From positions 1 through 62,435 of the forward strand of contig JAUVWW010000005.1 in NCBI GenBank assembly GCA_030603885.1: a stretch of DNA of 62,435 nt, given 5' to 3'. Under the pieces are notes generated by a model. It was not told the DNA's origin. It saw nothing but the letters and a program-made list of their open reading frames with translations, and did not search any database. Positions 1-62,435 of the stretch are shown in pieces. Origin of the DNA: a bacterium. GTDB taxonomy: Bacteria; Patescibacteriota; JABMPQ01; JAUVWW01. The translations under genes were made by a program, and so were the position numbers. Every line of letters starts with the position of its first letter. Positions within the stretch are counted from its first letter, which is position 1.

Positions 1-3000
1 CGGGGTAGCAATTGAAGAGGTGGTAGAAAGAACGGCTTTAATCTTTAAAGCTGGATAAGAATAAGCGTTAATTGAAGATAGGTCAATGGTGGTTGAGGTA
101 TCAGCAGCTGAAAATCCTGAAGAATTGTCTGGAAGCTCTGAATCTGGGATTAAATCGCCACTTGAATCTAAAAGGTAATACTTTATTGATTGGCCATTCA
201 AGGTGTTGGAAATATCTACTTTTTCAAAATCTCCTACTTCAGAAGGGGTGATAGTGGAAGAAATGACCTTCTTTTGAGTCTGGCTTGGATCATAGGTGTA
301 AGTAATCGATACTGAACCTATTTCTGGGGTATTTGAGCTATCGCCGGTAGAAAGAGTGGCTCCCCATCTCAAATCCTTGCCCGAATAATCATGACTATTA
401 ACATTGGTAAAATCAATTTCCTGGCCAGAAGTAGGCGTAACCCAATTAGTGCCGTCAGTGGTAACCTGGTAACTAATTAAGGTTTGCGAAGGAGTAGTAT
501 CATTAAATGTAAACGTGGCTCGGATGACATCAATGTCAGCAACGTTTAAATCAACAGATCGACCTATTTTAGGAGATTGGTAGGATTTTTCTAGTTTTGT
601 GATATTACCATTTTGGCCAACTGCCCAACTAGTGCCAGCGTCAGCAAAATAGATAGAAAATAAAGTGTCAGTAATACTGTGACTCTGGCTGGACCAATTT
701 GAACCTCCGTCAGTGGTATAAAGGATATCAGCGTCTCCTGGTGTCGGGTATGTGCCACCCACTGCCCAGCCGTTGTTAGAATCGGTGAAAAAAACTGACC
801 ATAAATAATTAGTGGTGCCACTGGTTTGAGGAGACCAATTTGTGCCTCCGTCAGTAGTGTGAATAATGAAACCACCCCGCGCGACTGCCCAGCCATTATT
901 GGAGTCGATGAAGAAAACAGAAGTTAAAGAAAGAATGCTACCGGCAGTCTGACTTGACCAATTCAGACCTCCATCTGTGGTGCGCAAAATAACAGAGGCT
1001 TTAGGAAGTGTTGTACTACCCACTGCCCAACCAGTGTTAGAGTCAATAAAATGGACAGAAGATAGACCGCCACTAGTGCCGCTGGTTTGAGGAGACCAAT
1101 TGGAGCCGCCGTCAGTGGTATGAATAATGGTACCAGAACTACCCACTGCCCAGCCGATGTTGGAATTGGTAAAGTAAACAGACTTCAACTCATTACTAGT
1201 GCCGCTGGTCTGGGGAGACCAATTGGAGCCGCCATTAGTGGTTTTAAGAATAGTGCCAGAAGTCCCCACTGCCCAGCCGGTGTTGGAGTCGGTGAAAAAG
1301 ACAGAGTTTAAGACAATGCTTCCAGTATACTGAGTAGACCAATTAGTTCCTCCATTAGCAGTGTGAAAGATGACACCAGTTACAGGAAGTCTTGAAGAAC
1401 CCCCCACTGCCCAGCCGGTGTTAGAATCGGTGAAGAAAACAGAGTACAAGCTATAAGCTGTGGCATCGGTCTGATCAGTAATAGTAAGCGGATTAGGTAA
1501 ATCAACCCTGGTATTAGTGGTATCCCAATCAGCCGTAGTAGCTGACGCATCCTTATAACTGGCAGTAGAAAAGTCTTCGGTGAATGTATAAGAGCTGGGT
1601 TGATAATATTTATAAGCGATAGAAATATTATTTACTTCAGGAGTAACATCAGTGTCAGTAGTAGAAAGAATGGCTTTCCAGCGTAAATCTGCGCCTTGAT
1701 TAGTAAAAATATGTTCTGTACCTGAAGTAACCGTTTCCCAATTGGTTCCTCCGTCAGCTGACATTTGATAGGTAATTGTTTGGCCGTTTAAGGTTGAAGT
1801 AGCCGTTAAAGTGGCTTTAGCTATAGTAAAAACAGAAGTATTTACATTAGTAGATTGAACTATTTTAGGAGTTTGATAAAGTCGTTCTATTTTTAAGATA
1901 GTACCGGATAGACCAACTGCCCAACCATTGTCAGAATCGGCAAAGTTGACAGAGAATAAATCATTGCTAGTCCCGCTGGTCTGGCTTGACCAGGTTGTAC
2001 CTCCATCAGTAGTGTTGTAAACAACACCCCCAGTACCAACCGTCCAGCCAGTATCAGAATCAATGAAATAAATAGAGGTTAAACTATGAGAACCACTGGT
2101 TATGCTGCCCCCAGGTGACCAGTTAGTACCTCCATCAGTAGTAGAAATAACAACGCCGCCATTTGTCACTGCCCAACCCGTATTGGAATCGGCAAAGTAA
2201 ACTGAATATAAACCTCCTGCGGTCTGACTGTCCTGGGCTGACCAATTACTGCCTCCATCTGTAGTATTAACAATTGTTGGCTTACCGAGAAATGGCGCAT
2301 CACCGACTGCCCAGCCGGTGTTGGAGTCGGTAAAATAGAGGCCACGTAAAGCTACACTAACCCCACTGGTTTGAGGAGACCAATTTGAGCCGCCGTCAGT
2401 GGTATGAATAATAGTTCCATTATACCCCACTGCCCAGCCGGTGTTGGAATCGGTGAAGAAGACAGAATTTAAACGCTGACCGGTACCACTATTTTGGGTT
2501 GACCAATTTGAGCCGCCGTTACTGGTATGAACAATAGGAGTATTGCCTGTACAAGAGACACCACAATCTCCCACTGCCCAGCCGTTGTTGGAGTCGGTGA
2601 AGAAGACAGATCTTAAATTTTCGCTAGTACCACTAGTCTGAGTATCCCAATTCGAGCCGCCGTCAGTGGTGTGAATAATAAGACCACTGGCACCGACTGC
2701 CCAGCCGGTGTTGGAGTCGGTGAAGAAGACAGAAAGTAAATGATTACTAGTACCGCTGGTCTGAGAACTAATATCTATTCCCTTAGGTAAACTTACCTTC
2801 TTATTGGTTGTATCCCAGGTGGCCGTCGTATTAGTAGTATCTTTATAGGTTGTATCAGAAAAATCCTCTGAAAAATTTTGAGAAGTTAGAGCAAGTTCAA
2901 CCCTTTGATTGGTTGAATCTAGGAAACCTTCGTTTGTGGAAAGACCAATGGCATCTGGAAAAGTGTCAGTATAAGTGCCTGATCTTTGATCGTAAGTAGG

Positions 3001-3081
3001 TCGAGCTAAAGCAGGCAGGCTTAGTTGAAAAACAAATAAGCCTAAAAGAGCTAGGATAGATGCTATTTTTAGTGATTTCAT
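1..3081 (-). CDS. Secreted BNR/Asp-box (Ycf48-like) double seven-bladed beta-propeller protein; C-terminus lies beyond the left window edge
   Basis: Hand translation: frame is open from ATG at 3081 to position 1. It is absent from the ORF track because no stop falls in the window. N-terminus MKSLKIASILALLGLFVFQLSLPALA resembles a signal peptide. There are 14 blades of type FFTDSNTGWAVG...IIHTTDGGSNWSPQTSG. Confidence 0.85.
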   Translation of the reverse strand, partial: MKSLKIASILALLGLFVFQLSLPALARPTYDQRSGTYTDTFPDAIGLSTNEGFLDSTNQRVELALTSQNFSEDFSDTTYKDTTNTTATWDTTNKKVSLPKGIDISSQTSGTSNHLLSVFFTDSNTGWAVGASGLIIHTTDGGSNWDTQTSGTSENLRSVFFTDSNNGWAVGDCGVSCTGNTPIVHTSNGGSNWSTQNSGTGQRLNSVFFTDSNTGWAVGYNGTIIHTTDGGSNWSPQTSGVSVALRGLYFTDSNTGWAVGDAPFLGKPTIVNTTDGGSNWSAQDSQTAGGLYSVYFADSNTGWAVTNGGVVISTTDGGTNWSPGGSITSGSHSLTSIYFIDSDTGWTVGTGGVVYNTTDGGTTWSSQTSGTSNDLFSVNFADSDNGWAVGLSGTILKIERLYQTPKIVQSTNVNTSVFTIAKATLTATSTLNGQTITYQMSADGGTNWETVTSGTEHIFTNQGADLRWKAILSTTDTDVTPEVNNISIAYKYYQPSSYTFTEDFSTASYKDASATTADWDTTNTRVDLPNPLTITDQTDATAYSLYSVFFTDSNTGWAVGGSSRLPVTGVIFHTANGGTNWSTQYTGSIVLNSVFFTDSNTGWAVGTSGTILKTTNGGSNWSPQTSGTSNELKSVYFTNSNIGWAVGSSGTIIHTTDGGSNWSPQTSGTSGGLSSVHFIDSNTGWAVGSTTLPKASVILRTTDGGLNWSSQTAGSILSLTSVFFIDSNNGWAVARGGFIIHTTDGGTNWSPQTSGTTNYLWSVFFTDSNNGWAVGGTYPTPGDADILYTTDGGSNWSSQSHSITDTLFSIYFADAGTSWAVGQNGNITKLEKSYQSPKIGRSVDLNVADIDVIRATFTFNDTTPSQTLISYQVTTDGTNWVTPTSGQEIDFTNVNSHDYSGKDLRWGATLSTGDSSNTPEIGSVSITYTYDPSQTQKKVISSTITPSEVGDFEKVDISNTLNGQSIKYYLLDSSGDLIPDSELPDNSSGFSAADTSTTIDLSSINAYSYPALKIKAVLSTTSSIATP
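600..2760 (-). repeat. Intragenic blade repeats (2 x 7) with near-identical roughly 40-nt cores
   Basis: The core ccactgcccagccggtgttggagtcggtgaagaagacaga recurs near 1265, 1403, 2305, 2428, 2572 and 2695. More diverged copies lie near 615, 760, 880, 1020, 1142, 1915, 2035 and 2168. Confidence 0.8.
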
Positions 3082-3104
3082 GGTTTTTGTAGCTATTCCC
3101 ATTT

Positions 3105-4085
3105 TCATTTTATCATATCTTTTATAAATTCTCTACTTTTAACCACCTCTCCTTTCTCTCCAAGAGCTCCTAAATCTTGGCCACAAAATTCAACAAAAGT
3201 GGTATGGGCTTTTCCTGAAGAGATGGTAATTTTTTCTTTGGCATGAAAAATCTTGAAAAAATCAACTGAAGCTACTTGGCTAAAGACGACATCATCATCT
3301 TCTAAAATATGAAGCCAAGTAGGATCATCTTTAATGGTAATTGTAAGTTCTAACCCATCACTACACTTTTCTGGCTCATCTTGATTTTGTTCTCCAGCAA
3401 CTTTTTGTACTTCTGGAAGTTCTACTAAAACCTTCCTGGTTATCTCTGTTTCTTTTCCCACTTTACTTTTGGCCTTGACATTTAGGGTATTCATTCCTTG
3501 GGTCAAACCAACACTCTCTTCAAAGTTCCCCTGGCCATCTATGGAGATGAGCTTGTCATTTATAAAAAGTTCAACCTCTGGCTCTGTTTTTCCTTTTATT
3601 TTAATAATATTCTCTATGATAGTTATATTAGAAGCTGGCTCATAAATTTCAAGCATGGGCGGAGCAGCTAGGCTAGTTAATTGCATCCATAAATAAAAAA
3701 ACAAACCCAAAACCAAAATCAGAATACCCGCTACTCTAATTATCTTTGGGGTAATAACGAAATTGACCCTCCGACTTGGCTCGGGATAAGCTTTTGACTT
3801 TTTAATATGTTCTTCTATACCTCTTTCTTTCTTATATAACTCAAGTATTTCATCATAATCCAAGCCTAAATAGCTTACATATTGTTTGAGGTAGCCTCTC
3901 ACATAGACATCGGCTGGTAGCTGATCGTATTGACCTTCCTCAAGCGCCACAAGATAATCCTTTTGGATTTTCATAGCCTGGGCTATTTCCTCTAATCTTA
4001 TATTAGCCTTAAGCCTTATTTTTTTTAATCTCTCACCCAGGCTTGAGGCTAATTCTAGTTTTCGAGTAACAAAGCCATTATTCAT
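3105..4085 (-). CDS. rodZ: RodZ-like cytoskeleton protein (N-terminal XRE-type HTH, one TM segment, Ig-like region, DUF4115-like C-terminus)
   Basis: N-terminus LGERLKKIRLKANIRLEEIAQAMKIQKDYLVALEEGQYDQLPADVYVRGYLKQY is typical of RodZ. A TM segment ILILVLGLFFYLW follows. Confidence 0.7.
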   Translation of the reverse strand: MNNGFVTRKLELASSLGERLKKIRLKANIRLEEIAQAMKIQKDYLVALEEGQYDQLPADVYVRGYLKQYVSYLGLDYDEILELYKKERGIEEHIKKSKAYPEPSRRVNFVITPKIIRVAGILILVLGLFFYLWMQLTSLAAPPMLEIYEPASNITIIENIIKIKGKTEPEVELFINDKLISIDGQGNFEESVGLTQGMNTLNVKAKSKVGKETEITRKVLVELPEVQKVAGEQNQDEPEKCSDGLELTITIKDDPTWLHILEDDDVVFSQVASVDFFKIFHAKEKITISSGKAHTTFVEFCGQDLGALGEKGEVVKSREFIKDMIK

Positions 4086-4103
4086 GATAACAATGTAACA
4101 ATT

Positions 4104-6278
4104 TTAATATTCAATATCTTCTTTGTTTTCACTCTCTTCCATGCTCTCTTCGTTCTCTACATCTCCTCCCAAGACCTCTCTTGGTTTTGATCCGTCAGGT
4201 GGACCAACGATCCCTTTTTCTTCAAGTAAATCTAAAAGTCTGGCTGCCCGAGCATAGCCAACAGATAATCTCCTTTGTAAAAGCGAAGCAGAACCTTTGC
4301 CTGCCTGAATGACTACATTCTTGGCTTCTTCAAATAGTTCATCATCTTTAATCCCCTCTGGAACTAAACCAATCTCTTGTTGTTTTTTTAAAACTTCTTC
4401 ATTATATTCAGGCTCACCCATTTTTTCCTTAAGATACTTAACCACTTTCTCAATCTCAGAATCAGAAACAAAGGCTCCTTGGATTCTTCTTGGCTTTGAT
4501 ATATCAGCTGATATATAGAGCATATCTCCATTGCCAAGCAGTCTTTCTGCTCCACTTGAATCAATAATAGTTCGGGAGTCAACAGATGAGGCACAGGAAA
4601 AAGCAATTCTGGAAGTAATATTTGCTTTTATTAAACCAGTGATAACATTAACCGAAGGACGTTGAGTAGCCAGAATAAGATGAATGCCAGTGGCTCTAGC
4701 CATCTGGGCCAATCTAACCACACAGCCTTCTACTTCGTGAGGAGCGGTGACCATAAGATCAGCTAACTCATCAACAGCTATGATAATATAGGGAAGCTTT
4801 TCTTCTTTTACTTTTTGATTATAAGTTATTATGTCTCTTGATTGTGCCTCATGAAATAACTTAAAGCGCCGATCCATCTCCGCCACAGACCATCTTAGGG
4901 CATTGATGGTTTTGTCAATATCTTGGACCACAGGAGTTAAAAGATGGGGTAGGCCATTGTAAGCAGTTAATTCTACCCTTTTAGGATCAACTAAAATAAG
5001 TTTTAAATCTTCTGGTGAATTTTGATAAAGAAGGGTTAAAATAATACTATGAAGACAAATAGTTTTTCCTGAACCAGTTGCTCCGGCAACCAAAAGATGG
5101 GGCATCTTATCAAGATTTGCTAGCAGAGGATTTCCAGCTACATTCTTGCCTAGAGTCAAAGCTAGATTAGATTTTCTTTTAGAAAAAGCTGGACTTTCTA
5201 AAATTTCTCTTAATCTTACTAAAGCCGCAGTTTGATTAGGAATCTCAATTCCTACTAGAGATTTTCCTGGGATAGGAGCCTCAATACGAATAGGATGAGC
5301 TGCCAGAGCTAAAGCTAGATCATTATGCAAAGCTGTAATCTTAGAAAGTTTAATTCCCTCTTTTGGTCTGAGAGTATATTGGGTTACCGTCGGTCCCACA
5401 CTTATTTCTCCCATTTCTACCTCAATACCAAAATTTCTCAGGGTCTCTTGAATCCTCCTGACATTGGTCTTTATATCTCCTGAGGTAGGTCGATCACCTC
5501 TCGAGTCAAGTAAAGTTAAAGGATAAGGCTTCCAATCCCTAGCTATCCTTGAAACTTTTTCTGGCTGTCCTTCTCTTTCAAGTCCTCTAATCTCTAAGTC
5601 TAGTTCAGCTTCTTGGCTCTCTGGTTCTTCCATTTCTTTGACTGTAATTTCTCCTTCTTTTTTAGGAAAAGCTTTGCCAGATACTCTTCTCAAAGCTTCT
5701 TTTCCTGGCTCAATAGCTTCTCTTGAACCTCTAAGCAGAGCTCTTATTGAGGTATTAAACATGACTAAAATGGAAACAAAAAATAGGGCTAAAATGACAA
5801 TCAAAGTAGCTATCCTTCCCATTATTTTTTGTAAAGGATAGGAACAAACAAAACCAATATAGCCTCCGCCTTGGCCCTGCTCAATAATATCTAAAGCTTT
5901 ATCTAGAGGTAAAAAGACATGGAAAAGACCACAAAGAGTAATCATAAATAAAACTAATCCTACCCATCTTGAGGCTGGCATCTGATATCTATCTAGCCTT
6001 AGAATGATGTAGCCTAAAACGCCTAATATTAAAGGAACAATATAGCTTGGCCAACCAAAGATTCTAAAGATAATATCTCTGACAAATTCTCCCAAAGGAC
6101 CAGCTAGATTAATCAGCGATAAAAGACTAATAAAACAAGCTACAAACAAAACAATGGATACAATATTCCTTTTAGTTTCAGGAGTTAGATGAGCTAAAAA
6201 ATTAAAGCCAGGAGGAAGCTGATCTTTGGGCTTTCTTGAACTAACTCTTTTAACTTTTTTGTTCTTTTTCCTAGGCAT
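4104..6278 (-). CDS. ftsK: DNA translocase FtsK/SpoIIIE
   Basis: N-terminal TM helices. Walker A VAGATGSGKT. Motifs DELADLM and RATGIHLILATQRP. C-terminal gamma winged helix LLQRRLSVGYARAARLLDLLEEKGIV. Confidence 0.95.
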   Translation of the reverse strand: MPRKKNKKVKRVSSRKPKDQLPPGFNFLAHLTPETKRNIVSIVLFVACFISLLSLINLAGPLGEFVRDIIFRIFGWPSYIVPLILGVLGYIILRLDRYQMPASRWVGLVLFMITLCGLFHVFLPLDKALDIIEQGQGGGYIGFVCSYPLQKIMGRIATLIVILALFFVSILVMFNTSIRALLRGSREAIEPGKEALRRVSGKAFPKKEGEITVKEMEEPESQEAELDLEIRGLEREGQPEKVSRIARDWKPYPLTLLDSRGDRPTSGDIKTNVRRIQETLRNFGIEVEMGEISVGPTVTQYTLRPKEGIKLSKITALHNDLALALAAHPIRIEAPIPGKSLVGIEIPNQTAALVRLREILESPAFSKRKSNLALTLGKNVAGNPLLANLDKMPHLLVAGATGSGKTICLHSIILTLLYQNSPEDLKLILVDPKRVELTAYNGLPHLLTPVVQDIDKTINALRWSVAEMDRRFKLFHEAQSRDIITYNQKVKEEKLPYIIIAVDELADLMVTAPHEVEGCVVRLAQMARATGIHLILATQRPSVNVITGLIKANITSRIAFSCASSVDSRTIIDSSGAERLLGNGDMLYISADISKPRRIQGAFVSDSEIEKVVKYLKEKMGEPEYNEEVLKKQQEIGLVPEGIKDDELFEEAKNVVIQAGKGSASLLQRRLSVGYARAARLLDLLEEKGIVGPPDGSKPREVLGGDVENEESMEESENKEDIEY

Positions 6279-6333
6279 TTTACAATATAAAATTATCAGT
6301 TTAGTATATCATACTATATTTTTTATTTAAAGT

Positions 6334-6357
6334 CAAAAAAATAGGCTTAAAAGCCTG
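6334..6357 (-). terminator. Rho-independent terminator after the exonuclease gene
   Basis: AGGCTT/AAGCCT hairpin followed on the minus strand by ATTTTTTTG. Confidence 0.5.
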
Positions 6358-6379
6358 CCTATATTTTTAATCTAGCCAG

Positions 6380-7108
6380 TTACTCGTATTCCGGTATCCG
6401 AATATATTCATCCCAAATATGAAAAAGCTCTTTGGTAGCTCGGACATCATCCAGACAATATTTGGCAATTTTTAGATATTCTTTTTTCTTAAATCTATCT
6501 TTAACTTCAAGGCCAGTTATACCTTTGTCTTTTGAGCTTTCAATTCCAAAAGCTTGGCACCAAAAATGAAGATTTCCTTTCCTTCTTACTGCTCCATAAA
6601 AGCTTAGCTGATCCATGAGGTCAACATGAAAATCGCTTTTATAACGGTAAGGCATCAAATTAACAGTTGGTTTTATTTGATGAATGGCTGAGCGAATAAT
6701 AATAAAAGGACAATCAAAGCCTCGGCCATTGAAAGTAGCAAATTGGCTACAGGTTTTAATTACCCGCCAAAAATGCTCTAAAATCTCCTTTTCTGTAGCT
6801 GGCTGGAATTTAATTTCCTTTTCTTCAAAAGCCTCTATTTTCTTTTTGGGTGCTTGAAAATAGCAAGCTCCCTTTCCTTGATCTGCCTCTAAAATAGCCA
6901 AAGCCACAATTTGAGCCGTTAAAGGAGAACCAGCCAACTGATCCTTTCTTCTTTCAAACCTCTCTTCAAAACTCTCATCTGTGTCTTTATACAACTTAGC
7001 CCAGTCTTTAATGTATTCCTGAGACTTTTTATCCAACTCCTCAAAATCTTTGCCCACGGTTTCGATGTCGAAGATGAGGCGGGGGCGAGTTTGATTAATA
7101 TTAATCAT
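6380..7108 (-). CDS. RNase H-fold 3'-5' exonuclease (PolB-exonuclease-like, DEDD type)
   Basis: ExoI FDIET, ExoII NGRGFDCPF, ExoIII YCLDDVRAT. Confidence 0.7.
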   Translation of the reverse strand: MININQTRPRLIFDIETVGKDFEELDKKSQEYIKDWAKLYKDTDESFEERFERRKDQLAGSPLTAQIVALAILEADQGKGACYFQAPKKKIEAFEEKEIKFQPATEKEILEHFWRVIKTCSQFATFNGRGFDCPFIIIRSAIHQIKPTVNLMPYRYKSDFHVDLMDQLSFYGAVRRKGNLHFWCQAFGIESSKDKGITGLEVKDRFKKKEYLKIAKYCLDDVRATKELFHIWDEYIRIPEYE

Positions 7109-7153
7109 AAAATTAATTTTTACTTAATCGCTTTTTCTTTCTAAGTAAAATTA

Positions 7154-8257
7154 TTAATTTTCTTTAGCAACTCTATTTAAATAATTATAAAGAATTTCCA
7201 AAATCATTTTTCTTTGCTCTTGAATAAAATCAGCTAATCTTATTGTCTTACTATATAAAGAACTTATCTCGCTGTAGTCATAAGACAAATCTACCTTTTC
7301 AGAAAGCTCATTAAATAACTCTTTATGTAAATTATCAATGTTTTTTAAAGACTTTTTGGGTGCTTTAATTTCAATCCAAATAAGAGAAGCAGAAACATTA
7401 GCTAAAGATAAAAGAGCAATTTTCTCATTACCCTTCTTAACACCAACTTTTATATACCCCTCTTTCTCTCCTCCACTAAACCAAACTTCAAAGTTCTTAC
7501 TTGTTTTTACTTTATTATAAAAGTTTTTTATAAGATTATGAATCTCCTCATTCGTTCTATCTCTTAAAACTTTGAAATATTCTTTTTCTGTCCAATCCTT
7601 ACTACCATATGCAGTTTTTGTTTTCTGACTAGGTTTCACTCCATACAACCTTGGTGTTAAAACCTCAAGACCTTGACCTGTAAAATATGGAATTTCTAGA
7701 GCAAAAAGTTCAAAATGAAAACTCCCAGAAAGATTAATATAATCAACGATTCTCTTTAGAGGTTCATTCATCTGATCGACTGCTACAATTAGAGAAAAAT
7801 TTCCTTTTTCTAAATTCGTTGAAACTGCACTTAAAAACTGCTCCTCTGACCAATCCTTGTCTTTAATCCTCTTTTTTATCAGATTAACCAAATGATCACT
7901 GGTAATTTTCGAAACTTTTTGATCAAATTCCTCAAAACTCATTTTCCACAAAAATCCAGCATATTCAAAAATCTGCCCTATGACTTCTCTCTTTGCTTCA
8001 GCATTCGTGGCAAGCTTTGTTTCAATAATGTAAATCCTTCCTTCGGGATCGAGTCCGATAATATCACTGTTTCCAGAACCAGGTAAACCAAATTCTTTTA
8101 AAAATACACAAATTTCTTTCCTAGAAACATCAATATCTCGAAGAGGAAGAATGGAGGGATCATTATAAATTTCATTTTGCAACTGGGCTTCGTTCTTATA
8201 GGAGATTTTTGCTAATTTTCCCCATTTCTTATTTTTATTACGAAAGAGAATAGGCAT
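7154..8257 (-). CDS. NucS/DUF91-like PD-(D/E)XK nuclease domain protein with an uncharacterised C-terminal half
   Basis: GNSDIIGLDPEGRIYIIETKLATNAEAKREVIGQIFEY matches the D...E-x-K...Q..Y nuclease core of NucS/RecB-like enzymes. Last gene of the 7-gene operon. Confidence 0.55.
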   Translation of the reverse strand: MPILFRNKNKKWGKLAKISYKNEAQLQNEIYNDPSILPLRDIDVSRKEICVFLKEFGLPGSGNSDIIGLDPEGRIYIIETKLATNAEAKREVIGQIFEYAGFLWKMSFEEFDQKVSKITSDHLVNLIKKRIKDKDWSEEQFLSAVSTNLEKGNFSLIVAVDQMNEPLKRIVDYINLSGSFHFELFALEIPYFTGQGLEVLTPRLYGVKPSQKTKTAYGSKDWTEKEYFKVLRDRTNEEIHNLIKNFYNKVKTSKNFEVWFSGGEKEGYIKVGVKKGNEKIALLSLANVSASLIWIEIKAPKKSLKNIDNLHKELFNELSEKVDLSYDYSEISSLYSKTIRLADFIQEQRKMILEILYNYLNRVAKEN

Positions 8258-8298
8258 ATTTGTTCTAATTTTGAATTATTAGATATGATTTTTAAAAA

Positions 8299-8499
8299 TT
8301 AAATTCCTTTAGACTTTACAAAAGTCGAAAAACTATCTTTTGCTTCACGATACAAATTTTTTAAAATCCGATACCACACTTCTTTTACTCGTTTTGAGGT
8401 AGCCTTACGGCCACAATCCCGAATAGCCTGCTGGATTTCGTCTATGACAACCGATTGATCAATCCATTTGCATAATTTGTGATAGGTTTTTTGGTTCAT
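8299..8499 (-). CDS. Hypothetical 66-aa protein
   Basis: ORF only. Co-oriented between the TIGR02391-like gene and the nuclease gene. Confidence 0.4.
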   Translation of the reverse strand: MNQKTYHKLCKWIDQSVVIDEIQQAIRDCGRKATSKRVKEVWYRILKNLYREAKDSFSTFVKSKGI

Positions 8500-8575
8500 G
8501 GTGGATCTGTTAACTTCTGTATTAAAATGAATCAGTATTTTGAATCTTGTATTAATAAAGAAATTAGTTTCTATC

Positions 8576-9271
8576 TTATTTTTGAGCTCTTCCTAATATG
8601 GCTAGTAAACTATCAACAAAGCCACAGAACCTTAAGGCGTCTTGTCTTGTAAACCTCTCACTTAGTTCATGATGGGTCGTATCTCTAAAAGCTAACATTA
8701 GACCATTATAAATACTATGAAAGCCCCGCTGTTCAATCTTTCTATTACTAACCTTTAGTACCGCCTTAGCTGGATCGGGATTTAAAACTTTACCAACTAG
8801 ATTAACACCTACTAGATTTTTTATCCCAGACAGCTTTTTTATCCTGTCTTCGAGTACAGTTGTAGCTTCTCTAAATACCCGATCAAATTTCTTCTTAGCT
8901 CTTATCAAATCATCACATCTATCGAATAGCTCTTTATCTTGAATTAAATACTCGACAGCTAATGATATTTGAGACCTCTTTCTTTGACTTTTCCCTTTTT
9001 GGCTAATAGAAGTTTTCAATCGTGGCTGCCTTGTTGTAAAAATAGATGGAAGAGTATCTCTAACTTCTGATTGAATATTAGGAGGTAATTTTCTCTGATA
9101 TACTGCGGTCCCTATTCCTTCTTTTTTTGCCCAAAGAATTAAAAATGCCTCAGAAGAGATACCTAATTTACCTGCTTTCTTACTTACCTGCTCACGTAAA
9201 TATTTCTCTGTCTTTCCAAGTCTTTGAGCTAATTTTTTTAATAATTTCTGATCAAGTCGTGATCTAGACAT
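8576..9271 (-). CDS. Protein with a helical/HTH-like N-terminus and a TIGR02391 (Hypoth_ymh, Abi/prophage-associated)-like C-terminal domain
   Basis: The C-terminus FHSIYNGLMLAFRDTTHHELSERFTRQDALRFCGFVDSLLAIL resembles the TIGR02391 core. The start ATG is 1 nt after the stop of the upstream mini-HTH gene. Confidence 0.5.
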   Translation of the reverse strand: MSRSRLDQKLLKKLAQRLGKTEKYLREQVSKKAGKLGISSEAFLILWAKKEGIGTAVYQRKLPPNIQSEVRDTLPSIFTTRQPRLKTSISQKGKSQRKRSQISLAVEYLIQDKELFDRCDDLIRAKKKFDRVFREATTVLEDRIKKLSGIKNLVGVNLVGKVLNPDPAKAVLKVSNRKIEQRGFHSIYNGLMLAFRDTTHHELSERFTRQDALRFCGFVDSLLAILGRAQK

Positions 9272-9272
9272 A

Positions 9273-9506
9273 TCATTTTTTTCTTCGTTTTGGAGTTAAT
9301 AGAGTTCGTACACTTTGAACCGGTGCATCAAGGATTTCAGCTATATCCTTAGCGTTAAGACCAAAATCAGCTAAATAGTTAACGAATTCACCAGTACCGC
9401 GTCTGCTCTTCCCGATGAAATCTTTATTACCAAGTAGAGATCGTAAACTCAGCGAGATAAGAACACTCAATTTTTTTGAAATTGTTTCAAGTTTTTCTTT
9501 TTCCAT
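9273..9506 (-). CDS. Mini-HTH protein, paralog 4 of 4 (77 aa)
   Basis: LSVLISLSLRSLL...GLNAKDIAEILDAPVQSVRTLLTPKRRKK: an HTH followed by a basic tail. Overlaps the upstream paralog by 20 nt. Confidence 0.6.
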   Translation of the reverse strand: MEKEKLETISKKLSVLISLSLRSLLGNKDFIGKSRRGTGEFVNYLADFGLNAKDIAEILDAPVQSVRTLLTPKRRKK

Positions 9507-9705
9507 ATCGATTTCTATTTTTCTTAGAAATCTTATTAAGAATGGTTATAATCCGGCGAAGACGATTATTATCAATTTTCCCTAAAACTCTCTTTACATT
9601 ATCACTATTAAATCCTGATTTACCTAATTCTAAAATTAATAAATCTTTCAGCAGATTAGTAATAATATCCAATTTTTTACAGATTTCTTTATTTTCTGAC
9701 GTCAT
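9487..9705 (-). CDS. Mini-HTH protein, paralog 3 of 4 (72 aa)
   Basis: ITNLLKDLLILELGKSGFNSDNVKRVLGKIDNNRLRRII with a basic tail. Overlaps the upstream paralog by 17 nt. Confidence 0.55.
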   Translation of the reverse strand: MTSENKEICKKLDIITNLLKDLLILELGKSGFNSDNVKRVLGKIDNNRLRRIITILNKISKKNRNRYGKRKT

Positions 9706-9883
9706 TGTCTTTATTTTTTAAACTTTTAAAGTGTTTAACAATACGATTCACCCGATGAATATCGACCCCAAGAATTTCGCGTATCTGACGTTGAGTAAGG
9801 CCAGCTAATCCGAGCTGGACAATTAAGAGATCGCGAAGCAATTCATCGGTTGTACTTTCATTTTTCGAGTTTCTTTTCCTCAT
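9689..9883 (-). CDS. Mini-HTH protein, paralog 2 of 4 (64 aa)
   Basis: ELLRDLLIVQLGLAGLTQRQIREILGVDIHRVNRIVKHFK. Confidence 0.6.
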   Translation of the reverse strand: MRKRNSKNESTTDELLRDLLIVQLGLAGLTQRQIREILGVDIHRVNRIVKHFKSLKNKDNDVRK

Positions 9884-9887
9884 ATTT

Positions 9888-10121
9888 TTATCCTTTCTGC
9901 TTTCTGGGCTTTCTTAGTCCTGAAAGCTCTTTATTTATATATATATTAGATCGACCTAATATCTCAGCAATTTCTTTCGGCTTGAGTCCAAGGTCATTCA
10001 AAACATCGATTTGTTCCCTTAGAGTTAAGCTATCTTGATCGCGTTGATTTAACAACCTTAATAACAAAGCAACTATTACCTTAAGAAGCCTATTTGTTGA
10101 TTCTAATTGATTTTTCTGCAT
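9888..10121 (-). CDS. Mini-HTH protein, paralog 1 of 4 (77 aa)
   Basis: LLKVIVALLLRLL...GLKPKEIAEILGRSNIYINKELSGLRKPRKQKG. Confidence 0.6.
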   Translation of the reverse strand: MQKNQLESTNRLLKVIVALLLRLLNQRDQDSLTLREQIDVLNDLGLKPKEIAEILGRSNIYINKELSGLRKPRKQKG

Positions 10122-10145
10122 ATTTTATGACTTAGATCACTATTA

Positions 10146-10174
10146 ATAATAATCTAAGGTAATAAAAATGTCAA
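10146..10174 (-). promoter_or_regulatory. Proximal sigma70-type promoter of the mini-HTH operon
   Basis: Minus strand: TTGACA (10169-10174), 17 nt, TATTAT (10146-10151). About 25 nt upstream of the ATG at 10121. Confidence 0.5.
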
Positions 10175-10229
10175 ATTTTATCTCAAAATAAAGACTTTTA
10201 TTATTACCATTTTATAAATCTTATTTATC

Positions 10230-10257
10230 ATAATAGCAAACCATAATTCCCTGTCAA
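10230..10257 (-). promoter_or_regulatory. Distal sigma70-type promoter of the mini-HTH operon
   Basis: Minus strand: TTGACA (10252-10257), 16 nt, TATTAT (10230-10235). Confidence 0.5.
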
Positions 10258-10293
10258 GCCTTTTTAATAATATGATAATTTTCTCATAAAAAT

Positions 10294-10311
10294 TTGGCCT
10301 ACATAAGCCAA
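10294..10311. promoter_or_regulatory. 18-nt palindrome TTGGCCTACATAAGCCAA (TTGGC-N8-GCCAA)
   Basis: Perfect 5+5 inverted repeat, 36 nt upstream of the -35 at 10252-10257. A near-identical copy lies at 25213-25230. Confidence 0.55.
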
Positions 10312-10365
10312 ACTTGTTCAAATTCGGACATGGAAAATTCCTCTATGTTAAGAGGTTTTTAAAGT

Positions 10366-10374
10366 TTATCCACA
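10366..10374 (+). promoter_or_regulatory. Perfect DnaA-box-like 9-mer TTATCCACA
   Basis: Exact match to the TTATNCACA consensus. Intergenic and isolated. Confidence 0.4.
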
Positions 10375-10417
10375 GCCTAAAGCTAACTTCTCTCTCCCAA
10401 AATCCTTTGTCAAGACC

Positions 10418-10460
10418 AAAATAAAAAGAGACCCGAAACTATACAAGTTTACAGGTCTCT
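10418..10460 (-). terminator. Rho-independent terminator of the 10467-11135 gene
   Basis: AGAGACC/GGTCTCT stem with an inner AAACT/AGTTT stem, then TTTTTATTTT on the minus strand. Confidence 0.6.
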
Positions 10461-10466
10461 ATAAGA

Positions 10467-11135
10467 CTAACATCCCTGTTCATTTTCGATCGTCGACATC
10501 ATATCCTCTTCCTCAAGGAATTTCTCTATACGTCCGTAGTACCGGCACAATCTTTCATCACATTCCCTATACTCTGCAACCGCTTCTGTAGTGTAAGCAA
10601 AAATCTGTTCAATTATAAAATCTCTACAGATGTGATAACTTTTACAGTTCGGGTGAAGCTGCAAAGCAGTGATACAGTAACTGACCACGGCCAGGAAATA
10701 ATAAGGATTGACATCCATCCATATACAATCCCCAAAGGCCTCTTTAGGATCATCAATGAAGGTCGCCTTATCCCCGAACTCCTCTTTGATCATCTTTGCA
10801 CAACTACTTTCTAGTTCAGGGTGTTCATCTCTGCAGAACTTTTCGGCGCTCTCTAAAATACTAGAAAGCTCATTGATGTGTTCCAGTACTTTAGTCTTAC
10901 CACTAGAGATCTCATCATCATATTCGTTAATGACAGGATCGAGATAGCGACTGAAGGGTAAGACTATCATATCGAGTCCCCGGATTTCGTCTTCCACTAA
11001 AAATGACATAGAAGAGATCCCATCTTTTATGGCTTTTGGGAATCCACCCTCCCGATTCTCTATATGCCTTCTGATGCTTTTAATTAATCTCCGGGCGGTG
11101 GTCAAAACCTTATTGGGGGTTATTTTTTTAGTCAT
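10467..11135 (-). CDS. Hypothetical acidic, Cys-rich 222-aa protein (orphan)
   Basis: Start moved to ATG 11135 (MTKKITPNK), which follows AGGAGG at a 7-nt spacing. The ORF-track start at 11195 lies upstream of that RBS. Has its own promoter and terminator. Confidence 0.6.
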   Translation of the reverse strand: MTKKITPNKVLTTARRLIKSIRRHIENREGGFPKAIKDGISSMSFLVEDEIRGLDMIVLPFSRYLDPVINEYDDEISSGKTKVLEHINELSSILESAEKFCRDEHPELESSCAKMIKEEFGDKATFIDDPKEAFGDCIWMDVNPYYFLAVVSYCITALQLHPNCKSYHICRDFIIEQIFAYTTEAVAEYRECDERLCRYYGRIEKFLEEEDMMSTIENEQGC

Positions 11136-11260
11136 ATTACACCTCCTAAAATTTCGGTTTTTTTGAACCAAGTTATAATTTTCACTAACTCCCAAAGCAA
11201 CCTATAATCTTAATTACAAGCTAATTTAGGAGTTAGTGATTGTTAAAAGAACACCAATCT

Positions 11261-11289
11261 ATCCTAGCATATTCAAAATCCTTTGTCAA
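11261..11289 (-). promoter_or_regulatory. Promoter of the 10467-11135 gene (TTGACA-N14-TGCTAGGAT)
   Basis: Minus strand: GTCTTGACAAAGGATTTTGAATATGCTAGGAT. Nearly identical to the plus-strand promoter at 13980-14008. Confidence 0.6.
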
Positions 11290-11371
11290 GACTAAACTAA
11301 AAGAAGTCTCAATAAAAAAACCACCAAATCCCATAAGATAGTGGCTGGCTAAAGCTTTCTGCCTCTAAACC

Positions 11372-11406
11372 CAAAAAACAAAAAAGCCTTTAAAAAGGCT
11401 TTTTTG
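11372..11406. terminator. Bidirectional rho-independent terminator (serves the RRM gene)
   Basis: AGCCTT-TAAA-AAGGCT hairpin flanked by an A-run and a T-run. Confidence 0.65.
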
Positions 11407-11425
11407 TTAATTAGAGGCTTTCTTT

Positions 11426-11689
11426 CTAAAAGTCCCTTTTCTTCATCGGTTTGGCTTCATTCACTTTAATATCTCTTCCGTCTAACTCTTTTCCATCAAA
11501 CATTTCTATTGCTTTTTTAGCTTCATCTTCTGAAGACATTTCTACAAAACCAAATCCTTTTGATTTACCAGAGAATTTATCCATGATAATAGTTACTGAA
11601 TCTACTGTACCAGCTTTGGAGAACAAATCTTTAAGGGTATCTTCTTTGGTATCGTAAGAAAGACCGCCTACATAAAGTTTCTTTTCCAT
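11426..11689 (-). CDS. RRM-type (RNP-1/RNP-2) RNA-binding protein
   Basis: RNP-2 LYVGGL and RNP-1 KGFGFVEM. 87 aa. Confidence 0.9.
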   Translation of the reverse strand: MEKKLYVGGLSYDTKEDTLKDLFSKAGTVDSVTIIMDKFSGKSKGFGFVEMSSEDEAKKAIEMFDGKELDGRDIKVNEAKPMKKRDF

Positions 11690-11805
11690 TTTTTTCTCTT
11701 AAAACCTACTTAATTCAATGACTCACTCTCGACCTTCTTACAATCAAATTTTGAGTGTAAGATTTAGCGAGCACGGCATTTTTTAAACATATATCCGCCT
11801 ACCTT

Positions 11806-11901
11806 CTAACCCCCATACCCCGTCCCACAAGGAATCAGCCTTCCAATGACTACATTTTCTTCTCTCTTCTACACTTACCAAGCCATCTATCTCTGAAATT
11901 A
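11806..11901 (-). pseudogene. Internally deleted, frameshifted relic of the rpoC 3' end
   Basis: 11815-11862 matches rpoC 17870-17917 at 42/48 nt. 11863-11903 matches rpoC 18616-18656 at 35/41 nt. It encodes ..ISEIDGLVSVEE.. followed, in another frame, by ENVVIGRLIPCGTGYGG*. Confidence 0.75.
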
Positions 11902-12909
11902 CTAATTTTTGATTTCTGCCATTTTCTTTTTTAGGTCTTCAATCACTTTAACTGGTGTCGGATCTATACTATATTCTAGAGCTAAATAATAAGATGTCCA
12001 GTCACCAAGCATTAAGGTAGAAAATATCTTAGTCAATAAATCATTTCCTTGAAGATCAATAAAACTTGTCTTTATACCTTTTTCTTCTAAGATTTCAGCT
12101 GTAATCTTCATTCTTTCTAGAATTCTTGGATGATCTTCTTTGTCTCTAAGAACAATAATATGAAATTTGCCTTGAGGATTGGTGAAACCAACTATCTCAT
12201 TATGATTGAGCTCTGGAAAATAGTTCCAAAAAGCCTGAACTTTTGAATTTTCATTAAATTTGATCTTCCAAATCCTAGCCAGGGCCTTAAATCTATTTGA
12301 GGCATAAATAAGAGGGATCTTGTCTTTTAATCTTTTAGCTAGGTCTTTGCCTTGGTTTTCAAAATCAAAGGCTTTCAATTTTCCGCCTAATATCTCTATT
12401 TCTTCTCTGTGTCTTTCAGAAACAATTCCTGAATTGATTAAAACATTAATAATGGCAGCAAACATATAACCAGTGGCAGATCTTGGCTGGAAAGTAGGAG
12501 ACTCTTTAATTAATTTTACCAAGGGAACACCATCTTCTTTGGCTGTTTTCTCTAGTTTACCATTTGAGGTAATAATAGCAATCTTTGTATTATTTGCCTT
12601 AGCATCAGGGTAGGCATAAACCGGCTCTTCTGTATTTCCAGAGAAAGATTCAACAAAAACCAGAGTTTTTTCATCAATGGGACGAGGAAGTTTATAATCC
12701 CGATTAACATAAATTGGAATCTTAAATCCTTCCAGATAAGTCCTTACTAAATCACCAGGCAAAGTACTACCTCCAATACCAGTAACAATGATTTTATTAA
12801 TTTCTCCTTCAACTTTGACATCTTTAGAAAATTCTAAAGCTTTTCTAAATTGGTCAGGAAAATCTAGAATCACCTTTCTCATGTCTGATTTATCAATTAG
12901 ATGGGGCAT
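11902..12909 (-). CDS. Bifunctional phosphoglucose/phosphomannose isomerase (archaeal-type SIS-domain PGI/PMI)
   Basis: Motifs GIGGSTLPGD, SFSGNTEE, PRSATGY and KFNENSK...PELNHNEIVG are characteristic of the PGI/PMI family. Confidence 0.75.
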   Translation of the reverse strand: MPHLIDKSDMRKVILDFPDQFRKALEFSKDVKVEGEINKIIVTGIGGSTLPGDLVRTYLEGFKIPIYVNRDYKLPRPIDEKTLVFVESFSGNTEEPVYAYPDAKANNTKIAIITSNGKLEKTAKEDGVPLVKLIKESPTFQPRSATGYMFAAIINVLINSGIVSERHREEIEILGGKLKAFDFENQGKDLAKRLKDKIPLIYASNRFKALARIWKIKFNENSKVQAFWNYFPELNHNEIVGFTNPQGKFHIIVLRDKEDHPRILERMKITAEILEEKGIKTSFIDLQGNDLLTKIFSTLMLGDWTSYYLALEYSIDPTPVKVIEDLKKKMAEIKN

Positions 12910-13055
12910 AGACTCTTGACTAATATTATACTCAAACTATATCAGAATAAAAAAATTTAGTAAAGATTGGGCTTAAATAAGCTCAAAGAGGGAATTTTTG
13001 GTCTAGTTTGGCCTAAATAAAGCAAAATAAAGAAAAAATCTACTTCAATAATAGA

Positions 13056-13064
13056 TTATTCACA
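13056..13064 (+). promoter_or_regulatory. DnaA-box consensus match TTATTCACA
   Basis: Matches TTATNCACA. Intergenic, next to TTGGC-type half-palindromes at 12968-12987 and 13008-13025. Confidence 0.25.
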
Positions 13065-13116
13065 TTAGTATCTTGAAAAGAATCTAAAAGAGCATATATA
13101 GTGGTATGATAAGATA

Positions 13117-13977
13117 ATGTATGATAATATATTATGGCGATATCTAGAAAGAGATTCATTTTGGATCTCAACAAAGACTAATTTAACAGTAAAAATGAAA
13201 AAAGATACTCTGGTTATTTTTGAAAGATTATGTAAGAAGAGAAATTGGGAATACAGACTGCCTACCAAGGCTCAAGCCAGAGGCAATCGAATTTTGGTTA
13301 TTTGTGGACCATCAGGGGTAGGAAAAACATCCTCCATCAATGGAGTATTAGGCATGAATTCTCTTCTTAATAAGATATTTAATGAGTGTGGTCGGCCCTC
13401 GGTTAAACTGGTCTATGTTCCCAGTTCTACTACTAGACCTATGCGTGAGGGAGAAAAAAATGGTTTTGACTTTAATTTTTTACCCGAGGAACAATTCCTT
13501 AGTCAAATGAAAAACAGAGATTTCTTGCTCTATTTTTCTGCTTATTCTTATCTTTATGCTATTGATGGCAAAGATTTAAAAAGAAGACTTTTAGTTTCTG
13601 ACCCTTATACTCTTTTCATCTACAATCTTAATACTCTTCAGATCGAAAAATTCAAAAGTAAATTTAAACGTCAGCCCAAAGTTATTTTCTTTAGTATTCC
13701 TTCTTTACAAGAGCTGGAGAAACGAAGGAATTTTAAAGGATCATTTAAAGAGGAAAAAGAATTACGTAAACAATCAACTAAAGAGGAGATTAGGATAGGA
13801 AAAACTATAGCTGATTTTAAAATTATTGGTAGAGATATAGAATCAAGTGTTAGAAAAGTACTTCTTTATTCTGTAGAAGAAATTATTGCTCCTAATGCTG
13901 GTATCTCCTCTAGAATAACTAGAAAGATTCTGGCCAGAATTAGGAAGGTTATACCCAAAAAGAAGAAAAAGTTTTAG
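13117..13977 (+). CDS. Guanylate-kinase-family P-loop protein, divergent paralog A with N- and C-terminal extensions
   Basis: VICGPSGVGKTS and SSTTRPMREGEKNGFDFNFL. The start codon is uncertain; an alternative ATG lies at 13195. Confidence 0.6.
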   Translation: MYDNILWRYLERDSFWISTKTNLTVKMKKDTLVIFERLCKKRNWEYRLPTKAQARGNRILVICGPSGVGKTSSINGVLGMNSLLNKIFNECGRPSVKLVYVPSSTTRPMREGEKNGFDFNFLPEEQFLSQMKNRDFLLYFSAYSYLYAIDGKDLKRRLLVSDPYTLFIYNLNTLQIEKFKSKFKRQPKVIFFSIPSLQELEKRRNFKGSFKEEKELRKQSTKEEIRIGKTIADFKIIGRDIESSVRKVLLYSVEEIIAPNAGISSRITRKILARIRKVIPKKKKKF

Positions 13978-13979
13978 TC

Positions 13980-14008
13980 TTGACAAAGATTATAAAACAT
14001 GCTAGGAT
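13980..14008 (+). promoter_or_regulatory. Promoter of the 14071-15099 gene (TTGACA-N14-TGCTAGGAT)
   Basis: GTCTTGACAAAGATTATAAAACATGCTAGGAT. Confidence 0.6.
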
Positions 14009-14070
14009 GTAGCGTTGGGCTTATTTAGGTTATTTTAGTGGTTACAACAAAATATTAAGTGGAGGGAAAA

Positions 14071-15099
14071 ATGAGAACAATTAAAGAATGGCAGGAAGAG
14101 ATTGCCAAATTCTGGGCCTTAAGAGGCTTCAAAATAACTGAAGTCTTTAAAGAGGCTAAAAACCGTATGGTTTTTCAAGGATCTTTTAAAAAAGATGAAC
14201 CTACGGTTGTCAAAATTGCCGGATATAAGAGCAGTCTTACTATAAAAACAGCTAACACGCTTTGGAAAGATTCAGAAGGATATAGAAAAGAGCTTGCAAA
14301 AATTGGGGTAAAGGTTCCTGGAATAAAGATTGAAATAGAGCCGGAAAGCACTTCGGGAAAAGTTTATTTGATTGAGACTGCACCTCACGTTGGAGCTAGT
14401 ATACATCAATTGCTTTCAAGAACTGAAACTCCAGACCCTGAAACCTTGAAGGCTGTTGATTCCTGCCTCAAGGACTGTTTTGAACCTCTATTTAGATCAG
14501 TATCCCCTGGGGAAGATTTAAGAATCGGCATCGATGCGGTCTGTAGAAATTTCTGTATTCAAGAAGAGGGTATATATTATGTCGACTTCTTACCAGCTAA
14601 GCTCTATAAAGCTGGTAAGTATATGCTCGAATATCCAGAACCAACTGATCCCAATGCAATCTCGCTTGGATATTACAGGCATTACACAAGAGAGGGTATT
14701 CTTCATGCTTTTCTTGTGAGCCTGGAGCATATACGGCCCGAAATGAGAAAATTGTTCCTGGATATTATTGAATCATTCTTGAAAGATCTCGGAGAAAAAA
14801 CAGTCCTCTATAGGTTTCAGCATTTCCCAGCGAGAAGGATAAAAGACATACCCAAATCAGAATCTGAAGAGATGATTGAATCATTAGAGTTCCGTGATCT
14901 TTACGATCTACGAGACATCGCCTGTGCTCTGGTAGCTGGAAATCAAAAGTATGGAAGAGAAGAGTTGGATTATTTCTTCGATCTAACTCACTTCCAATCA
15001 AAACCCTTGCCCAAAGAGAGTATAGAGAAAGCAAAAAACATCCTCATTAAGATGTTACATGGTGACGATATTCCCAAGGGGAAGATTCATGAGGCATAA
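14071..15099 (+). CDS. Hypothetical protein with protein-kinase-like/APH-like catalytic-loop motifs
   Basis: Start set to ATG 14071, preceded by GGAGGG; the ORF-track start is a GTG at 14059. Motifs: VVKIAG, GIDAVCRNF (D-x4-N) and YYVDF (DFG-like). Confidence 0.4.
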   Translation: MRTIKEWQEEIAKFWALRGFKITEVFKEAKNRMVFQGSFKKDEPTVVKIAGYKSSLTIKTANTLWKDSEGYRKELAKIGVKVPGIKIEIEPESTSGKVYLIETAPHVGASIHQLLSRTETPDPETLKAVDSCLKDCFEPLFRSVSPGEDLRIGIDAVCRNFCIQEEGIYYVDFLPAKLYKAGKYMLEYPEPTDPNAISLGYYRHYTREGILHAFLVSLEHIRPEMRKLFLDIIESFLKDLGEKTVLYRFQHFPARRIKDIPKSESEEMIESLEFRDLYDLRDIACALVAGNQKYGREELDYFFDLTHFQSKPLPKESIEKAKNILIKMLHGDDIPKGKIHEA

Positions 15100-15105
15100 A
15101 GCTAT

Positions 15106-15140
15106 GAGGGATAAACCTGTTTTATCCCTCTTTTTTATTT
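15106..15140 (+). terminator. Rho-independent terminator of the plus-strand gene
   Basis: GAGGGATAAA-cctg-TTTATCCCTC followed by TTTTTTATTT. Confidence 0.7.
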
Positions 15141-15170
15141 AAAAACCAGTCTTGTTGTAGGCTGGTTTTT
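15141..15170 (-). terminator. Rho-independent terminator of pfk (convergent with the previous terminator)
   Basis: AAAACCAG/CTGGTTTT stem. A T-run follows on the minus strand. Confidence 0.55.
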
Positions 15171-15189
15171 AACTTTGGTGGCCTTAAAT

Positions 15190-16359
15190 TTATAGTCCTT
15201 TTTTCTTAGCCAAAGACTTGATAAGTTTATAATACTCTTCATCTTTTGGCTTATACTTTCCTAAAATCGGCTCCATGTAATCTAGAAATTTCTGTTTTAC
15301 TTGTAGCTTTTCGAAATCAAAATAGGTATCATCTAGTTTTCTATATTTCTTTACTACCAAAGCTAAGGGTGTTTCTGTAACTCGAATTTCTCTTCGTTTC
15401 ACATCCGGTCTTTTTAAGGAAGACATATAGCCAATCTTTGCCTCGGCTAGAAGTTCGACAGCTTTCTGACCAAGCAACATAGAGAATTTTTTATCTATCT
15501 CTATGGGCAGACCAGCTGAAAGGTAATGTCCAGGTACTACAGCTGCGGTTTCAATACCCAGCTGTTTCTGTATTTCGGTTTTCAAATCGATACAAATAAA
15601 TTCTCGTCTTTTAACACCGTATTGGTCAGTGGGCATTTTTTCATAACTACAAATTCTCTCCCCTAGATTGGCTTCTTGAGAGACTACTATAACTGCAAAA
15701 CTTCCATTGGCTTGGTATCGTTCCTTGATCAGCTTTAATACTAAATCTAAATCTATCTTCTTTTCTGGGGGAATAATGACATCCGCATCACCATAGGCAC
15801 TGGATGCAGTAATCCAACCAGCTTTACCACCCATAACTTCAATAATAAAGATTCTTCGAACTGCATAAGCTGCGTCTTTTCTAATTTGAGCAGTATATTC
15901 TGAAAGATAATGAGCTGCCGAAGGAAAACCCGGAGTCCAGTACGTTTCCGAGAGATCATTATCAATAGTTTTTGGGATCCCAACAAGAGGAATTTTGTAA
16001 TCTTCAAAAAGTCTTTTTGCTGCCCCCAAGGTATCGTTGCCACCGATGGCCACAATGTAGTCAATACCTAATTTATTTATTCTTTCTTGAATTTGCTGAA
16101 TCCCATCCTTAATTTTAAAAGGATTAGTTCTAGAAGAGCGTAGAAAAGTTCCTCCCGAGTCTTTGATAGGCTCAATATTTAGAGAGGTCAGATTAACTAT
16201 TTTTCCTTTATCTAAAAGACAAGACCAGCCAAACATGCCTCCAAGAATTTCCATACCTTCTTGACGAGCTTGGGTAATAACCCCATATAGAGAGGCATTT
16301 AAAGCTGGAGCTACACCTCCGCCAGTAAATACTAACAATGTTTTATTTTTATTATTCAT
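15190..16359 (-). CDS. pfk: 6-phosphofructokinase (ATP- or PPi-dependent)
   Basis: FTGGGVAPALN, IGGNDTLGAA, PKTIDNDL, MGGKAGW. Confidence 0.85.
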   Translation of the reverse strand: MNNKNKTLLVFTGGGVAPALNASLYGVITQARQEGMEILGGMFGWSCLLDKGKIVNLTSLNIEPIKDSGGTFLRSSRTNPFKIKDGIQQIQERINKLGIDYIVAIGGNDTLGAAKRLFEDYKIPLVGIPKTIDNDLSETYWTPGFPSAAHYLSEYTAQIRKDAAYAVRRIFIIEVMGGKAGWITASSAYGDADVIIPPEKKIDLDLVLKLIKERYQANGSFAVIVVSQEANLGERICSYEKMPTDQYGVKRREFICIDLKTEIQKQLGIETAAVVPGHYLSAGLPIEIDKKFSMLLGQKAVELLAEAKIGYMSSLKRPDVKRREIRVTETPLALVVKKYRKLDDTYFDFEKLQVKQKFLDYMEPILGKYKPKDEEYYKLIKSLAKKKGL

Positions 16360-16898
16360 AAATTTCTCACTTTACAGTAATCTCTAAAAGATGCAAGAAA
16401 TCCCTGTTTAAATTTTTGAGGATTCTCCACGATCAAGTTCTTGATTTTTAGTATGTCTAAGAATTCTATATCCTCGAGTTCTAAATTGTCAATTTTGAAG
16501 TTGGATAAATTGAAATTTCCTTTAACCTCAAATAAAGTGATGAACCTACAATTACTTTGTCCAGGTTTGATATGCCTATAATATTTCTTAAAAATATTTT
16601 TAAATTTATCTTTACTTAAGTTGAGCCCAAGTTCCTCTCTTACTTCGCTTTGAATTGCTTGCAAATAAGTTTCTCTTCGAGAAACATGGCCAGAGGAAGA
16701 GCAATCATAAAGACCTCCATCTCGAAGTTGTAGCAAAAGCTGATTATTTTTATTAAAGATAAAAACATAAGCTTCTCTATGTAATAATCCTTCTCTATGC
16801 ACTCTTTCCCTTGTTACTTGAGATACAACAATATCTTTATCATTCACTACTATAATTAATTCCTTAAGATTATGTGGAATATAATTCTTATTAGTCAT
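16356..16898 (-). CDS. Nudix hydrolase
   Basis: Nudix box GHVSRRETYLQAIQSEVREELGL. Overlaps the pfk start by 4 nt. Confidence 0.8.
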   Translation of the reverse strand: MTNKNYIPHNLKELIIVVNDKDIVVSQVTRERVHREGLLHREAYVFIFNKNNQLLLQLRDGGLYDCSSSGHVSRRETYLQAIQSEVREELGLNLSKDKFKNIFKKYYRHIKPGQSNCRFITLFEVKGNFNLSNFKIDNLELEDIEFLDILKIKNLIVENPQKFKQGFLASFRDYCKVRNL

Positions 16899-16927
16899 AT
16901 ATTTTAGAATAAAAAATCAGATGGTTC

Positions 16928-17707
16928 TCAGAAATTTTTTATAATTTTTTTGGTCACTCTGGGAATTTCGTCATTAACCAAATAGGCATCATAAATGGCT
17001 GTACTTTCTCGAAGCTCTTCAGGAGCTCTGGCCAAACGTTTCTCTATTTCTTCAAAGGGAGCTCCTTTCCAGGAAGTTCTAATCCGAAAGCAAAGCTCTT
17101 CAAAGGAAGGAGGAAGAATAAATAGAGAAAGATGAGCAACTTTTCTAAACTCTTCCTTCTGTTCTAGCCCTCTTAACGATTGAATACTTTTTTCTAGGTA
17201 GAATTTCTCTTTAGAGGAAACTCCTTCTAGAAACTTATCTCTCAAAAATCCATGCCAGGCTCCATGAGTTTTTCCGTATTGGAAGAATCTCCCTTCTTTT
17301 TTCATCCTTTCAAATTCTTTTTCACCTACAAAGAAATAATCTATTCCCTCTTTCTCTCCTGCCCGAGGAGATCGGGTAGTCACGTTAGGAAGAAAAAGGA
17401 TGTTTGTCTTTTTTTCTAGCTCACTTTCAATTGCTCCCTTACCTACCCCAGAAGGACCAGAAATAACTAAAAACCGATTTTTTCCCTTTTTCTCTTTTAA
17501 CCTGCCTTCTGTAGCTTCTTCCAAAAGATAAGGAGCTTTTTCTATTAATTCCCTTTCTTCTAATTTGGGAAGTTCTTTTCCTATTTCTTGGTGTTTTGAT
17601 TTTAAGACTTGAATCAGCGTCTCATTCCAAGCTTTTTCTAGATTTTCTAATTTTTCCCTTTGCTCTTTGGAGCCTTCAAATTGTAAATCTAGTCTCTTTT
17701 CTCGCAT
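16928..17707 (-). CDS. Guanylate-kinase-family protein, paralog B, with a roughly 80-aa N-terminal extension
   Basis: VISGPSGVGKG and NVTTRSPRAGEKEGIDYFFV. Confidence 0.65.
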   Translation of the reverse strand: MREKRLDLQFEGSKEQREKLENLEKAWNETLIQVLKSKHQEIGKELPKLEERELIEKAPYLLEEATEGRLKEKKGKNRFLVISGPSGVGKGAIESELEKKTNILFLPNVTTRSPRAGEKEGIDYFFVGEKEFERMKKEGRFFQYGKTHGAWHGFLRDKFLEGVSSKEKFYLEKSIQSLRGLEQKEEFRKVAHLSLFILPPSFEELCFRIRTSWKGAPFEEIEKRLARAPEELRESTAIYDAYLVNDEIPRVTKKIIKNF

Positions 17708-17762
17708 ATATTTTTATTAAATAATCAATGGTCATACAAAGTTAATTTTTTATTCTTCATAT

Positions 17763-17791
17763 AAGATATCATATTTAAAAAATTCATGCAA
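17763..17791 (-). promoter_or_regulatory. Candidate promoter for the gmk-like B / nudix / pfk unit
   Basis: Minus strand: TTGCAT, 17 nt, TATCTT. Confidence 0.35.
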
Positions 17792-17810
17792 AGGTTAACT
17801 ATCCTTACAA

Positions 17811-17838
17811 AATAACAAAAACCAAGCTTCAAGCCTGG
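17811..17838 (-). terminator. Rho-independent terminator after rpoC
   Basis: Minus-strand RNA CCAGGC-UUGAA-GCUUGG followed by UUUUUGUUAUU. Confidence 0.55.
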
Positions 17839-17860
17839 CCTATTTGTTAATTGCTAATTG

Positions 17861-20800
17861 TTATTTTCTATACCCTGTCCCACAAGGAATCAGTCTTCCA
17901 ATAATCACATTTTCTTTAAGACCTCTAAGGCGATCTACTTTTCCAGTGGTGGCTGCATCAATCAAAATTCTGGATGTTTCTTGAAAAGAAGCAGCAGAAA
18001 GGAAGCTTTCTATAGACAAAGAAGCTTTGGTGATTCCTAAAAGAAGTTCTTGGGCTTGAGGTGCCTTTTTGCCTTCTTTCTCTACCTTCTCTTTTATCTC
18101 CTCAAAAACGCTCCTTTCAATAGTTTCCCCAGGCAAAAGATCACTTTCTCCAGGATCAACTATTCTTATTCTTGAGAACATCTGTCTGATGATAATTTCC
18201 ATATGCTTATCATTTACATCCTGTCCTTGAGAAGTATAGATACGCTGAATCTCTTTGAGAATATATTTTTGAGCAGTCTCTTTGCCGGCTATTTCATAAA
18301 GCTCTCTCAGGTCTAATCTACCTTCGGATAACTGCTGCCCCTGCTCAACTTTATCTCCTGTCTTTACCCAAAGAACACTATTGGGAGGTAAAGTATATTT
18401 AAGCTCTTGAACCTCTTTTCCTAAAATATACGGCTTTCCTTTCTCTTCTTTGACTACACCTTCAAAATGAGCTTTTATTTTATCTCCCTCTTTTGTAATA
18501 CCAACAATCTCTCCTTTTTTTACTTTCTTTCCTTTTTTAACCTTCAATTTAATCTCTTCTAGCTTTTGATGAGGGAGTTTGGCTGAAGTAATGGTTATTA
18601 TTTTTCCTTCTTCTTTCTCTTCGACACTGGCCAAGCCATCTATCTCTGTAATTAAAGCTGGACTTTTTATTTTTCTGGCTTCAAAAAGCTCCTCCACTCG
18701 AGGTAAGCCCAAGGTAATATCTGCTTCCCCAGCTACTCCCCCAGTATGAAAGGTTCTCAGAGTCAGCTGAGTTCCTGGTTCTCCAATTGATTGAGCTGCT
18801 ATTATTCCCACTGCCTCTCCGATCTTAACAGGGATATTTGATCCTAGATCCCAACCATAACACCTCTGACAAACTCCTCGTTTAGCCTGACAGGTTAAGA
18901 TAGAGAAGATCCTAACTTGGTCTAACTTTAGCTTTTCAATTACCCCTGCTTTTTCCCTAGTTATTAATTCTCCTTTTTTTATCACTACTTTGCCAGATTT
19001 GCCTTTTATATCACAAGCTATTGTTCTTCCTAAAATTCTTTCTGAAATGGTTCTTGTCATCTCTTCGCTTTCTTTTTTGGTAATAACTATTCCCTCTTTA
19101 TCTGGGCAATTCTTTTCATCTATGACTAAATCTTGAGCCACATCAACTAGACGTCTTGTCAGATAGCCTGCACTGGCAGTCCTTAAGGCTGTATCAGAAA
19201 GTCCTTTTCTGGCTCCATGAGTAGAGATGAAGTATTCAAGAACGTCCAGACCTTCCTTAAAACTATCTTTAACTGGTAACTCTATAGTCTCTCCTTTGGG
19301 ATTAGTCATTAGTCCTCTCATTCCAGTCATCTGAGTAACTTGAGTCCAGGTCCCCCTGGCTCCTGATTCTACCATATAGGTGGGAGTACTAAACTCATCT
19401 AGGGTAGCTTGAGCTAGCTTGGACATTTCTTCTTTAACCCGAGCCCAGATTTCAATAACCTTATGATATCTTTCCTCGGAAGTAAGCAACCCGGCCTGAT
19501 ACTGTTTTTCTACTTCCTCTACTTGCTTTTCAGCTAGACTTATAATTTCTTTCTTCTTTTTGGGTATCTTTAGATCATCCATTCCCCAAGAAAGTCCAGA
19601 TCTAGTTAAAAATGTAAAACCTAGTCTCTTGATATTGTCTAGCAGTTGGCAAACCACCTTTGTACCATAACGCTCAAGACAGGTGGAAACTATCTCTCCT
19701 AAAGCTTTTTTATCTAAGGCTTGATTAATAAAAGGTTCGCCTTGGGGCATTATCTGATTAAAATAGATTCTACCTATACAGGTCTCTTGTATTTTGTTTT
19801 TTATCTTAACTTTTACTTTAGCTCGGATATCAACCAATCTATATAAATAGGCTAAAATAGCTTCTTCAGCTGAGGCAAAGTTCTTTCCTTCTCCTTTGAC
19901 CCCTTCTTTGATTTTAGTCATCCAATAGATTCCCAAAGCAATGTCTTTCGAAGCAGTAGTGATAGGTTCTCCAATTGCTGGCTTAAGTAGATTTAGAGTA
20001 GAGGCCATAATTTCTTTGGCCTCACGCTGGGCGTGAGGAGTTAGAGGAACATGAATAGCCATTTGATCTCCGTCAAAGTCAGCATTAAAAGCAGCACAAA
20101 CCATGGGATGAACTCGAATAGCTTTACCTTCAATTAAAACAGGCTGAAAAGCTTGGATTCCAAGCCTATGTAAAGTAGGAGCTCGATTTAGCAAAACATA
20201 ATAATCAGAAATTATCCCTTCCAGTTCATCCCAGACTTCAGGTCTTCCTTCATCAACTAACTTAGAGGCTGATCTTACATTATGAGCTAGCTCTTTTTTA
20301 ATTAATTTGTGAATAACATAAGGTTTAAACAGTTCAAGAGCCATGCCTTTGGGCACCCCGCATTGATGAAGTTTAAGTTCAGAACCAACGACAATAACTG
20401 ATCTTCCTGAATAATCTACTCTTTTTCCTAAAAGATTTTGTCTAAAGCGACCTTGCTTTCCTCTTAACATATCTGCCAAAGATCTCAAGATCCTCCTTTG
20501 AGGACCAGCTGCCACTGCTCTGCCATGTCTGGCCTGATTATCAATAAGAGCATCAACTGCTTCTTGCAACATTCTTTTCTCATTACGACAGATAACCTCA
20601 GGAGCATTTAGCTCAATCAATCTTTTTAGACGATTGTTTCTATTAATGATCCGCCTATACAAATCATTTAAGTCTGATGAGGCAAACCTTCCTCCATCTA
20701 GCTGGACCATGGGTCTAAGGTCCGGAGGTAAAACAGGTACAATGGTCAAGATCATCCACTCTGGTCTCATTTTGGCTCGAATAAATCCCTTAACCAATCT

Positions 20801-21643
20801 TAGGCGTTGTCCTAATTTTTTCCTTTGAGCTAAAGAAGCCTTCTTTAAAGCTGTTTCTAGATCTTTGACTGACTTTCTAAGATCGATCTCTGAAAGAAGT
20901 TTTCTTATAGCTTCTGCTCCCATACTAGCCTGAAAAACTTGACCATACTTCAAAGAAAGATCTCTATATTCCAGCTCTGAGATTACTTCCAGTTTCTTCA
21001 TCTCTTTTAACTCTTGGGTAGCTTTATTATAGCTGTCTTTAAAACTGGATATCTTTTCTTCTCTCTGTTTTGAGATAGAAGATAATTCTTTTTCCTTTTC
21101 TGCCTTGGCAAGCTTTTCTTGTTTAACTTGGGCAATCTGTTTATTAAACTTTGCCTCCAAGGCTTTTTGTTTAGACTTATACTCGCTTTTTAACTCTTCT
21201 TGAACTCCTTGCTTAGCTTCCTCATCTACAAAAGTTATAATATAACTAGTAAAGTAAACAACCTTTTCTAGCTTTTGAACAGATAAATCAAGCAAGAGGC
21301 CAATTCGAGAAGGAACCCCTTCTAAAAACCAAATATGACTAACCGGAGAAGCCAGCTTGATATGGCCCATTCTTTCTCTTCTTACTAAGGACCTGGTTAC
21401 TTCTACACCGCATCTATCACAAACAATGCCCTTATATCGAATTCTCTTATATTTTCCACAATAACACTGCCAGTCTCTGGTGGGACCAAAGGTCTTTTCA
21501 CAAAAAAGTCCATCCATTTCAGGCCTCTGTGTCCTATAGTTAATGGTCTCTGGTTTTTTTACTTCACCATGAGACCAACCGAGAATCTCTTCTGGTGAAG
21601 CCAATTTTAGCCTAATTGCTTGGAAATCTAATTCTTGAGGCAT
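17861..21643 (-). CDS. rpoC: DNA-directed RNA polymerase subunit beta'
   Basis: Zn finger CYCGKYKRIRYKGIVCDRCGVEV. Catalytic NADFDGDQM. 1260 aa. Confidence 0.98.
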   Translation of the reverse strand: MPQELDFQAIRLKLASPEEILGWSHGEVKKPETINYRTQRPEMDGLFCEKTFGPTRDWQCYCGKYKRIRYKGIVCDRCGVEVTRSLVRRERMGHIKLASPVSHIWFLEGVPSRIGLLLDLSVQKLEKVVYFTSYIITFVDEEAKQGVQEELKSEYKSKQKALEAKFNKQIAQVKQEKLAKAEKEKELSSISKQREEKISSFKDSYNKATQELKEMKKLEVISELEYRDLSLKYGQVFQASMGAEAIRKLLSEIDLRKSVKDLETALKKASLAQRKKLGQRLRLVKGFIRAKMRPEWMILTIVPVLPPDLRPMVQLDGGRFASSDLNDLYRRIINRNNRLKRLIELNAPEVICRNEKRMLQEAVDALIDNQARHGRAVAAGPQRRILRSLADMLRGKQGRFRQNLLGKRVDYSGRSVIVVGSELKLHQCGVPKGMALELFKPYVIHKLIKKELAHNVRSASKLVDEGRPEVWDELEGIISDYYVLLNRAPTLHRLGIQAFQPVLIEGKAIRVHPMVCAAFNADFDGDQMAIHVPLTPHAQREAKEIMASTLNLLKPAIGEPITTASKDIALGIYWMTKIKEGVKGEGKNFASAEEAILAYLYRLVDIRAKVKVKIKNKIQETCIGRIYFNQIMPQGEPFINQALDKKALGEIVSTCLERYGTKVVCQLLDNIKRLGFTFLTRSGLSWGMDDLKIPKKKKEIISLAEKQVEEVEKQYQAGLLTSEERYHKVIEIWARVKEEMSKLAQATLDEFSTPTYMVESGARGTWTQVTQMTGMRGLMTNPKGETIELPVKDSFKEGLDVLEYFISTHGARKGLSDTALRTASAGYLTRRLVDVAQDLVIDEKNCPDKEGIVITKKESEEMTRTISERILGRTIACDIKGKSGKVVIKKGELITREKAGVIEKLKLDQVRIFSILTCQAKRGVCQRCYGWDLGSNIPVKIGEAVGIIAAQSIGEPGTQLTLRTFHTGGVAGEADITLGLPRVEELFEARKIKSPALITEIDGLASVEEKEEGKIITITSAKLPHQKLEEIKLKVKKGKKVKKGEIVGITKEGDKIKAHFEGVVKEEKGKPYILGKEVQELKYTLPPNSVLWVKTGDKVEQGQQLSEGRLDLRELYEIAGKETAQKYILKEIQRIYTSQGQDVNDKHMEIIIRQMFSRIRIVDPGESDLLPGETIERSVFEEIKEKVEKEGKKAPQAQELLLGITKASLSIESFLSAASFQETSRILIDAATTGKVDRLRGLKENVIIGRLIPCGTGYRK

Positions 21644-21694
21644 CTTAAAAAATTAAAAACTCAAAATTAAAATTTAACTTTTAGTTTTGGACTT

Positions 21695-24600
21695 TTAACT
21701 TTCCTTCTGTCTTTTGGTTTCTTTTTCCTTTTCTTCTCCCTTTTCTTGAAGCTCTACATTCAAACCCAGGCTCTTTAGCTCGCGCACAAGCACTGAAAAT
21801 GATTCAGGGATATGAGGTTTTCTAATAGGCTCTCCTTTAATAATAGCTTCATAGGTTTTGGCTCGACCAGGCACATCGTCTGATTTAATGGTCAGCATTT
21901 CTTGAAGAGTATGAGCTGCTCCATAAGCCTCTAGGGCCCAAACTTCCATCTCTCCAAAACGCTGACCTCCAAACTGAGCCTTTCCTCCTAAAGGCTGCTG
22001 AGTAATGAGAGAGTAGGGACCAATTGATCTTTGATGAATCTTATCCTCTACCAAATGTAGAAGCTTCAAAATGTACATATAACCACAAGTTACCTTTTCA
22101 TGAAAAAATTCTCCAGTTTTACCATTGTAAAGGATTACTTTGCCATCCTCGGGAAGACCAGTCTTTTTTAATTCTTCTTTAATAGTGCTCTCTGTTACTC
22201 CATCAAAGGCTGGAGAAGCTACTTTATAGCCTAATTTTTTAGCTGCCCATCCTAGGTGAGTCTCTAAAATCTGTCCGATATTCATACGTGATATAACCCC
22301 AAGGGGATTGAGTATGATATCAACTGGAGTCCCATCAGCTAGATAAGGCATATCTTCTTGAGGAACAATCTTAGAGATTACTCCTTTATTTCCATGTCGG
22401 CCAGTAAGTTTATCTCCTACCTGAATCTTGCGCAACTGGGCAATAGATATTTGAATGGTTTTGATTACCCCAGCTTCAAGCTTATCTCCCTTTTCTCTAG
22501 AAAATATTTTTATTCCTACTATCTTTCCCCTTTTTCCATGCTGAAGATATAAAGAGGTATCTTTTACTTCCTTAGCTTCCTCTCCAAAAAGGGCACGGAG
22601 CAGTCTTTCTTCAGCCGTAAGCTCAGTCTCTCCTTTAGGGGTGATCTTGCCTACTAAAATATCTCTTGAACGAACCTCAGCTCCAATCCGGACTACTCCT
22701 TCCTCGTCTAAATTTTTTAGCTTTTCCTCCGATACATTAGGAATATCTCTGGTTACCATCTCCGGTCCAAGTTTAGTATCTCTTATATCGCAAGAAAAGT
22801 CTTCGATATGGATGGTGGTAAATCTGTCTTGGTGCAAGACTCTATCTGAAATCAGAATAGCATCTTCAAAATTTCCTCCTTCCCAAGACATAAAAGCGAC
22901 CAAGAGATTTTGTCCAAGGGCCAGTTCCCCATCTTGAGTGGCTGCTCCATCTACAACCACTTGGTTTTTGGTGACTTTATCTCCTAGAAAGACAGTCGGA
23001 TGTTGATTAATGCAGGTATTAGTATTAGAACGAACAAACTTAGAAAGATTATAGACTCTTGAATTTCCATCTTCTTCTTGAATATTAATGTGATCTGCGT
23101 CTACTTCTTTTACCTTGCCTGCTTTTTTAGCCAAAATAACTGAGCCGGAATCAAGAGCCGCCCTTGTCTCTATGCCAGTGCCAATAATAGGAGCTTCCGG
23201 TCGAATAGAAACAACTGCTTGTCGCTGCATATTTGTTCCCATTAGAGCTCTGTTGGCATCGTCATGTTCTAGAAAAGGAATAAGAGAAGTAGCAATAGAG
23301 ATAATCTGATTACAAGCTACATCCATATAATCAATCTTGTTGACAGATTCTTTAGCCGGCACTCCTCCTATCCTTACTTCAGCTCTAGCTTCTTCAAAAT
23401 AGCCATTTTCGTCTAGAGGAGTAGTGGCCGGAGTGCAAACTGCCTTTTCTTCCTCATAAGCATCAAGATAAACCACCTCACCTGTAACTCTGGGCTTAAT
23501 AGGAATAGTATCTACATCGAACTTCTTTGCTCTTTCTATATCTTGCCTAGTAAGTTTGGTATCTGCCTTTATAATAATCCTCCCTTTCTGATCTTTAACA
23601 TCTTCGCGAGTTATTTCTCCCTTCACCTTATTTATTTCTTCTTTTCTAATGTCATGAATAACCTTTCTATAGGGAGTCTCAATAAATCCATATTCATTAA
23701 TGCGAGCGTAGGAAGCAAGATGTCCTACTAAACCAATATTTGGTCCCTCTGGAGTAGCAATAGGACAAATCCTTCCGTAGTGAGAAGAATGAACATCCCT
23801 TACCTCAAAACCAGCTCTCTCTCTAGATAGCCCTCCTGGTCCCATAACTGAGAGGCGACGCTTGTGTTCTAGCTCGGAGAGTGGATTAGTCTGATCCATA
23901 AACTGAGAAAGTTGAGAAGACATAAAAAACTCTCTGATAGAGGAAATAATGGGCCTAGAATTAATGATTTGAGCTGGGGTCAGGATATCAATGTCTAAAG
24001 TAGACATTCTATCCTTGACTATCCGCTCCACTCTCATCAACCCTACTCTCATTCTTGCTTGCAAAAGTTCTCCTACTGTTTTTACTCGTCTGTTACCTAA
24101 ATGATCAATATCATCAGGTTCCCCTTGCTCAACATTGAGTTTGATTAGCTCCTTCAAGATAGCTACTAAATCCTCAGGCCTTAAGATCCTGGTGCCTTTT
24201 TTAATAGGAACCTTAAGGTTGAGGCGTTGATTAAGCTTATATCTTCCTACTTTACCTAAATCATAGCGCTCGAAATTAAAGAACATAGCTTCAATTAAAG
24301 ATTTGGCATTGTCGGCAGTAGCAAGATCTCCCGGTCTAATTCTTTTATATATTTCAATAAATCCCTCGGCTTGAGTTTTGGAGGGATCTTTGGCTAAAGT
24401 AGCTTTAATATATTTTAAATCTTTGGTATCTACTTCTCTAAATAGATCACAGATCTCTTCATCTTGGGGATAACCAAAAGTTCTAAGTAGAGCTGTGGCT
24501 GGCACTTTTCTTTTACGATCAATCCTAACATGGATAGCACCCGATGAGTCTGTTTCAAATTCAAGCCAAGCACCACGGTCAGGTATAACCTTAGCTCCAA

Positions 24601-25078
24601 ACAGCTTTTGTTCTCCCTTGATCTCTGCGGTATAAAAAACACCAGGTGATCTGATGAGCTGACTGACTACCACTCTTTCTATACCATTAATAATAAAAAT
24701 TCCTCTATCTGTCATTAGAGGAAGATCTCCAAGATAAACTTCTTGCTCTTTAATTTCTCCTGTTTTCTTGTTAATCAACTCAACTTGAGCTCTTATAGCT
24801 GCTTCATAAGTAGCATTTCTAGACTTAGCTTGAAGTTCGTCCAGCTTGGGCTCGTCCAGCATGTAGCCTGTAAATTTCAAAGCAAGATTTTCTTCTGTAA
24901 AATCTTCAATGGGGGATATTTCATCTAGAAGTTCTTTTATACCTTTATCTAGAAACCATCGGTAGGAGTTTTGCTGAATTTCAATTAAATTAGGCAAAGG
25001 TATAACCTCGTGTTTTTTTGTAAAATATTTCCTTGGTAGCATAAAAAATTTGCTCTCGGGCGAAGAGCTTTTTTGCAA
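21695..25078 (-). CDS. rpoB: DNA-directed RNA polymerase subunit beta
   Basis: Canonical beta motifs, for example [12 protein letters not shown] and [19 protein letters not shown]. The ORF-track start at 25078 is a TTG; an alternative ATG lies at 25042. Confidence 0.97.
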
Positions 25079-25148
25079 TTTAGGTTTTGGAGCCTAAAAT
25101 TTTATTCAATTTTTATAGGTAAAGCTTAATCTTAATTAGGTATAGAGA

Positions 25149-25177
25149 ATACTAGCAGAATTAAGAAATAATGTCAA
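25149..25177 (-). promoter_or_regulatory. rpoBC promoter (TTGACA-N14-TGCTAGTAT)
   Basis: Minus strand: TTGACA (25172-25177), 17 nt, TAGTAT (25149-25154), with an extended TGC. Confidence 0.6.
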
Positions 25178-25212
25178 GAATTTTGGCTAAAAATGCATTT
25201 TTTTACAAAAAT

Positions 25213-25230
25213 TTGGCTTATTTAAGCCAA
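25213..25230. promoter_or_regulatory. 18-nt palindrome TTGGCTTATTTAAGCCAA (TTGGC-N8-GCCAA)
   Basis: Lies 35 nt upstream of the rpoB -35. The flanks AAAAATT...AAA are shared with the 10294 copy. Confidence 0.55.
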
Positions 25231-25310
25231 AAATTTAGAAGAATTTTACAAAGGCAACCAGAAACTAAAAAAGAGTTATGATACTCCATTTTTACCAAAA
25301 AATCAACACC

Positions 25311-25319
25311 TTATCCACA
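25311..25319 (+). promoter_or_regulatory. Perfect DnaA-box-like 9-mer TTATCCACA
   Basis: Exact 9-mer, intergenic. Followed by TTTAAGCTAA, similar to the sequence after the 10366 copy. Confidence 0.4.
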
Positions 25320-25348
25320 ATTTAAGCTAAAAACTATATTAAAATTTC

Positions 25349-25389
25349 CAGAAAAAGAAAACAGGGACCAGAAAAAAATCTGATCCCTG
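25349..25389 (-). terminator. Rho-independent terminator of the FBP aldolase/phosphatase gene
   Basis: CAGGGA..CAGA/TCTG..TCCCTG hairpin followed by TTTTCTTTTT on the minus strand. Confidence 0.6.
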
Positions 25390-25421
25390 AAGCTTTCATT
25401 AAGACACAATCTCAAGAAAGG

Positions 25422-26522
25422 TTAGTGTTTTTTGAATCTGTCCTTCAATTTCTCCATCACTTGAGGGAAAGTAGTATATTCCATCTCATCAAGCGGCAGT
25501 CTGTGTGGTTCAAAAGGTCCGTGTCTTCTCATATAATCAGCTGCATCAAGGGCAAGTTGTCTTGCATTATCAAAGCTTGGATCAGAGAAGAGGTCCTGCG
25601 GACCTATCAGTCTTCCATTTGAGAGTTGAAATGCGGCGGTAATGACCCTGGGTGGTCCATCAAACCTGGCTGGATGAGCATCCTCAAAACTGACCGGCAT
25701 CAGAGGCCCATGATGTGACCCCCTCATCCATCCTGCCACTGTATGAGGAAAAGAAAAAGGTTCAATCACCTCTCCCAGAGCAGGAAAGCCACTCTGTGAC
25801 CTGACTATCATCACCGGATCGTCCTTTCCTACATATTTACCCGCCAAAAGATTTAATTTTTGCGTGGAAGAGGTTGCCGCAATCTCATTGTCACTCTTTC
25901 TGTAGATATTTTTGATAATGTAATGTTCTGTTGCTCCAATGAGTATCAAGAGGTCGTAGATTTCCTCAGGGCAGTTAAAGGAGATTTCTCTGTTTTTGAA
26001 AACGTCAAGGACTTCAAAGATAAAACCACCATGCATCTTTGGGTCAATCACCAGACCAGCTGTGTTAAAAGGGTCAGCAAAAATCTTAAAAAAGGGATAA
26101 TTCCAGGCACCTGGCGATGTCTTATCAGCCATAAAGATGACAATGGGTTCACTTTTTCTTTCAACAATCTCCATTTCGGCACATCCAGGGCCCATCCCTT
26201 TGACATTACCGGCGAATGCATCAGAAAGTAAATCCTGTCCTGCTCCATAAAGTTTTAATTCTTTGGCCACTTCTGTGCATTCTACAAAGATATCCCAGGC
26301 AAGTTTATGTATCTTCTCGCTCTCTGTCCCTTTTCTGTGGGTCATAATCAGTTCCAAATCATCACCACAGTGTGTTACACAGAAATCAACCAACATCCCC
26401 TGATTCTTTGCACTTTCAAGCAATTCTTCTGCTTTCTCCATCAATGCAGGATGCATTGAGGAGTGTCCAACAAAGCCACCTACATCTGCCTTGATTGCCG
26501 ATAGAGTAATCTTTTCTTCCAT
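25422..26522 (-). CDS. fbp: Bifunctional fructose-1,6-bisphosphate aldolase/phosphatase (class V, archaeal type)
   Basis: The N-terminus MEEKITLSAIKADVGGFVGHSSMHP is diagnostic of the family. Start set to ATG 26522, which follows AAAGGAGG. Confidence 0.85.
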   Translation of the reverse strand: MEEKITLSAIKADVGGFVGHSSMHPALMEKAEELLESAKNQGMLVDFCVTHCGDDLELIMTHRKGTESEKIHKLAWDIFVECTEVAKELKLYGAGQDLLSDAFAGNVKGMGPGCAEMEIVERKSEPIVIFMADKTSPGAWNYPFFKIFADPFNTAGLVIDPKMHGGFIFEVLDVFKNREISFNCPEEIYDLLILIGATEHYIIKNIYRKSDNEIAATSSTQKLNLLAGKYVGKDDPVMIVRSQSGFPALGEVIEPFSFPHTVAGWMRGSHHGPLMPVSFEDAHPARFDGPPRVITAAFQLSNGRLIGPQDLFSDPSFDNARQLALDAADYMRRHGPFEPHRLPLDEMEYTTFPQVMEKLKDRFKKH

Positions 26523-26606
26523 CTTACCTCCTTTCATTCCAATTCCTACACTAATCTTTTTCACCCCCTTTCTTATTATTTTTTATGAACAGACAATAAT
26601 TGTTTT

Positions 26607-26635
26607 AGCTTATAATAAGTAAAAAAGTCTGTCAA
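26607..26635 (-). promoter_or_regulatory. Candidate fbp promoter
   Basis: Minus strand: TTGACA (26630-26635) with TAAGCT or TATAAG at a 15-17 nt spacing. Confidence 0.4.
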
Positions 26636-26639
26636 GCCT

Positions 26640-27068
26640 TTAGCTAATAGACGTCTTCCTTGGCTTTGTAATATGAGGCTTTCTTTTATAAAACGGAATA
26701 ACTGTTTTGGCTATGGAATATTTTGATCTTATTAGTCTATCATAATATTGATTGACTATTTTTTTGGTATAAATTTTATTTACTTTTTCAGTGGTCACAC
26801 CGATGATGGGAATTTTTAAAGCATAAGCTAGGGCATTGGCTGAGGCTACTCCCACCCTAAGACCAGTATAAGACCCTGGTCCTTTGACCACAATAATTCC
26901 CTTAAGGTCATTTACTGAAACCTTGGCCTTGGCTGATAGCTTTTTTATCTTGGGTAATAATGTTTCAGAATGTCTAAAGTAAGCTGGCCAGGTTTGATAA
27001 TAAAATTTATTTTTATCAGCCAAAGCTAGATGGGCTTGATCCTGGCTTGTATCAATAAATAAAATCAT
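26640..27068 (-). CDS. tsaB: tRNA t6A biosynthesis protein TsaB (short form)
   Basis: MILFIDTS...GIIVVKGPGSYTGLRVGVASANALAYALKIPIIGV. Confidence 0.8.
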   Translation of the reverse strand: MILFIDTSQDQAHLALADKNKFYYQTWPAYFRHSETLLPKIKKLSAKAKVSVNDLKGIIVVKGPGSYTGLRVGVASANALAYALKIPIIGVTTEKVNKIYTKKIVNQYYDRLIRSKYSIAKTVIPFYKRKPHITKPRKTSIS

Positions 27069-27105
27069 CTATAATAAAATTACTAAATTACTAGATTACT
27101 AATCT

Positions 27106-27537
27106 ATGCCCATTCCTTATTTCATTATCATTCCTATTATCTGTGGACTGGTAGCTCAACTTTTAAAGTTGGTTTTTAAACCTCGTAAGTTGTACCTGGA
27201 AACTCTAATCAGCTATGGAGGCATGCCCTCTTCTCATGCTGCTCTCCTGACTTCCTTATGTACGGTTATAGCCTTAAGACAGGGAATAAACTCTGTAGCT
27301 TTTGCCATCGCCTGTGTTATCACCATTATTTTGCTCAGAGATGCCTTTGGTCTTAGAATATATCTAGGGAAACATGGAAGAACTCTTAACAAACTAATAG
27401 CTAGATTATCTAAAGAGGAAAGAAGAAAACTGCCAGGACATCTTGAAGACCAAATAGGACACAGAATCTCGGAAATTTTAGCGGGAACTCTAATAGGTGT
27501 TGGACTTTCTTTAATTTTATATTATCTCTTTCTTTAG
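27106..27537 (+). CDS. Divergent PAP2 family membrane protein (DUF212/YuiD-like)
   Basis: GGMPSSHAALLTSL, LRDAFGLR, GHRISEILAGTLIGV. Confidence 0.8.
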   Translation: MPIPYFIIIPIICGLVAQLLKLVFKPRKLYLETLISYGGMPSSHAALLTSLCTVIALRQGINSVAFAIACVITIILLRDAFGLRIYLGKHGRTLNKLIARLSKEERRKLPGHLEDQIGHRISEILAGTLIGVGLSLILYYLFL

Positions 27538-28868
27538 TCTATACTTAAAGATCTAAGTATTTGGCGTACTGCCTCCCTATCATCATGAGGGATTTTTTTA
27601 TTATCTTTGGAGACAATATGTTTTTCAGAACCCTTGCCTGTAATAGCCAGGATATCACCTTCTTTAGCCAATGTAAGGGCTTTCTTAATTGCTTTCTTTC
27701 TATCTAAGATTTTCCAAAGGTTTTGGTCTAAAACTTTTCCTTTTTCTAAAGCGCCGGCTGCTACTTGGTCAATAATAACTCGTGGATCCTCGTCATAGGG
27801 ATCTTCATTAGTAACAATGACATCGTCTGTATATTGAGCAGCCAGCTTTCCTAGAATTGGCCTTTTTCTTACATCTCGACCTCCGCCTTGTGAACCAAGA
27901 AGACTGATGATTCTTCTTGGAGCCATTGATTGAATGGTTTGATATACATTTTCTAGCCCAACTGGTTCATGAGCATAGTCAACAATAATTGTAAAATCTT
28001 GTCCTTCATCAATAATTTCCATTCTCCCGGGCATATTACGCACTTTCCCTAGGGCTTTTTTTATTATATTAAGATCTATATTCTGCGATAGTCCTACACA
28101 AATAGCCGCCAGAGCATTATAGACATTAAATTTACCCAGGAGTTTAAGACTAATGGAGATGCCTTGAACATTAAAATTCACTCCTCCAGAAGAAAGACCA
28201 ACATTTTCTGCCTTAATCTTTTTAATTTTTGATTTGTATTTTTGATTTTTGATCGAGTATCCAATCTTTCCATCTGCCCCAAAACCCAAAAAGTAACCAG
28301 CATGTTCATCATCTAGATTGACTATACTTACTTTGTTTATTGTTAATTGCTGGTTGCTAATTAATAATTGCTTCTTACTTTTACTTAAACTAGCAAATAG
28401 TTTTCCCTTGGCTTTTTTATAATTCTCAAAAGAACCATGTCTCTCAATATGCTCAGGGGTCAAATTACAAAATACAGCTAGATCATAATCAATACCTAGA
28501 TGTCTATACTGAGCAATCCCTTCTGAGGTAGTTTCAATAACAGCGTATTGGCATCCTGCTTGGATCATCCGATGTAATAATTTCTGTAGGGCAAAACGCC
28601 CCAGCATGGTCTGCTTTAAATCATTTACCCATTCTCTGTCTGCTATTTTAAAATTAGCTGTGGTGGTTAGTCCTACTTTAAAACCTGCTTCCTCTAAAAT
28701 TTTGGCTATCAGATTGCAAACCGTAGTCTTGCCCGTGGTACCGGTCACTCCAATGATGATCATTTTTCGAGAAGGATGACCATAAAAAATAGCTGCTGCT
28801 TGAGCTAGCAGTTTGTGATAAAGAAGAAGTATTGATCTAGGAATAAATTTTTTGATTAGTTCTTTCAT
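27534..28868 (-). CDS. murE: Mur ligase, probably UDP-MurNAc-L-Ala-D-Glu:2,6-diaminopimelate (or L-Lys) ligase
   Basis: IIIGVTGTTGKTTV, DYAHEP, and a MurE-like C-terminus. Start set to ATG 28868; the ORF-track start is a GTG at 28901. Confidence 0.7.
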   Translation of the reverse strand: MKELIKKFIPRSILLLYHKLLAQAAAIFYGHPSRKMIIIGVTGTTGKTTVCNLIAKILEEAGFKVGLTTTANFKIADREWVNDLKQTMLGRFALQKLLHRMIQAGCQYAVIETTSEGIAQYRHLGIDYDLAVFCNLTPEHIERHGSFENYKKAKGKLFASLSKSKKQLLISNQQLTINKVSIVNLDDEHAGYFLGFGADGKIGYSIKNQKYKSKIKKIKAENVGLSSGGVNFNVQGISISLKLLGKFNVYNALAAICVGLSQNIDLNIIKKALGKVRNMPGRMEIIDEGQDFTIIVDYAHEPVGLENVYQTIQSMAPRRIISLLGSQGGGRDVRKRPILGKLAAQYTDDVIVTNEDPYDEDPRVIIDQVAAGALEKGKVLDQNLWKILDRKKAIKKALTLAKEGDILAITGKGSEKHIVSKDNKKIPHDDREAVRQILRSLSID

Positions 28869-28935
28869 AGAATCTCTAGAATGATAACAAAAAAATACCA
28901 CTCAAGCAAGGTATTTAAATCCTACTTTTTATCTC

Positions 28936-29628
28936 TTACTTTATTCTATAGATGGTATCCTTTTTCTCCACCACAATCTTCCATTTCTTTCTTCTAGCTA
29001 CTTTATATAAATCAAGGTCAGGGTTAAAAACTATGGGATGCTCCACCATTTCCAAAAATCCAATATCTACATGGGAATCTCCTATCCCCCAAGATCCCTC
29101 GAGAGACAAATTATTTTGCTCAATAAAATCTTTTAATATTTTGTCCTTTTTCTTTGCCGCATCCAAAATGATTTTACCTGTATATTTTCCTTTGCTTGTT
29201 ACCTCAAATACAGTTCCAAAAGCAGCATCAAATTTCAGGTATCTATTATACTCTGTGACAGCTTCTTGGGGAGAGCCAGAAATAGAAACTAGGATATGAG
29301 TCTTTCTTAGCTTTTTAACTAAATTCGTAGTATAAACATAAATCCTATCTTTAAAATAAGGTATGACATCTTTTCTTAAGACTCGGATTACGTCCTTATT
29401 CTTACATCCTTTTATATATTTATTGTAAACTCTTAAAACTTCATCTATATAAGCTTGATAGGTTCCTTTTTGATTTACCCAGGCAAAATACTCACCCTCA
29501 ATTTCTTTCTTAGCTTTTCTAGGAAAAACTTTATGATAAATCAAAGATTTCATCAGCTCAATAATCAAAGTTTCTCTAAAGATAGTGCCATCGATGTCAA
29601 AGACGGCTATTTTATTTTTTCTCTTCAT
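28936..29628 (-). CDS. HAD-IB family hydrolase
   Basis: Motif I FDIDGTIF and motif IV GIGDSHVDIGFL. Confidence 0.75.
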   Translation of the reverse strand: MKRKNKIAVFDIDGTIFRETLIIELMKSLIYHKVFPRKAKKEIEGEYFAWVNQKGTYQAYIDEVLRVYNKYIKGCKNKDVIRVLRKDVIPYFKDRIYVYTTNLVKKLRKTHILVSISGSPQEAVTEYNRYLKFDAAFGTVFEVTSKGKYTGKIILDAAKKKDKILKDFIEQNNLSLEGSWGIGDSHVDIGFLEMVEHPIVFNPDLDLYKVARRKKWKIVVEKKDTIYRIK

Positions 29629-30697
29629 GTTTAGAAAATTTATTATTTTTATTGCCTACTCTCCATATTATCCAATAAAGCTTTCCTAACTTCATCAGAC
29701 CAAAATATGATAAAAACACCAGTCCTAATCCCACCAAGATCAAATCCATAATTCTCATAATAAAAATACAAGTTATCCCTGTCTGAGCTCCAAGGCCCAA
29801 TAAAGCAAAAGAAAAAGCCTGAACAGATTCATAAGTACCAAAGGCACCCGGAATAAAAGGAATCACTACCACTAGTACAGTCAAAGCATAAATAATAACA
29901 ATTTGATATAGACTTATATCCAAACCTAAAAAATAAACAATTATCTTATAACGCAATAAAGCTAGGGCGCAACTGATACAAGATAAGGCTATGCCTAAAA
30001 AGAATACTCTCTTATGGTCCTTAAAGAGAACAGAAAGGTTTTGATCAAAATTAGCTATACTTTTCTGCCAAGTTTTAAACATCCTCAATCTATCAAGATG
30101 AAGAATATGTAACACCGAAGTAACAAATCCTCGGCTTTTTCCCTTTATAAAAAGATGAAGTAGGAGATAGAGAAAAAATACTACCAAAACCAAAAGAAAA
30201 ATCTTAATTCCGCTAGATAAAAGTCTCCCAAAAAAAAGAAGAACAACTCCTAAAAGGACAACAAAACTTCCTGTCGCGCCTTCCAAAGCCTTATCCACCA
30301 CTATGGATGATAGAGCTTTAGACCAAGGAACTTTCTCTTCTTTCTTTATCATATAAGCTCGAACTGGTTCTCCTCCAACAAATAAAGATGGGGTCAGATA
30401 ACTTACTGTCCAGCCAGCTAGCTTAAAAAATAAAAGTCTAGAAAATCTTATATTGTGTCCATAGGCACGAAGAATCAATCTCCACTTTTCACAAGTAACT
30501 ATCACACTTAAAGCTGTAATAACGAAGACTAAAACAAAACCGATCAAGGGGAAAATTTCAAAATTATGAATGACTTCGTCTATCCCTATTCTTCGAAGCA
30601 AAAGATACAAAATCCCTAAACCTAAACCTATAGCAGCCACTAGGGCTATCTTTTCAGACAAAAATATCTTATTAGACTTCTTAGGATTCTCTTCCAT
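29612..30697 (-). CDS. Flippase-like / LPG-synthase-TM (UPF0104) family membrane protein
   Basis: Polytopic membrane protein with a GGEPVRAYM motif. Confidence 0.65.
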   Translation of the reverse strand: MEENPKKSNKIFLSEKIALVAAIGLGLGILYLLLRRIGIDEVIHNFEIFPLIGFVLVFVITALSVIVTCEKWRLILRAYGHNIRFSRLLFFKLAGWTVSYLTPSLFVGGEPVRAYMIKKEEKVPWSKALSSIVVDKALEGATGSFVVLLGVVLLFFGRLLSSGIKIFLLVLVVFFLYLLLHLFIKGKSRGFVTSVLHILHLDRLRMFKTWQKSIANFDQNLSVLFKDHKRVFFLGIALSCISCALALLRYKIIVYFLGLDISLYQIVIIYALTVLVVVIPFIPGAFGTYESVQAFSFALLGLGAQTGITCIFIMRIMDLILVGLGLVFLSYFGLMKLGKLYWIIWRVGNKNNKFSKHEEKK

Positions 30698-31062
30698 TAT
30701 ATCCTATATTCTTCAAATTCCACTCTTTTTTTATCTATTAAACCTTTAATCTTGTCTTGTTTCTCTGTCAGGTGTGAGTCAGCTGCCTTGAACTCAATTA
30801 ATACTATTTTATCATTCTCAAACTGAATTCCGTCAATGGGCGATCCAATAAATCTAAAATGCTGAGGATCATAAGGATAGTCTTCTAAAAAAGGTAAAAA
30901 CTGCTCAGTCATCTTCCCGTACTTTAAAGATTGGCTCTGTTTTTTGAAGGCTAGATCTTCCAGTTTTTCTTGTAAAGCCCGGTTCTTTTTCCTTTGCCAA
31001 AGCACTAATAGGATTAGGATAAAAGTTAGGGCTAGAAGAAATAGTATAATTTTCCATTCCAT
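30697..31062 (-). CDS. Endonuclease related to the archaeal Holliday junction resolvase (Endonuc_Holl-like), TM-anchored
   Basis: FRFIGSPIDGIQFENDKIVLIEFKAADSHLTEKQDKIKGLI. Confidence 0.55.
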   Translation of the reverse strand: MEWKIILFLLALTFILILLVLWQRKKNRALQEKLEDLAFKKQSQSLKYGKMTEQFLPFLEDYPYDPQHFRFIGSPIDGIQFENDKIVLIEFKAADSHLTEKQDKIKGLIDKKRVEFEEYRI

Positions 31063-31271
31063 AATAGTCTTTTCAAAAAATACTTATCTATTATTATATC
31101 ATCTTATATAAAAAATGATAGTATTTAACTATCAAAAACAAAAAGTATATAAATAGCCTCATAAAATACCTCAAACTTCTTCATATTTTGAGGCCTTTCA
31201 CTTCGTTCAAGGCGAAACTGTCTAATTCAACAGTCTCGATTTATGAATTTTTTTATTTTCTTCCAAAGTTT

Positions 31272-31820
31272 CTAATACTCAGGCCAGTATTTTATGGAAT
31301 AGTCAGTCAAGCCATCTGAATCATAGAGAACAATCGAACAACGAGCAGGCTCTTTCTCAAAAACAAGATCCATCTCTGTACTGCTTGTAAGGGTCCAGCC
31401 TTTTTCTGCAAGAAGTTTCGTATAATAATCCCCAACCTCAGCCGCAGTAGCTTTTGCTTGATAACTTACTTTCTCTGACTCTTCATATTTATTCCAGGCT
31501 GTCCTTACTGAACCAGGATAACGAGGAACTTCAGTAATATCATTTCCAGTAACATCGGCTGAAGGTAAAGTAACTTCTTCTTCCTCTATTACTCCCTCAG
31601 GAATAGTTATTTTAGGAATCTGCTCTTCTAACTTTACTGCCTCTTCTTCAATTGTCTTTAATGCTTTCCTTGCTACAAACCAGCATCCTACTCCAGCTAT
31701 AAGACCTAAAACAATAATAATAGCTAAGATAATTAGTACCCATTTTAAAGCACTGCTCTTTTTGGGTGGCTGCGGGGTAGGGGTTGGAGCTGTTGGAGGA
31801 GCTTGAGTTGGCTGTTGCAT
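31272..31820 (-). CDS. Membrane-anchored hypothetical protein with a Pro-rich N-terminus
   Basis: RBS AAAGGAGGTG upstream of the ATG. TM segment WVLIILAIIIVLGLIAGVGCWF. Confidence 0.6.
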   Translation of the reverse strand: MQQPTQAPPTAPTPTPQPPKKSSALKWVLIILAIIIVLGLIAGVGCWFVARKALKTIEEEAVKLEEQIPKITIPEGVIEEEEVTLPSADVTGNDITEVPRYPGSVRTAWNKYEESEKVSYQAKATAAEVGDYYTKLLAEKGWTLTSSTEMDLVFEKEPARCSIVLYDSDGLTDYSIKYWPEY

Positions 31821-31933
31821 TTTTAATCACCTCCTTTCTTGTGTGATAAAAACATAGAAAACTAAAAATATAAAATTTGGAAATATTATTTATGAGATCC
31901 TTCACGGAGCTTGCTCTGAGCTCATCGAAGGAT

Positions 31934-32059
31934 TCAGGATACTCTATAAACCACATCATTCTCTCTCACGTGCTCTTTTACCTTGAGACTAATGGATTGT
32001 CCCGCTTCAGCTTTTTCTACATTTTCACGTTCTATTTGCTTAGCCTGTTTAATCATCAT
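31934..32059 (-). pseudogene. 41-codon truncated paralog (C-terminal half only) of the EF-Tu-domain-2-like small protein; possibly still translated
   Basis: Hand translation MMIKQAKQIERENVEKAEAGQSISLKVKEHVRENDVVYRVS*. It is 23/33 identical to the C-terminus of the 42561-42833 product. The ATG lies 1 nt after the stop of the upstream gene. Confidence 0.55.
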
Positions 32060-32060
32060 G

Positions 32061-33401
32061 CTAATTTTCAATCTTTTCCTTCTTTTCCCATTTTAGACTA
32101 TCATCCCTAACCCTCACATTAAACTTCAATAAATCCATCACATCTTGTTTCCACTGCCGGGGCGAAGAATGAATTATTCTGCCAATAAAAAGGCTTCTCA
32201 AGGTTTGAAGGGCCGGTATCTTTTGTATAGCAAATTTATATTTTGCATACCTTGGCTTTTCTAATTCTTCATTTGGTAAATAGATCGGTTCTCTTCTAAA
32301 GTTTATAGCCAGCATACAGCGATTTATTTGATTGATAAAATCATCCACTTCTCTGTCCAGATCTTCTATATTCTTAAAATTTGGATGATCTTTCCTGCTT
32401 ACTATTCTGAAAAAGTAAGTCGCTTTTCCTCCCCCTTCGGTTGATGTTGCCTCCATTGCTACCACATTCCCTGGCTTTTTTGGATCTGTACTATAAATTG
32501 GAATTAAAAACCAGATATATTCTCCTGTTAAATCCCCTAGCAGTCCCCGCTTTAAACCGATAGACATCTTTTCTTTCTGGGCTAGAGATTTTAAAAAATC
32601 GTATTCTTCCTTTACCCCAGCAACTTCTAACTTTTTTTCCAATTCCACCCACAGTTCAGGAGAAATTGATTCTATATCGCTTCTTCTGGCAGCTTTGCCT
32701 TCTTTCATAAATCGGGCTGCTCTCCTTATAATAGATGGATTCGCCTTAGGCAGTAATTCCTTAAGCGACGATTGGACTTTCAAAGAAAGTTCATTGATTA
32801 TTTCAGAAAGTGTCCTTTTAAAAGGATCAAATTGTGCTCCCATTTTGGAAAAGATAATTTTTTCTCCAAATTCTGTAGTAATAATAAGGGTATAATTTTC
32901 CTCATGAATTTCTAAAAGATCACTGTAAGGGATCCTCGTAAACTCTCCTTTTTCTGGTATTATAACAATGGCTGTTTCGTACAAGCGCGATTCACATTTC
33001 CCTCTTTGCTTTTCTTTTCCCTTTTCATCAATATAGACAAATTCTGCTTTCAGGCCTGATTTTCTAATCGTCTCGTGCATTAGCATATCTTTCAAAAGTA
33101 TTTCATTTCGTAGTTTAGAAAGAATCCTTAAGAAGTCTTCGTAGCGGTATCCAAGATTAAAAAGGATAAGTTTTTCTTTTGAGGTCAAAGTGAGATAAAC
33201 TTTATAGTTGCTTTCAGAAATTTCAAGAATATCCCTAAAGGGAAAAAATAATGCCTGGCCAAACTTTGGTAGAATGGAGAGATTCTTTTCATCGAGTCTA
33301 GCCTGGGCTTCTCCTTTTCCAATCCCTTTCCCATCTTTGTCATTCAAAGAATAACTCAAAGAACATTCCATGATGGTTGTTTGTTTGTCTTCTTCTTCCA
33401 T
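32061..33401 (-). CDS. Hypothetical 446-aa protein with an internally duplicated roughly 57-aa domain
   Basis: Repeat 1: LSILPKFGQALFFPFRDILEISESNYKVYLTLTSKEKLILFNLGYRYEDFLRILSKL. Repeat 2: AIVIIPEKGEFTRIPYSDLLEIHEENYTLIITTEFGEKIIFSKMGAQFDPFKRTLSEI. No family recognised. Confidence 0.6.
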   Translation of the reverse strand: MEEEDKQTTIMECSLSYSLNDKDGKGIGKGEAQARLDEKNLSILPKFGQALFFPFRDILEISESNYKVYLTLTSKEKLILFNLGYRYEDFLRILSKLRNEILLKDMLMHETIRKSGLKAEFVYIDEKGKEKQRGKCESRLYETAIVIIPEKGEFTRIPYSDLLEIHEENYTLIITTEFGEKIIFSKMGAQFDPFKRTLSEIINELSLKVQSSLKELLPKANPSIIRRAARFMKEGKAARRSDIESISPELWVELEKKLEVAGVKEEYDFLKSLAQKEKMSIGLKRGLLGDLTGEYIWFLIPIYSTDPKKPGNVVAMEATSTEGGGKATYFFRIVSRKDHPNFKNIEDLDREVDDFINQINRCMLAINFRREPIYLPNEELEKPRYAKYKFAIQKIPALQTLRSLFIGRIIHSSPRQWKQDVMDLLKFNVRVRDDSLKWEKKEKIEN

Positions 33402-33403
33402 AT

Positions 33404-34069
33404 TTATCCAAGTTTATCTCCGCACTCACCGCAGAATCGGATACCAGTAGGATTTTTTGCCCCACATTTTGGACAGATAACAAATTCAAGTTTTGCTCCA
33501 CAATTTACGCAGAATTTTCCAGTCCCAGCTGGTTTTCCACAAGCAGGACAAATAGTCACTTTCTTTTCTATTTTTCCAGTAAAGACCTGCGTCCCTGCTG
33601 CCTTTGCTTTTATATCCTGAGCCATTTTTTCTGCTCTCGCTGCGGCTACCTCTACTGCTTCTCTTGGAGCACAAGTTACACAAAGATTGGCTTGCTCATT
33701 CCAACAATTCTCACAGACCCATTTTGTACATTTCGGACAGCGGGAGAAATGGGCCTTGGCTTCGTTCTGGGCTAATCCAAAAGCAGCTTCATGCTCTTTA
33801 TGCCAGGCCGGGGTCATCCCTTGAAATCTCTCACTAATAACATCGGTTGCTCTCTCAGCTCCATAACCAATACTATATTTTCCCGCTATCTGGGCCGCTG
33901 CGCCAAATAGTCTCCCTGCTCCTCTCAAAAGACGTCCTCTCCTATAGGTCTTCGAGGCTACGAACTTAGTTTTGTAACCATCTCGGCAGTTGTCGCAGTA
34001 AAAAGTAAATTGGAATCCTGCCTCAGTCGAATTGTCAGCGAAGTTTTTTGTAAATGGTTGTAATGGCAT
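33404..34069 (-). CDS. Multi-zinc-ribbon protein (8 CxxC pairs)
   Basis: CxxC pairs CDNC, CPKC, CENC, CVTC, CPAC, CVNC, CPKC, CGEC. The stop is 2 nt from the start of the downstream gene. Confidence 0.7.
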   Translation of the reverse strand: MPLQPFTKNFADNSTEAGFQFTFYCDNCRDGYKTKFVASKTYRRGRLLRGAGRLFGAAAQIAGKYSIGYGAERATDVISERFQGMTPAWHKEHEAAFGLAQNEAKAHFSRCPKCTKWVCENCWNEQANLCVTCAPREAVEVAAARAEKMAQDIKAKAAGTQVFTGKIEKKVTICPACGKPAGTGKFCVNCGAKLEFVICPKCGAKNPTGIRFCGECGDKLG

Positions 34070-34084
34070 AAGCCTAATTATTAA

Positions 34085-34423
34085 TTATTTTAGCAATTTA
34101 CCACACTTTATACATTTGTCACTACCAAGGGGTTGTTCTGTTTTACAATGAGGACAAATGACTACCAAACAAGCGCCACAATGATCACAATAATTCCCAA
34201 AGAAAGTCACCTTGCCACATTTCGGACAAGTAATTTCTAAGGACAGACCACAATTGGAACACTTCTTCCAATCCCTCTGGATCGGATTTTTACATTTTGG
34301 ACATCTTAGCGGTCCTAAAGGATTTACCTTTCCGCAGAAAGGACAAACATTAGAATTTGGCGGGACGAGTTTTTCGCAGTAGCGACAAGGATGTTTATAT
34401 CCTAAAGCACTTTGGGTTGCCAT
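34085..34423 (-). CDS. Quadruple zinc-ribbon protein (8 CxxC pairs in 112 aa)
   Basis: CxxC pairs CRYC, CPFC, CPKC, CSNC, CPKC, CDHC, CPHC, CIKC. Confidence 0.7.
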   Translation of the reverse strand: MATQSALGYKHPCRYCEKLVPPNSNVCPFCGKVNPLGPLRCPKCKNPIQRDWKKCSNCGLSLEITCPKCGKVTFFGNYCDHCGACLVVICPHCKTEQPLGSDKCIKCGKLLK

Positions 34424-34509
34424 AATATTCCTTACTTTTTAATACTAACACTAGGGCTCAAAGTCAAAGTTTTGAGAAGGGTTACTTGAAAATTTTATTA
34501 TATGTTTTA

Positions 34510-35883
34510 TTAAGATTTTTCTGAACCTTTTCTTCTCTTTGCTAATCCTCCTATAACTATAATCAATCCCAAGATTACCAGGCCTAAGACTATCCAAATG
34601 ATAGTGGTAGTAGAAATCTTTAAACCTTCTTTTACCTCTTCTCCTCTTGAGATAGCTTCTTGAGATTTAGAGATATAATCTTGAGCTTCTATGAGTTGAG
34701 GATAAAGCCTTAAAGCTTTCTCAAACTCTTCTATAGCTGGAGTGTAGTGCTTCTTCCAATAGAGATCTAAGGCTTTTTTCCAATGTTCATCTGTCAGTCC
34801 TTGTTTGTTTTCTACATTTTTTTCTTTTAGAAATTCTGAAGCTATACTGGAAGGTCTAAGATAGGAAAAGCCTATTTTCTGTTCTCCCTGTTCTGTAGCT
34901 ACTAAAGAAGCAATACCAATTACTTCTCCTTTCTCATTAAATGCTGGTCCTCCACTGTTTCCATAGGTTAAAGCAGCATCAGTCTGCAAAACTTCAGAAC
35001 CATCAGTCAAAGTCTTTTTGGCACTAATAATCCCCGAGGTCACTGTTGGCTCTAAATGACTTTCTTTGCTTAAGAACTCCTGGAAAGTAGCTACTCCTGG
35101 ATAGCCAATAACAGTGGCTTTATCCCCAACCTGAACCTGACTTGAATCTCCTAATTTAACTGTAGGAAGATTTTCACCAGAAACTTTCAAAATAGCAATG
35201 TCTTTGCCAATCACCTCTCCTTCTTTTGAGAAACCTTCAAAATCTACTACCTTTACATCAGCTTTCATCCCCTGTTCTATAGGTATCTTCTTTCCTGAAA
35301 GAAAGGCTCCTTGTTGAATATAAACTTTCCTTTCTATATTATCTAATTTGATTTCTCCCATTTTATAGCCTTTGAAAAATTCTAAAACCATAGCTTCTCG
35401 AGAACCAAATTCTTTTATCACCTCAGGCATCATTAGATTCATCTCTTCCTCGGTAGGATCTCGACCAGCCATACTCCTAAATACAAACCTGGTTAGATCT
35501 TCCATAATAGTATCTGCAGCTGAAGATAGAGCGCTCCAAGCAAGCAAATCATCAGGCATATGGACTACATGACCATTAGTTAGAATGTAGCCATCGGGAG
35601 AGATAATAAATCCTGAACCACAGCCACCAGTTTTTGCTTCGTAAGTCCTTCCAGCCAGTTCAGGAACGCCAGCTGCTTGAGCTCCAGCAGTCTGAATAAT
35701 AATAGACATAGAATAGTAGGTGCTAATAAAAACCACCCCAGGCTTATTTAAAATCATGTTCTTCTGAGCAGCTTCAGGTTCTTGGGCAAAAGAGTGCATT
35801 GGCAATACAAGCATTACCGATAAAGCTAGAATTAAAGACAATGACCAGATCCTTTTCCCTCCTATTTTTTTCTTGGTTTGCAT
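34510..35883 (-). CDS. Secreted trypsin-like (S1C/HtrA-type) serine protease lacking PDZ, with a helical repeat region and a C-terminal TM anchor
   Basis: Signal peptide. Triad contexts LTNGHVV, KDIAILKV and GNSGGPAF. C-terminal TM segment IIWIVLGLVILGLIIVIGGL. RBS GAGGAG. Confidence 0.85.
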   Translation of the reverse strand: MQTKKKIGGKRIWSLSLILALSVMLVLPMHSFAQEPEAAQKNMILNKPGVVFISTYYSMSIIIQTAGAQAAGVPELAGRTYEAKTGGCGSGFIISPDGYILTNGHVVHMPDDLLAWSALSSAADTIMEDLTRFVFRSMAGRDPTEEEMNLMMPEVIKEFGSREAMVLEFFKGYKMGEIKLDNIERKVYIQQGAFLSGKKIPIEQGMKADVKVVDFEGFSKEGEVIGKDIAILKVSGENLPTVKLGDSSQVQVGDKATVIGYPGVATFQEFLSKESHLEPTVTSGIISAKKTLTDGSEVLQTDAALTYGNSGGPAFNEKGEVIGIASLVATEQGEQKIGFSYLRPSSIASEFLKEKNVENKQGLTDEHWKKALDLYWKKHYTPAIEEFEKALRLYPQLIEAQDYISKSQEAISRGEEVKEGLKISTTTIIWIVLGLVILGLIIVIGGLAKRRKGSEKS

Positions 35884-35969
35884 AGATTTCTCCTCTCTAA
35901 GTTAAATTATTAATCTATTTTTATTTTAGATATTTATTTTGGCTAATTTGAGCTTTATTCTATATATTT

Positions 35970-35998
35970 ATTATAGCAAATAAAAAATGGTTTGTCTA
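35970..35998 (-). promoter_or_regulatory. Promoter of the protease/zinc-ribbon operon
   Basis: Minus strand: TAGACA (35993-35998), 17 nt, TATAAT (35970-35975). Confidence 0.5.
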
Positions 35999-36001
35999 TG
36001 G

Positions 36002-37090
36002 CTATTTCTCTAACATAGTTAAGGCTCTCTTTTCTGCTTTTCTCTTTTCTGACCTTTGAATTTTACTCTTAAAGATTCCTTTTCTTAGAATTTCAATTGA
36101 CTGTTCCATTAAATCTTTTCTTACTGGATAAGGATAGCCGTCTTTTCCCCCATGGGCAAAGGAGAATCGAGCCGGATCCCGCCATGAAACTTTTTTGCCA
36201 TAGATTAGTTCAGAGACTAAAGCTAGAGCCCGGATAGTCTTTGGACCTACTCCTTTAATGGCTAATAGCTTTTCAAAATTCTTGGGTCTTTTCTCATGAG
36301 CCTGGTGTATAATCTTTTCTAGTCTTTTCGATTTAAAGTCAACTTCATAGATAGGATGACGCTTGGGCATCTCTAGCCTTTCAATCTTTTTTATATCTTT
36401 CATCAAACTAAAAGGATTAGCCTTAGTTACCAATTCTGCACTTTGTTTTCTTGTCTCTTTTGATTCTCGAGCCACCATATTCAAAAGTCTTCCTCTAAAA
36501 TCAGAAATAATTCCAGCATGAGGCTCTTCTACAAAATTCTTTACTTTATCTGAGAGCCAGTGATAACGTCTAGCCATTGATATATCAGGATTCATTCCCT
36601 GCTGAATAACACACCATAGTCCTTGTTTGGTAAAAATAAAATTGTGATGATAAATCTGAAATTTATCTTGGACAGCAGTATTATCTACTTTGGCTGACAT
36701 TCGAGAAGCATAGACAAGATTAGCTACTTGAGAGGGAAAGATATTATACTTTTCGCCAGCTAGATTTATCTCTTCTGGCGCCTTACGAGAAGTCTTTCCT
36801 TTTCCTCCAACAATATAAAGACCCAAATTTTTCTCCTCTGGTTTAAGGGCTTCCTTCAAAGCTCCCAGAGTAACAGTAGTTAATCCTGATGAGTGCCAAT
36901 CAAATCCCAGCACACAACCAAAGGCCTGAAACCAAAATGGGTCAGAGAGCTTTTTTAGAAATTCCTTAATGCTATATTCTTTAATGATAGCTAAGCTAAT
37001 TTCCCTGGCTAGCTCTCTCATTTTTTCAAAAAGCCAAGCAGGAGCTTTTCCCCAATGAAGTGGTAAGGTGGCTATGCCGGTTCTTTTCAT
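36002..37090 (-). CDS. DUF763-family protein with a C-terminal helix-hairpin-helix
   Basis: LPLHWGKAPAWLF, LSDPFWFQAFGCVLGFDWHSSGLTTVTLGALKEAL, HhH LLAIKGVGPKTIRALA. Confidence 0.55.
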   Translation of the reverse strand: MKRTGIATLPLHWGKAPAWLFEKMRELAREISLAIIKEYSIKEFLKKLSDPFWFQAFGCVLGFDWHSSGLTTVTLGALKEALKPEEKNLGLYIVGGKGKTSRKAPEEINLAGEKYNIFPSQVANLVYASRMSAKVDNTAVQDKFQIYHHNFIFTKQGLWCVIQQGMNPDISMARRYHWLSDKVKNFVEEPHAGIISDFRGRLLNMVARESKETRKQSAELVTKANPFSLMKDIKKIERLEMPKRHPIYEVDFKSKRLEKIIHQAHEKRPKNFEKLLAIKGVGPKTIRALALVSELIYGKKVSWRDPARFSFAHGGKDGYPYPVRKDLMEQSIEILRKGIFKSKIQRSEKRKAEKRALTMLEK

Positions 37091-37099
37091 ATTAACAAT

Positions 37100-38719
37100 C
37101 TATTCATTAGTTTCCTCCTTTTTAACTTTAGTTATAGAAAGAGAAAAACTAAAAGTAGATCCCTTGCCTTTTCCCTCTGATTCTACCCAGGCTTTACCTC
37201 CGTGAGCTTCAACTAATTGTTTAACAATAAATAAACCAAGACCTGAGCCTGAAGGATTGATGACTGCTCTTCTTCCTCGAGAGAATTTTTGAAATAAAGT
37301 GGAAACTTCTTTCTTGGGAATACCTATGCCCGTATCTTTAACATGAATATAGATTTTATTGTCCTTTTCTTCGGCTAAAACGGTAATGCCACCTTTTTCT
37401 GTATATTTAATAGCATTGTCTACAAGATTCATAATGACATTATGAATCTTGTCTGGATCAACCAAGAGCTTAGAAAGTTTCTTTTTTGGCTTTATAAACT
37501 TTAAGGATAGTCCTCTCTTTTTAGCTAAATTGGAAAGCTGCTCTATAACACCAGAAATGAGATTCTCTGGCCGTACTTCCTCTTTTATCAGTTTAAGTCT
37601 ACCTACTTCAATTTTGGAGACATCTAAAAAGACATCAATTAGATTGATCATCCTATCTGTGGCTTCTAAGTTCTTCTTCATTATCTCTTTCTGTTGATCT
37701 TGAAGTTGGCCATAGTCTCCTTCTAAAAGCATGGAGAGATATCCTTTAACACCAGAAATAGGCGTTCTTAGCTGATGAGCAGCTATATTCATAAAATTGG
37801 TTTTGGCTTCATCTAGTCTTTTTAACTGCTTATTAGCTTTTTCTAATTTTTGGGCTAATACTTGTATTTGCTCTCTTCTTTTTACTTCCTGCAAAACAGA
37901 TCGAATCAATAAAGCTCCGAAGAAGATGACCAAGATCAACATCCCTCCTCTAAGTAGAAGCTGAGTAATGTTAGGAGCGAGAAGAGTTTGAGTAAGAAAA
38001 ACTAAAATGATCAGGGCAGTAAAAAGTTCGGTAGCAATGACGCGGATGTTGAGGAGACGGTGTTTGACAATGGCGTAGGCAAAAAGAATCACCATGGCTA
38101 AAGTAAAAATTGGTCCCAACCAAACAAAATTATAATTGTTAAGAGCTAATGGTAATACAAGGTTACATAGACTACCAAAGACTATAGAAATACTAGTCCC
38201 CCAAAGTACAAATTTCAATTGAGTTTTCTCGATTTCATTGGCTTTTCTATATTTAGAACCAAGATTCTTAAAAGCCCACCCCATTAAAAAGAAAAAATAT
38301 AAAGCAAAAATAAATAATCCTGGACCGGTACTAATTTTCCAGGGATACAATGAAATATTCTTAATCGTAAATCCAGGAATACTTACCAAAATACACATTA
38401 AAGGAACTGAAAAAAGTATTATTTTCCTGTGATACTTTTGGAGATCAGCCAAACTTTTAGGAAAAACTAAAGAGAAATAAAGAAAGCCAGCAGCAATGAA
38501 AATGGCACTCATATAGCTCAATACAGACCAGAATTTGGCTAAAAACGATGTTTTTGAGGTAATAGATGTAATGTTGGTAAATGCCCACAGTGACACACTC
38601 AGAACAATTAAACTGTAAGAAATATTGATACGATCGTGTCTATTCTTGAAATATATAATCAAAGCTAATCCTAAATTTATAACCGTTGTAGTAATTAAGA
38701 CTGTAATTTTAAAATCCAT
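37100..38719 (-). CDS. Sensor histidine kinase with a roughly 7-TM N-terminal domain (no response regulator in the window)
   Basis: H box AAHQLRTPISGVKGY. N box DNAIKYT. G boxes DTGIGIP and GSGLGLFIVK. Confidence 0.9.
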   Translation of the reverse strand: MDFKITVLITTTVINLGLALIIYFKNRHDRINISYSLIVLSVSLWAFTNITSITSKTSFLAKFWSVLSYMSAIFIAAGFLYFSLVFPKSLADLQKYHRKIILFSVPLMCILVSIPGFTIKNISLYPWKISTGPGLFIFALYFFFLMGWAFKNLGSKYRKANEIEKTQLKFVLWGTSISIVFGSLCNLVLPLALNNYNFVWLGPIFTLAMVILFAYAIVKHRLLNIRVIATELFTALIILVFLTQTLLAPNITQLLLRGGMLILVIFFGALLIRSVLQEVKRREQIQVLAQKLEKANKQLKRLDEAKTNFMNIAAHQLRTPISGVKGYLSMLLEGDYGQLQDQQKEIMKKNLEATDRMINLIDVFLDVSKIEVGRLKLIKEEVRPENLISGVIEQLSNLAKKRGLSLKFIKPKKKLSKLLVDPDKIHNVIMNLVDNAIKYTEKGGITVLAEEKDNKIYIHVKDTGIGIPKKEVSTLFQKFSRGRRAVINPSGSGLGLFIVKQLVEAHGGKAWVESEGKGKGSTFSFSLSITKVKKEETNE

Positions 38720-38764
38720 ATTTTTCTCTCTTATATTCTTATTATATCTGAAGCTTATTAAATT

Positions 38765-38810
38765 TTCAAGAAAAATAGGCAGTTCAGGATTATCTTCCTA
38801 ACTGCCTATT
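38765..38810 (-). terminator. Rho-independent terminator of the N-acyltransferase gene (overlaps its stop codon)
   Basis: 11-bp stem AATAGGCAGTT/AACTGCCTATT, followed by TTTTTCTTG on the minus strand. Confidence 0.65.
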
Positions 38811-39432
38811 TAGTAAACCACTTAAATAACTCAGGGTTCCCCTTTTTAACTTTCCCTTCAGCTTTGCGAAGATCGAGCATAGCTACCAGAGAGGAAACAC
38901 CAGGCTGATATTCCTTGATAAGGCTAATCTGTTGGCAAGGGAAACCATAAGACTGCAAGACTTTCAAATAACGCTTCTCAACTACCATATACCAATATCT
39001 AAAACCATTCATTATAGACCATTGATATAGTACTTTATATAGTAACATCGCTACACGAAACCCTTCACGAGATTTTCTAAGATCTGGCAAAATGGCAAGA
39101 CGAGAAATTTCTACTGTTTCGTTGTCCTTTCTTATTTGTATTCCCCTTACCAGTTCCCTGAATTCCTTTTCAATCATGAACTCTTTGTTAGGAAGAACAA
39201 AACGAGCAAAACCTACCAGATGACCTAAATAATCGAAGACTCCAAAACTCACTGCATGTTCATCGTATTTATCGCTTTCTTTTTTCTCTTTAAATTGGTC
39301 TGGGCTGAACCAACCAAGTTCCTCTACAAAAACTTTGTATCTTAGATGCTGAGCTTCCTCCCGTTCATAGATATCATCCGGATCAATGTTCCTAGCAATT
39401 AATCCATGATCTTCAATTGATATCTTTTTCAT
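38806..39432 (-). CDS. LuxI / N-acyl amino acid synthase-like GNAT-fold N-acyltransferase
   Basis: LRYKVFVEELGW...ESDKYD...GFARFV...EISRLAI reproduces the conserved R..F...LGW / E.D.YD / R / E.SR pattern of autoinducer-synthase-like enzymes. Confidence 0.6.
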   Translation of the reverse strand: MKKISIEDHGLIARNIDPDDIYEREEAQHLRYKVFVEELGWFSPDQFKEKKESDKYDEHAVSFGVFDYLGHLVGFARFVLPNKEFMIEKEFRELVRGIQIRKDNETVEISRLAILPDLRKSREGFRVAMLLYKVLYQWSIMNGFRYWYMVVEKRYLKVLQSYGFPCQQISLIKEYQPGVSSLVAMLDLRKAEGKVKKGNPELFKWFTK

Positions 39433-39488
39433 AATTTTCCTCCATTTTTATCTAATTTTAAACAACACAAAAATACACTTATTGTCTT

Positions 39489-39517
39489 ACTCTAGCACAG
39501 AATAAATTTTCTGTCAA
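39489..39517 (-). promoter_or_regulatory. Promoter of the N-acyltransferase gene (TTGACA-N14-TGCTAGAGT)
   Basis: Minus strand: TTGACA (39512-39517), 17 nt, TAGAGT (39489-39494). Confidence 0.55.
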
Positions 39518-39525
39518 ATTCTTGA

Positions 39526-39559
39526 CATAAAAATAGCCGAGACATGAAGTCTCGGCTAT
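39526..39559 (-). terminator. Rho-independent terminator after the lon-mgtC unit
   Basis: 11-bp stem ATAGCCGAGAC/GTCTCGGCTAT followed by TTTTTAT. Confidence 0.7.
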
Positions 39560-39587
39560 TAAATAGATTAAAAGTTGACCTTCAACA

Positions 39588-40055
39588 TCATTCCCTTTTT
39601 CTATCAAATCTATCAAACCAAATGTCCACTCTTCTTAAAATGAACAAAAGAATAATTACTAGGATAGTGGCCAGGATAGAAATTACATACCAACCACAAC
39701 CAATCGATATTCCAATAGCAGTGGTAATCCAGAGACCGGCAGCAGTAGTTATTCCTTCTATTTTTTCTGGCCTTTTAAAGATAACTCCGGCTCCAATAAA
39801 ACCTATGCCAATAAGTATAGAAGATATAATTCGAGATGGATCAAAAGCAGTCCTAATCCAAAAAATATCAAAGGCCTCTCTGGATAAAACAGTAAATAGA
39901 GCTGCGGCTAGACAAACCAAAGTATAAGTTTTGATTCCAGCTGCTCTCTGTCGATATTCTCTCTCTAGCCCTATCAGTCCTCCTAAGACAATAGCTAAAA
40001 CTAACTGCAAGATGGTTTGCCATTGATAAAACTCTACTTTAAAAATTTCCCACAT
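39588..40055 (-). CDS. MgtC/SapB family membrane protein
   Basis: GLIGLEREYRQRAAGIKTYTLVCL. Confidence 0.85.
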   Translation of the reverse strand: MWEIFKVEFYQWQTILQLVLAIVLGGLIGLEREYRQRAAGIKTYTLVCLAAALFTVLSREAFDIFWIRTAFDPSRIISSILIGIGFIGAGVIFKRPEKIEGITTAAGLWITTAIGISIGCGWYVISILATILVIILLFILRRVDIWFDRFDRKRE

Positions 40056-40066
40056 AATTTTTTAAA

Positions 40067-42403
40067 TTAAGATTTTTTATGTAAAGCTTGTTTGAGCACC
40101 TCATCCATATGCTTGACAAAGATAAACTTCAGATCACCTCTTACATTTTTTGGAATTTCTTCTAGGTTCTTTTTATTATCAAAAGGAAGAATCACTGTTT
40201 TTATTCCTGCTCTATGAGCAGCTAGCACTTTCTCTTTTATTCCTCCAATCTCAAGTACTCTACCTCGCAAAGTAATTTCTCCTGTCATACCTACTCCTCT
40301 TTTTACTAGCTTTCCAGTCGAATTAGAAACAATGGCTGTGGCCATGGCAATACCAGCTGATGGTCCATCTTTGGGAATAGCACCGGCAGGAACATGAATA
40401 TGCAAATCAAAATCTTTATAGAACGTCTCTTTAATACCAAGCTTTTTAGCTTTAGATTTGGCATAAGTAAAAGCAGCTTGGACTGATTCCTTCATCACCT
40501 TACCCAAGTGTCCGGTTAAAATCAACTTTCCTTTTCCTGGCATTCTGGCCGATTCAACAAATAGAATCTCTCCACCAGCAGTTGTCCAGGCAAGGGCTGT
40601 GGCTACTCCAACCTCGTCTTTTTTCTCTGCTAAAATAAGCCTGAATTTGCGTGGTCCTAAGTATTTGTGAAGATCTGAAATACCAATCTTATAAGTCTTT
40701 TTAACTTTATTCTTCTCGGCAATCTCTCTGATAACTTTTCTGCAGACTTTAGCCAGCTCTCGTTCAAGATCCCTCACCCCTGCTTCTCTGGTATATTCTC
40801 TAATAACTGACCTAATAGCTCCATCTGTGATAGTAAAATATTTTTTGTTTAAAGCATGGGATTTAATGAGTTTAAGTATCAGAAACTCCTTAGCAATATG
40901 GAATTTCTCTTCTTCGGTATACCCTGGAAACTTGATTATCTCCATACGATCAAGTAAAGCTGGAGGTATAGTATCAGTTATATTTCCTGTGGTAATAAAC
41001 ATTACATCAGAAAGATCAAAGGGAATCTCTATGTAATGATCAGAAAAAGCAAAATTCTGCTCAGGGTCTAAGGCTTCAAGTAAAGCTGATGAGGGATCAC
41101 CTCTAAAATCTTTTCCTACTTTATCAATCTCATCCAGCATAAATACAGGATTTTTTGTTCCGGCAGTCTTAACTCCTTGGACAATCCGACCAGGAAGAGC
41201 TCCTACATAAGTACGCCTGTGTCCTCTAATTTCTGCTTCATCTCTAATACCACCTAAAGACATACGGACAAACTTACGTCCCAAAGCCCGAGCTATAGAT
41301 TTTCCCACTGAGGTCTTTCCTGTACCTGGGGGGCCAATAAAACACAAAATAGGTCCCTTAATCTTTCCTGCCATTTTACATACGGCTAAATATTCTAGCA
41401 TTCTCTCTTTGACATCTTTTAGACCATAATGGTCTTCATCAAGAATCTTTTTTGCTTTTTTAATATCTACTTTAGCTTCTGATTTTTTAGCCCAGGGTAG
41501 CTCAGCTAACCAATCAAGATAAGTTCTAATATAGGATATCTCTGGAGAAAAAGAAGGCATAGCCTTAAGACGATCAAGCTCTTTTATGGCTACCTTTTTT
41601 GCCTCCTTAGGCATGCCTGCTGCCTCAAGCTTCTTTCTAAGCTCTTGGATCTCTGATCTTTCTTCCATGCCTAGCTCTTTTTGAATAGCCTTCATTTGCT
41701 CTCTAAGTATAACCTCTCTTTGCATTTTTCCTAACTCTTTAGTAGTTCTTCTTTGAATCTTCTTGGCCACTTGAAGAACTTCTAGCTTGCGACCGATATA
41801 GGAATTTATCAGTTTAAGACGGTCTTTAAGATTAAAGGCTTCAAGAACTCTCTGTTTTTCCGCTGGTTTCAGATTCAGAGAGAAAGCAATCATGTCCGCC
41901 CTTTGAGAAGGAGTAGGACGACCAAATATAATAGATAAAGTCTCCAGGGGCACAGGCATTCCTAGGGCAATGCATCTTTTAAACCGGTCTTCCAGGTTGT
42001 GCATCAAAGCTTCGGCCTCTACCGTCATTTTGGCTATCTCGGGAACCTCTTCTGTTTTTACTTTAAAAAAGGGAGTCTCTTGGGTAAAGCCCAATATTTT
42101 TACCCTAGACCTTCCTTGAACAATACAAGCAATAGTTCCATCTGGCAATCTGTGGCTTTCTAAAACTCTAACTAGACATCCTACAGAATAAAGATCTCCT
42201 GATTTGGGTTTATCAATGGTCTTATCTTTTTGCAAGACAATCACTACCATTCTGTCTTTAGTCAAAGTAACTTCAGCTGCTTTCTTGGATCCTGGCCTTT
42301 TAAAAGCCATGGGAAGACCAACATTTGGAAAAACAACAGTCTCACGAGAGGCAATTAAAGGATATTCTTTTCCTTTTTTAGGTGTACTAAATAAAGGTGA
42401 CAT
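40067..42403 (-). CDS. lon: ATP-dependent Lon protease
   Basis: LON N-domain. Walker [10 protein letters not shown]. Proteolytic PKDGPSAGIAMATA. Confidence 0.97.
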   Translation of the reverse strand: MSPLFSTPKKGKEYPLIASRETVVFPNVGLPMAFKRPGSKKAAEVTLTKDRMVVIVLQKDKTIDKPKSGDLYSVGCLVRVLESHRLPDGTIACIVQGRSRVKILGFTQETPFFKVKTEEVPEIAKMTVEAEALMHNLEDRFKRCIALGMPVPLETLSIIFGRPTPSQRADMIAFSLNLKPAEKQRVLEAFNLKDRLKLINSYIGRKLEVLQVAKKIQRRTTKELGKMQREVILREQMKAIQKELGMEERSEIQELRKKLEAAGMPKEAKKVAIKELDRLKAMPSFSPEISYIRTYLDWLAELPWAKKSEAKVDIKKAKKILDEDHYGLKDVKERMLEYLAVCKMAGKIKGPILCFIGPPGTGKTSVGKSIARALGRKFVRMSLGGIRDEAEIRGHRRTYVGALPGRIVQGVKTAGTKNPVFMLDEIDKVGKDFRGDPSSALLEALDPEQNFAFSDHYIEIPFDLSDVMFITTGNITDTIPPALLDRMEIIKFPGYTEEEKFHIAKEFLILKLIKSHALNKKYFTITDGAIRSVIREYTREAGVRDLERELAKVCRKVIREIAEKNKVKKTYKIGISDLHKYLGPRKFRLILAEKKDEVGVATALAWTTAGGEILFVESARMPGKGKLILTGHLGKVMKESVQAAFTYAKSKAKKLGIKETFYKDFDLHIHVPAGAIPKDGPSAGIAMATAIVSNSTGKLVKRGVGMTGEITLRGRVLEIGGIKEKVLAAHRAGIKTVILPFDNKKNLEEIPKNVRGDLKFIFVKHMDEVLKQALHKKS

Positions 42404-42470
42404 AAGAATATAACTGTTTCTTAGTCTAGGTATTTATTTTAGTTTTATTTTCTACTGTTTCCTACACTTT

Positions 42471-42499
42471 ATTATATCATAACAAAAATTTTTAATCAA
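42471..42499 (-). promoter_or_regulatory. lon promoter
   Basis: Minus strand: TTGATT, 17 nt, TATAAT. Confidence 0.5.
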
Positions 42500-42530
42500 T
42501 AAAAGGCGCTGTGCATAAACACTTGCGCCT
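42496..42530 (-). terminator. Terminator after the EF-Tu-D2-like gene
   Basis: AGGCGC/GCGCCT stem followed by TTTTATTG on the minus strand. Confidence 0.45.
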
Positions 42531-42560
42531 AGAACTTTAGATCTGTAATTTTAAACTTAT

Positions 42561-42833
42561 TTATTCTTCTATTACTTTGTATACGGTATCTCCTTCCCGG
42601 GCATGTTCTGTAACTTTTAAGCCAACAGACTGTCCTTTTTCAGCTTTTTCTATTGACTCCCGCTCTATCTGCATAGATTCCACTTTCTGTGTAAAATCTG
42701 AAGTGGCACCCTTAACATGGATAGTATCACCTCGGGACAGCTCATCATTCAATTCCACTACTGCTACTCCAATATTAGTAAAATAGTGAGTGACCTTACC
42801 TATTTCTTTTTCTTTTGGTATTGCTTCTTCCAT
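42561..42833 (-). CDS. Small translation-elongation-factor-like (EF-Tu domain 2-like beta-barrel) protein
   Basis: IGKVTHYFTNIGVAVVELNDELSRGDTIHVKG...GQSVGLKV...GDTVYKV. 90 aa. Confidence 0.6.
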   Translation of the reverse strand: MEEAIPKEKEIGKVTHYFTNIGVAVVELNDELSRGDTIHVKGATSDFTQKVESMQIERESIEKAEKGQSVGLKVTEHAREGDTVYKVIEE

Positions 42834-42895
42834 AATTTTTCACCCCCTCTTTAAAATTAATTTAAAGCCACATGTTATTAGTTATAGATTATCAG

Positions 42896-44233
42896 CTATC
42901 GCAACAGCGTAGTCACTTGGGCTGCTGCCCAATTAATAGCTTCTTCTGCCTTTTGTTCTCCCAAAACTACTTTTTCAATCATATCTATTATAACGCCCTC
43001 TGTCTGTGAAGGATTTTTCCCTCTAAACCAATTTTTAGCAGTTAGAGCTTGGTTGGCAAAAACAGAAAGTTTGGGATCTTCCTGTTGAAGTTCGATAACA
43101 TCATAACGGGAGGCAGGACGGCCAGTGGCTTCGCAATACTTAGCCACCATATCCTTTGAAGACAAAAAGGTCAAAAAGTCCCAAGCCACCTCTTTAGCTT
43201 GACTTTGGTTAGATACTACCATTCCCCAATAATTAGCAAAGTTAACTTCCTTAGGCATACCCTCAATCTGAGGAACTGGAGTAATACTATAATTTAACTT
43301 AGGAGCTCGAGCCTCAATTGTAAGTCCGTGATAAGAATAGCTAAACATTAAAGCTACCTTTTCATCAATAAAAGCATCAATAGAATGAGACAAGGTTGGA
43401 TTCCAAGTGTATACTTTCTTTTTTGGATTAGCAAAGTCTGTATAAAATACTAAAGCCTCTTTTCCAGGATTAAATCTCTCTCCGGTCTGTTCAGTTACTT
43501 CTTGGTTAAATGTAGCCTGAGTCCGCTCCTCATTTATTATCTGAGTTCCATTTTGGAGCATCAAAAGACCTAGGATATCAGCAGTCCGGTTTACATTTCT
43601 AGCACAACCCAAGGCTGCTCCAGATTGAGTAATATTTCCTAACTCATCAAATTTAGTTAGCTTCTCCACATATTCTTTAAACTTTTCCCAATTTTGAGGC
43701 GGAGAAGTATAGTGAGCTGATTTTAGAAGATCTTCATTCCAGTATAAAGCTAGGGTATCTACCGATAAAGCCACCCCATAGATCTCACTTTTATCCACAA
43801 AATCATCAGCTACTACATCAACAAAAGTCTCTTCAAAGTCAGGAAGAGCTTTGAGAGAATCGGGCAAGGGAGTCAGTTTTTCCATATGTTTTGGAAGCCA
43901 GGTATTATGAATCATCCAAATATCAGGACCACGGCCGGCTGCTAGAGACTCTGTAACTATATCCTCATACTCTGAGTATTCCCATTTCTTATAGGTAATG
44001 CTTACATTAGGATTAATCTTGCGATATTCATCAATCAGAGGCTGAAAGACAGATGAATCATCCCAAAGCCCCCAAAAGGAAAGATTGGCTGAAGGCTGAG
44101 TAGGTGTTGGTGTTGGGGGTGGTGTAGGAGTTGGTTGGCAGCCAGGACAGGCTTGACCAGTAGTGATGAAAACAACAACTAAGCTTATAAATATGGCTAG
44201 GGATAATTTTTTAGATAGATTTGTTTTAAACAT
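42896..44233 (-). CDS. Extracellular solute-binding protein (ABC family 1, sugar type), lipoprotein-like, with no adjacent permease or ATPase
   Basis: Signal/lipobox-like region ...TTGQAC. Pro/Thr linker. SBP-like body. Confidence 0.7.
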   Translation of the reverse strand: MFKTNLSKKLSLAIFISLVVVFITTGQACPGCQPTPTPPPTPTPTQPSANLSFWGLWDDSSVFQPLIDEYRKINPNVSITYKKWEYSEYEDIVTESLAAGRGPDIWMIHNTWLPKHMEKLTPLPDSLKALPDFEETFVDVVADDFVDKSEIYGVALSVDTLALYWNEDLLKSAHYTSPPQNWEKFKEYVEKLTKFDELGNITQSGAALGCARNVNRTADILGLLMLQNGTQIINEERTQATFNQEVTEQTGERFNPGKEALVFYTDFANPKKKVYTWNPTLSHSIDAFIDEKVALMFSYSYHGLTIEARAPKLNYSITPVPQIEGMPKEVNFANYWGMVVSNQSQAKEVAWDFLTFLSSKDMVAKYCEATGRPASRYDVIELQQEDPKLSVFANQALTAKNWFRGKNPSQTEGVIIDMIEKVVLGEQKAEEAINWAAAQVTTLLR

Positions 44234-44280
44234 ACTAATTGAGTATTTAAAGCTTCTGTACGAATACTATATATTGAATA

Positions 44281-45150
44281 CTAAATACCAGACACTGATT
44301 TTAGATATTTCCTAAATTCTTTCCCTACTTCAGGATGTTCCAATCCCAACTCAACATTTGCCTTCAACCAACTTAGCTTTGATCCCAAATCATAATACTT
44401 GCCTTCGATCTTTTTGGCATAAAGAGGTCTCTCTTTAGACAGCTTAAAGATAGCATCCACAAGCCAAAGCTCACCGCCTTTGCTTAAAGGGATAGTCTCT
44501 AAAGCCTTAAAGATATCAGGAGTCAAAATATATCTACCTAGAGCAGCAAGATGAGAAGGGGCTTTTTTAGGACCTGGCTTCTCCACTATGGTCTTTACCT
44601 GAAAAGTATCTTTTTCTACCTCAGTAACATCCAAAATTCCATATTTCTCTGTCCCTTCATCATCCACTTCTAAAGCAGTCAGAACAGGATCACCATATTT
44701 TTCAAATACCTCTATCATCTGGGTTAAAACAGGTTTTTTGCTCACAAATACATCATCTCCCCACATAACACAAAAAGGCTCATCACCAATTAAGTGCTTA
44801 ACATTAAGCACTGGTGTACCATTACCGTAAGGCCCTTTTTGTCGAATATAGATAAAATTGGCTAACTCGGCGATTTTACGAACCTCGGATAACTTGTCTT
44901 CTTTCTTAGTCTGTTTAAGCCAACTTTCTAGCTCCAAATTGTAATCAAAATGATCCTCAACTGCTCTTTTAGATGCTCCGGTAACTAGAATAATATCTTT
45001 TATTCCCGAGTTAACCGCTTCTTCAATTACATACTGAACCACTGGTTTATCCACTATAGGAAGCATCTCTTTGGGTAAAGCTTTAGTAGCAGGCAAAAAT
45101 CTGGTACCATAGCCAGCCACTGGAATAACTGCTTTGGTAATTTTAGGCAT
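44281..45150 (-). CDS. galU: UTP--glucose-1-phosphate uridylyltransferase
   Basis: AVIPVAGYGTRFLPATKALPKEMLPIVDKP. Confidence 0.92.
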   Translation of the reverse strand: MPKITKAVIPVAGYGTRFLPATKALPKEMLPIVDKPVVQYVIEEAVNSGIKDIILVTGASKRAVEDHFDYNLELESWLKQTKKEDKLSEVRKIAELANFIYIRQKGPYGNGTPVLNVKHLIGDEPFCVMWGDDVFVSKKPVLTQMIEVFEKYGDPVLTALEVDDEGTEKYGILDVTEVEKDTFQVKTIVEKPGPKKAPSHLAALGRYILTPDIFKALETIPLSKGGELWLVDAIFKLSKERPLYAKKIEGKYYDLGSKLSWLKANVELGLEHPEVGKEFRKYLKSVSGI

Positions 45151-45178
45151 AAATTTATATTTGTTTTAAGTAATTTTA

Positions 45179-45187
45179 TGTGGATAA
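45179..45187 (-). promoter_or_regulatory. Perfect DnaA-box-like 9-mer (TTATCCACA on the minus strand)
   Basis: The plus strand reads TGTGGATAA. It lies about 30 nt upstream of the galU ATG. Confidence 0.35.
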
Positions 45188-45225
45188 CTCTTTAATACTT
45201 TAGCAAATTTTACATCAAAAGACAA

Positions 45226-45762
45226 TTATGCTTTTTGATATACATAAATAGAGGCTAAATTAGAACCTAATTTAGGGCTAACCATTTTTGGCTTCCAGCC
45301 ATGGAAAGAAAAGGCATAGCTAATAACTCTTGTTCCGGGTCTAAGCTCTTTTTCCAGTTTTGGTCTAAGTTTTTGGTTAACCTCGGGCATTAGATAACAG
45401 AAAATTACATCGGCCTTTGACAGGTCAGCCTTAAAAAAATTTTTAAACGAAACTTTGGCTTGCGACTTTTTTAAAAAGATATTCAGTCTAACTAAAAAAT
45501 AAGGCCAAGGTGATATCTCAAAGCCTAAAGCTCGAGCCTGATATCTTTTGTCTGCCAAAATTAAAAGTCTACCTGAACCACAACCAAGATCATAAACTAT
45601 ATCTTTGAGTCCGATCTTAGCTAATTCTAACATCTTCTCCTGTACTTTTTTAGGGGTAGATATAAAAGGCACTTTAGTAATAAAAAAAACCACCATAGTA
45701 GAAATATAAATAAGGGTAGCAATGAAAAAAAAGAAAGTAAAAATGGCTAGAAAGGTAAGCAT
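45226..45762 (-). CDS. TM-anchored class I SAM-dependent methyltransferase (paralog 1)
   Basis: Motif I VYDLGCGSGRL. N-terminal TM segment. Paralog of 51240-51758. Confidence 0.75.
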   Translation of the reverse strand: MLTFLAIFTFFFFIATLIYISTMVVFFITKVPFISTPKKVQEKMLELAKIGLKDIVYDLGCGSGRLLILADKRYQARALGFEISPWPYFLVRLNIFLKKSQAKVSFKNFFKADLSKADVIFCYLMPEVNQKLRPKLEKELRPGTRVISYAFSFHGWKPKMVSPKLGSNLASIYVYQKA

Positions 45763-45802
45763 AATCTAATTAGATAACTTGACCGTATTAAAATTTCTAA
45801 TC

Positions 45803-45892
45803 TGGCGGAGAGGGGAGGATTCGAACCTCCGGTACGGTTGCCCGCACTTCGCTTTTCGAGAGCGACCCAATAAACCACTCTGGCACCTCTCC
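45803..45892 (-). tRNA. tRNA-Ser (anticodon CGA), class II, CCA encoded
   Basis: Hand-folded. Anticodon stem TCGCT/AGCGA with loop CTCGAAA. Long variable arm. T-loop GGAGGTTCGAATCCTCC. Confidence 0.9.
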
Positions 45893-45893
45893 A

Positions 45894-47144
45894 CTAAAAA
45901 AGTTTAGCTTGTTTTACCCCTTCTTCACCTTCTTTAAAAATCTGAACTTTTCCATATTCTCCATCATAACCTGGTAGAATTTCAACTTCACCTTCTCTTA
46001 CTCTTCTTATTCCCTCTAAAATTTTGGGATGTAAAGAGGCTTGTAACTTACCAGGTGGAAGCTCTAATAGGATTTCAAATTCAGATCCGTAATTTTGCAC
46101 TAGATTTTGGTACTCTTCTTCTACAGCTTTGGTATTTTTTTGCTGACCCAAAGCAGAAGCTATTATTTCGGCTAAAGGAACAAGGTGTTTAGAAGAAATA
46201 GCCCTCTTTGGTATAAATCCTTCTTTCCTATCTGCTAGCTTTTCTACCCGGTGCATGACTCCTACTGTTAGAGGTTTTTTACACTTAGGACAAAGATAAT
46301 TTGCCTTCTTGGTCTGGCTTGGACTAAGCCTAACATCACAATTTCTATGTCCATCAAAATGATATTTGCCTTCTTGAGGAAAAAATTCGATGGTGAAGAG
46401 AAACTTTCCTTTCTCAGTCTGTTTATTCTTTATTAAATCTGTCAAATTAGTGTAACTTAAATCCTCGAGTTCAAAAGCATTTGCCTCTCTACCTATATTT
46501 TTAGGTGAGTGAGCATCAGAATTACTAATTAAAGTATATTTATCCAAAGCCGAAAGTCTCCAATTCATTTCTGGATCTGAAGAAAGTCCAGTCTCCAGAG
46601 CATAAATATTATTGGACAAATCTTCAAAGCATTCCTCTACTAAATCAAAGCCTGAATTAGCTCCGAACAAAGAGAACCAGGGAGTCCAGATGTGGGCTGG
46701 AACAACCAGACAATCTTTTGAGGTATCTAAAACTATTTTCAAAAGCTCTTTGGCATCTAAACCCAAAATAGGTCTTCCATCTGATTTTAGATTTCCAATC
46801 CAAGAAAACTGGGTATTAATTTTATCTACTTCTTTAAATGAAGGAGCAAATATGACAAGGTGAATTTTGCGAGTCCTTCCTCCTTTGGAATAAATACAGC
46901 TAATTTCGGAAGTCAAAATGAATCTGGTATCTGTATTTGAGTTTCTTAGTTTAAAAAAACCTTCTTCTTGAGGTTCTAACTTTTCTTTAAGTTCTGAAAG
47001 CCATCCTGGATGAGTAAAGTCACCAGTACCAAGAATGTTTATTCCTTTAGTCTTTGCCCACTGATCAAGGTGCTCCAAATCCATATCATGTGATGTGGCT
47101 CTGGAGTAATGAGAGTGAATATGAAAATCAGCGTAAATAGGCAT
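45894..47144 (-). CDS. Endonuclease Q-like PHP-domain protein (TIGR00375 family)
   Basis: N-terminus MPIYADFHIHSHYSRATS. Zn finger CPKCKKPLTVGVMHRV. Confidence 0.65.
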   Translation of the reverse strand: MPIYADFHIHSHYSRATSHDMDLEHLDQWAKTKGINILGTGDFTHPGWLSELKEKLEPQEEGFFKLRNSNTDTRFILTSEISCIYSKGGRTRKIHLVIFAPSFKEVDKINTQFSWIGNLKSDGRPILGLDAKELLKIVLDTSKDCLVVPAHIWTPWFSLFGANSGFDLVEECFEDLSNNIYALETGLSSDPEMNWRLSALDKYTLISNSDAHSPKNIGREANAFELEDLSYTNLTDLIKNKQTEKGKFLFTIEFFPQEGKYHFDGHRNCDVRLSPSQTKKANYLCPKCKKPLTVGVMHRVEKLADRKEGFIPKRAISSKHLVPLAEIIASALGQQKNTKAVEEEYQNLVQNYGSEFEILLELPPGKLQASLHPKILEGIRRVREGEVEILPGYDGEYGKVQIFKEGEEGVKQAKLF

Positions 47145-47146
47145 TA

Positions 47147-47338
47147 TTATTCGACGAGTCTTTTAAATACTAGTTTGAAATCTTTCTTTTCTGGAATCAT
47201 TTGAATTAGCTCCCATCCTTTCTTGCCCAGTTCATTTAAAACAGAAGTGATATCTTCACTTCTTGGCTTTTCTTCTAAAATAGAAGGTGGTCTAATCTCA
47301 CTCAGATTCTTGATTAGATACTCGTATTTTGGGGTCAT
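47147..47338 (-). CDS. Small DUF4177-like protein
   Basis: LNELGKKGWELIQMIP pattern. 63 aa. Confidence 0.4.
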   Translation of the reverse strand: MTPKYEYLIKNLSEIRPPSILEEKPRSEDITSVLNELGKKGWELIQMIPEKKDFKLVFKRLVE

Positions 47339-47353
47339 AATTAAGATTTAAAA

Positions 47354-47427
47354 TGGGCGCTTGAGGACTCGAACCTCAGACCTCCTCGGTGTAAACGAGA
47401 CGCTCTAACCAACTGAGCTAAGCGCCC
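47354..47427 (-). tRNA. tRNA-Val (anticodon TAC)
   Basis: Hand-folded cloverleaf. Anticodon loop TTTACAC. No encoded CCA. Confidence 0.9.
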
Positions 47428-47428
47428 T

Positions 47429-47515
47429 TGGTGCCCAGGGCGGGACTCGAACCCGCACGCTCAAAATGAGCATGGCTCCTCAAGCCATCGTGTAAACCAA
47501 TTCCACCACCTGGGC
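47429..47515 (-). tRNA. tRNA-Leu (anticodon GAG), class II, CCA encoded
   Basis: Anticodon stem ATGGC/GCCAT with loop TTGAGGA. Long variable arm. Confidence 0.9.
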
Positions 47516-47525
47516 CTAAATATGT

Positions 47526-48086
47526 TTATTTTGTTTTCTCTTCGGCCTTAGTTTCTACCTTTTTCTCTCCTTTCTTGACTTGGGCTTTTGTCCCTTCTTT
47601 CTTTTCTTCTGGTTTTGCTTTCTTTTCCTTTTTAGTCTCTTCTGGTTTAGCTTTCTTCTCTTCTTTAGTCTTTTTCGGTTTTGCCTTCTTTTTCTCTGTC
47701 TTTTCTTCGTACTTCAACCGTCCCAGTTCCTCAGCTGTTAATTTCTTCTCTTTCAATCTAGCTTCCTTTTCCTGTTTCTTGCGCAAATAATAAAGTTTGG
47801 CTCTTCTTACTTTGCCTCTCTTTATCACTTCTATCTTGGATAGAGCAGGCAATTGACAAGGATAAGTTCTTTCCACACCGATACCACCCGAGGTAATCTT
47901 ACGTACAGTTATAGTTCCACTCATGCCACGCCCTCCCTTTAGCCTAATTACCGTTCCTTCAAAAACCTGAATTCTTTCCTTCTCTTTCTCTTTAATCTTT
48001 TCATGAATTCTAACTGTATCTCCAGGTCTAATGTCAGGGATCTTTTTTGTAATTTGAGTTTGTTCAAAAGTTTTCAGGTAATCCAT
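47526..48086 (-). CDS. rplS: 50S ribosomal protein L19 with a roughly 70-aa Lys-rich repeat tail
   Basis: The L19 core is [13 protein letters not shown]...[11 protein letters not shown]. The tail is [33 protein letters not shown]. Confidence 0.92.
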
Positions 48087-48141
48087 ACAAAAATAAAAAT
48101 CTCTTTAATCCTTATTATTTTACTCTAAAAGTTAATTAGTG

Positions 48142-48714
48142 TCAACTGGTTTTAAGTTCTTTTCGAATGATAGAAAGAACCTTTTTTATAGCTTGTTCCA
48201 ACTTATCTTGTTCGTTTATTACTACATAGTCATATTTTTCTTGATGGGCCATTTCCCTTTTAGCATTAGCTAAACGTAACTTTAATTCCTTCTCTGACAT
48301 TTTACCTCGGGCTTGGATTCGGGGCACAAGTTCATCCAAAGTTTTTGGCCTAATGAAAATAGAAATAGCTTGGGGCATTTTCTTTTCTATCTGCAATGTG
48401 CCTTGAACGTCGATATTAAGTAAGACATTACTTCCTTTTCTAAGCAGACTCTCTACTGTTTTTTTGTGGGTACCATAGTAATGATCATGAACCCGAGCCC
48501 ATTCAAGAAATTCTTTATTTTTGATCTTCTCTCTAAATTCCTTCTCTGATATATAATACATAATTTTATCTTCTCTTTCTTTCTCTCTTTTTGCTCTAGT
48601 TGTATAAGTCACTGCCGGAGATAATCCTGGTATTTTTTCTAACACACTTTCGGCAATTGAAGATTTTCCTACCCCTGAGGGCCCGGAAATAATTATTAAT
48701 TTACCTCTTCTCAT
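48142..48714 (-). CDS. gmk: Guanylate kinase (canonical length)
   Basis: IIISGPSGVGKSS, TTR, LLNIDVQG. Confidence 0.85.
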   Translation of the reverse strand: MRRGKLIIISGPSGVGKSSIAESVLEKIPGLSPAVTYTTRAKREKEREDKIMYYISEKEFREKIKNKEFLEWARVHDHYYGTHKKTVESLLRKGSNVLLNIDVQGTLQIEKKMPQAISIFIRPKTLDELVPRIQARGKMSEKELKLRLANAKREMAHQEKYDYVVINEQDKLEQAIKKVLSIIRKELKTS

Positions 48715-49393
48715 ACCTTAAAGTTAGCTTTAGAAGAATAGATTTTAGTTCTTTTGGTAATTCAGCTTTAAACTCTGCTGTCTTCCCGCTGGGTAGCCGT
48801 AATTTTAAATATCGAGCATGAAGAAATTGTCTAGAAATAGAATAGGGAAATTTCTTTCTTTTAAATTTGTATATTTTATCTCCTACAATAGGATAACCTA
48901 TTTTATGTAAATGAACTCTAATCTGATGGGTTCTTCCAGTTTTAGGTTTTGCCTCTACTAAGGTAAAATCGTTATAGTATTCAATGACTCGATAATCTGT
49001 CTCAGCAGCTTTGCCCTCGAGCCCCAAGCCAATCTTTAGCCCTTTTTGTGTTATGTGATAGACAATTTTCCCCTTTTTGTCTTTTATTCTTCCAAAAACT
49101 AGGGCTATATATTTTTTTGTAATTTTTCTATTTTTAAACTGCTGGACAAGATACTGGTAGGCTCTACTATTCTTAGCCACGATCATTAGGCCAGAAGTAT
49201 CTTTATCTAGACGGTGAACAATGCCTGGTCGCAAGAGACTGCCTACTTCTTTTATTTTTGGACAATGTTTTATTAGTAAAGAAACTAAAGTTTTTTTCTC
49301 TTTCTTTGCTGTTGGGTGAACTAAAAGACCAGCCGGTTTGTTTAATACTATCACATCTTTATCTTCATAAATAATATCCAGTTTATTCTTCAT
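48701..49393 (-). CDS. RluA-family pseudouridine synthase (no S4 domain)
   Basis: HRLDKDTSGLMIVAK and GRTHQIRVHL. Confidence 0.9.
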   Translation of the reverse strand: MKNKLDIIYEDKDVIVLNKPAGLLVHPTAKKEKKTLVSLLIKHCPKIKEVGSLLRPGIVHRLDKDTSGLMIVAKNSRAYQYLVQQFKNRKITKKYIALVFGRIKDKKGKIVYHITQKGLKIGLGLEGKAAETDYRVIEYYNDFTLVEAKPKTGRTHQIRVHLHKIGYPIVGDKIYKFKRKKFPYSISRQFLHARYLKLRLPSGKTAEFKAELPKELKSILLKLTLRYEKR

Positions 49394-49432
49394 TTTAAAA
49401 ATTTATCCAAAGCAAAATGCTTGGATTTTTAA

Positions 49433-49509
49433 TGGTGGGCGATTGAGGATTTGAACCTCAGACCTCTCGCATGTGAAACGAACGCTCTAACCAACTGAGC
49501 TAATCGCCC
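49433..49509 (-). tRNA. tRNA-Val (anticodon CAC), CCA encoded
   Basis: Hand-folded. Anticodon loop TTCACAT. Confidence 0.88.
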
Positions 49510-49586
49510 TGGTGGGCGGCACAAGACTCGAACTTGTGACCTTCTCGATGTCACCGAGACGCTCTAACCAATTGAGCTAGCCGCCC
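49510..49586 (-). tRNA. tRNA-Val (anticodon GAC), CCA encoded
   Basis: Hand-folded. Anticodon stem TCTCG/CGAGA with loop GTGACAT. Confidence 0.88.
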
Positions 49587-49607
49587 TTTTTAACTTTTAA
49601 CTTCGCA

Positions 49608-49683
49608 TGGTGGGCCCGGATGGATTTGAACCATCGACATCGACCTTATAAGGATCGCGCTCTAACCACTGAGCTACGGGCCC
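49608..49683 (-). tRNA. tRNA-Ile (anticodon TAT), CCA encoded
   Basis: Hand-folded sequence GGGCCCGTAGCTCAGTGGTTAGAGCGCGATCCTTATAAGGTCGATGTCGATGGTTCAAATCCATCCGGGCCCACCA. Anticodon stem CGATC/GGTCG with loop CTTATAA. Confidence 0.8.
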
Positions 49684-49718
49684 AGACAATTATATGTTAT
49701 ATGATTTTGTGGTAGAAG

Positions 49719-51194
49719 TCAACAATTTATCTCTCTCACATACCTTCTTGATACCTCTCTTACAAACATAGATTGATTATCTTTCTCCGTGATTAAAAAT
49801 AACCTCTCCTTAGCTCTAGTCATAGCTACATAAAATATTCTTCTTTCCTCTTCCAAGCGTTCGTTTCTATTCGTCTCTCTAATCTCTCTCGTTATTTCAT
49901 AATCATCTTTAATATGAGGAAACCCCCCTCTACCTTTATATAAACCAGCAATAAATACTACTTTAGCCTCCTGACCTTTGGCGCCATGAACCGTAGTTAT
50001 TCGTACCTCTTTTAGTCCCAGCTTGGGAAGATTTTTTAAAAAGACATCAATCACTCTCCATGTTCTTCCTAAAATCATAATATCTTTTTGCTTTATTCCC
50101 TTTAAGACCAGTTTTTTTATAGTATCTGTAACGAAACTATCTCCCCGAGCTTTATCTTCGGCTCGTACAATGTTAATCTTTCCATTAGCTGGATGAAAGG
50201 CCTTTATTTTCTTTCTCATTTGTCTTGAATTGTTTTTTATAACTCTTGATGCAGCATTAACAATATTTCCATCACTTCTATAATTGTAAGGGAGGATGAT
50301 ACTCTCGCAGTCTGGGTAAACTTTTTTAAAATCTAAAATATGATGGACATCTCCTCCTCTAAAGCCATAAATACTTTGCCAATCATCTCCCACCACAAAA
50401 AGATTATTTTTTGCGCTACATAGAAGCTCGAGTAATCTAACTTGACTAAGATTTACATCTTGAAATTCATCAACTAAAATAAATTCAAATCTCTTTTGAT
50501 AATGACCTGATACAGACTTGTCATTCTCTAAAAGAAAAATAACTCGATTCATCAAGTCAGAAAAATCAAAAATATTCAGCTTTTTTAGCCTCTCCTGATA
50601 CGATTTAAAAATGAGATATACCAGTCTCAAAAACTCACGAGCCTCATCATCTCTAACCTTCTTAGCCTTTTCTACTAAATCATCAAGAGAAATAAATCTA
50701 CTTTTGCACTCCTTGATCAATTTATATGTTTCTTCAAAAAATAAATCTAAAGTCCAGTTATTTTCTTCTATAAAACTATTTAAGTTATAGGCAAAGTCTC
50801 TGTTTTTTTGTAAATCAGCAATACATTGTTTCATAATCTTATCCTGAGTAATCTGATCTGCAACTTTAAAATTCTGTGAAATTTCTTTTTTATTCGATAC
50901 CTCTCTAAGAATTCTATAGCAAGCAGAATGAAAAGTTCTACACCAAAGATCCTTAATGTCTGTCCCTAGTAAACTCAGCCTAAGTAGCATTTCACGGGCG
51001 GCTGCTTTGGTAAAAGTGATAGCTAAAATATTTTCTGGTCTAATTTTAAATTTCTGAATTAGATAAAAAATACGGGTCGTCAAAACCCGCGTCTTTCCTG
51101 ATCCAGCCCCAGCCAGACAAAGAATACGTGAATTAGTGGATGTAACAGCTTTTAGTTGTCCGTCATCTAATTTAGATAAAAAATCCTCCTTCAT
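49719..51194 (-). CDS. UvrD/Rep/PcrA-family DNA helicase (compact, 491 aa)
   Basis: Walker A AGAGSGKTRV. Motif II VDEFQD. Motif VTTVHGAKGQEA. Confidence 0.85.
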   Translation of the reverse strand: MKEDFLSKLDDGQLKAVTSTNSRILCLAGAGSGKTRVLTTRIFYLIQKFKIRPENILAITFTKAAAREMLLRLSLLGTDIKDLWCRTFHSACYRILREVSNKKEISQNFKVADQITQDKIMKQCIADLQKNRDFAYNLNSFIEENNWTLDLFFEETYKLIKECKSRFISLDDLVEKAKKVRDDEAREFLRLVYLIFKSYQERLKKLNIFDFSDLMNRVIFLLENDKSVSGHYQKRFEFILVDEFQDVNLSQVRLLELLCSAKNNLFVVGDDWQSIYGFRGGDVHHILDFKKVYPDCESIILPYNYRSDGNIVNAASRVIKNNSRQMRKKIKAFHPANGKINIVRAEDKARGDSFVTDTIKKLVLKGIKQKDIMILGRTWRVIDVFLKNLPKLGLKEVRITTVHGAKGQEAKVVFIAGLYKGRGGFPHIKDDYEITREIRETNRNERLEEERRIFYVAMTRAKERLFLITEKDNQSMFVREVSRRYVREINC

Positions 51195-51239
51195 AATTCA
51201 CCTAGTATCTAATACAAGAGATTAAACACAGGACTCGTG

Positions 51240-51758
51240 TTACATGATGTAAAGATAAATAGGGGCTAGTCCTTTCAATTTTTCAATCTTTTCCGGTTTC
51301 CAGCCCTTGGCTTCAAAAGCATAAGATACCAATTTTGTCCCAGACTTTACATTTTTCTCTAACTTTTTCTGCAAGCGAGGCATAGTTCGAGGAGTCAAAA
51401 AACAGATAATTGCATCTGCTTTCGTCAGATCCTGACTGTAAAAGTCTCTAAATAAAATCTTTGTCCGGCTAGCTTTTGAAAAAAGACGTTTTATTTGACC
51501 GACTACATATAGAAAAGGAGAGAGTTCAAAGCCAACTGCCTCTGCTCTAAATTCTTTATCTGCCATAATCACTACTCGACCATCTCCACAACCTAAATCG
51601 TAGATTATATCACCTGGCCCAACTTGAGCCAACTCAAGCATTCTTCTGACTGCTTTTTTAGGAGTCAAAAGAGGAGGAGCACCTACATAGGCAGCATAAG
51701 CAGTAAGAGTTAAGGCAAAAATAAAGGAAAATAGCACTAGATTGAAGAATATATTCAT
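51240..51758 (-). CDS. TM-anchored class I SAM-dependent methyltransferase (paralog 2)
   Basis: IYDLGCGDGRV. Same architecture as 45226-45762. Confidence 0.75.
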   Translation of the reverse strand: MNIFFNLVLFSFIFALTLTAYAAYVGAPPLLTPKKAVRRMLELAQVGPGDIIYDLGCGDGRVVIMADKEFRAEAVGFELSPFLYVVGQIKRLFSKASRTKILFRDFYSQDLTKADAIICFLTPRTMPRLQKKLEKNVKSGTKLVSYAFEAKGWKPEKIEKLKGLAPIYLYIM

Positions 51759-51773
51759 CGATGGGGTAAGTTC

Positions 51774-53600
51774 TTATGATCTTTTTTTCTTTCCTAGAAT
51801 TTTCTCTAACTCCTTTCTCTCGATAGCTTCCTTCTCTACCAAAGTTTCAGCCAATTTATTTAGTTTTTCTTTGTGTTTTGAAATTACAAGCCTAGCTGTT
51901 TTTTGAGCTTGAGCTATTAAATCGCGTACCTCTTTATCTATTTCGTAAGCCACCGACTCTGAATAATCTTTTTGCTCTGCAATTTCTCTTCCTAGAAAGA
52001 TAAGTTCTTCTTTTTGACCAAAGGTTTGGGGACCAAGTTTTTCTGACATCCCATATTCAGTAACCAATTTCCGGGCTAGCTGGGTAGCTAGCCTTAAATC
52101 CGAGGTAGCTCCAGTGGTGATATCTCCAAAAGTTTTCTTTTCAGCTACAAAGCCAGCTAAAAGAACAGCTAATTCATCTAAAAATTCTGCTTTAGAATGA
52201 AAATGCTTATCTGCCTCAGGAAGCTTTAGAGTATATCCAGCTACTTGACCTCGAGAGATAATAGAAACCTTTCTTATTGGATCTGGATGAGGAAGAATAT
52301 GAGCTACCAGAGCATGGCCTGCTTCATGAAAAGCAGCAATTCTCTTTTCTTTCTTAGATAGAAGATGGCTTTTTCTTTCGGGGCCTAAAAGCACTTTTTC
52401 TATGGATTCAATACATTCTTTCATCCCTACTTCTTTTTTATTACTTCGAGCAGAAAGAATGGCTGCCTCGTTCATCAGATTTTCAAGATCTGCTCCAGAA
52501 AATCCAGGCGTTCTTTGGGCAAGCTCTTCTAGAGAAACCCCTCTAGCTAAAGGTTTTCCTTTAGAGTGAATTTTAAGAATAGCTTCTCTTTCTTTAACGT
52601 CGGGCATAATAAGTACTATCCTTCGATCAAATCGACCAGGCCTGAGGAGTGCTGGATCTAGGACATCGGGGCGATTGGTGGCCGCCATCACAATCACTCT
52701 AGTACCTCTTTCAAATCCGTCCATTTCAGTCAAAATTTGATTTAAGGTTTGTTCTCTCTCATCATGACTTCCTCCAAGTCCGGCCCCTCTCATTCTTCCC
52801 ACGGCATCAATTTCGTCAATAAATAGAATAGCTGGGGCATTTTTCTTAGCCTTATTAAAGAGATCCCTGACTCGGCTGGCCCCGACCCCAACGAACATTT
52901 CCACAAATTCTGAGCCAGAGATATGGAAGAAAGGTACCTTAGCTTCACCAGCTACGGCCCGAGCCAAGAGAGTCTTTCCTGTTCCTGGTGGTCCTAAAAG
53001 TAAGACTCCTTTGGGCACTCTAGCTCCTAAGGAAGTGAATTTCTCGGGTGTTTTTAGAAACTCTACTATCTCTTTTAACTCTTCCTTGGCTTCTTTAACT
53101 CCAGCTACGTCTCCAAAGGTTATTTTTTCTTTTTTGTTCTTTTCTACTGGCTTAGCTTTAGTTTGACCAAACATCATAGCCCTTGATTGTCCTCTCTGTA
53201 CTTGCCGAGACATAAGATAGATAAACAAGGCTATAAATATAAAAGGAAGAAGAAAAGGCAAAATAGCTCCCATCCAATAAGCAAAACCACTTTTCTCTTT
53301 TATCTCTATCTCTATCTTGGCTAATTTATCCTGAGCCACTCCATAATTGGCTAAAGTCTCAGATAGAGCTGCTTCTGGCTCTTTAACAGCAGTTTGTTTA
53401 GTTTCATCTTGAAGCTCTATAGCTAATTTATTTTCTTCTATTTCTATTTTCTTTATCTTCTCTTCATTGATCTCTTGAGCCACAGTGCTCAAAGACACCT
53501 CCTCAGGCTTTTCTTGAGGAGTTCTATATAGAGCAAACAGCCCAGCTATAACCAGAAAAACAACAAGAGCAAGTAATAAATTTTTAAGAAAGTTTCTCAT
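51774..53600 (-). CDS. ftsH: ATP-dependent zinc metalloprotease FtsH
   Basis: [14 protein letters not shown] region. Zn site HEAGHA. Confidence 0.97.
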
Positions 53601-53605
53601 AAAAT

Positions 53606-54844
53606 TTATACCTCCTTTTTATTAACCTTGGCTTTCCTTATCTTGGACTTTTTTGTTGTCTTTGTTACACTCTTTTTAACTTTTTTAACCTCTTTCACTG
53701 CCTTTAAACTTAAGCCCATTCTGTGCTCTTCTGGTTCTATAGATAGAATCTTGAACTTCCCTTTTTGTCCTATCTTTACTACTTCATCCGGGCTTTTTAT
53801 CTGTTTTGGGGCTAACTCTGAAACATGAACTAGACCATGGATATCTTTATCCAGCTGCACAAAAGCACCAAAGGGATGAATCTTAATCACTTCACCTAAA
53901 ACTATTTGTCCTACTTTATATTTTTTAGAAATTGCTTTCCAAGGATCTTTGGTAAGTTTTTTTATAGAAAGAAAGATTTTTGTACCATCTAATCCTATAA
54001 TTTCTGCTTTAACCTTCTGATCCACTTTTACCACATCTTTTGGATCTTCAATTAGCTGCCAAGCTAGCTCTGAAATGTGAACTAGACCTTCTAGACGATC
54101 AAATCGTACAAAGGCTCCAAAATCAGTAATACCTGAAATCTCTCCCTCAATAATATCACCCACCTTTAAAGAAGTTATCTTTTTCTTCTCTTTTTCTAGC
54201 ACTGCTTCCTTTTCAGAAATAATAAGTTTTTCTTCTCTCTCATCAGCTGTGATGATTTTAACATTCAGCTTTTGGCCAATAAATTCCTTAAGTTTGACTA
54301 AAATCTCCTGTTGATCTCCTCCTTCTACCCGAGGATAATGTTCTGGGGTAAGCTGGGATACAGGCAAAAATGCAGGAATACCATTGATAGTGGTCATTAG
54401 TCCCCCTCTATTTGCCTCTCGAATCTTACAGGAGACAACCTCTCCTTTCTCTTTCTTTTCCTTTAAATCAACCCAGGCTTCCTCAAAAGAGGCTTGTTTA
54501 AAAGAAAGCTCTAAGTTTCCTTCCTCATTTTCAAGTTCAAGCACTTTGGCAGTTACTTTATTTCCTACCTCTAAATCTTTGTAAGCATCTAGAGTTTCCC
54601 AAAGTTCAGGACCTCTAACTACTCCTATTCCATAAGGACCTAGATCTACATGAACTGCATTTTTTGACACATCGAGTATCTTTCCAGAAAGGCTATCTCC
54701 TACTTTGGGAATAGATAAAGCCTGCATCTTGGAGAGAAGTTTTTCCTTTGCCTTTTCTTTCTCTTTCCTGACCTCTTTGGTCTTTCTTTCTACTAACTGA
54801 GAAAGCTCAGACTCCTTGAGATTAGTTGTCTTAGTCTTTAGCAT
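53606..54844 (-). CDS. rpsA: 30S ribosomal protein S1 (four S1 domains, Lys-rich tail)
   Basis: Repeated S1 OB-fold motifs of type G.V..I..FGAFV.L...+GLVHISEL. Confidence 0.85.
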   Translation of the reverse strand: MLKTKTTNLKESELSQLVERKTKEVRKEKEKAKEKLLSKMQALSIPKVGDSLSGKILDVSKNAVHVDLGPYGIGVVRGPELWETLDAYKDLEVGNKVTAKVLELENEEGNLELSFKQASFEEAWVDLKEKKEKGEVVSCKIREANRGGLMTTINGIPAFLPVSQLTPEHYPRVEGGDQQEILVKLKEFIGQKLNVKIITADEREEKLIISEKEAVLEKEKKKITSLKVGDIIEGEISGITDFGAFVRFDRLEGLVHISELAWQLIEDPKDVVKVDQKVKAEIIGLDGTKIFLSIKKLTKDPWKAISKKYKVGQIVLGEVIKIHPFGAFVQLDKDIHGLVHVSELAPKQIKSPDEVVKIGQKGKFKILSIEPEEHRMGLSLKAVKEVKKVKKSVTKTTKKSKIRKAKVNKKEV

Positions 54845-54870
54845 TATTTTATTCCTTTCTTCTGAAATTC

Positions 54871-54948
54871 GCTATTATACGCTCCTCCTAAATAGGATAA
54901 TACTTTATACCCTGGTATTATCCGACACTAACTCTAGTCTATAATAGC
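54871..54948 (-). promoter_or_regulatory. Structured rpsA 5' leader (nested 9-bp stems)
   Basis: GCTATTATA (54871-54879) is complementary to TATAATAGC (54940-54948). These enclose the hairpin GGATAATAC...GTATTATCC (54895-54923). Confidence 0.45.
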
Positions 54949-54956
54949 GTTTCTAT

Positions 54957-54985
54957 ATAATAAAACATTTTAAAAAATAATGCAA
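54957..54985 (-). promoter_or_regulatory. rpsA promoter
   Basis: Minus strand: TTGCAT, 17 nt, TATTAT. Confidence 0.45.
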
Positions 54986-55019
54986 GCCCTTGAGTAAATT
55001 TCTAGCTCATGAAAAACCT

Positions 55020-55979
55020 TTACTCTAAACTCTTTACCATTCTCTTTTCTATCCTCCTGACAGTCTCTTCTAAATCTATCTCAAGAAATTTTGGCCGAGC
55101 TACTGCCTGGGAATAGGCAGAAGAAAGACTTTGGCCACCCGTAGAAAAAATAGAAATTAATCTATCTGAAAACATTATCTTGTATCCCAAAGGCTTTGGC
55201 TCATGACTTCTAACCATTACCTTTCCTCCTATAGCAGAGATAAATCTCTCAAAAGCTCTTTGGCCAAAGACTTTATAAGTACCGCTATATCCATCTCGAG
55301 GACTATTTTCATATTCTTCTATAGTATCTTTAGGATCATTCCATCTCATTTGATCAAACAAAATCTCATTATCTTTTAATTCCAAAAGTCCAGATATGGC
55401 CTTGCTAGGAATACCAGCGTGAACAGCTACTATACCAGATTCTGTGATTAAAAGTGTAGGTAGTTTTTCAAATATCCTCTTCGAATATTCTTCTGATAGT
55501 TCTGATATATATGGAAAATCGTGGCCAGTGATATAAACTTGGTGAGCATCGTGATTTCCTCGGAGTAAAATAACATTTTTAGGATACTCTCTTTTAAGTT
55601 CAAGGACACATTTTATAGTTTCTATCTGTCTTAGCCCTCGATCGATATAGTCACCTAGAAAAACTAGATATAAGTTTTCCCTTTTATTCATGTTTTCGAT
55701 AAACTTAGTCTTCTCTAAAATAGACATCAGGGCCTCAAAATCACCATGCAAATCTCCAACAAAAATAGCCTTACCCCTGGCTGGAAGATAGGCTATGCCA
55801 TTGTCGACAAAATTCTCTTGGTCCCTCATCTCTTGAACGGTATTTTTTAATTTTCCTTTCCCTTGTTCCTTCTCTCTATTCAAAATAGCCTCTATATCTC
55901 GAATTAACTGTCTCTCTCCTTTTAGATCCTCTTTTTCTGCAAATTCGATAAGTTGTTCTAGCCTAATTTGTTTAGTCAT
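55020..55979 (-). CDS. PPP-family metallophosphoesterase (Ser/Thr phosphatase or PrpE-like)
   Basis: GDLHGD, GDYIDRG, GNHD. Start set to ATG 55979 because the candidate promoter lies inside the longer ORF-track version. Confidence 0.8.
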   Translation of the reverse strand: MTKQIRLEQLIEFAEKEDLKGERQLIRDIEAILNREKEQGKGKLKNTVQEMRDQENFVDNGIAYLPARGKAIFVGDLHGDFEALMSILEKTKFIENMNKRENLYLVFLGDYIDRGLRQIETIKCVLELKREYPKNVILLRGNHDAHQVYITGHDFPYISELSEEYSKRIFEKLPTLLITESGIVAVHAGIPSKAISGLLELKDNEILFDQMRWNDPKDTIEEYENSPRDGYSGTYKVFGQRAFERFISAIGGKVMVRSHEPKPLGYKIMFSDRLISIFSTGGQSLSSAYSQAVARPKFLEIDLEETVRRIEKRMVKSLE

Positions 55980-55994
55980 TTTTGGCCTATTTAA

Positions 55995-56023
55995 TACATA
56001 ACAAGAGGACAAATTTCTGTCAA
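55995..56023 (-). promoter_or_regulatory. Candidate phosphatase promoter (very short leader)
   Basis: Minus strand: TTGACA (56018-56023), 17 nt, TATGTA (55995-56000). Confidence 0.4.
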
Positions 56024-56087
56024 CTAAGGCTTGCTCTGCTCTTTTTTCTATGCTAAGATAGAAAAGAATTAATTAACTAATCATATT

Positions 56088-56729
56088 ATGACCATCACTT
56101 GGTACGGCCAATCTTGCTTTAAAATCCAAGGAAAAGAGGTTATCTTGGTGACTGATCCCTATGACAAATCCATAGGGCTTAGGCCACCTTATATACGTGC
56201 TGGTATAGTTACTGTTTCCCATCCGCATGACGATCATAACAATGTTAAAGCTATCAAAGGCCAACCTTTTGTAATAGATGGTCCAGGAGAATTTGAGACA
56301 AAAGGAGTAGAAATTTTGGGAATCCAGACTTTCCATGACAAAAAGGAAGGAAAAGAACGAGGACTAAATACTGTCTATGTTATTCGAATGAATGAAATCT
56401 CAATTTGCCATTTGGGTGATTTAGGGCACCTGCTCACTGATAAACAGCTGGAAGGCATAAATGGAATAGACATACTTTTTATTCCAGTAGGAGGAGTATA
56501 TACCATAAATGCCCTTGAGGCAGTAAAAGTAATTGATAGCTTAGAGCCCAAAATAGTTATTCCCATGCATTATAAAATTCCTAAGCTTACCATGGATCTA
56601 CATAAAATAGACAAGTTCTGCATTGAGTTGGGAATATCAAAGGCTAAAGTTGAAGAGAAACTCGTAATAAAAAAGAAAGATCTACCTCAAGAGGAGACAA
56701 AAGTAGTGCTTCTTAAATCTCAGGGTTAA
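56088..56729 (+). CDS. MBL-fold metal-dependent hydrolase (UPF0173-like)
   Basis: MTITWYGQSCFKIQG and the HPHDDH motif. Confidence 0.85.
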   Translation: MTITWYGQSCFKIQGKEVILVTDPYDKSIGLRPPYIRAGIVTVSHPHDDHNNVKAIKGQPFVIDGPGEFETKGVEILGIQTFHDKKEGKERGLNTVYVIRMNEISICHLGDLGHLLTDKQLEGINGIDILFIPVGGVYTINALEAVKVIDSLEPKIVIPMHYKIPKLTMDLHKIDKFCIELGISKAKVEEKLVIKKKDLPQEETKVVLLKSQG

Positions 56730-56747
56730 GAAAGGACATTTTAAGTT

Positions 56748-57086
56748 ATGGGTAGTTTCTTAGAAAAAGTACAAAATTTATCTCAAGGTACCCGAAGAAA
56801 AATAATGTGGCTAGTCATCGGAGTCACTATGTTTTTTATTTTTATTTTTTGGCTTTTTATACTCTTGCCTCAAAGTCCAGCTTTTGAACAAAAGAATGAA
56901 AGTGAAAGTCTAGGTGAGCTAAAGGGTCAGCTACAAGAAGGAGTCAAGGGATTTGAAGAAATCCAAAAACAGTTTTCAGAAATAAAAGAGCAATACAGTG
57001 AGGAGAAAGAACAGTCCTCGCATGATAAGACAGATAAAGAGATAGAGTCCGGAGAACCTAGACCAAGATTGCCATTAGAAAAATAG
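56748..57086 (+). CDS. Hypothetical single-TM protein with an acidic coiled tail
   Basis: TM segment IMWLVIGVTMFFIFIFWLFILL. Co-oriented upstream of gyrA. Confidence 0.5.
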   Translation: MGSFLEKVQNLSQGTRRKIMWLVIGVTMFFIFIFWLFILLPQSPAFEQKNESESLGELKGQLQEGVKGFEEIQKQFSEIKEQYSEEKEQSSHDKTDKEIESGEPRPRLPLEK

Positions 57087-57109
57087 CTTATTAACCAGCT
57101 TTAATTATT

Positions 57110-59545
57110 ATGGAAATCGGCTACATAAAACCAAGAGGAATTGTAGAAGAAATGCAGGAGTCTTATTTAGACTATGCTATGTCTGTAATTATTGCTCGAG
57201 CTTTGCCTGATGTTCGGGATGGCCTAAAACCAGTCCATCGAAGAATTCTTTATGCCATGTGGAATATTGGTCTAAGAGCAGCAGTAAAATATAGAAAATC
57301 TGCTACCGTAGTAGGTGAAGTCTTAGGAAAATACCATCCTCATGGCGATATCCATGTCTACGATTCTATGGTTAGAATGGCTCAAGATTTTGCCATGAGA
57401 TATCCTTTGATTGATGGTCAAGGAAACTGGGGATCAATTGACGGAGATTCTGCAGCTGCCATGAGATACACGGAATGTCGGCTCTCTAAAATTTCAGAAG
57501 AGCTACTTTTTGATTTAGAAAAAGACACAGTTAATTTTGTTGATAATTACGATAGAACCCAAAAAGAACCTTCAGTACTGCCCGCTAAACTCCCCAACCT
57601 CCTTCTTAATGGAACCATGGGTATTGCTGTAGGTATGGCTACTAACATTCCTCCTCATAATCTAGAAGAACTGACAGATGCTATTTGTCATCTTATCGAT
57701 CATCCTAAAGCTGCCGTAGAAGATTTAACCAAATTTATTAAAGGTCCTGATTTCCCTACTGGGGGTTTGATCTTTGATAAAAAGGAAATCCTACGTACTT
57801 ATGCTACAGGAAAGGGAGCTATTGTTATGCGGGGCCGAGCAGAGATACAAGAGACAAAAAAGGAACAGTTTAGCATTATTATTTCAGAGATTCCTTATCA
57901 AGTAAATAAAGCTAATCTAGTAACTAAAATAGCCGACCTAGTAAAGGCAAAAAAACTGGAAGGAATTAAAGATATTAGAGACGAATCTTCAAAAGAAGGA
58001 ATTAGAATAAACATTGAACTAAAACGTGAGGCCTATCCTAAAAAGATTTTAAACAGACTCTATACTCAAACCTCCTTGCAAGATAAATACCACGTTACAC
58101 TCCTAAGTTTAGTAGACGGGATTCAGCCAAGAGTTTTGACTTTAAAGGAAATATTAGAGCAGTATATTAAGCACAGACAAGAAGTAGTAGAAAGAAGAAC
58201 AAGATACGATCTTAAGATAGCCAAAGAAAGAGCTCATATTCTAGAAGGACTAAAGATTGCTCTAGATCATCTAGACCAAGTCATTAAGCTTATTAGAAAA
58301 TCAAAAACCAGAGAAGAGGCCCATAAAAACCTGATTAAAAAATTCAAACTTACCGATATTCAAGCCAAGGCTATCCTAGATATGAGATTGCATCAGCTAG
58401 CTAGAATGGAAAGAAAGAAAATAGAAGATGAACTTAAAGAAAAGAAAAAGCTAATTAAAGAACTGGAAGCTATTCTAAAAAGTCCTAAAAAGATATTAAA
58501 AATCATTAAAGAAGAACTTTTAGAACTTAAGAAAAAATATGGGGATGAGCGAAAAACTAAAGTAATAGTTTCTCCTGCAGGAGAATTTAAACCCGAGGAG
58601 CTTATTCCCGAAGAAAACGTAGCCATCACTCTAACTAAAGGCGGCTACATCAAGAGTCTTGCTGAATCTACTTACAAAGCCCAAGCTCGAGGTGGAAAAG
58701 GGGTCCGAGGTATGGTAACTCATGAGGAAGATGTAGTAGAACATTTCTTTGTCACCTCAAGCCATTCTGATATTTTATTCTTTACTAATACAGGAAAGGT
58801 ATTCCAACTTAAAGCTTACGAGATTCCCAAGTCTACCCGGACTGCTCGAGGTCAATCTATAGTTAACTTCCTAACACTTAGGCCTGATGAGAAGGTAACA
58901 GCAGTTATCCCCATGGGCCCAAAAAAGAGGCCAAAAATTAAGTTCTTGGCCATGGTAACCAGAAAAGGATTAGTAAAAAAAGTAAAAATAGAAGACTTTG
59001 CCAAGGTAAGAAGATCTGGACTGGTGGCTTTAAAGTTAAAGAAAGATGATACTTTAGAATGGGTCCGTCACACCTCAGGCAAAGATGAAATCATAATCAT
59101 TACAGCCAAAGGACAAGCTATTAGATTTAAAGAAACTGATATAAGGCCCATGGGTAGAGCAGCTCGAGGAGTGAGAGGAATACGCTTAAAAAGAGATGAC
59201 CAAGTAGTAGGCATGGCGGTGATTGGAAAAGAAGTAGATACAAAATTGAATTTGCTTGTTGTTTCTGAAAATGGCTATGGTAAGCAGACAGAGCTAAAAC
59301 ATTACCGAAGGCAGAAACGTGGAGGCTCAGGAATAAAGACAGCCAAAGTAACCAAAAAGACGGGGGATATTGCAACTGCTAAAGTCATTACTCCAGATAT
59401 TGAAGAGATTATTGTTATATCTAAAAAAGGGCAAGTGATTAGGACTAAAATTAAGGATATCTCTACTATGAGTCGAGCTACTCAGGGAGTGAAAGTGATG
59501 AGATTAGATGCCCAAGACAAAGTAGCTTCAGTGGCTTATGTATAA
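57110..59545 (+). CDS. gyrA: DNA gyrase subunit A
   Basis: Active-site context AAMRYTE. KYHPHGD. C-terminal beta-pinwheel repeats. Confidence 0.97.
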
Positions 59546-59558
59546 ATAATTTAAAATT

Positions 59559-59789
59559 ATGGCCGTTCCAAAGAAAAAGACAACCAGAGCTAGGAGAGGT
59601 AAAAGAAGGGCTCATATCAAACTTGCAAAGCTTGCTTTAGTTTCATGTCCACATTGTAAAAAGCCCATCTTGCCCCATAGAGTTTGTTCTTACTGTGGAT
59701 GGTATAAGGGAAAGGAAATAATAGAAATAAAAATTAAGAAAGGAAAAAAGAAAGAAAAAGGCAAGAAGACAAAAAAGAAAAAAGAATAG
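59559..59789 (+). CDS. rpmF: 50S ribosomal protein L32 with a Lys-rich tail
   Basis: MAVPKKKTTRARRGKRRAH and CPHC...CSYC. Confidence 0.9.
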   Translation: MAVPKKKTTRARRGKRRAHIKLAKLALVSCPHCKKPILPHRVCSYCGWYKGKEIIEIKIKKGKKKEKGKKTKKKKE

Positions 59790-59820
59790 ATTTTTGCATT
59801 TTTAATTTAGTGAAGCGCTT

Positions 59821-60246
59821 ATGTCCAATCGACACCTTCTTCGAACCGTAGCCATGCAAACTCTCTATGAGTGGGATTTTAATGGCCAACATACAGAGAA
59901 GATAGACGAGTATATCAAGCATAATATGGCTGAATTTGCTCCGGGCGAGGAAGACTCATCTTATGTAGATAAAACAGTAAAGGGTATAATAAAAAATTCA
60001 GCTGAAATTGATAAACTTATTGAAAAGACTGCTCCAGAATGGCCCATTGCTCAGATTACTATTGTAGACAGGAACATTTTAAGAATGGGTATTTATGAAA
60101 TGAAATACACTAAAGAGATACCTCCCAAGGTAGCTATTAATGAAGCTATTGAGATAGCCAAAACCTTTGGGGGAAGATCTTCGGGAAGGTTCGTTAATGG
60201 AGTACTGGGAACTATTTATAAGAACCTGACTTCGTCAGAACCTTGA
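59821..60246 (+). CDS. nusB: Transcription antitermination factor NusB
   Basis: [13 protein letters not shown]...[25 protein letters not shown]. Confidence 0.9.
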
Positions 60247-60372
60247 AATACTTCGTATTATAAGAACCTGACTTCGTCAGAACCTTGAAATACTTCGTAT
60301 TATAAGAACCTGACTTCGTCAGAACCTTGAAATACTTCGTATTATAAGAACCTGACTTCATCAGAACCTTGA
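60218..60372 (+). repeat. 42-bp direct tandem repeat: 3 identical copies plus a 29-nt partial copy
   Basis: The unit is ataagaacctgacttcgtcagaaccttgaaatacttcgtatt, at 60218, 60260 and 60302, with a partial copy at 60344 carrying 1 mismatch. Copy 1 contains the nusB stop codon. Each unit contains the hairpins CTGAC-TTC-GTCAG and AATAC-TTC-GTATT. Confidence 0.95.
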
Positions 60373-60402
60373 TTCTCGCTTCGCTCGAATTAAGCAACTT
60401 AA

Positions 60403-61116
60403 ATGACGTTATTTACGAAGGATCTCACCAAGCTCGAAAAAAATCTAGGCATTAAATTCAAAAATCTTGATCTACTCAAGCAGGCCTGTGTTCATCGTTC
60501 CTATTTGAATGAAAATCCAAATTTTCCTTTACCCCACAATGAAAGGCTAGAATTTCTAGGAGATGCAGTATTAGAAATTATAGTAACAGAACACTTATAC
60601 AGAAATCATCCTGATCCAGAAGGGGTGTTAACTAATTGGCGTTCGGCTATAGTCAACACTAGGATGCTAGCTCAAAAAGCTAAGCAACTAGAGATTGAGA
60701 ACTATCTTTACCTTAGCCGAGGGGAGGTCAAAAGCCTAGGCAAAGCACGAGAAGTTATTCTTGCCAATGCTTTTGAGGCTTGTGTAGGAGCCATTTATTT
60801 AGATCAGGGAATGAAAAAAGCTAAGGATTTTATTGAAAAAAAACTTCTCGTTGAACTCCCTCAAATTATACAAAAAAAGCTATATGTTGATCCTAAATCA
60901 CAGCTTCAAGAGTTAGTCCAAGATAAACTAAGAATTACCCCTACTTATCAAGTTTTAAAAGAATGGGGACCAGACCATGCCAGACAATTTCTCATGGGAG
61001 TATATCTTGAAGATAAATTGATCGGTCAGGGTCAAGGACGATCAAAACAAGAAGCCCAGGTTAAAGCAGCAGAGGATGCCTTAAAGAAAGAAGAGTGGAA
61101 GAAAATCAGAGAGTGA
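60403..61116 (+). CDS. rnc: Ribonuclease III
   Basis: Signature ERLEFLGDAVLE. C-terminal dsRBD. Confidence 0.95.
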   Translation: MTLFTKDLTKLEKNLGIKFKNLDLLKQACVHRSYLNENPNFPLPHNERLEFLGDAVLEIIVTEHLYRNHPDPEGVLTNWRSAIVNTRMLAQKAKQLEIENYLYLSRGEVKSLGKAREVILANAFEACVGAIYLDQGMKKAKDFIEKKLLVELPQIIQKKLYVDPKSQLQELVQDKLRITPTYQVLKEWGPDHARQFLMGVYLEDKLIGQGQGRSKQEAQVKAAEDALKKEEWKKIRE

Positions 61117-61133
61117 TCTTTTAGAAAATTAGT

Positions 61134-61175
61134 TTATAAAAAACTAGAGGATCTAGTTACCTCTAGTTTTTATTT
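61134..61175. terminator. Bidirectional rho-independent terminator
   Basis: 9-bp stem AACTAGAGG/CCTCTAGTT flanked by an A-run and a T-run. Confidence 0.7.
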
Positions 61176-61185
61176 AGATTCAGTA

Positions 61186-62435
61186 TTATTTTTCTTTAGC
61201 TGGATTAGAGACCAAATTCGAAGAGGTAGTGTGTTGGCCTGGATTGTAGTTTAGTTGAGCCTGATTGTCTATTTTATCTACTTCATTTAAAGAGGAAACT
61301 CTGACTTTAAAGGTAAGATAGCCTGAACTTCCTTTTTTAATAGTATCCAGGTTAAAGGTTACAGCATTTAAATGGGACCGATTGAAATCTGCCTCATCTT
61401 GATCTAAACTATTTGTCTTTGATCTTCCATTGAGGTTTAGAGAAGAAAGATAGCTTGTTCCTTGAGGAATGGGATCAATAATTTCTACCTCTTCAGCCTC
61501 TTGATCTCCCAAGTTTTTGTATTCTATCTTGTAGGTCAAGACATCTTGAGGTTTTACTTCTTTTCCTTGATCCTGGAAAGTTAGATAGAGCCTGGCAGAA
61601 ACCAGAGAGTAAGAAGCAACAAAGGCTAGACCAAAGATGACGGTAATGATGACAAAGGTAGTATAGGGTTTTAAAGTCTTCTTCTTAGAAATTACTAAGA
61701 CTAAAAGGAAGACAAAGGCTAAAGCCAAGAGCCAATTAGGAAAGACAAGAAAAGATTTGAGTAAGGGACCTAGTTCTCCCTCTTTGGTAACTCTGATAGA
61801 TTTGGTTAAAGAAAGAAGAGACTTAACTAAGGTTAGCTCTACTTCTCCTGATATGCCCTCTGAGGAAGCTTTGATTTTAACTGTACCTGGTTCTTCTGAT
61901 GAAATATAGGTTACTTTGGCTTTTCCATTCTCAGTTAAGGTTTTATCAGAGGATAAAGATCCAGATCCAGAAATAATTTCAAAGAGCACTTCTGTTCCAT
62001 CTGAGACTAGATTCTCGTATTGATCCTTGACCTCAGCCGTGATAGTAGACTGGGATTTTCCATCAGCCAGAGGATTTTCAGGATCAGCAAATAAAGTAAT
62101 TGAAGCTGGCTTTCCTGGGAGGATCTTAATAGTCACACTTCCTTCATGAAAAGCAGTATGGATTCCTTTAGTCACAGTCAAACCCACAGTATAGTCTCCT
62201 GGTTCTTTATATCTGTGATAGGCAGTGGCTCCTTGAGCTGTTGATTCATCTCCAAATTCCCAGAAATAACTTAGGTTGGTACCAATTGACCCCCTTCCAT
62301 TAAAGAAGATTTCTTCGTCAACAGAATATTCTGTTTTTTCTAGCCTTATTCTAGCAGCGATCCAGGAGACAGAGTAAGAGTTGATGGTTGGGGTTTTGGT
62401 TGAATCTGTGGTAGAGAAAACAGCTTTTAAAACTA
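61186..62435 (-). CDS. Large surface protein fragment (PKD domain, Ig-like domain, two TM segments, DUF11-like repeat domain); N-terminus lies beyond the right window edge
   Basis: The frame is open from 62187 up to the window end. The hand-translated upstream part FWEFGDESTAQGATAYHRYKEPGDYTVGLTVTK is a PKD motif. The C-terminus LTYKIEYKNLGDQEAEEVEIIDPIPQGTSY is DUF11-like. Confidence 0.75.
   Translation of the reverse strand, partial: VLKAVFSTTDSTKTPTINSYSVSWIAARIRLEKTEYSVDEEIFFNGRGSIGTNLSYFWEFGDESTAQGATAYHRYKEPGDYTVGLTVTKGIHTAFHEGSVTIKILPGKPASITLFADPENPLADGKSQSTITAEVKDQYENLVSDGTEVLFEIISGSGSLSSDKTLTENGKAKVTYISSEEPGTVKIKASSEGISGEVELTLVKSLLSLTKSIRVTKEGELGPLLKSFLVFPNWLLALAFVFLLVLVISKKKTLKPYTTFVIITVIFGLAFVASYSLVSARLYLTFQDQGKEVKPQDVLTYKIEYKNLGDQEAEEVEIIDPIPQGTSYLSSLNLNGRSKTNSLDQDEADFNRSHLNAVTFNLDTIKKGSSGYLTFKVRVSSLNEVDKIDNQAQLNYNPGQHTTSSNLVSNPAKEK

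Follow-up and report, generated by a model that had tools for sequence, protein, structure and literature searches.

A five-gene cassette, in which four tandem genes for small helix-turn-helix proteins (mini-HTHs) stand directly upstream of the gene for a predicted HEPN ribonuclease, occupies positions 8576-10257 of the window (62,435 nt, contig JAUVWW010000005.1 from a Patescibacteriota bacterium). On balance, we consider it to be a self-regulated toxin cassette of a toxin-antitoxin (TA)-like or abortive-infection kind, lying beside a separate type IV-like nuclease gene. The first-pass annotation had treated these genes, together with a 66-aa ORF and the nuclease gene, as one seven-gene unit. 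Judged by gene neighbourhoods, the conserved unit is instead the four mini-HTH genes plus the gene for a 231-aa protein, which combines an N-terminal domain (NTD) with the HEPN domain, because none of the ~85 related cassettes includes the nuclease or the 66-aa ORF.

All seven ORFs were located on the minus strand within 7154-10257 at the coordinates reported initially, and their spacing was reproduced as well: a 4-nt gap between mini-HTH genes 1 and 2, overlaps of 17 nt and 20 nt at the next two junctions, and 1 nt between mini-HTH 4 and the ATG of the 231-aa gene. Downstream of the latter, gaps of 76 nt and 41 nt precede the 66-aa ORF and the nuclease gene. The GC content of the block is 0.30-0.33, compared with about 0.36-0.38 in its surroundings. 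We agree with the first-pass annotation that this is a defence-type insertion between housekeeping genes, and likewise saw no integrase or transposase near the block in the window.

The 367-aa nuclease (7154-8257, catalytic core at nt 7961-8065) had been described as a NucS-like PD-(D/E)XK protein, and this was borne out: the motifs D65, E79-x-K81 and Q95..Y99 are conserved across homologues, and NucS (2vld, prob 1.00, E=3e-3) and EndoMS (5gke, prob 0.99) were the best PDB matches of its model (pLDDT 81) in Foldseek. It is NucS-like and not NucS proper by its score against the NucS equivalog NF003270 (NCBIfam), which was 11.2 bits at a cut-off of 216. The PADLOC model PDC-S11 matched residues 10-233 with E=2.7e-14 (model positions 12-216 of 358); the C-terminal ~150 aa (about 220-367) lie beyond this match and form an alpha/beta domain in the AF2 model, for which no significant PDB match was found. 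PDC-S11 corresponds to Madara, a modification-dependent restriction protein encoded by a single gene, and restriction of modified (T-even) phage DNA has been shown only for the Escherichia coli ECOR34 Madara (bioRxiv 10.64898/2026.09.05.749240). The subfamily of the 367-aa protein is rare (17 hits), and its homologues elsewhere occur without the cassette, as solitary genes with transposases or a UvrD fragment nearby. By these relationships, it is a Madara-like restriction gene in the type IV style and an independent neighbour of the cassette. The 66-aa ORF (8299-8499), which lies outside the conserved cassette, is an orphan: profile searches gave no family match, and no homologue was present in any of the fetched related loci. 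The closest relative of the cassette, locus L003, has a NucS_C-like gene nearby, unrelated and on the opposite side.

That all seven genes nevertheless form one functional system, as initially suggested, appears very unlikely. The shared strand, the short gaps and the failure to find a terminator-like site between the genes would all fit such a system, as would the frequent proximity of restriction genes to cassettes and the NucS_C-like gene near L003, though unrelated and on the other side. However, no other cassette locus has either the nuclease or the 66-aa ORF, the nuclease homologues are solitary, and PDC-S11/Madara functions as a single gene; at the level of conservation, the proposal is largely refuted by the gene neighbourhoods. 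The small ORFs and gene order of the first-pass proposal are thus conserved in relatives as far as the mini-HTH array in front of the NTD gene is concerned, and not for the 66-aa ORF and the nuclease.

The mini-HTH genes encode, in order, mini-HTH 1 (77 aa, subfamily B, 9888-10121), a long form with an extra helix that matches the family HMM with E=1e-23; mini-HTH 2 (64 aa, subfamily A, 9689-9883), the most conserved member; mini-HTH 3 (72 aa, subfamily C, 9487-9705), also assigned by the family HMM; and mini-HTH 4 (77 aa, subfamily B, B' type, 9273-9506), with the C-terminal end ...SVRTLLTPKRRKK. As first proposed, the four are paralogues (pairwise identity 29-37%) with a helix-turn-helix, which is indicated by weak matches to HTH_23 (6e-5 for the 64-aa protein) and Sigma70_r4_2, and by a match of the family profile to the CAP/CRP HTH (E~1e-3); no single Pfam family reached its gathering score on them. 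Across related arrays, the mini-HTHs are 55-80 aa long (median 65 aa), lack the HTH_3 signature, and sort into old subfamilies A-E with the fixed gene order (E)(B)(D)-A-C, the window array being B-A-C-B. Adjacent pairs were AC in 29 cases, BA in 20 and DA in 11, with reversed pairs near 0, and a single order was followed by 47 of 54 arrays, a level reached in 0 of 2000 shuffles. A recent tandem duplication as the source of the four mini-HTHs was rejected, since old subfamilies are kept in a conserved order. Orthologues of mini-HTH 1 occupy array position 1 in loci L003, L004, L126 and L134, and those of mini-HTH 4 occur in L036, L126 and L134. Conservation is highest in subfamily A, where identity is 70-85% within CPR and falls to about 50% between phyla; mini-HTH 2 has hundreds of 57-aa counterparts in CPR at the 70-85% level.

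Some A-type homologues carry the JGI label 'transposase(-like)', and weak matches to HTH models of IS1, IS630 and ISL3 point the same way, namely that the small ORFs could derive from insertion sequences, as remnants or as accessory HTH ORFs. We regard this origin as highly improbable: no array has terminal repeats or a catalytic transposase ORF beside it, and the conserved multi-gene order, the operators and the terminal effector gene are unlike an insertion sequence.

The 231-aa protein (8576-9271) matches Hypoth_Ymh (PF09509) at residues 112-224 (8600-8938) with 54.2 bits, above the gathering score of 25 (E=1.6e-14). The C-terminal similarity to TIGR02391/Hypoth_ymh noted at first inspection thus holds for the Pfam family; the NCBIfam TIGR02391 score of 31.3 bits (E=1.8e-7) is below the cut-off of 39.45, which makes the protein a relative lying beyond the limit of the curated family. 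The Rx4H motif (R196-DTTH-H201, nt 8669-8686) is intact, R196, H200 and H201 being kept in all 25 homologues compared, and the PADLOC model PD-Lambda-3_B matches the same region (7e-7). The protein carries a predicted HEPN RNase domain of the Ymh family, which has been placed in the HEPN superfamily (Anantharaman et al. 2013, PMC3710099). Its N-terminus, which had been read as an HTH, is not demonstrably one and is instead a distinct conserved helical domain of ~75 aa (9047-9271) with invariant residues Y24, R26, E27 and Q28. In 1.84e9 proteins, this NTD is represented by 161 clusters and is always N-terminal; neither PDB nor PADLOC gave a match to it, and Pfam gave none above threshold. Its fusion partners are Ymh (29), Swt1-HEPN (9), TIR (3+3), the pPIWI-associated nuclease pP_pnuc_1 (2) and GGDEF (1), and a divergent NTD occurs on a DUF5677-like protein (hhalign prob 96%). 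SIR2 and Schlafen/AlbA_2 genes come after the arrays in L019 and L126, the L126 array preceding a protein without the NTD. The NTD is a candidate adaptor or docking domain.

Related loci number ~85 in at least 10 phyla of uncultured bacteria and archaea, with one to five mini-HTH genes directly upstream of the NTD gene and an effector domain that differs between loci; as phylogeny links these loci to one another, the support is smaller than such numbers suggest. The upstream sequence was long enough to judge in 65 unique NTD loci; 55 of these have one to five same-strand mini-HTH genes directly upstream, and several of the loci scored zero are counting artefacts. Array junctions have a median gap of 4 nt and overlap in 37 of 150 cases. 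The array tracks the NTD and not the HEPN domain: NTD-only matches have arrays, whereas HEPN-only Dehalococcoidia loci are without them. Minimal cassettes consist of one mini-HTH and an NTD effector, resembling two-gene TA pairs.

Upstream of the window array, both of the tandem sigma-70-like promoters previously noted were recovered on the minus strand, each with 11/12 matches: one spans 10257-10230 (-35 box 10257-10252) and the other 10174-10146 (-35 box 10174-10169). The arms of GGTAAT-N39-ATTACC (10158-10163 and 10203-10208) lie on either side of the proximal -35; this element occurs once in the window (0.01 expected) and surrounds the proximal -35 in all CPR relatives, including the diverged CPR cassettes L126-L139. 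A further palindrome, CCTTAGAT-N14-ATCTAAGT (10130-10159, minus strand), covers the proximal -10 and is specific to the window, being kept in neither L134 nor L126. Elsewhere, CTAA[TC]G-N8-20-C[GA]TTAG has 16 matches in 904 kb, all 47-186 nt upstream of an array, often paired ~80 nt apart with the proximal copy overlapping the -10. Conserved palindromes just upstream of arrays, some of them over promoters, look like candidate operators. The DnaA-box-like 9-mer proposed earlier is a perfect DnaA box (10366-10374); the palindrome reported near 10294 amounts only to 12-nt arms of 83% complementarity, and differs from the element conserved in relatives.

These sites raise the question of whether the mini-HTHs act only as transcription controllers, in a timing cascade like that of restriction-modification (R-M) C-proteins that would set expression of the terminal effector, perhaps also of a neighbouring R-M or restriction gene, without protein-level neutralisation and with the effector triggered otherwise. 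Candidate operators over promoters, an HTH fold resembling CAP/CRP, type II R-M systems ahead of CPR cassettes (several with an HTH_3 C-protein), a strong sequence conservation that suits DNA and partner constraints, and the NTD-less terminal gene in L126 are all in keeping with this. Yet it leaves unexplained why effectors that otherwise have nothing in common share a conserved NTD, the tight translational coupling to the effector gene, and the TA-pair look of systems with one mini-HTH and an NTD effector, and we judge it unlikely.

In CPR relatives, the cassette always comes after type II R-M systems of varied kind, and an identical A-type mini-HTH adjoins at least four different R-M gene sets. 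Other insertion sites are inside a Bmp-ABC transporter operon and beside an integrase with a PIN/RHH TA pair, many further loci standing among housekeeping genes and not in clear defence islands. The cassette thus appears to behave as a mobile insert. These varied sites, along with a patchy phyletic spread at high identity, could also be attributed to a selfish addiction or stabilisation module of genomic islands and R-M cassettes that has no anti-phage role. We hold this to be less likely again than pure transcription control: the effectors (TIR, SIR2, Swt1/Ymh HEPN, Schlafen, pPIWI nuclease) are typical of immunity, the cassette was not found on the plasmids and phages of IMG/VR, PLSDB and INPHARED, and addiction and abortive infection can coexist.

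Under the favoured toxin-cassette reading, (i) one or more mini-HTHs would bind the upstream operators and repress the operon, (ii) a mini-HTH hetero-oligomer would keep the effector inactive via the NTD, and (iii) the RNase would be freed and stop the cell once the labile small proteins are lost or titrated away, possibly upon phage shut-off, when a neighbouring restriction system fails or when the island is lost. Such a cassette would work much as TA modules of type II or omega-epsilon-zeta style, or abortive-infection modules, do. In support, small DNA-binding genes lie directly upstream of, and coupled to, a predicted toxin gene, and the promoter, ordered array and NTD recur across phyla with exchangeable effectors, as expected of a shared chassis. 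Together, the cassette and the 367-aa nuclease may constitute a small defence island, which fits the R-M systems next to the cassettes of CPR relatives and the proposed role of HEPN genes as a back-up to restriction.

Several points weigh against this reading. Classical HEPN toxins usually pair with MNT antitoxins rather than HTH proteins. The mini-HTHs, above all subfamily A, seem unusually conserved for antitoxins or sensors, and a simple TA model leaves the need for up to five paralogues without explanation. The NTD-less protein after the L126 array, the many housekeeping surroundings and the absence from IMG/VR, PLSDB and INPHARED also argue against it. More tentatively, and with rather less confidence than in the toxin cassette itself, we propose that the cassette represents a class of its own among immune or TA systems with several components. 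Up to five ancient mini-HTH paralogues, as an ordered set, would come together on conserved operators, probably in a heteromer, and govern a choice of effectors (HEPN, TIR, SIR2, Schlafen or nuclease) via the NTD, accompanying or backing up restriction systems above all in CPR bacteria and DPANN archaea.

If true, this would be a previously unrecognised toxin or defence build, in which ordered HTH paralogues and an adaptor let varied effectors share one regulatory chassis. Immunity is poorly understood in CPR, Acidobacteriota and other uncultured lineages, and the cassette would give them a characteristic defence or addiction system; for CPR bacteria and DPANN archaea, only a few mechanisms of defence have been characterised. 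It would also make R-M-linked "second-line" HEPN toxins testable on a concrete example, with well-defined candidate operators and 55-80-aa proteins convenient for biochemistry. Independently of the cassette, the 367-aa nuclease is a distant CPR relative of Madara by sequence, stretching the range of that family far beyond Enterobacteria.

As the first-pass annotation had supposed, the combination looks to be undescribed as a TA or anti-phage module: literature searches found no account of a mini-HTH array with an NTD/Ymh protein, and PADLOC holds no model of an array with Ymh. The nuclease family (PDC-S11/Madara), in contrast, has already been tested as a single-gene defence. Like Madara, the 367-aa protein has an N-terminal NucS-like PD-(D/E)XK domain (with the catalytic Asp in equivalent positions, D63 in Madara and D65 here) and is encoded by a single gene adjoining other defence genes; Madara has an EVE-like modification sensor, whereas the C-terminus of the 367-aa protein is not covered by the PDC-S11 match. 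Ymh HEPN proteins in R-M operons, proposed to be second-line suicidal RNases, share the HEPN family, an intact Rx4H and the restriction-gene association, but that account of Ymh makes no mention of the NTD or mini-HTH arrays (Anantharaman et al. 2013, PMC3710099). The PADLOC models PD-Lambda-3 (component B), PDC-M34B, PDC-S35 and ThsB-type match NTD proteins in their C-terminal effector region only; neither the NTD nor the mini-HTHs are modelled in PADLOC, other matches being weak (PDC-M64B/C and M69A, 1e-3 to 1e-2). R-M C proteins are likewise small HTH proteins with palindromic sites at restriction-related promoters, and the cassette often lies beside R-M genes; however, C proteins are single, of the HTH_3/Xre type and precede the REase, whereas one to five CAP-like HTH proteins precede a predicted toxin here. 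Omega-epsilon-zeta and paaR2-paaA2-parE2 are multi-component TA systems with separate repressors. Type II and such multi-component systems share with the cassette upstream small DNA-binding genes translationally coupled to a toxic enzyme gene, palindromic operators at the promoter and a compact mobile layout, while the cassette is set apart by up to five HTH paralogues in fixed order and an adaptor-like N-terminal domain on a predicted, exchangeable toxin.

The core of the locus is a conserved five-gene cassette, consisting of promoter/operator elements, an ordered array of genes for small helix-turn-helix (mini-HTH) proteins, and a gene for an effector in which a helical N-terminal domain (NTD) is joined to a HEPN domain with an intact active site. 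In the window, the cassette (minus strand, 8576-10257 including promoters) is followed by a 66-aa ORF (8299-8499, minus strand) and a gene for a 367-aa NucS-like nuclease (7154-8257, minus strand). The seven minus-strand ORFs (77, 64, 72, 77, 231, 66, and 367 aa, in order) lie exactly where the first-pass annotation had placed them, and their junctions (a 4-nt gap, overlaps of 17 and 20 nt, and a 1-nt spacer ahead of the 231-aa gene) match its description. It was also right that the module sits between housekeeping genes, and that no integrase or transposase adjoins it; neither does a tRNA or Rfam RNA. One flank has a RodZ-like gene, FtsK, and a PolB-exo-like exonuclease, and the opposite flank comprises an orphan 242-aa ORF together with genes for an RRM protein, PGI, and PFK. 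The GC content of the module region is 30-33%, compared with ~36-38% around it.

Several features of the surroundings deserve mention in their own right. The stand-alone PolB-exonuclease-like/RNase_H_2 3'-5' exonuclease gene (6380-7108, minus strand) lies directly downstream of the nuclease gene, on the same strand, with a 45-nt gap. The orphan 242-aa ORF (10467-11195, minus strand, TTG start), immediately upstream of the cassette, has a terminator-like hairpin at ~10427-10460; it gave no family match, and no related locus has a homologue of it. A pair of paralogues, each with a guanylate-kinase domain and a long N-terminal extension (13117-13977, plus strand, and 16928-17707, minus strand), is found less than 4 kb apart. 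Perfect DnaA-box 9-mers (TTATCCACA) occur four times in the window (10366-10374, 25311-25319, 43791-43799, and 45179-45187) against 0.65 expected, a number reached in none of 100 shuffles. The copy at 10366 is a single isolated box and the other three are dispersed without clustering; therefore, no origin is implied at the module.

Full-length homologues of the 231-aa protein number at least 249 (50-79% identity) and come from bacteria of the candidate phyla radiation (CPR), Woesearchaeota, Gemmatimonadota, Omnitrophota, and other groups; the first contexts looked at had four to five small genes directly upstream. Loci were scanned using the Ymh protein as anchor in GTDB species genomes and the NTD alone in JGI metagenomes, and ORFs called around the anchors were searched with an HMM derived from 16 mini-HTH seed sequences. 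Counting was based on the 65 of 83 unique NTD proteins whose loci extended at least 300 nt beyond the array. One to five mini-HTH genes (median length, 65 aa) lay directly upstream on the same strand in 55 of these 65 loci, with arrays of one (8 loci), two (16), three (18), four (9), or five (4) genes, a median intergenic distance of 4 nt, and overlaps at 37 of 150 junctions. These counts are conservative, and several array-less loci are artefacts, arising, for example, where a gap of ~170 nt or a single gene intervenes or where the array lies ~400 nt off. Since loci matching only the NTD bear arrays, whereas Dehalococcoidia loci matching only the HEPN domain bear none, the array travels with the NTD.

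The first-pass annotation had read all seven genes as one operon and had asked whether the combination recurs elsewhere. Arrays and NTD-Ymh genes do recur together, but no other cassette locus contains the nuclease or the 66-aa ORF, and the seven-gene unit is rejected on this ground; a single system of all seven genes is very improbable. The 66-aa ORF had no family match and no homologue among the fetched loci. The nuclease has only 17 detectable homologues, and these lie in unrelated contexts: one adjoins a UvrD fragment, and a second is surrounded by IS66/IS3 transposases and a resolvase; Ymh genes and small HTH genes are lacking in the vicinity of both. The 257-aa NucS_C-like protein of another cassette locus (L003) has no similarity to the window nuclease, so the two are not orthologous partners.

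The 367-aa protein had no Pfam match, and its profile gave no significant match to PDB sequences. It does match the PADLOC single-gene candidate PDC-S11 (2.7e-14, residues 10-233) and, more weakly, PDC-S18 (6e-8). The earlier assignment to the NucS-like PD-(D/E)XK nucleases is borne out by conservation of E55, D65, E79-x-K81, Q95, and Y99 among the homologues, corresponding to a PD-(D/E)XK core with a RecB-like QxxxY motif, and by an AF2 model (pLDDT 81) whose best PDB matches are Pyrococcus abyssi NucS (2vld, probability 1.00) and EndoMS (5gke, 0.99). PDC-S11 has been renamed Madara, a modification-dependent defence of Escherichia coli that consists of a single gene, whose product has a NucS-like nuclease at the N-terminus (inactive as D63A) and an EVE-like domain at the C-terminus (2026 preprint, bioRxiv 10.64898/2026.09.05.749240). 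Given the PDC-S11 match and the NucS-like fold, the window protein is a distant Madara relative with the same N-terminal enzyme, whereas its C-terminal domain lies outside the PDC-S11 model match. It joins a known family as a new and distant member, and its gene is best seen as an independent, Madara-like type IV-style restriction gene. The closest homologue (L117, 108-1192; 64% identity) shifts reading frame after approximately residue 285, which is either a true frameshift or an assembly error.

The four small window proteins share 29-37% identity, in agreement with their description as paralogs, and matched HTH models only below threshold (HTH_23 at 6e-5, with weaker Sigma70_r4_2, MarR_2, and KorB matches). 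The short subfamilies consist of a three-helix HTH with basic tails, and the mini-HTH profile resembles the CAP/CRP recognition HTH (E~1e-3); the proposed HTH and basic tail are therefore retained, while the leucine-rich helix listed as a separate N-terminal element is the first helix of the HTH itself. Clustering gave six subfamilies, A to F, with 56, 41, 39, 19, 10, and 5 members, respectively. Adjacent pairs are strongly directional (AC 29, BA 20, and DA 11, with hardly any pairs in the opposite order), and frequent architectures include AC, BAC, DAC, EAC, EBDAC, BAF, and BBA. The order E<=B<=D<=A<=C/F is obeyed by 47 of 54 multi-gene arrays and was reached in none of 2,000 within-array shuffles, a result that is descriptive and no strict test because the rank was derived from the very data on which it was scored and the loci are mutually related. 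The window array reads B-A-C-B, as does that of a Paceibacterota locus (L036) whose NTD protein bears a different HEPN domain. Subfamily A is strikingly conserved, with hundreds of 57-aa CPR proteins 70-85% identical to the 64-aa window protein. The arrays are ordered sets of old paralogues; that the small ORFs are remnants of insertion sequences is hardly credible.

The 231-aa protein matches Pfam Hypoth_Ymh (PF09509) above threshold (1.6e-14, residues 112-224), so the proposed C-terminal domain holds as Hypoth_Ymh but falls below the curated TIGR02391 cut-off; it also matches PADLOC PD-Lambda-3_B (7e-7). Ymh is a HEPN family (PMC3710099), and the Rx4H motif (R196-DTTH-H201) is invariant in 25 homologues. 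In the AF2 model (pLDDT 82), a disordered linker connects five short helices to a helical HEPN bundle; a Foldseek search of the whole model against the PDB gave no useful match (best relevant, HEPN protein 1wwp, E=2). The NTD (residues 1-75) is a separate, very conserved helical domain with the consensus RLDxxLLxKLxxKTGKxEKYLREQISKRAxRLGISSEAALILWAK. It shows no detectable relationship to the mini-HTHs (hhalign probability, 0.5%), and its profile had no significant match and no detectable kinship to solved structures among PDB sequences; weak homeodomain-like matches (E 0.06-0.7) are a lead only.

Among 1.84 billion representative proteins, the NTD profile found only 161 clusters, in all of which the domain is N-terminal and the proteins do not exceed 276 aa. 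The 56 full-length members tallied carry C-terminal Hypoth_Ymh (29), Swt1-like HEPN (9), CAP12/Pycsar TIR (3), TIR_2 (3), pPIWI-associated nuclease (2), or GGDEF (1) domains, other domains being single cases. PADLOC matches were confined to these effector parts (PD-Lambda-3_B, PDC-M34B, PDC-S35, ThsB/spbK TIR, and Aga_Nuclease), and no PADLOC model matched the NTD or the mini-HTHs. In a CPR-wide variant, an array of 74/57/78/57 aa precedes a 239-aa protein with a divergent NTD (hhalign probability 96.2%, E=2.4e-9) and a weakly DUF5677-like C-terminus, and in further loci (L126) the array is followed by a wHTH and Schlafen/AlbA_2 protein without an NTD. The cassette effectors are shown to be modular, with domains of immune or toxin types.

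Other arrangements were also encountered. A SIR2_2-domain gene lies between the array and the NTD-Ymh gene in L019 (4904-5965) and L064 (64-771), placing two candidate effectors behind one array. In L006 (3869-7644), four mini-HTH genes are interspersed with those for two NTD-type proteins (237-aa Ymh and 235-aa DUF5677-like); an unknown 364-aa protein comes next, and LexA, a 278-aa protein, and a Dam-like methyltransferase lie upstream. Three acidobacterial loci (L014, 6717-7925; L017, 6713-7797; L022, 6730-8172) have a second conserved trio downstream of the Ymh gene, namely a D-type mini-HTH (~62 aa), a 95-aa wHTH protein, and a ~300-aa protein without a Pfam match.

Upstream of the window array, the tandem promoters noted earlier are upheld as two sigma-70-like promoters (11/12 each, -35 boxes at 10257 and 10174), but the accompanying palindrome near 10294 makes a poor operator, being weak (12-nt arms, 83% complementarity) and lacking conservation. 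Conserved elements are found instead at 10158-10208. Alignment shows the promoter architecture to be conserved in diverged CPR cassettes, which share with the window a distal TTGACAGGG, a AATAAGAT block, and GGTAAT-N39-ATTACC arms that flank the proximal TTGACA and enclose variable sequence. This pattern of arms occurs once in the window (0.01 expected), just upstream of the array in 14 of 14 mutually related CPR loci (L126-L139), and in one further match among 139 loci. Another palindrome, CTAA[TC]G-N8-20-C[GA]TTAG, recurs in Acidobacteriota-type cassettes with a B gene first in the array; all 16 occurrences in the 904 kb fetched lie 47-186 nt upstream of an array start, often paired ~80 nt apart, the proximal copy overlapping the -10 box (CTAATGGTATAAT). 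Their placement at array promoters is good indirect evidence that the mini-HTHs bind their own promoters. The main rival reading, that the small proteins are transcriptional controllers only, would be content with such binding; we regard it as unlikely.

The cassette appears to be a compact insert in varied places, adjoining transporter genes, an integrase and a PIN/RHH toxin-antitoxin (TA) pair, or HsdS/HsdM or Dam-like methyltransferases. In L120/L121 (7757-8714), a cassette with one mini-HTH and Ymh interrupts a Bmp-ABC transporter operon, separating a Bmp substrate-binding gene from its ABC transporter genes, with FtsK nearby as in the window. Within CPR, it lies directly downstream of type II restriction-modification (R-M) systems in 14 of 14 contexts returned. 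In L126-L139, arrays that are almost the same, with an identical A-type mini-HTH of 57 aa, directly follow at least four different type II R-M gene sets: (i) C-protein, N6_N4 methyltransferase, and HNH; (ii) C-protein, methyltransferase, and a 372-aa protein; (iii) methyltransferase and MutH-like; and (iv) BsaWI-like and methyltransferase (for example, L132, 267-2983; L133, 1353-3554; L136, 144-1573; L137, 139-1486). R-M modules seem to be exchanged at a constant position upstream of the CPR cassette. In a crude regex motif screen, to be taken as a hint only, 7 of 53 other NTD loci had a methyltransferase-like ORF no more than 5 kb away. Searches of IMG/VR yielded neither the NTD nor A-type mini-HTHs, and tblastn of the Ymh protein gave no match in PLSDB or INPHARED. 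These settings show that the cassette acts as a mobile insert, often near restriction genes; a role in addiction alone is quite unlikely.

In the window, the cassette and the adjacent Madara-like nuclease are best seen as a two-system mini-island, echoing both the R-M association of cassettes and a suggestion made in 2013 that HEPNs of the Ymh type serve as a back-up to restriction systems (PMC3710099). While the Ymh domain is already known, the ordered array and the NTD have no PADLOC model and no above-threshold Pfam family, are absent from the HEPN survey (PMC3710099), and are not described in the Ymh/TIGR02391/PD-Lambda-3 literature found, in keeping with the first-pass remark that no described system was known to combine such an array with a TIGR02391-like protein and a NucS-like nuclease. 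As a putative toxin cassette of TA or abortive-infection type, it has a real chance of forming a distinct class when its mechanism becomes known. We modestly favour a model in which the mini-HTHs would repress the operon and, probably as a heteromer, keep the effector inactive via the NTD, so that their loss or titration would release the RNase, following TA or abortive-infection logic. This model does not account for why subfamily A is so highly conserved or why as many as five paralogues are required. Omega-epsilon-zeta and paaR-paaA-parE are multi-component TA systems with separate repressors, and it is to these that the logic proposed for the cassette would come closest.
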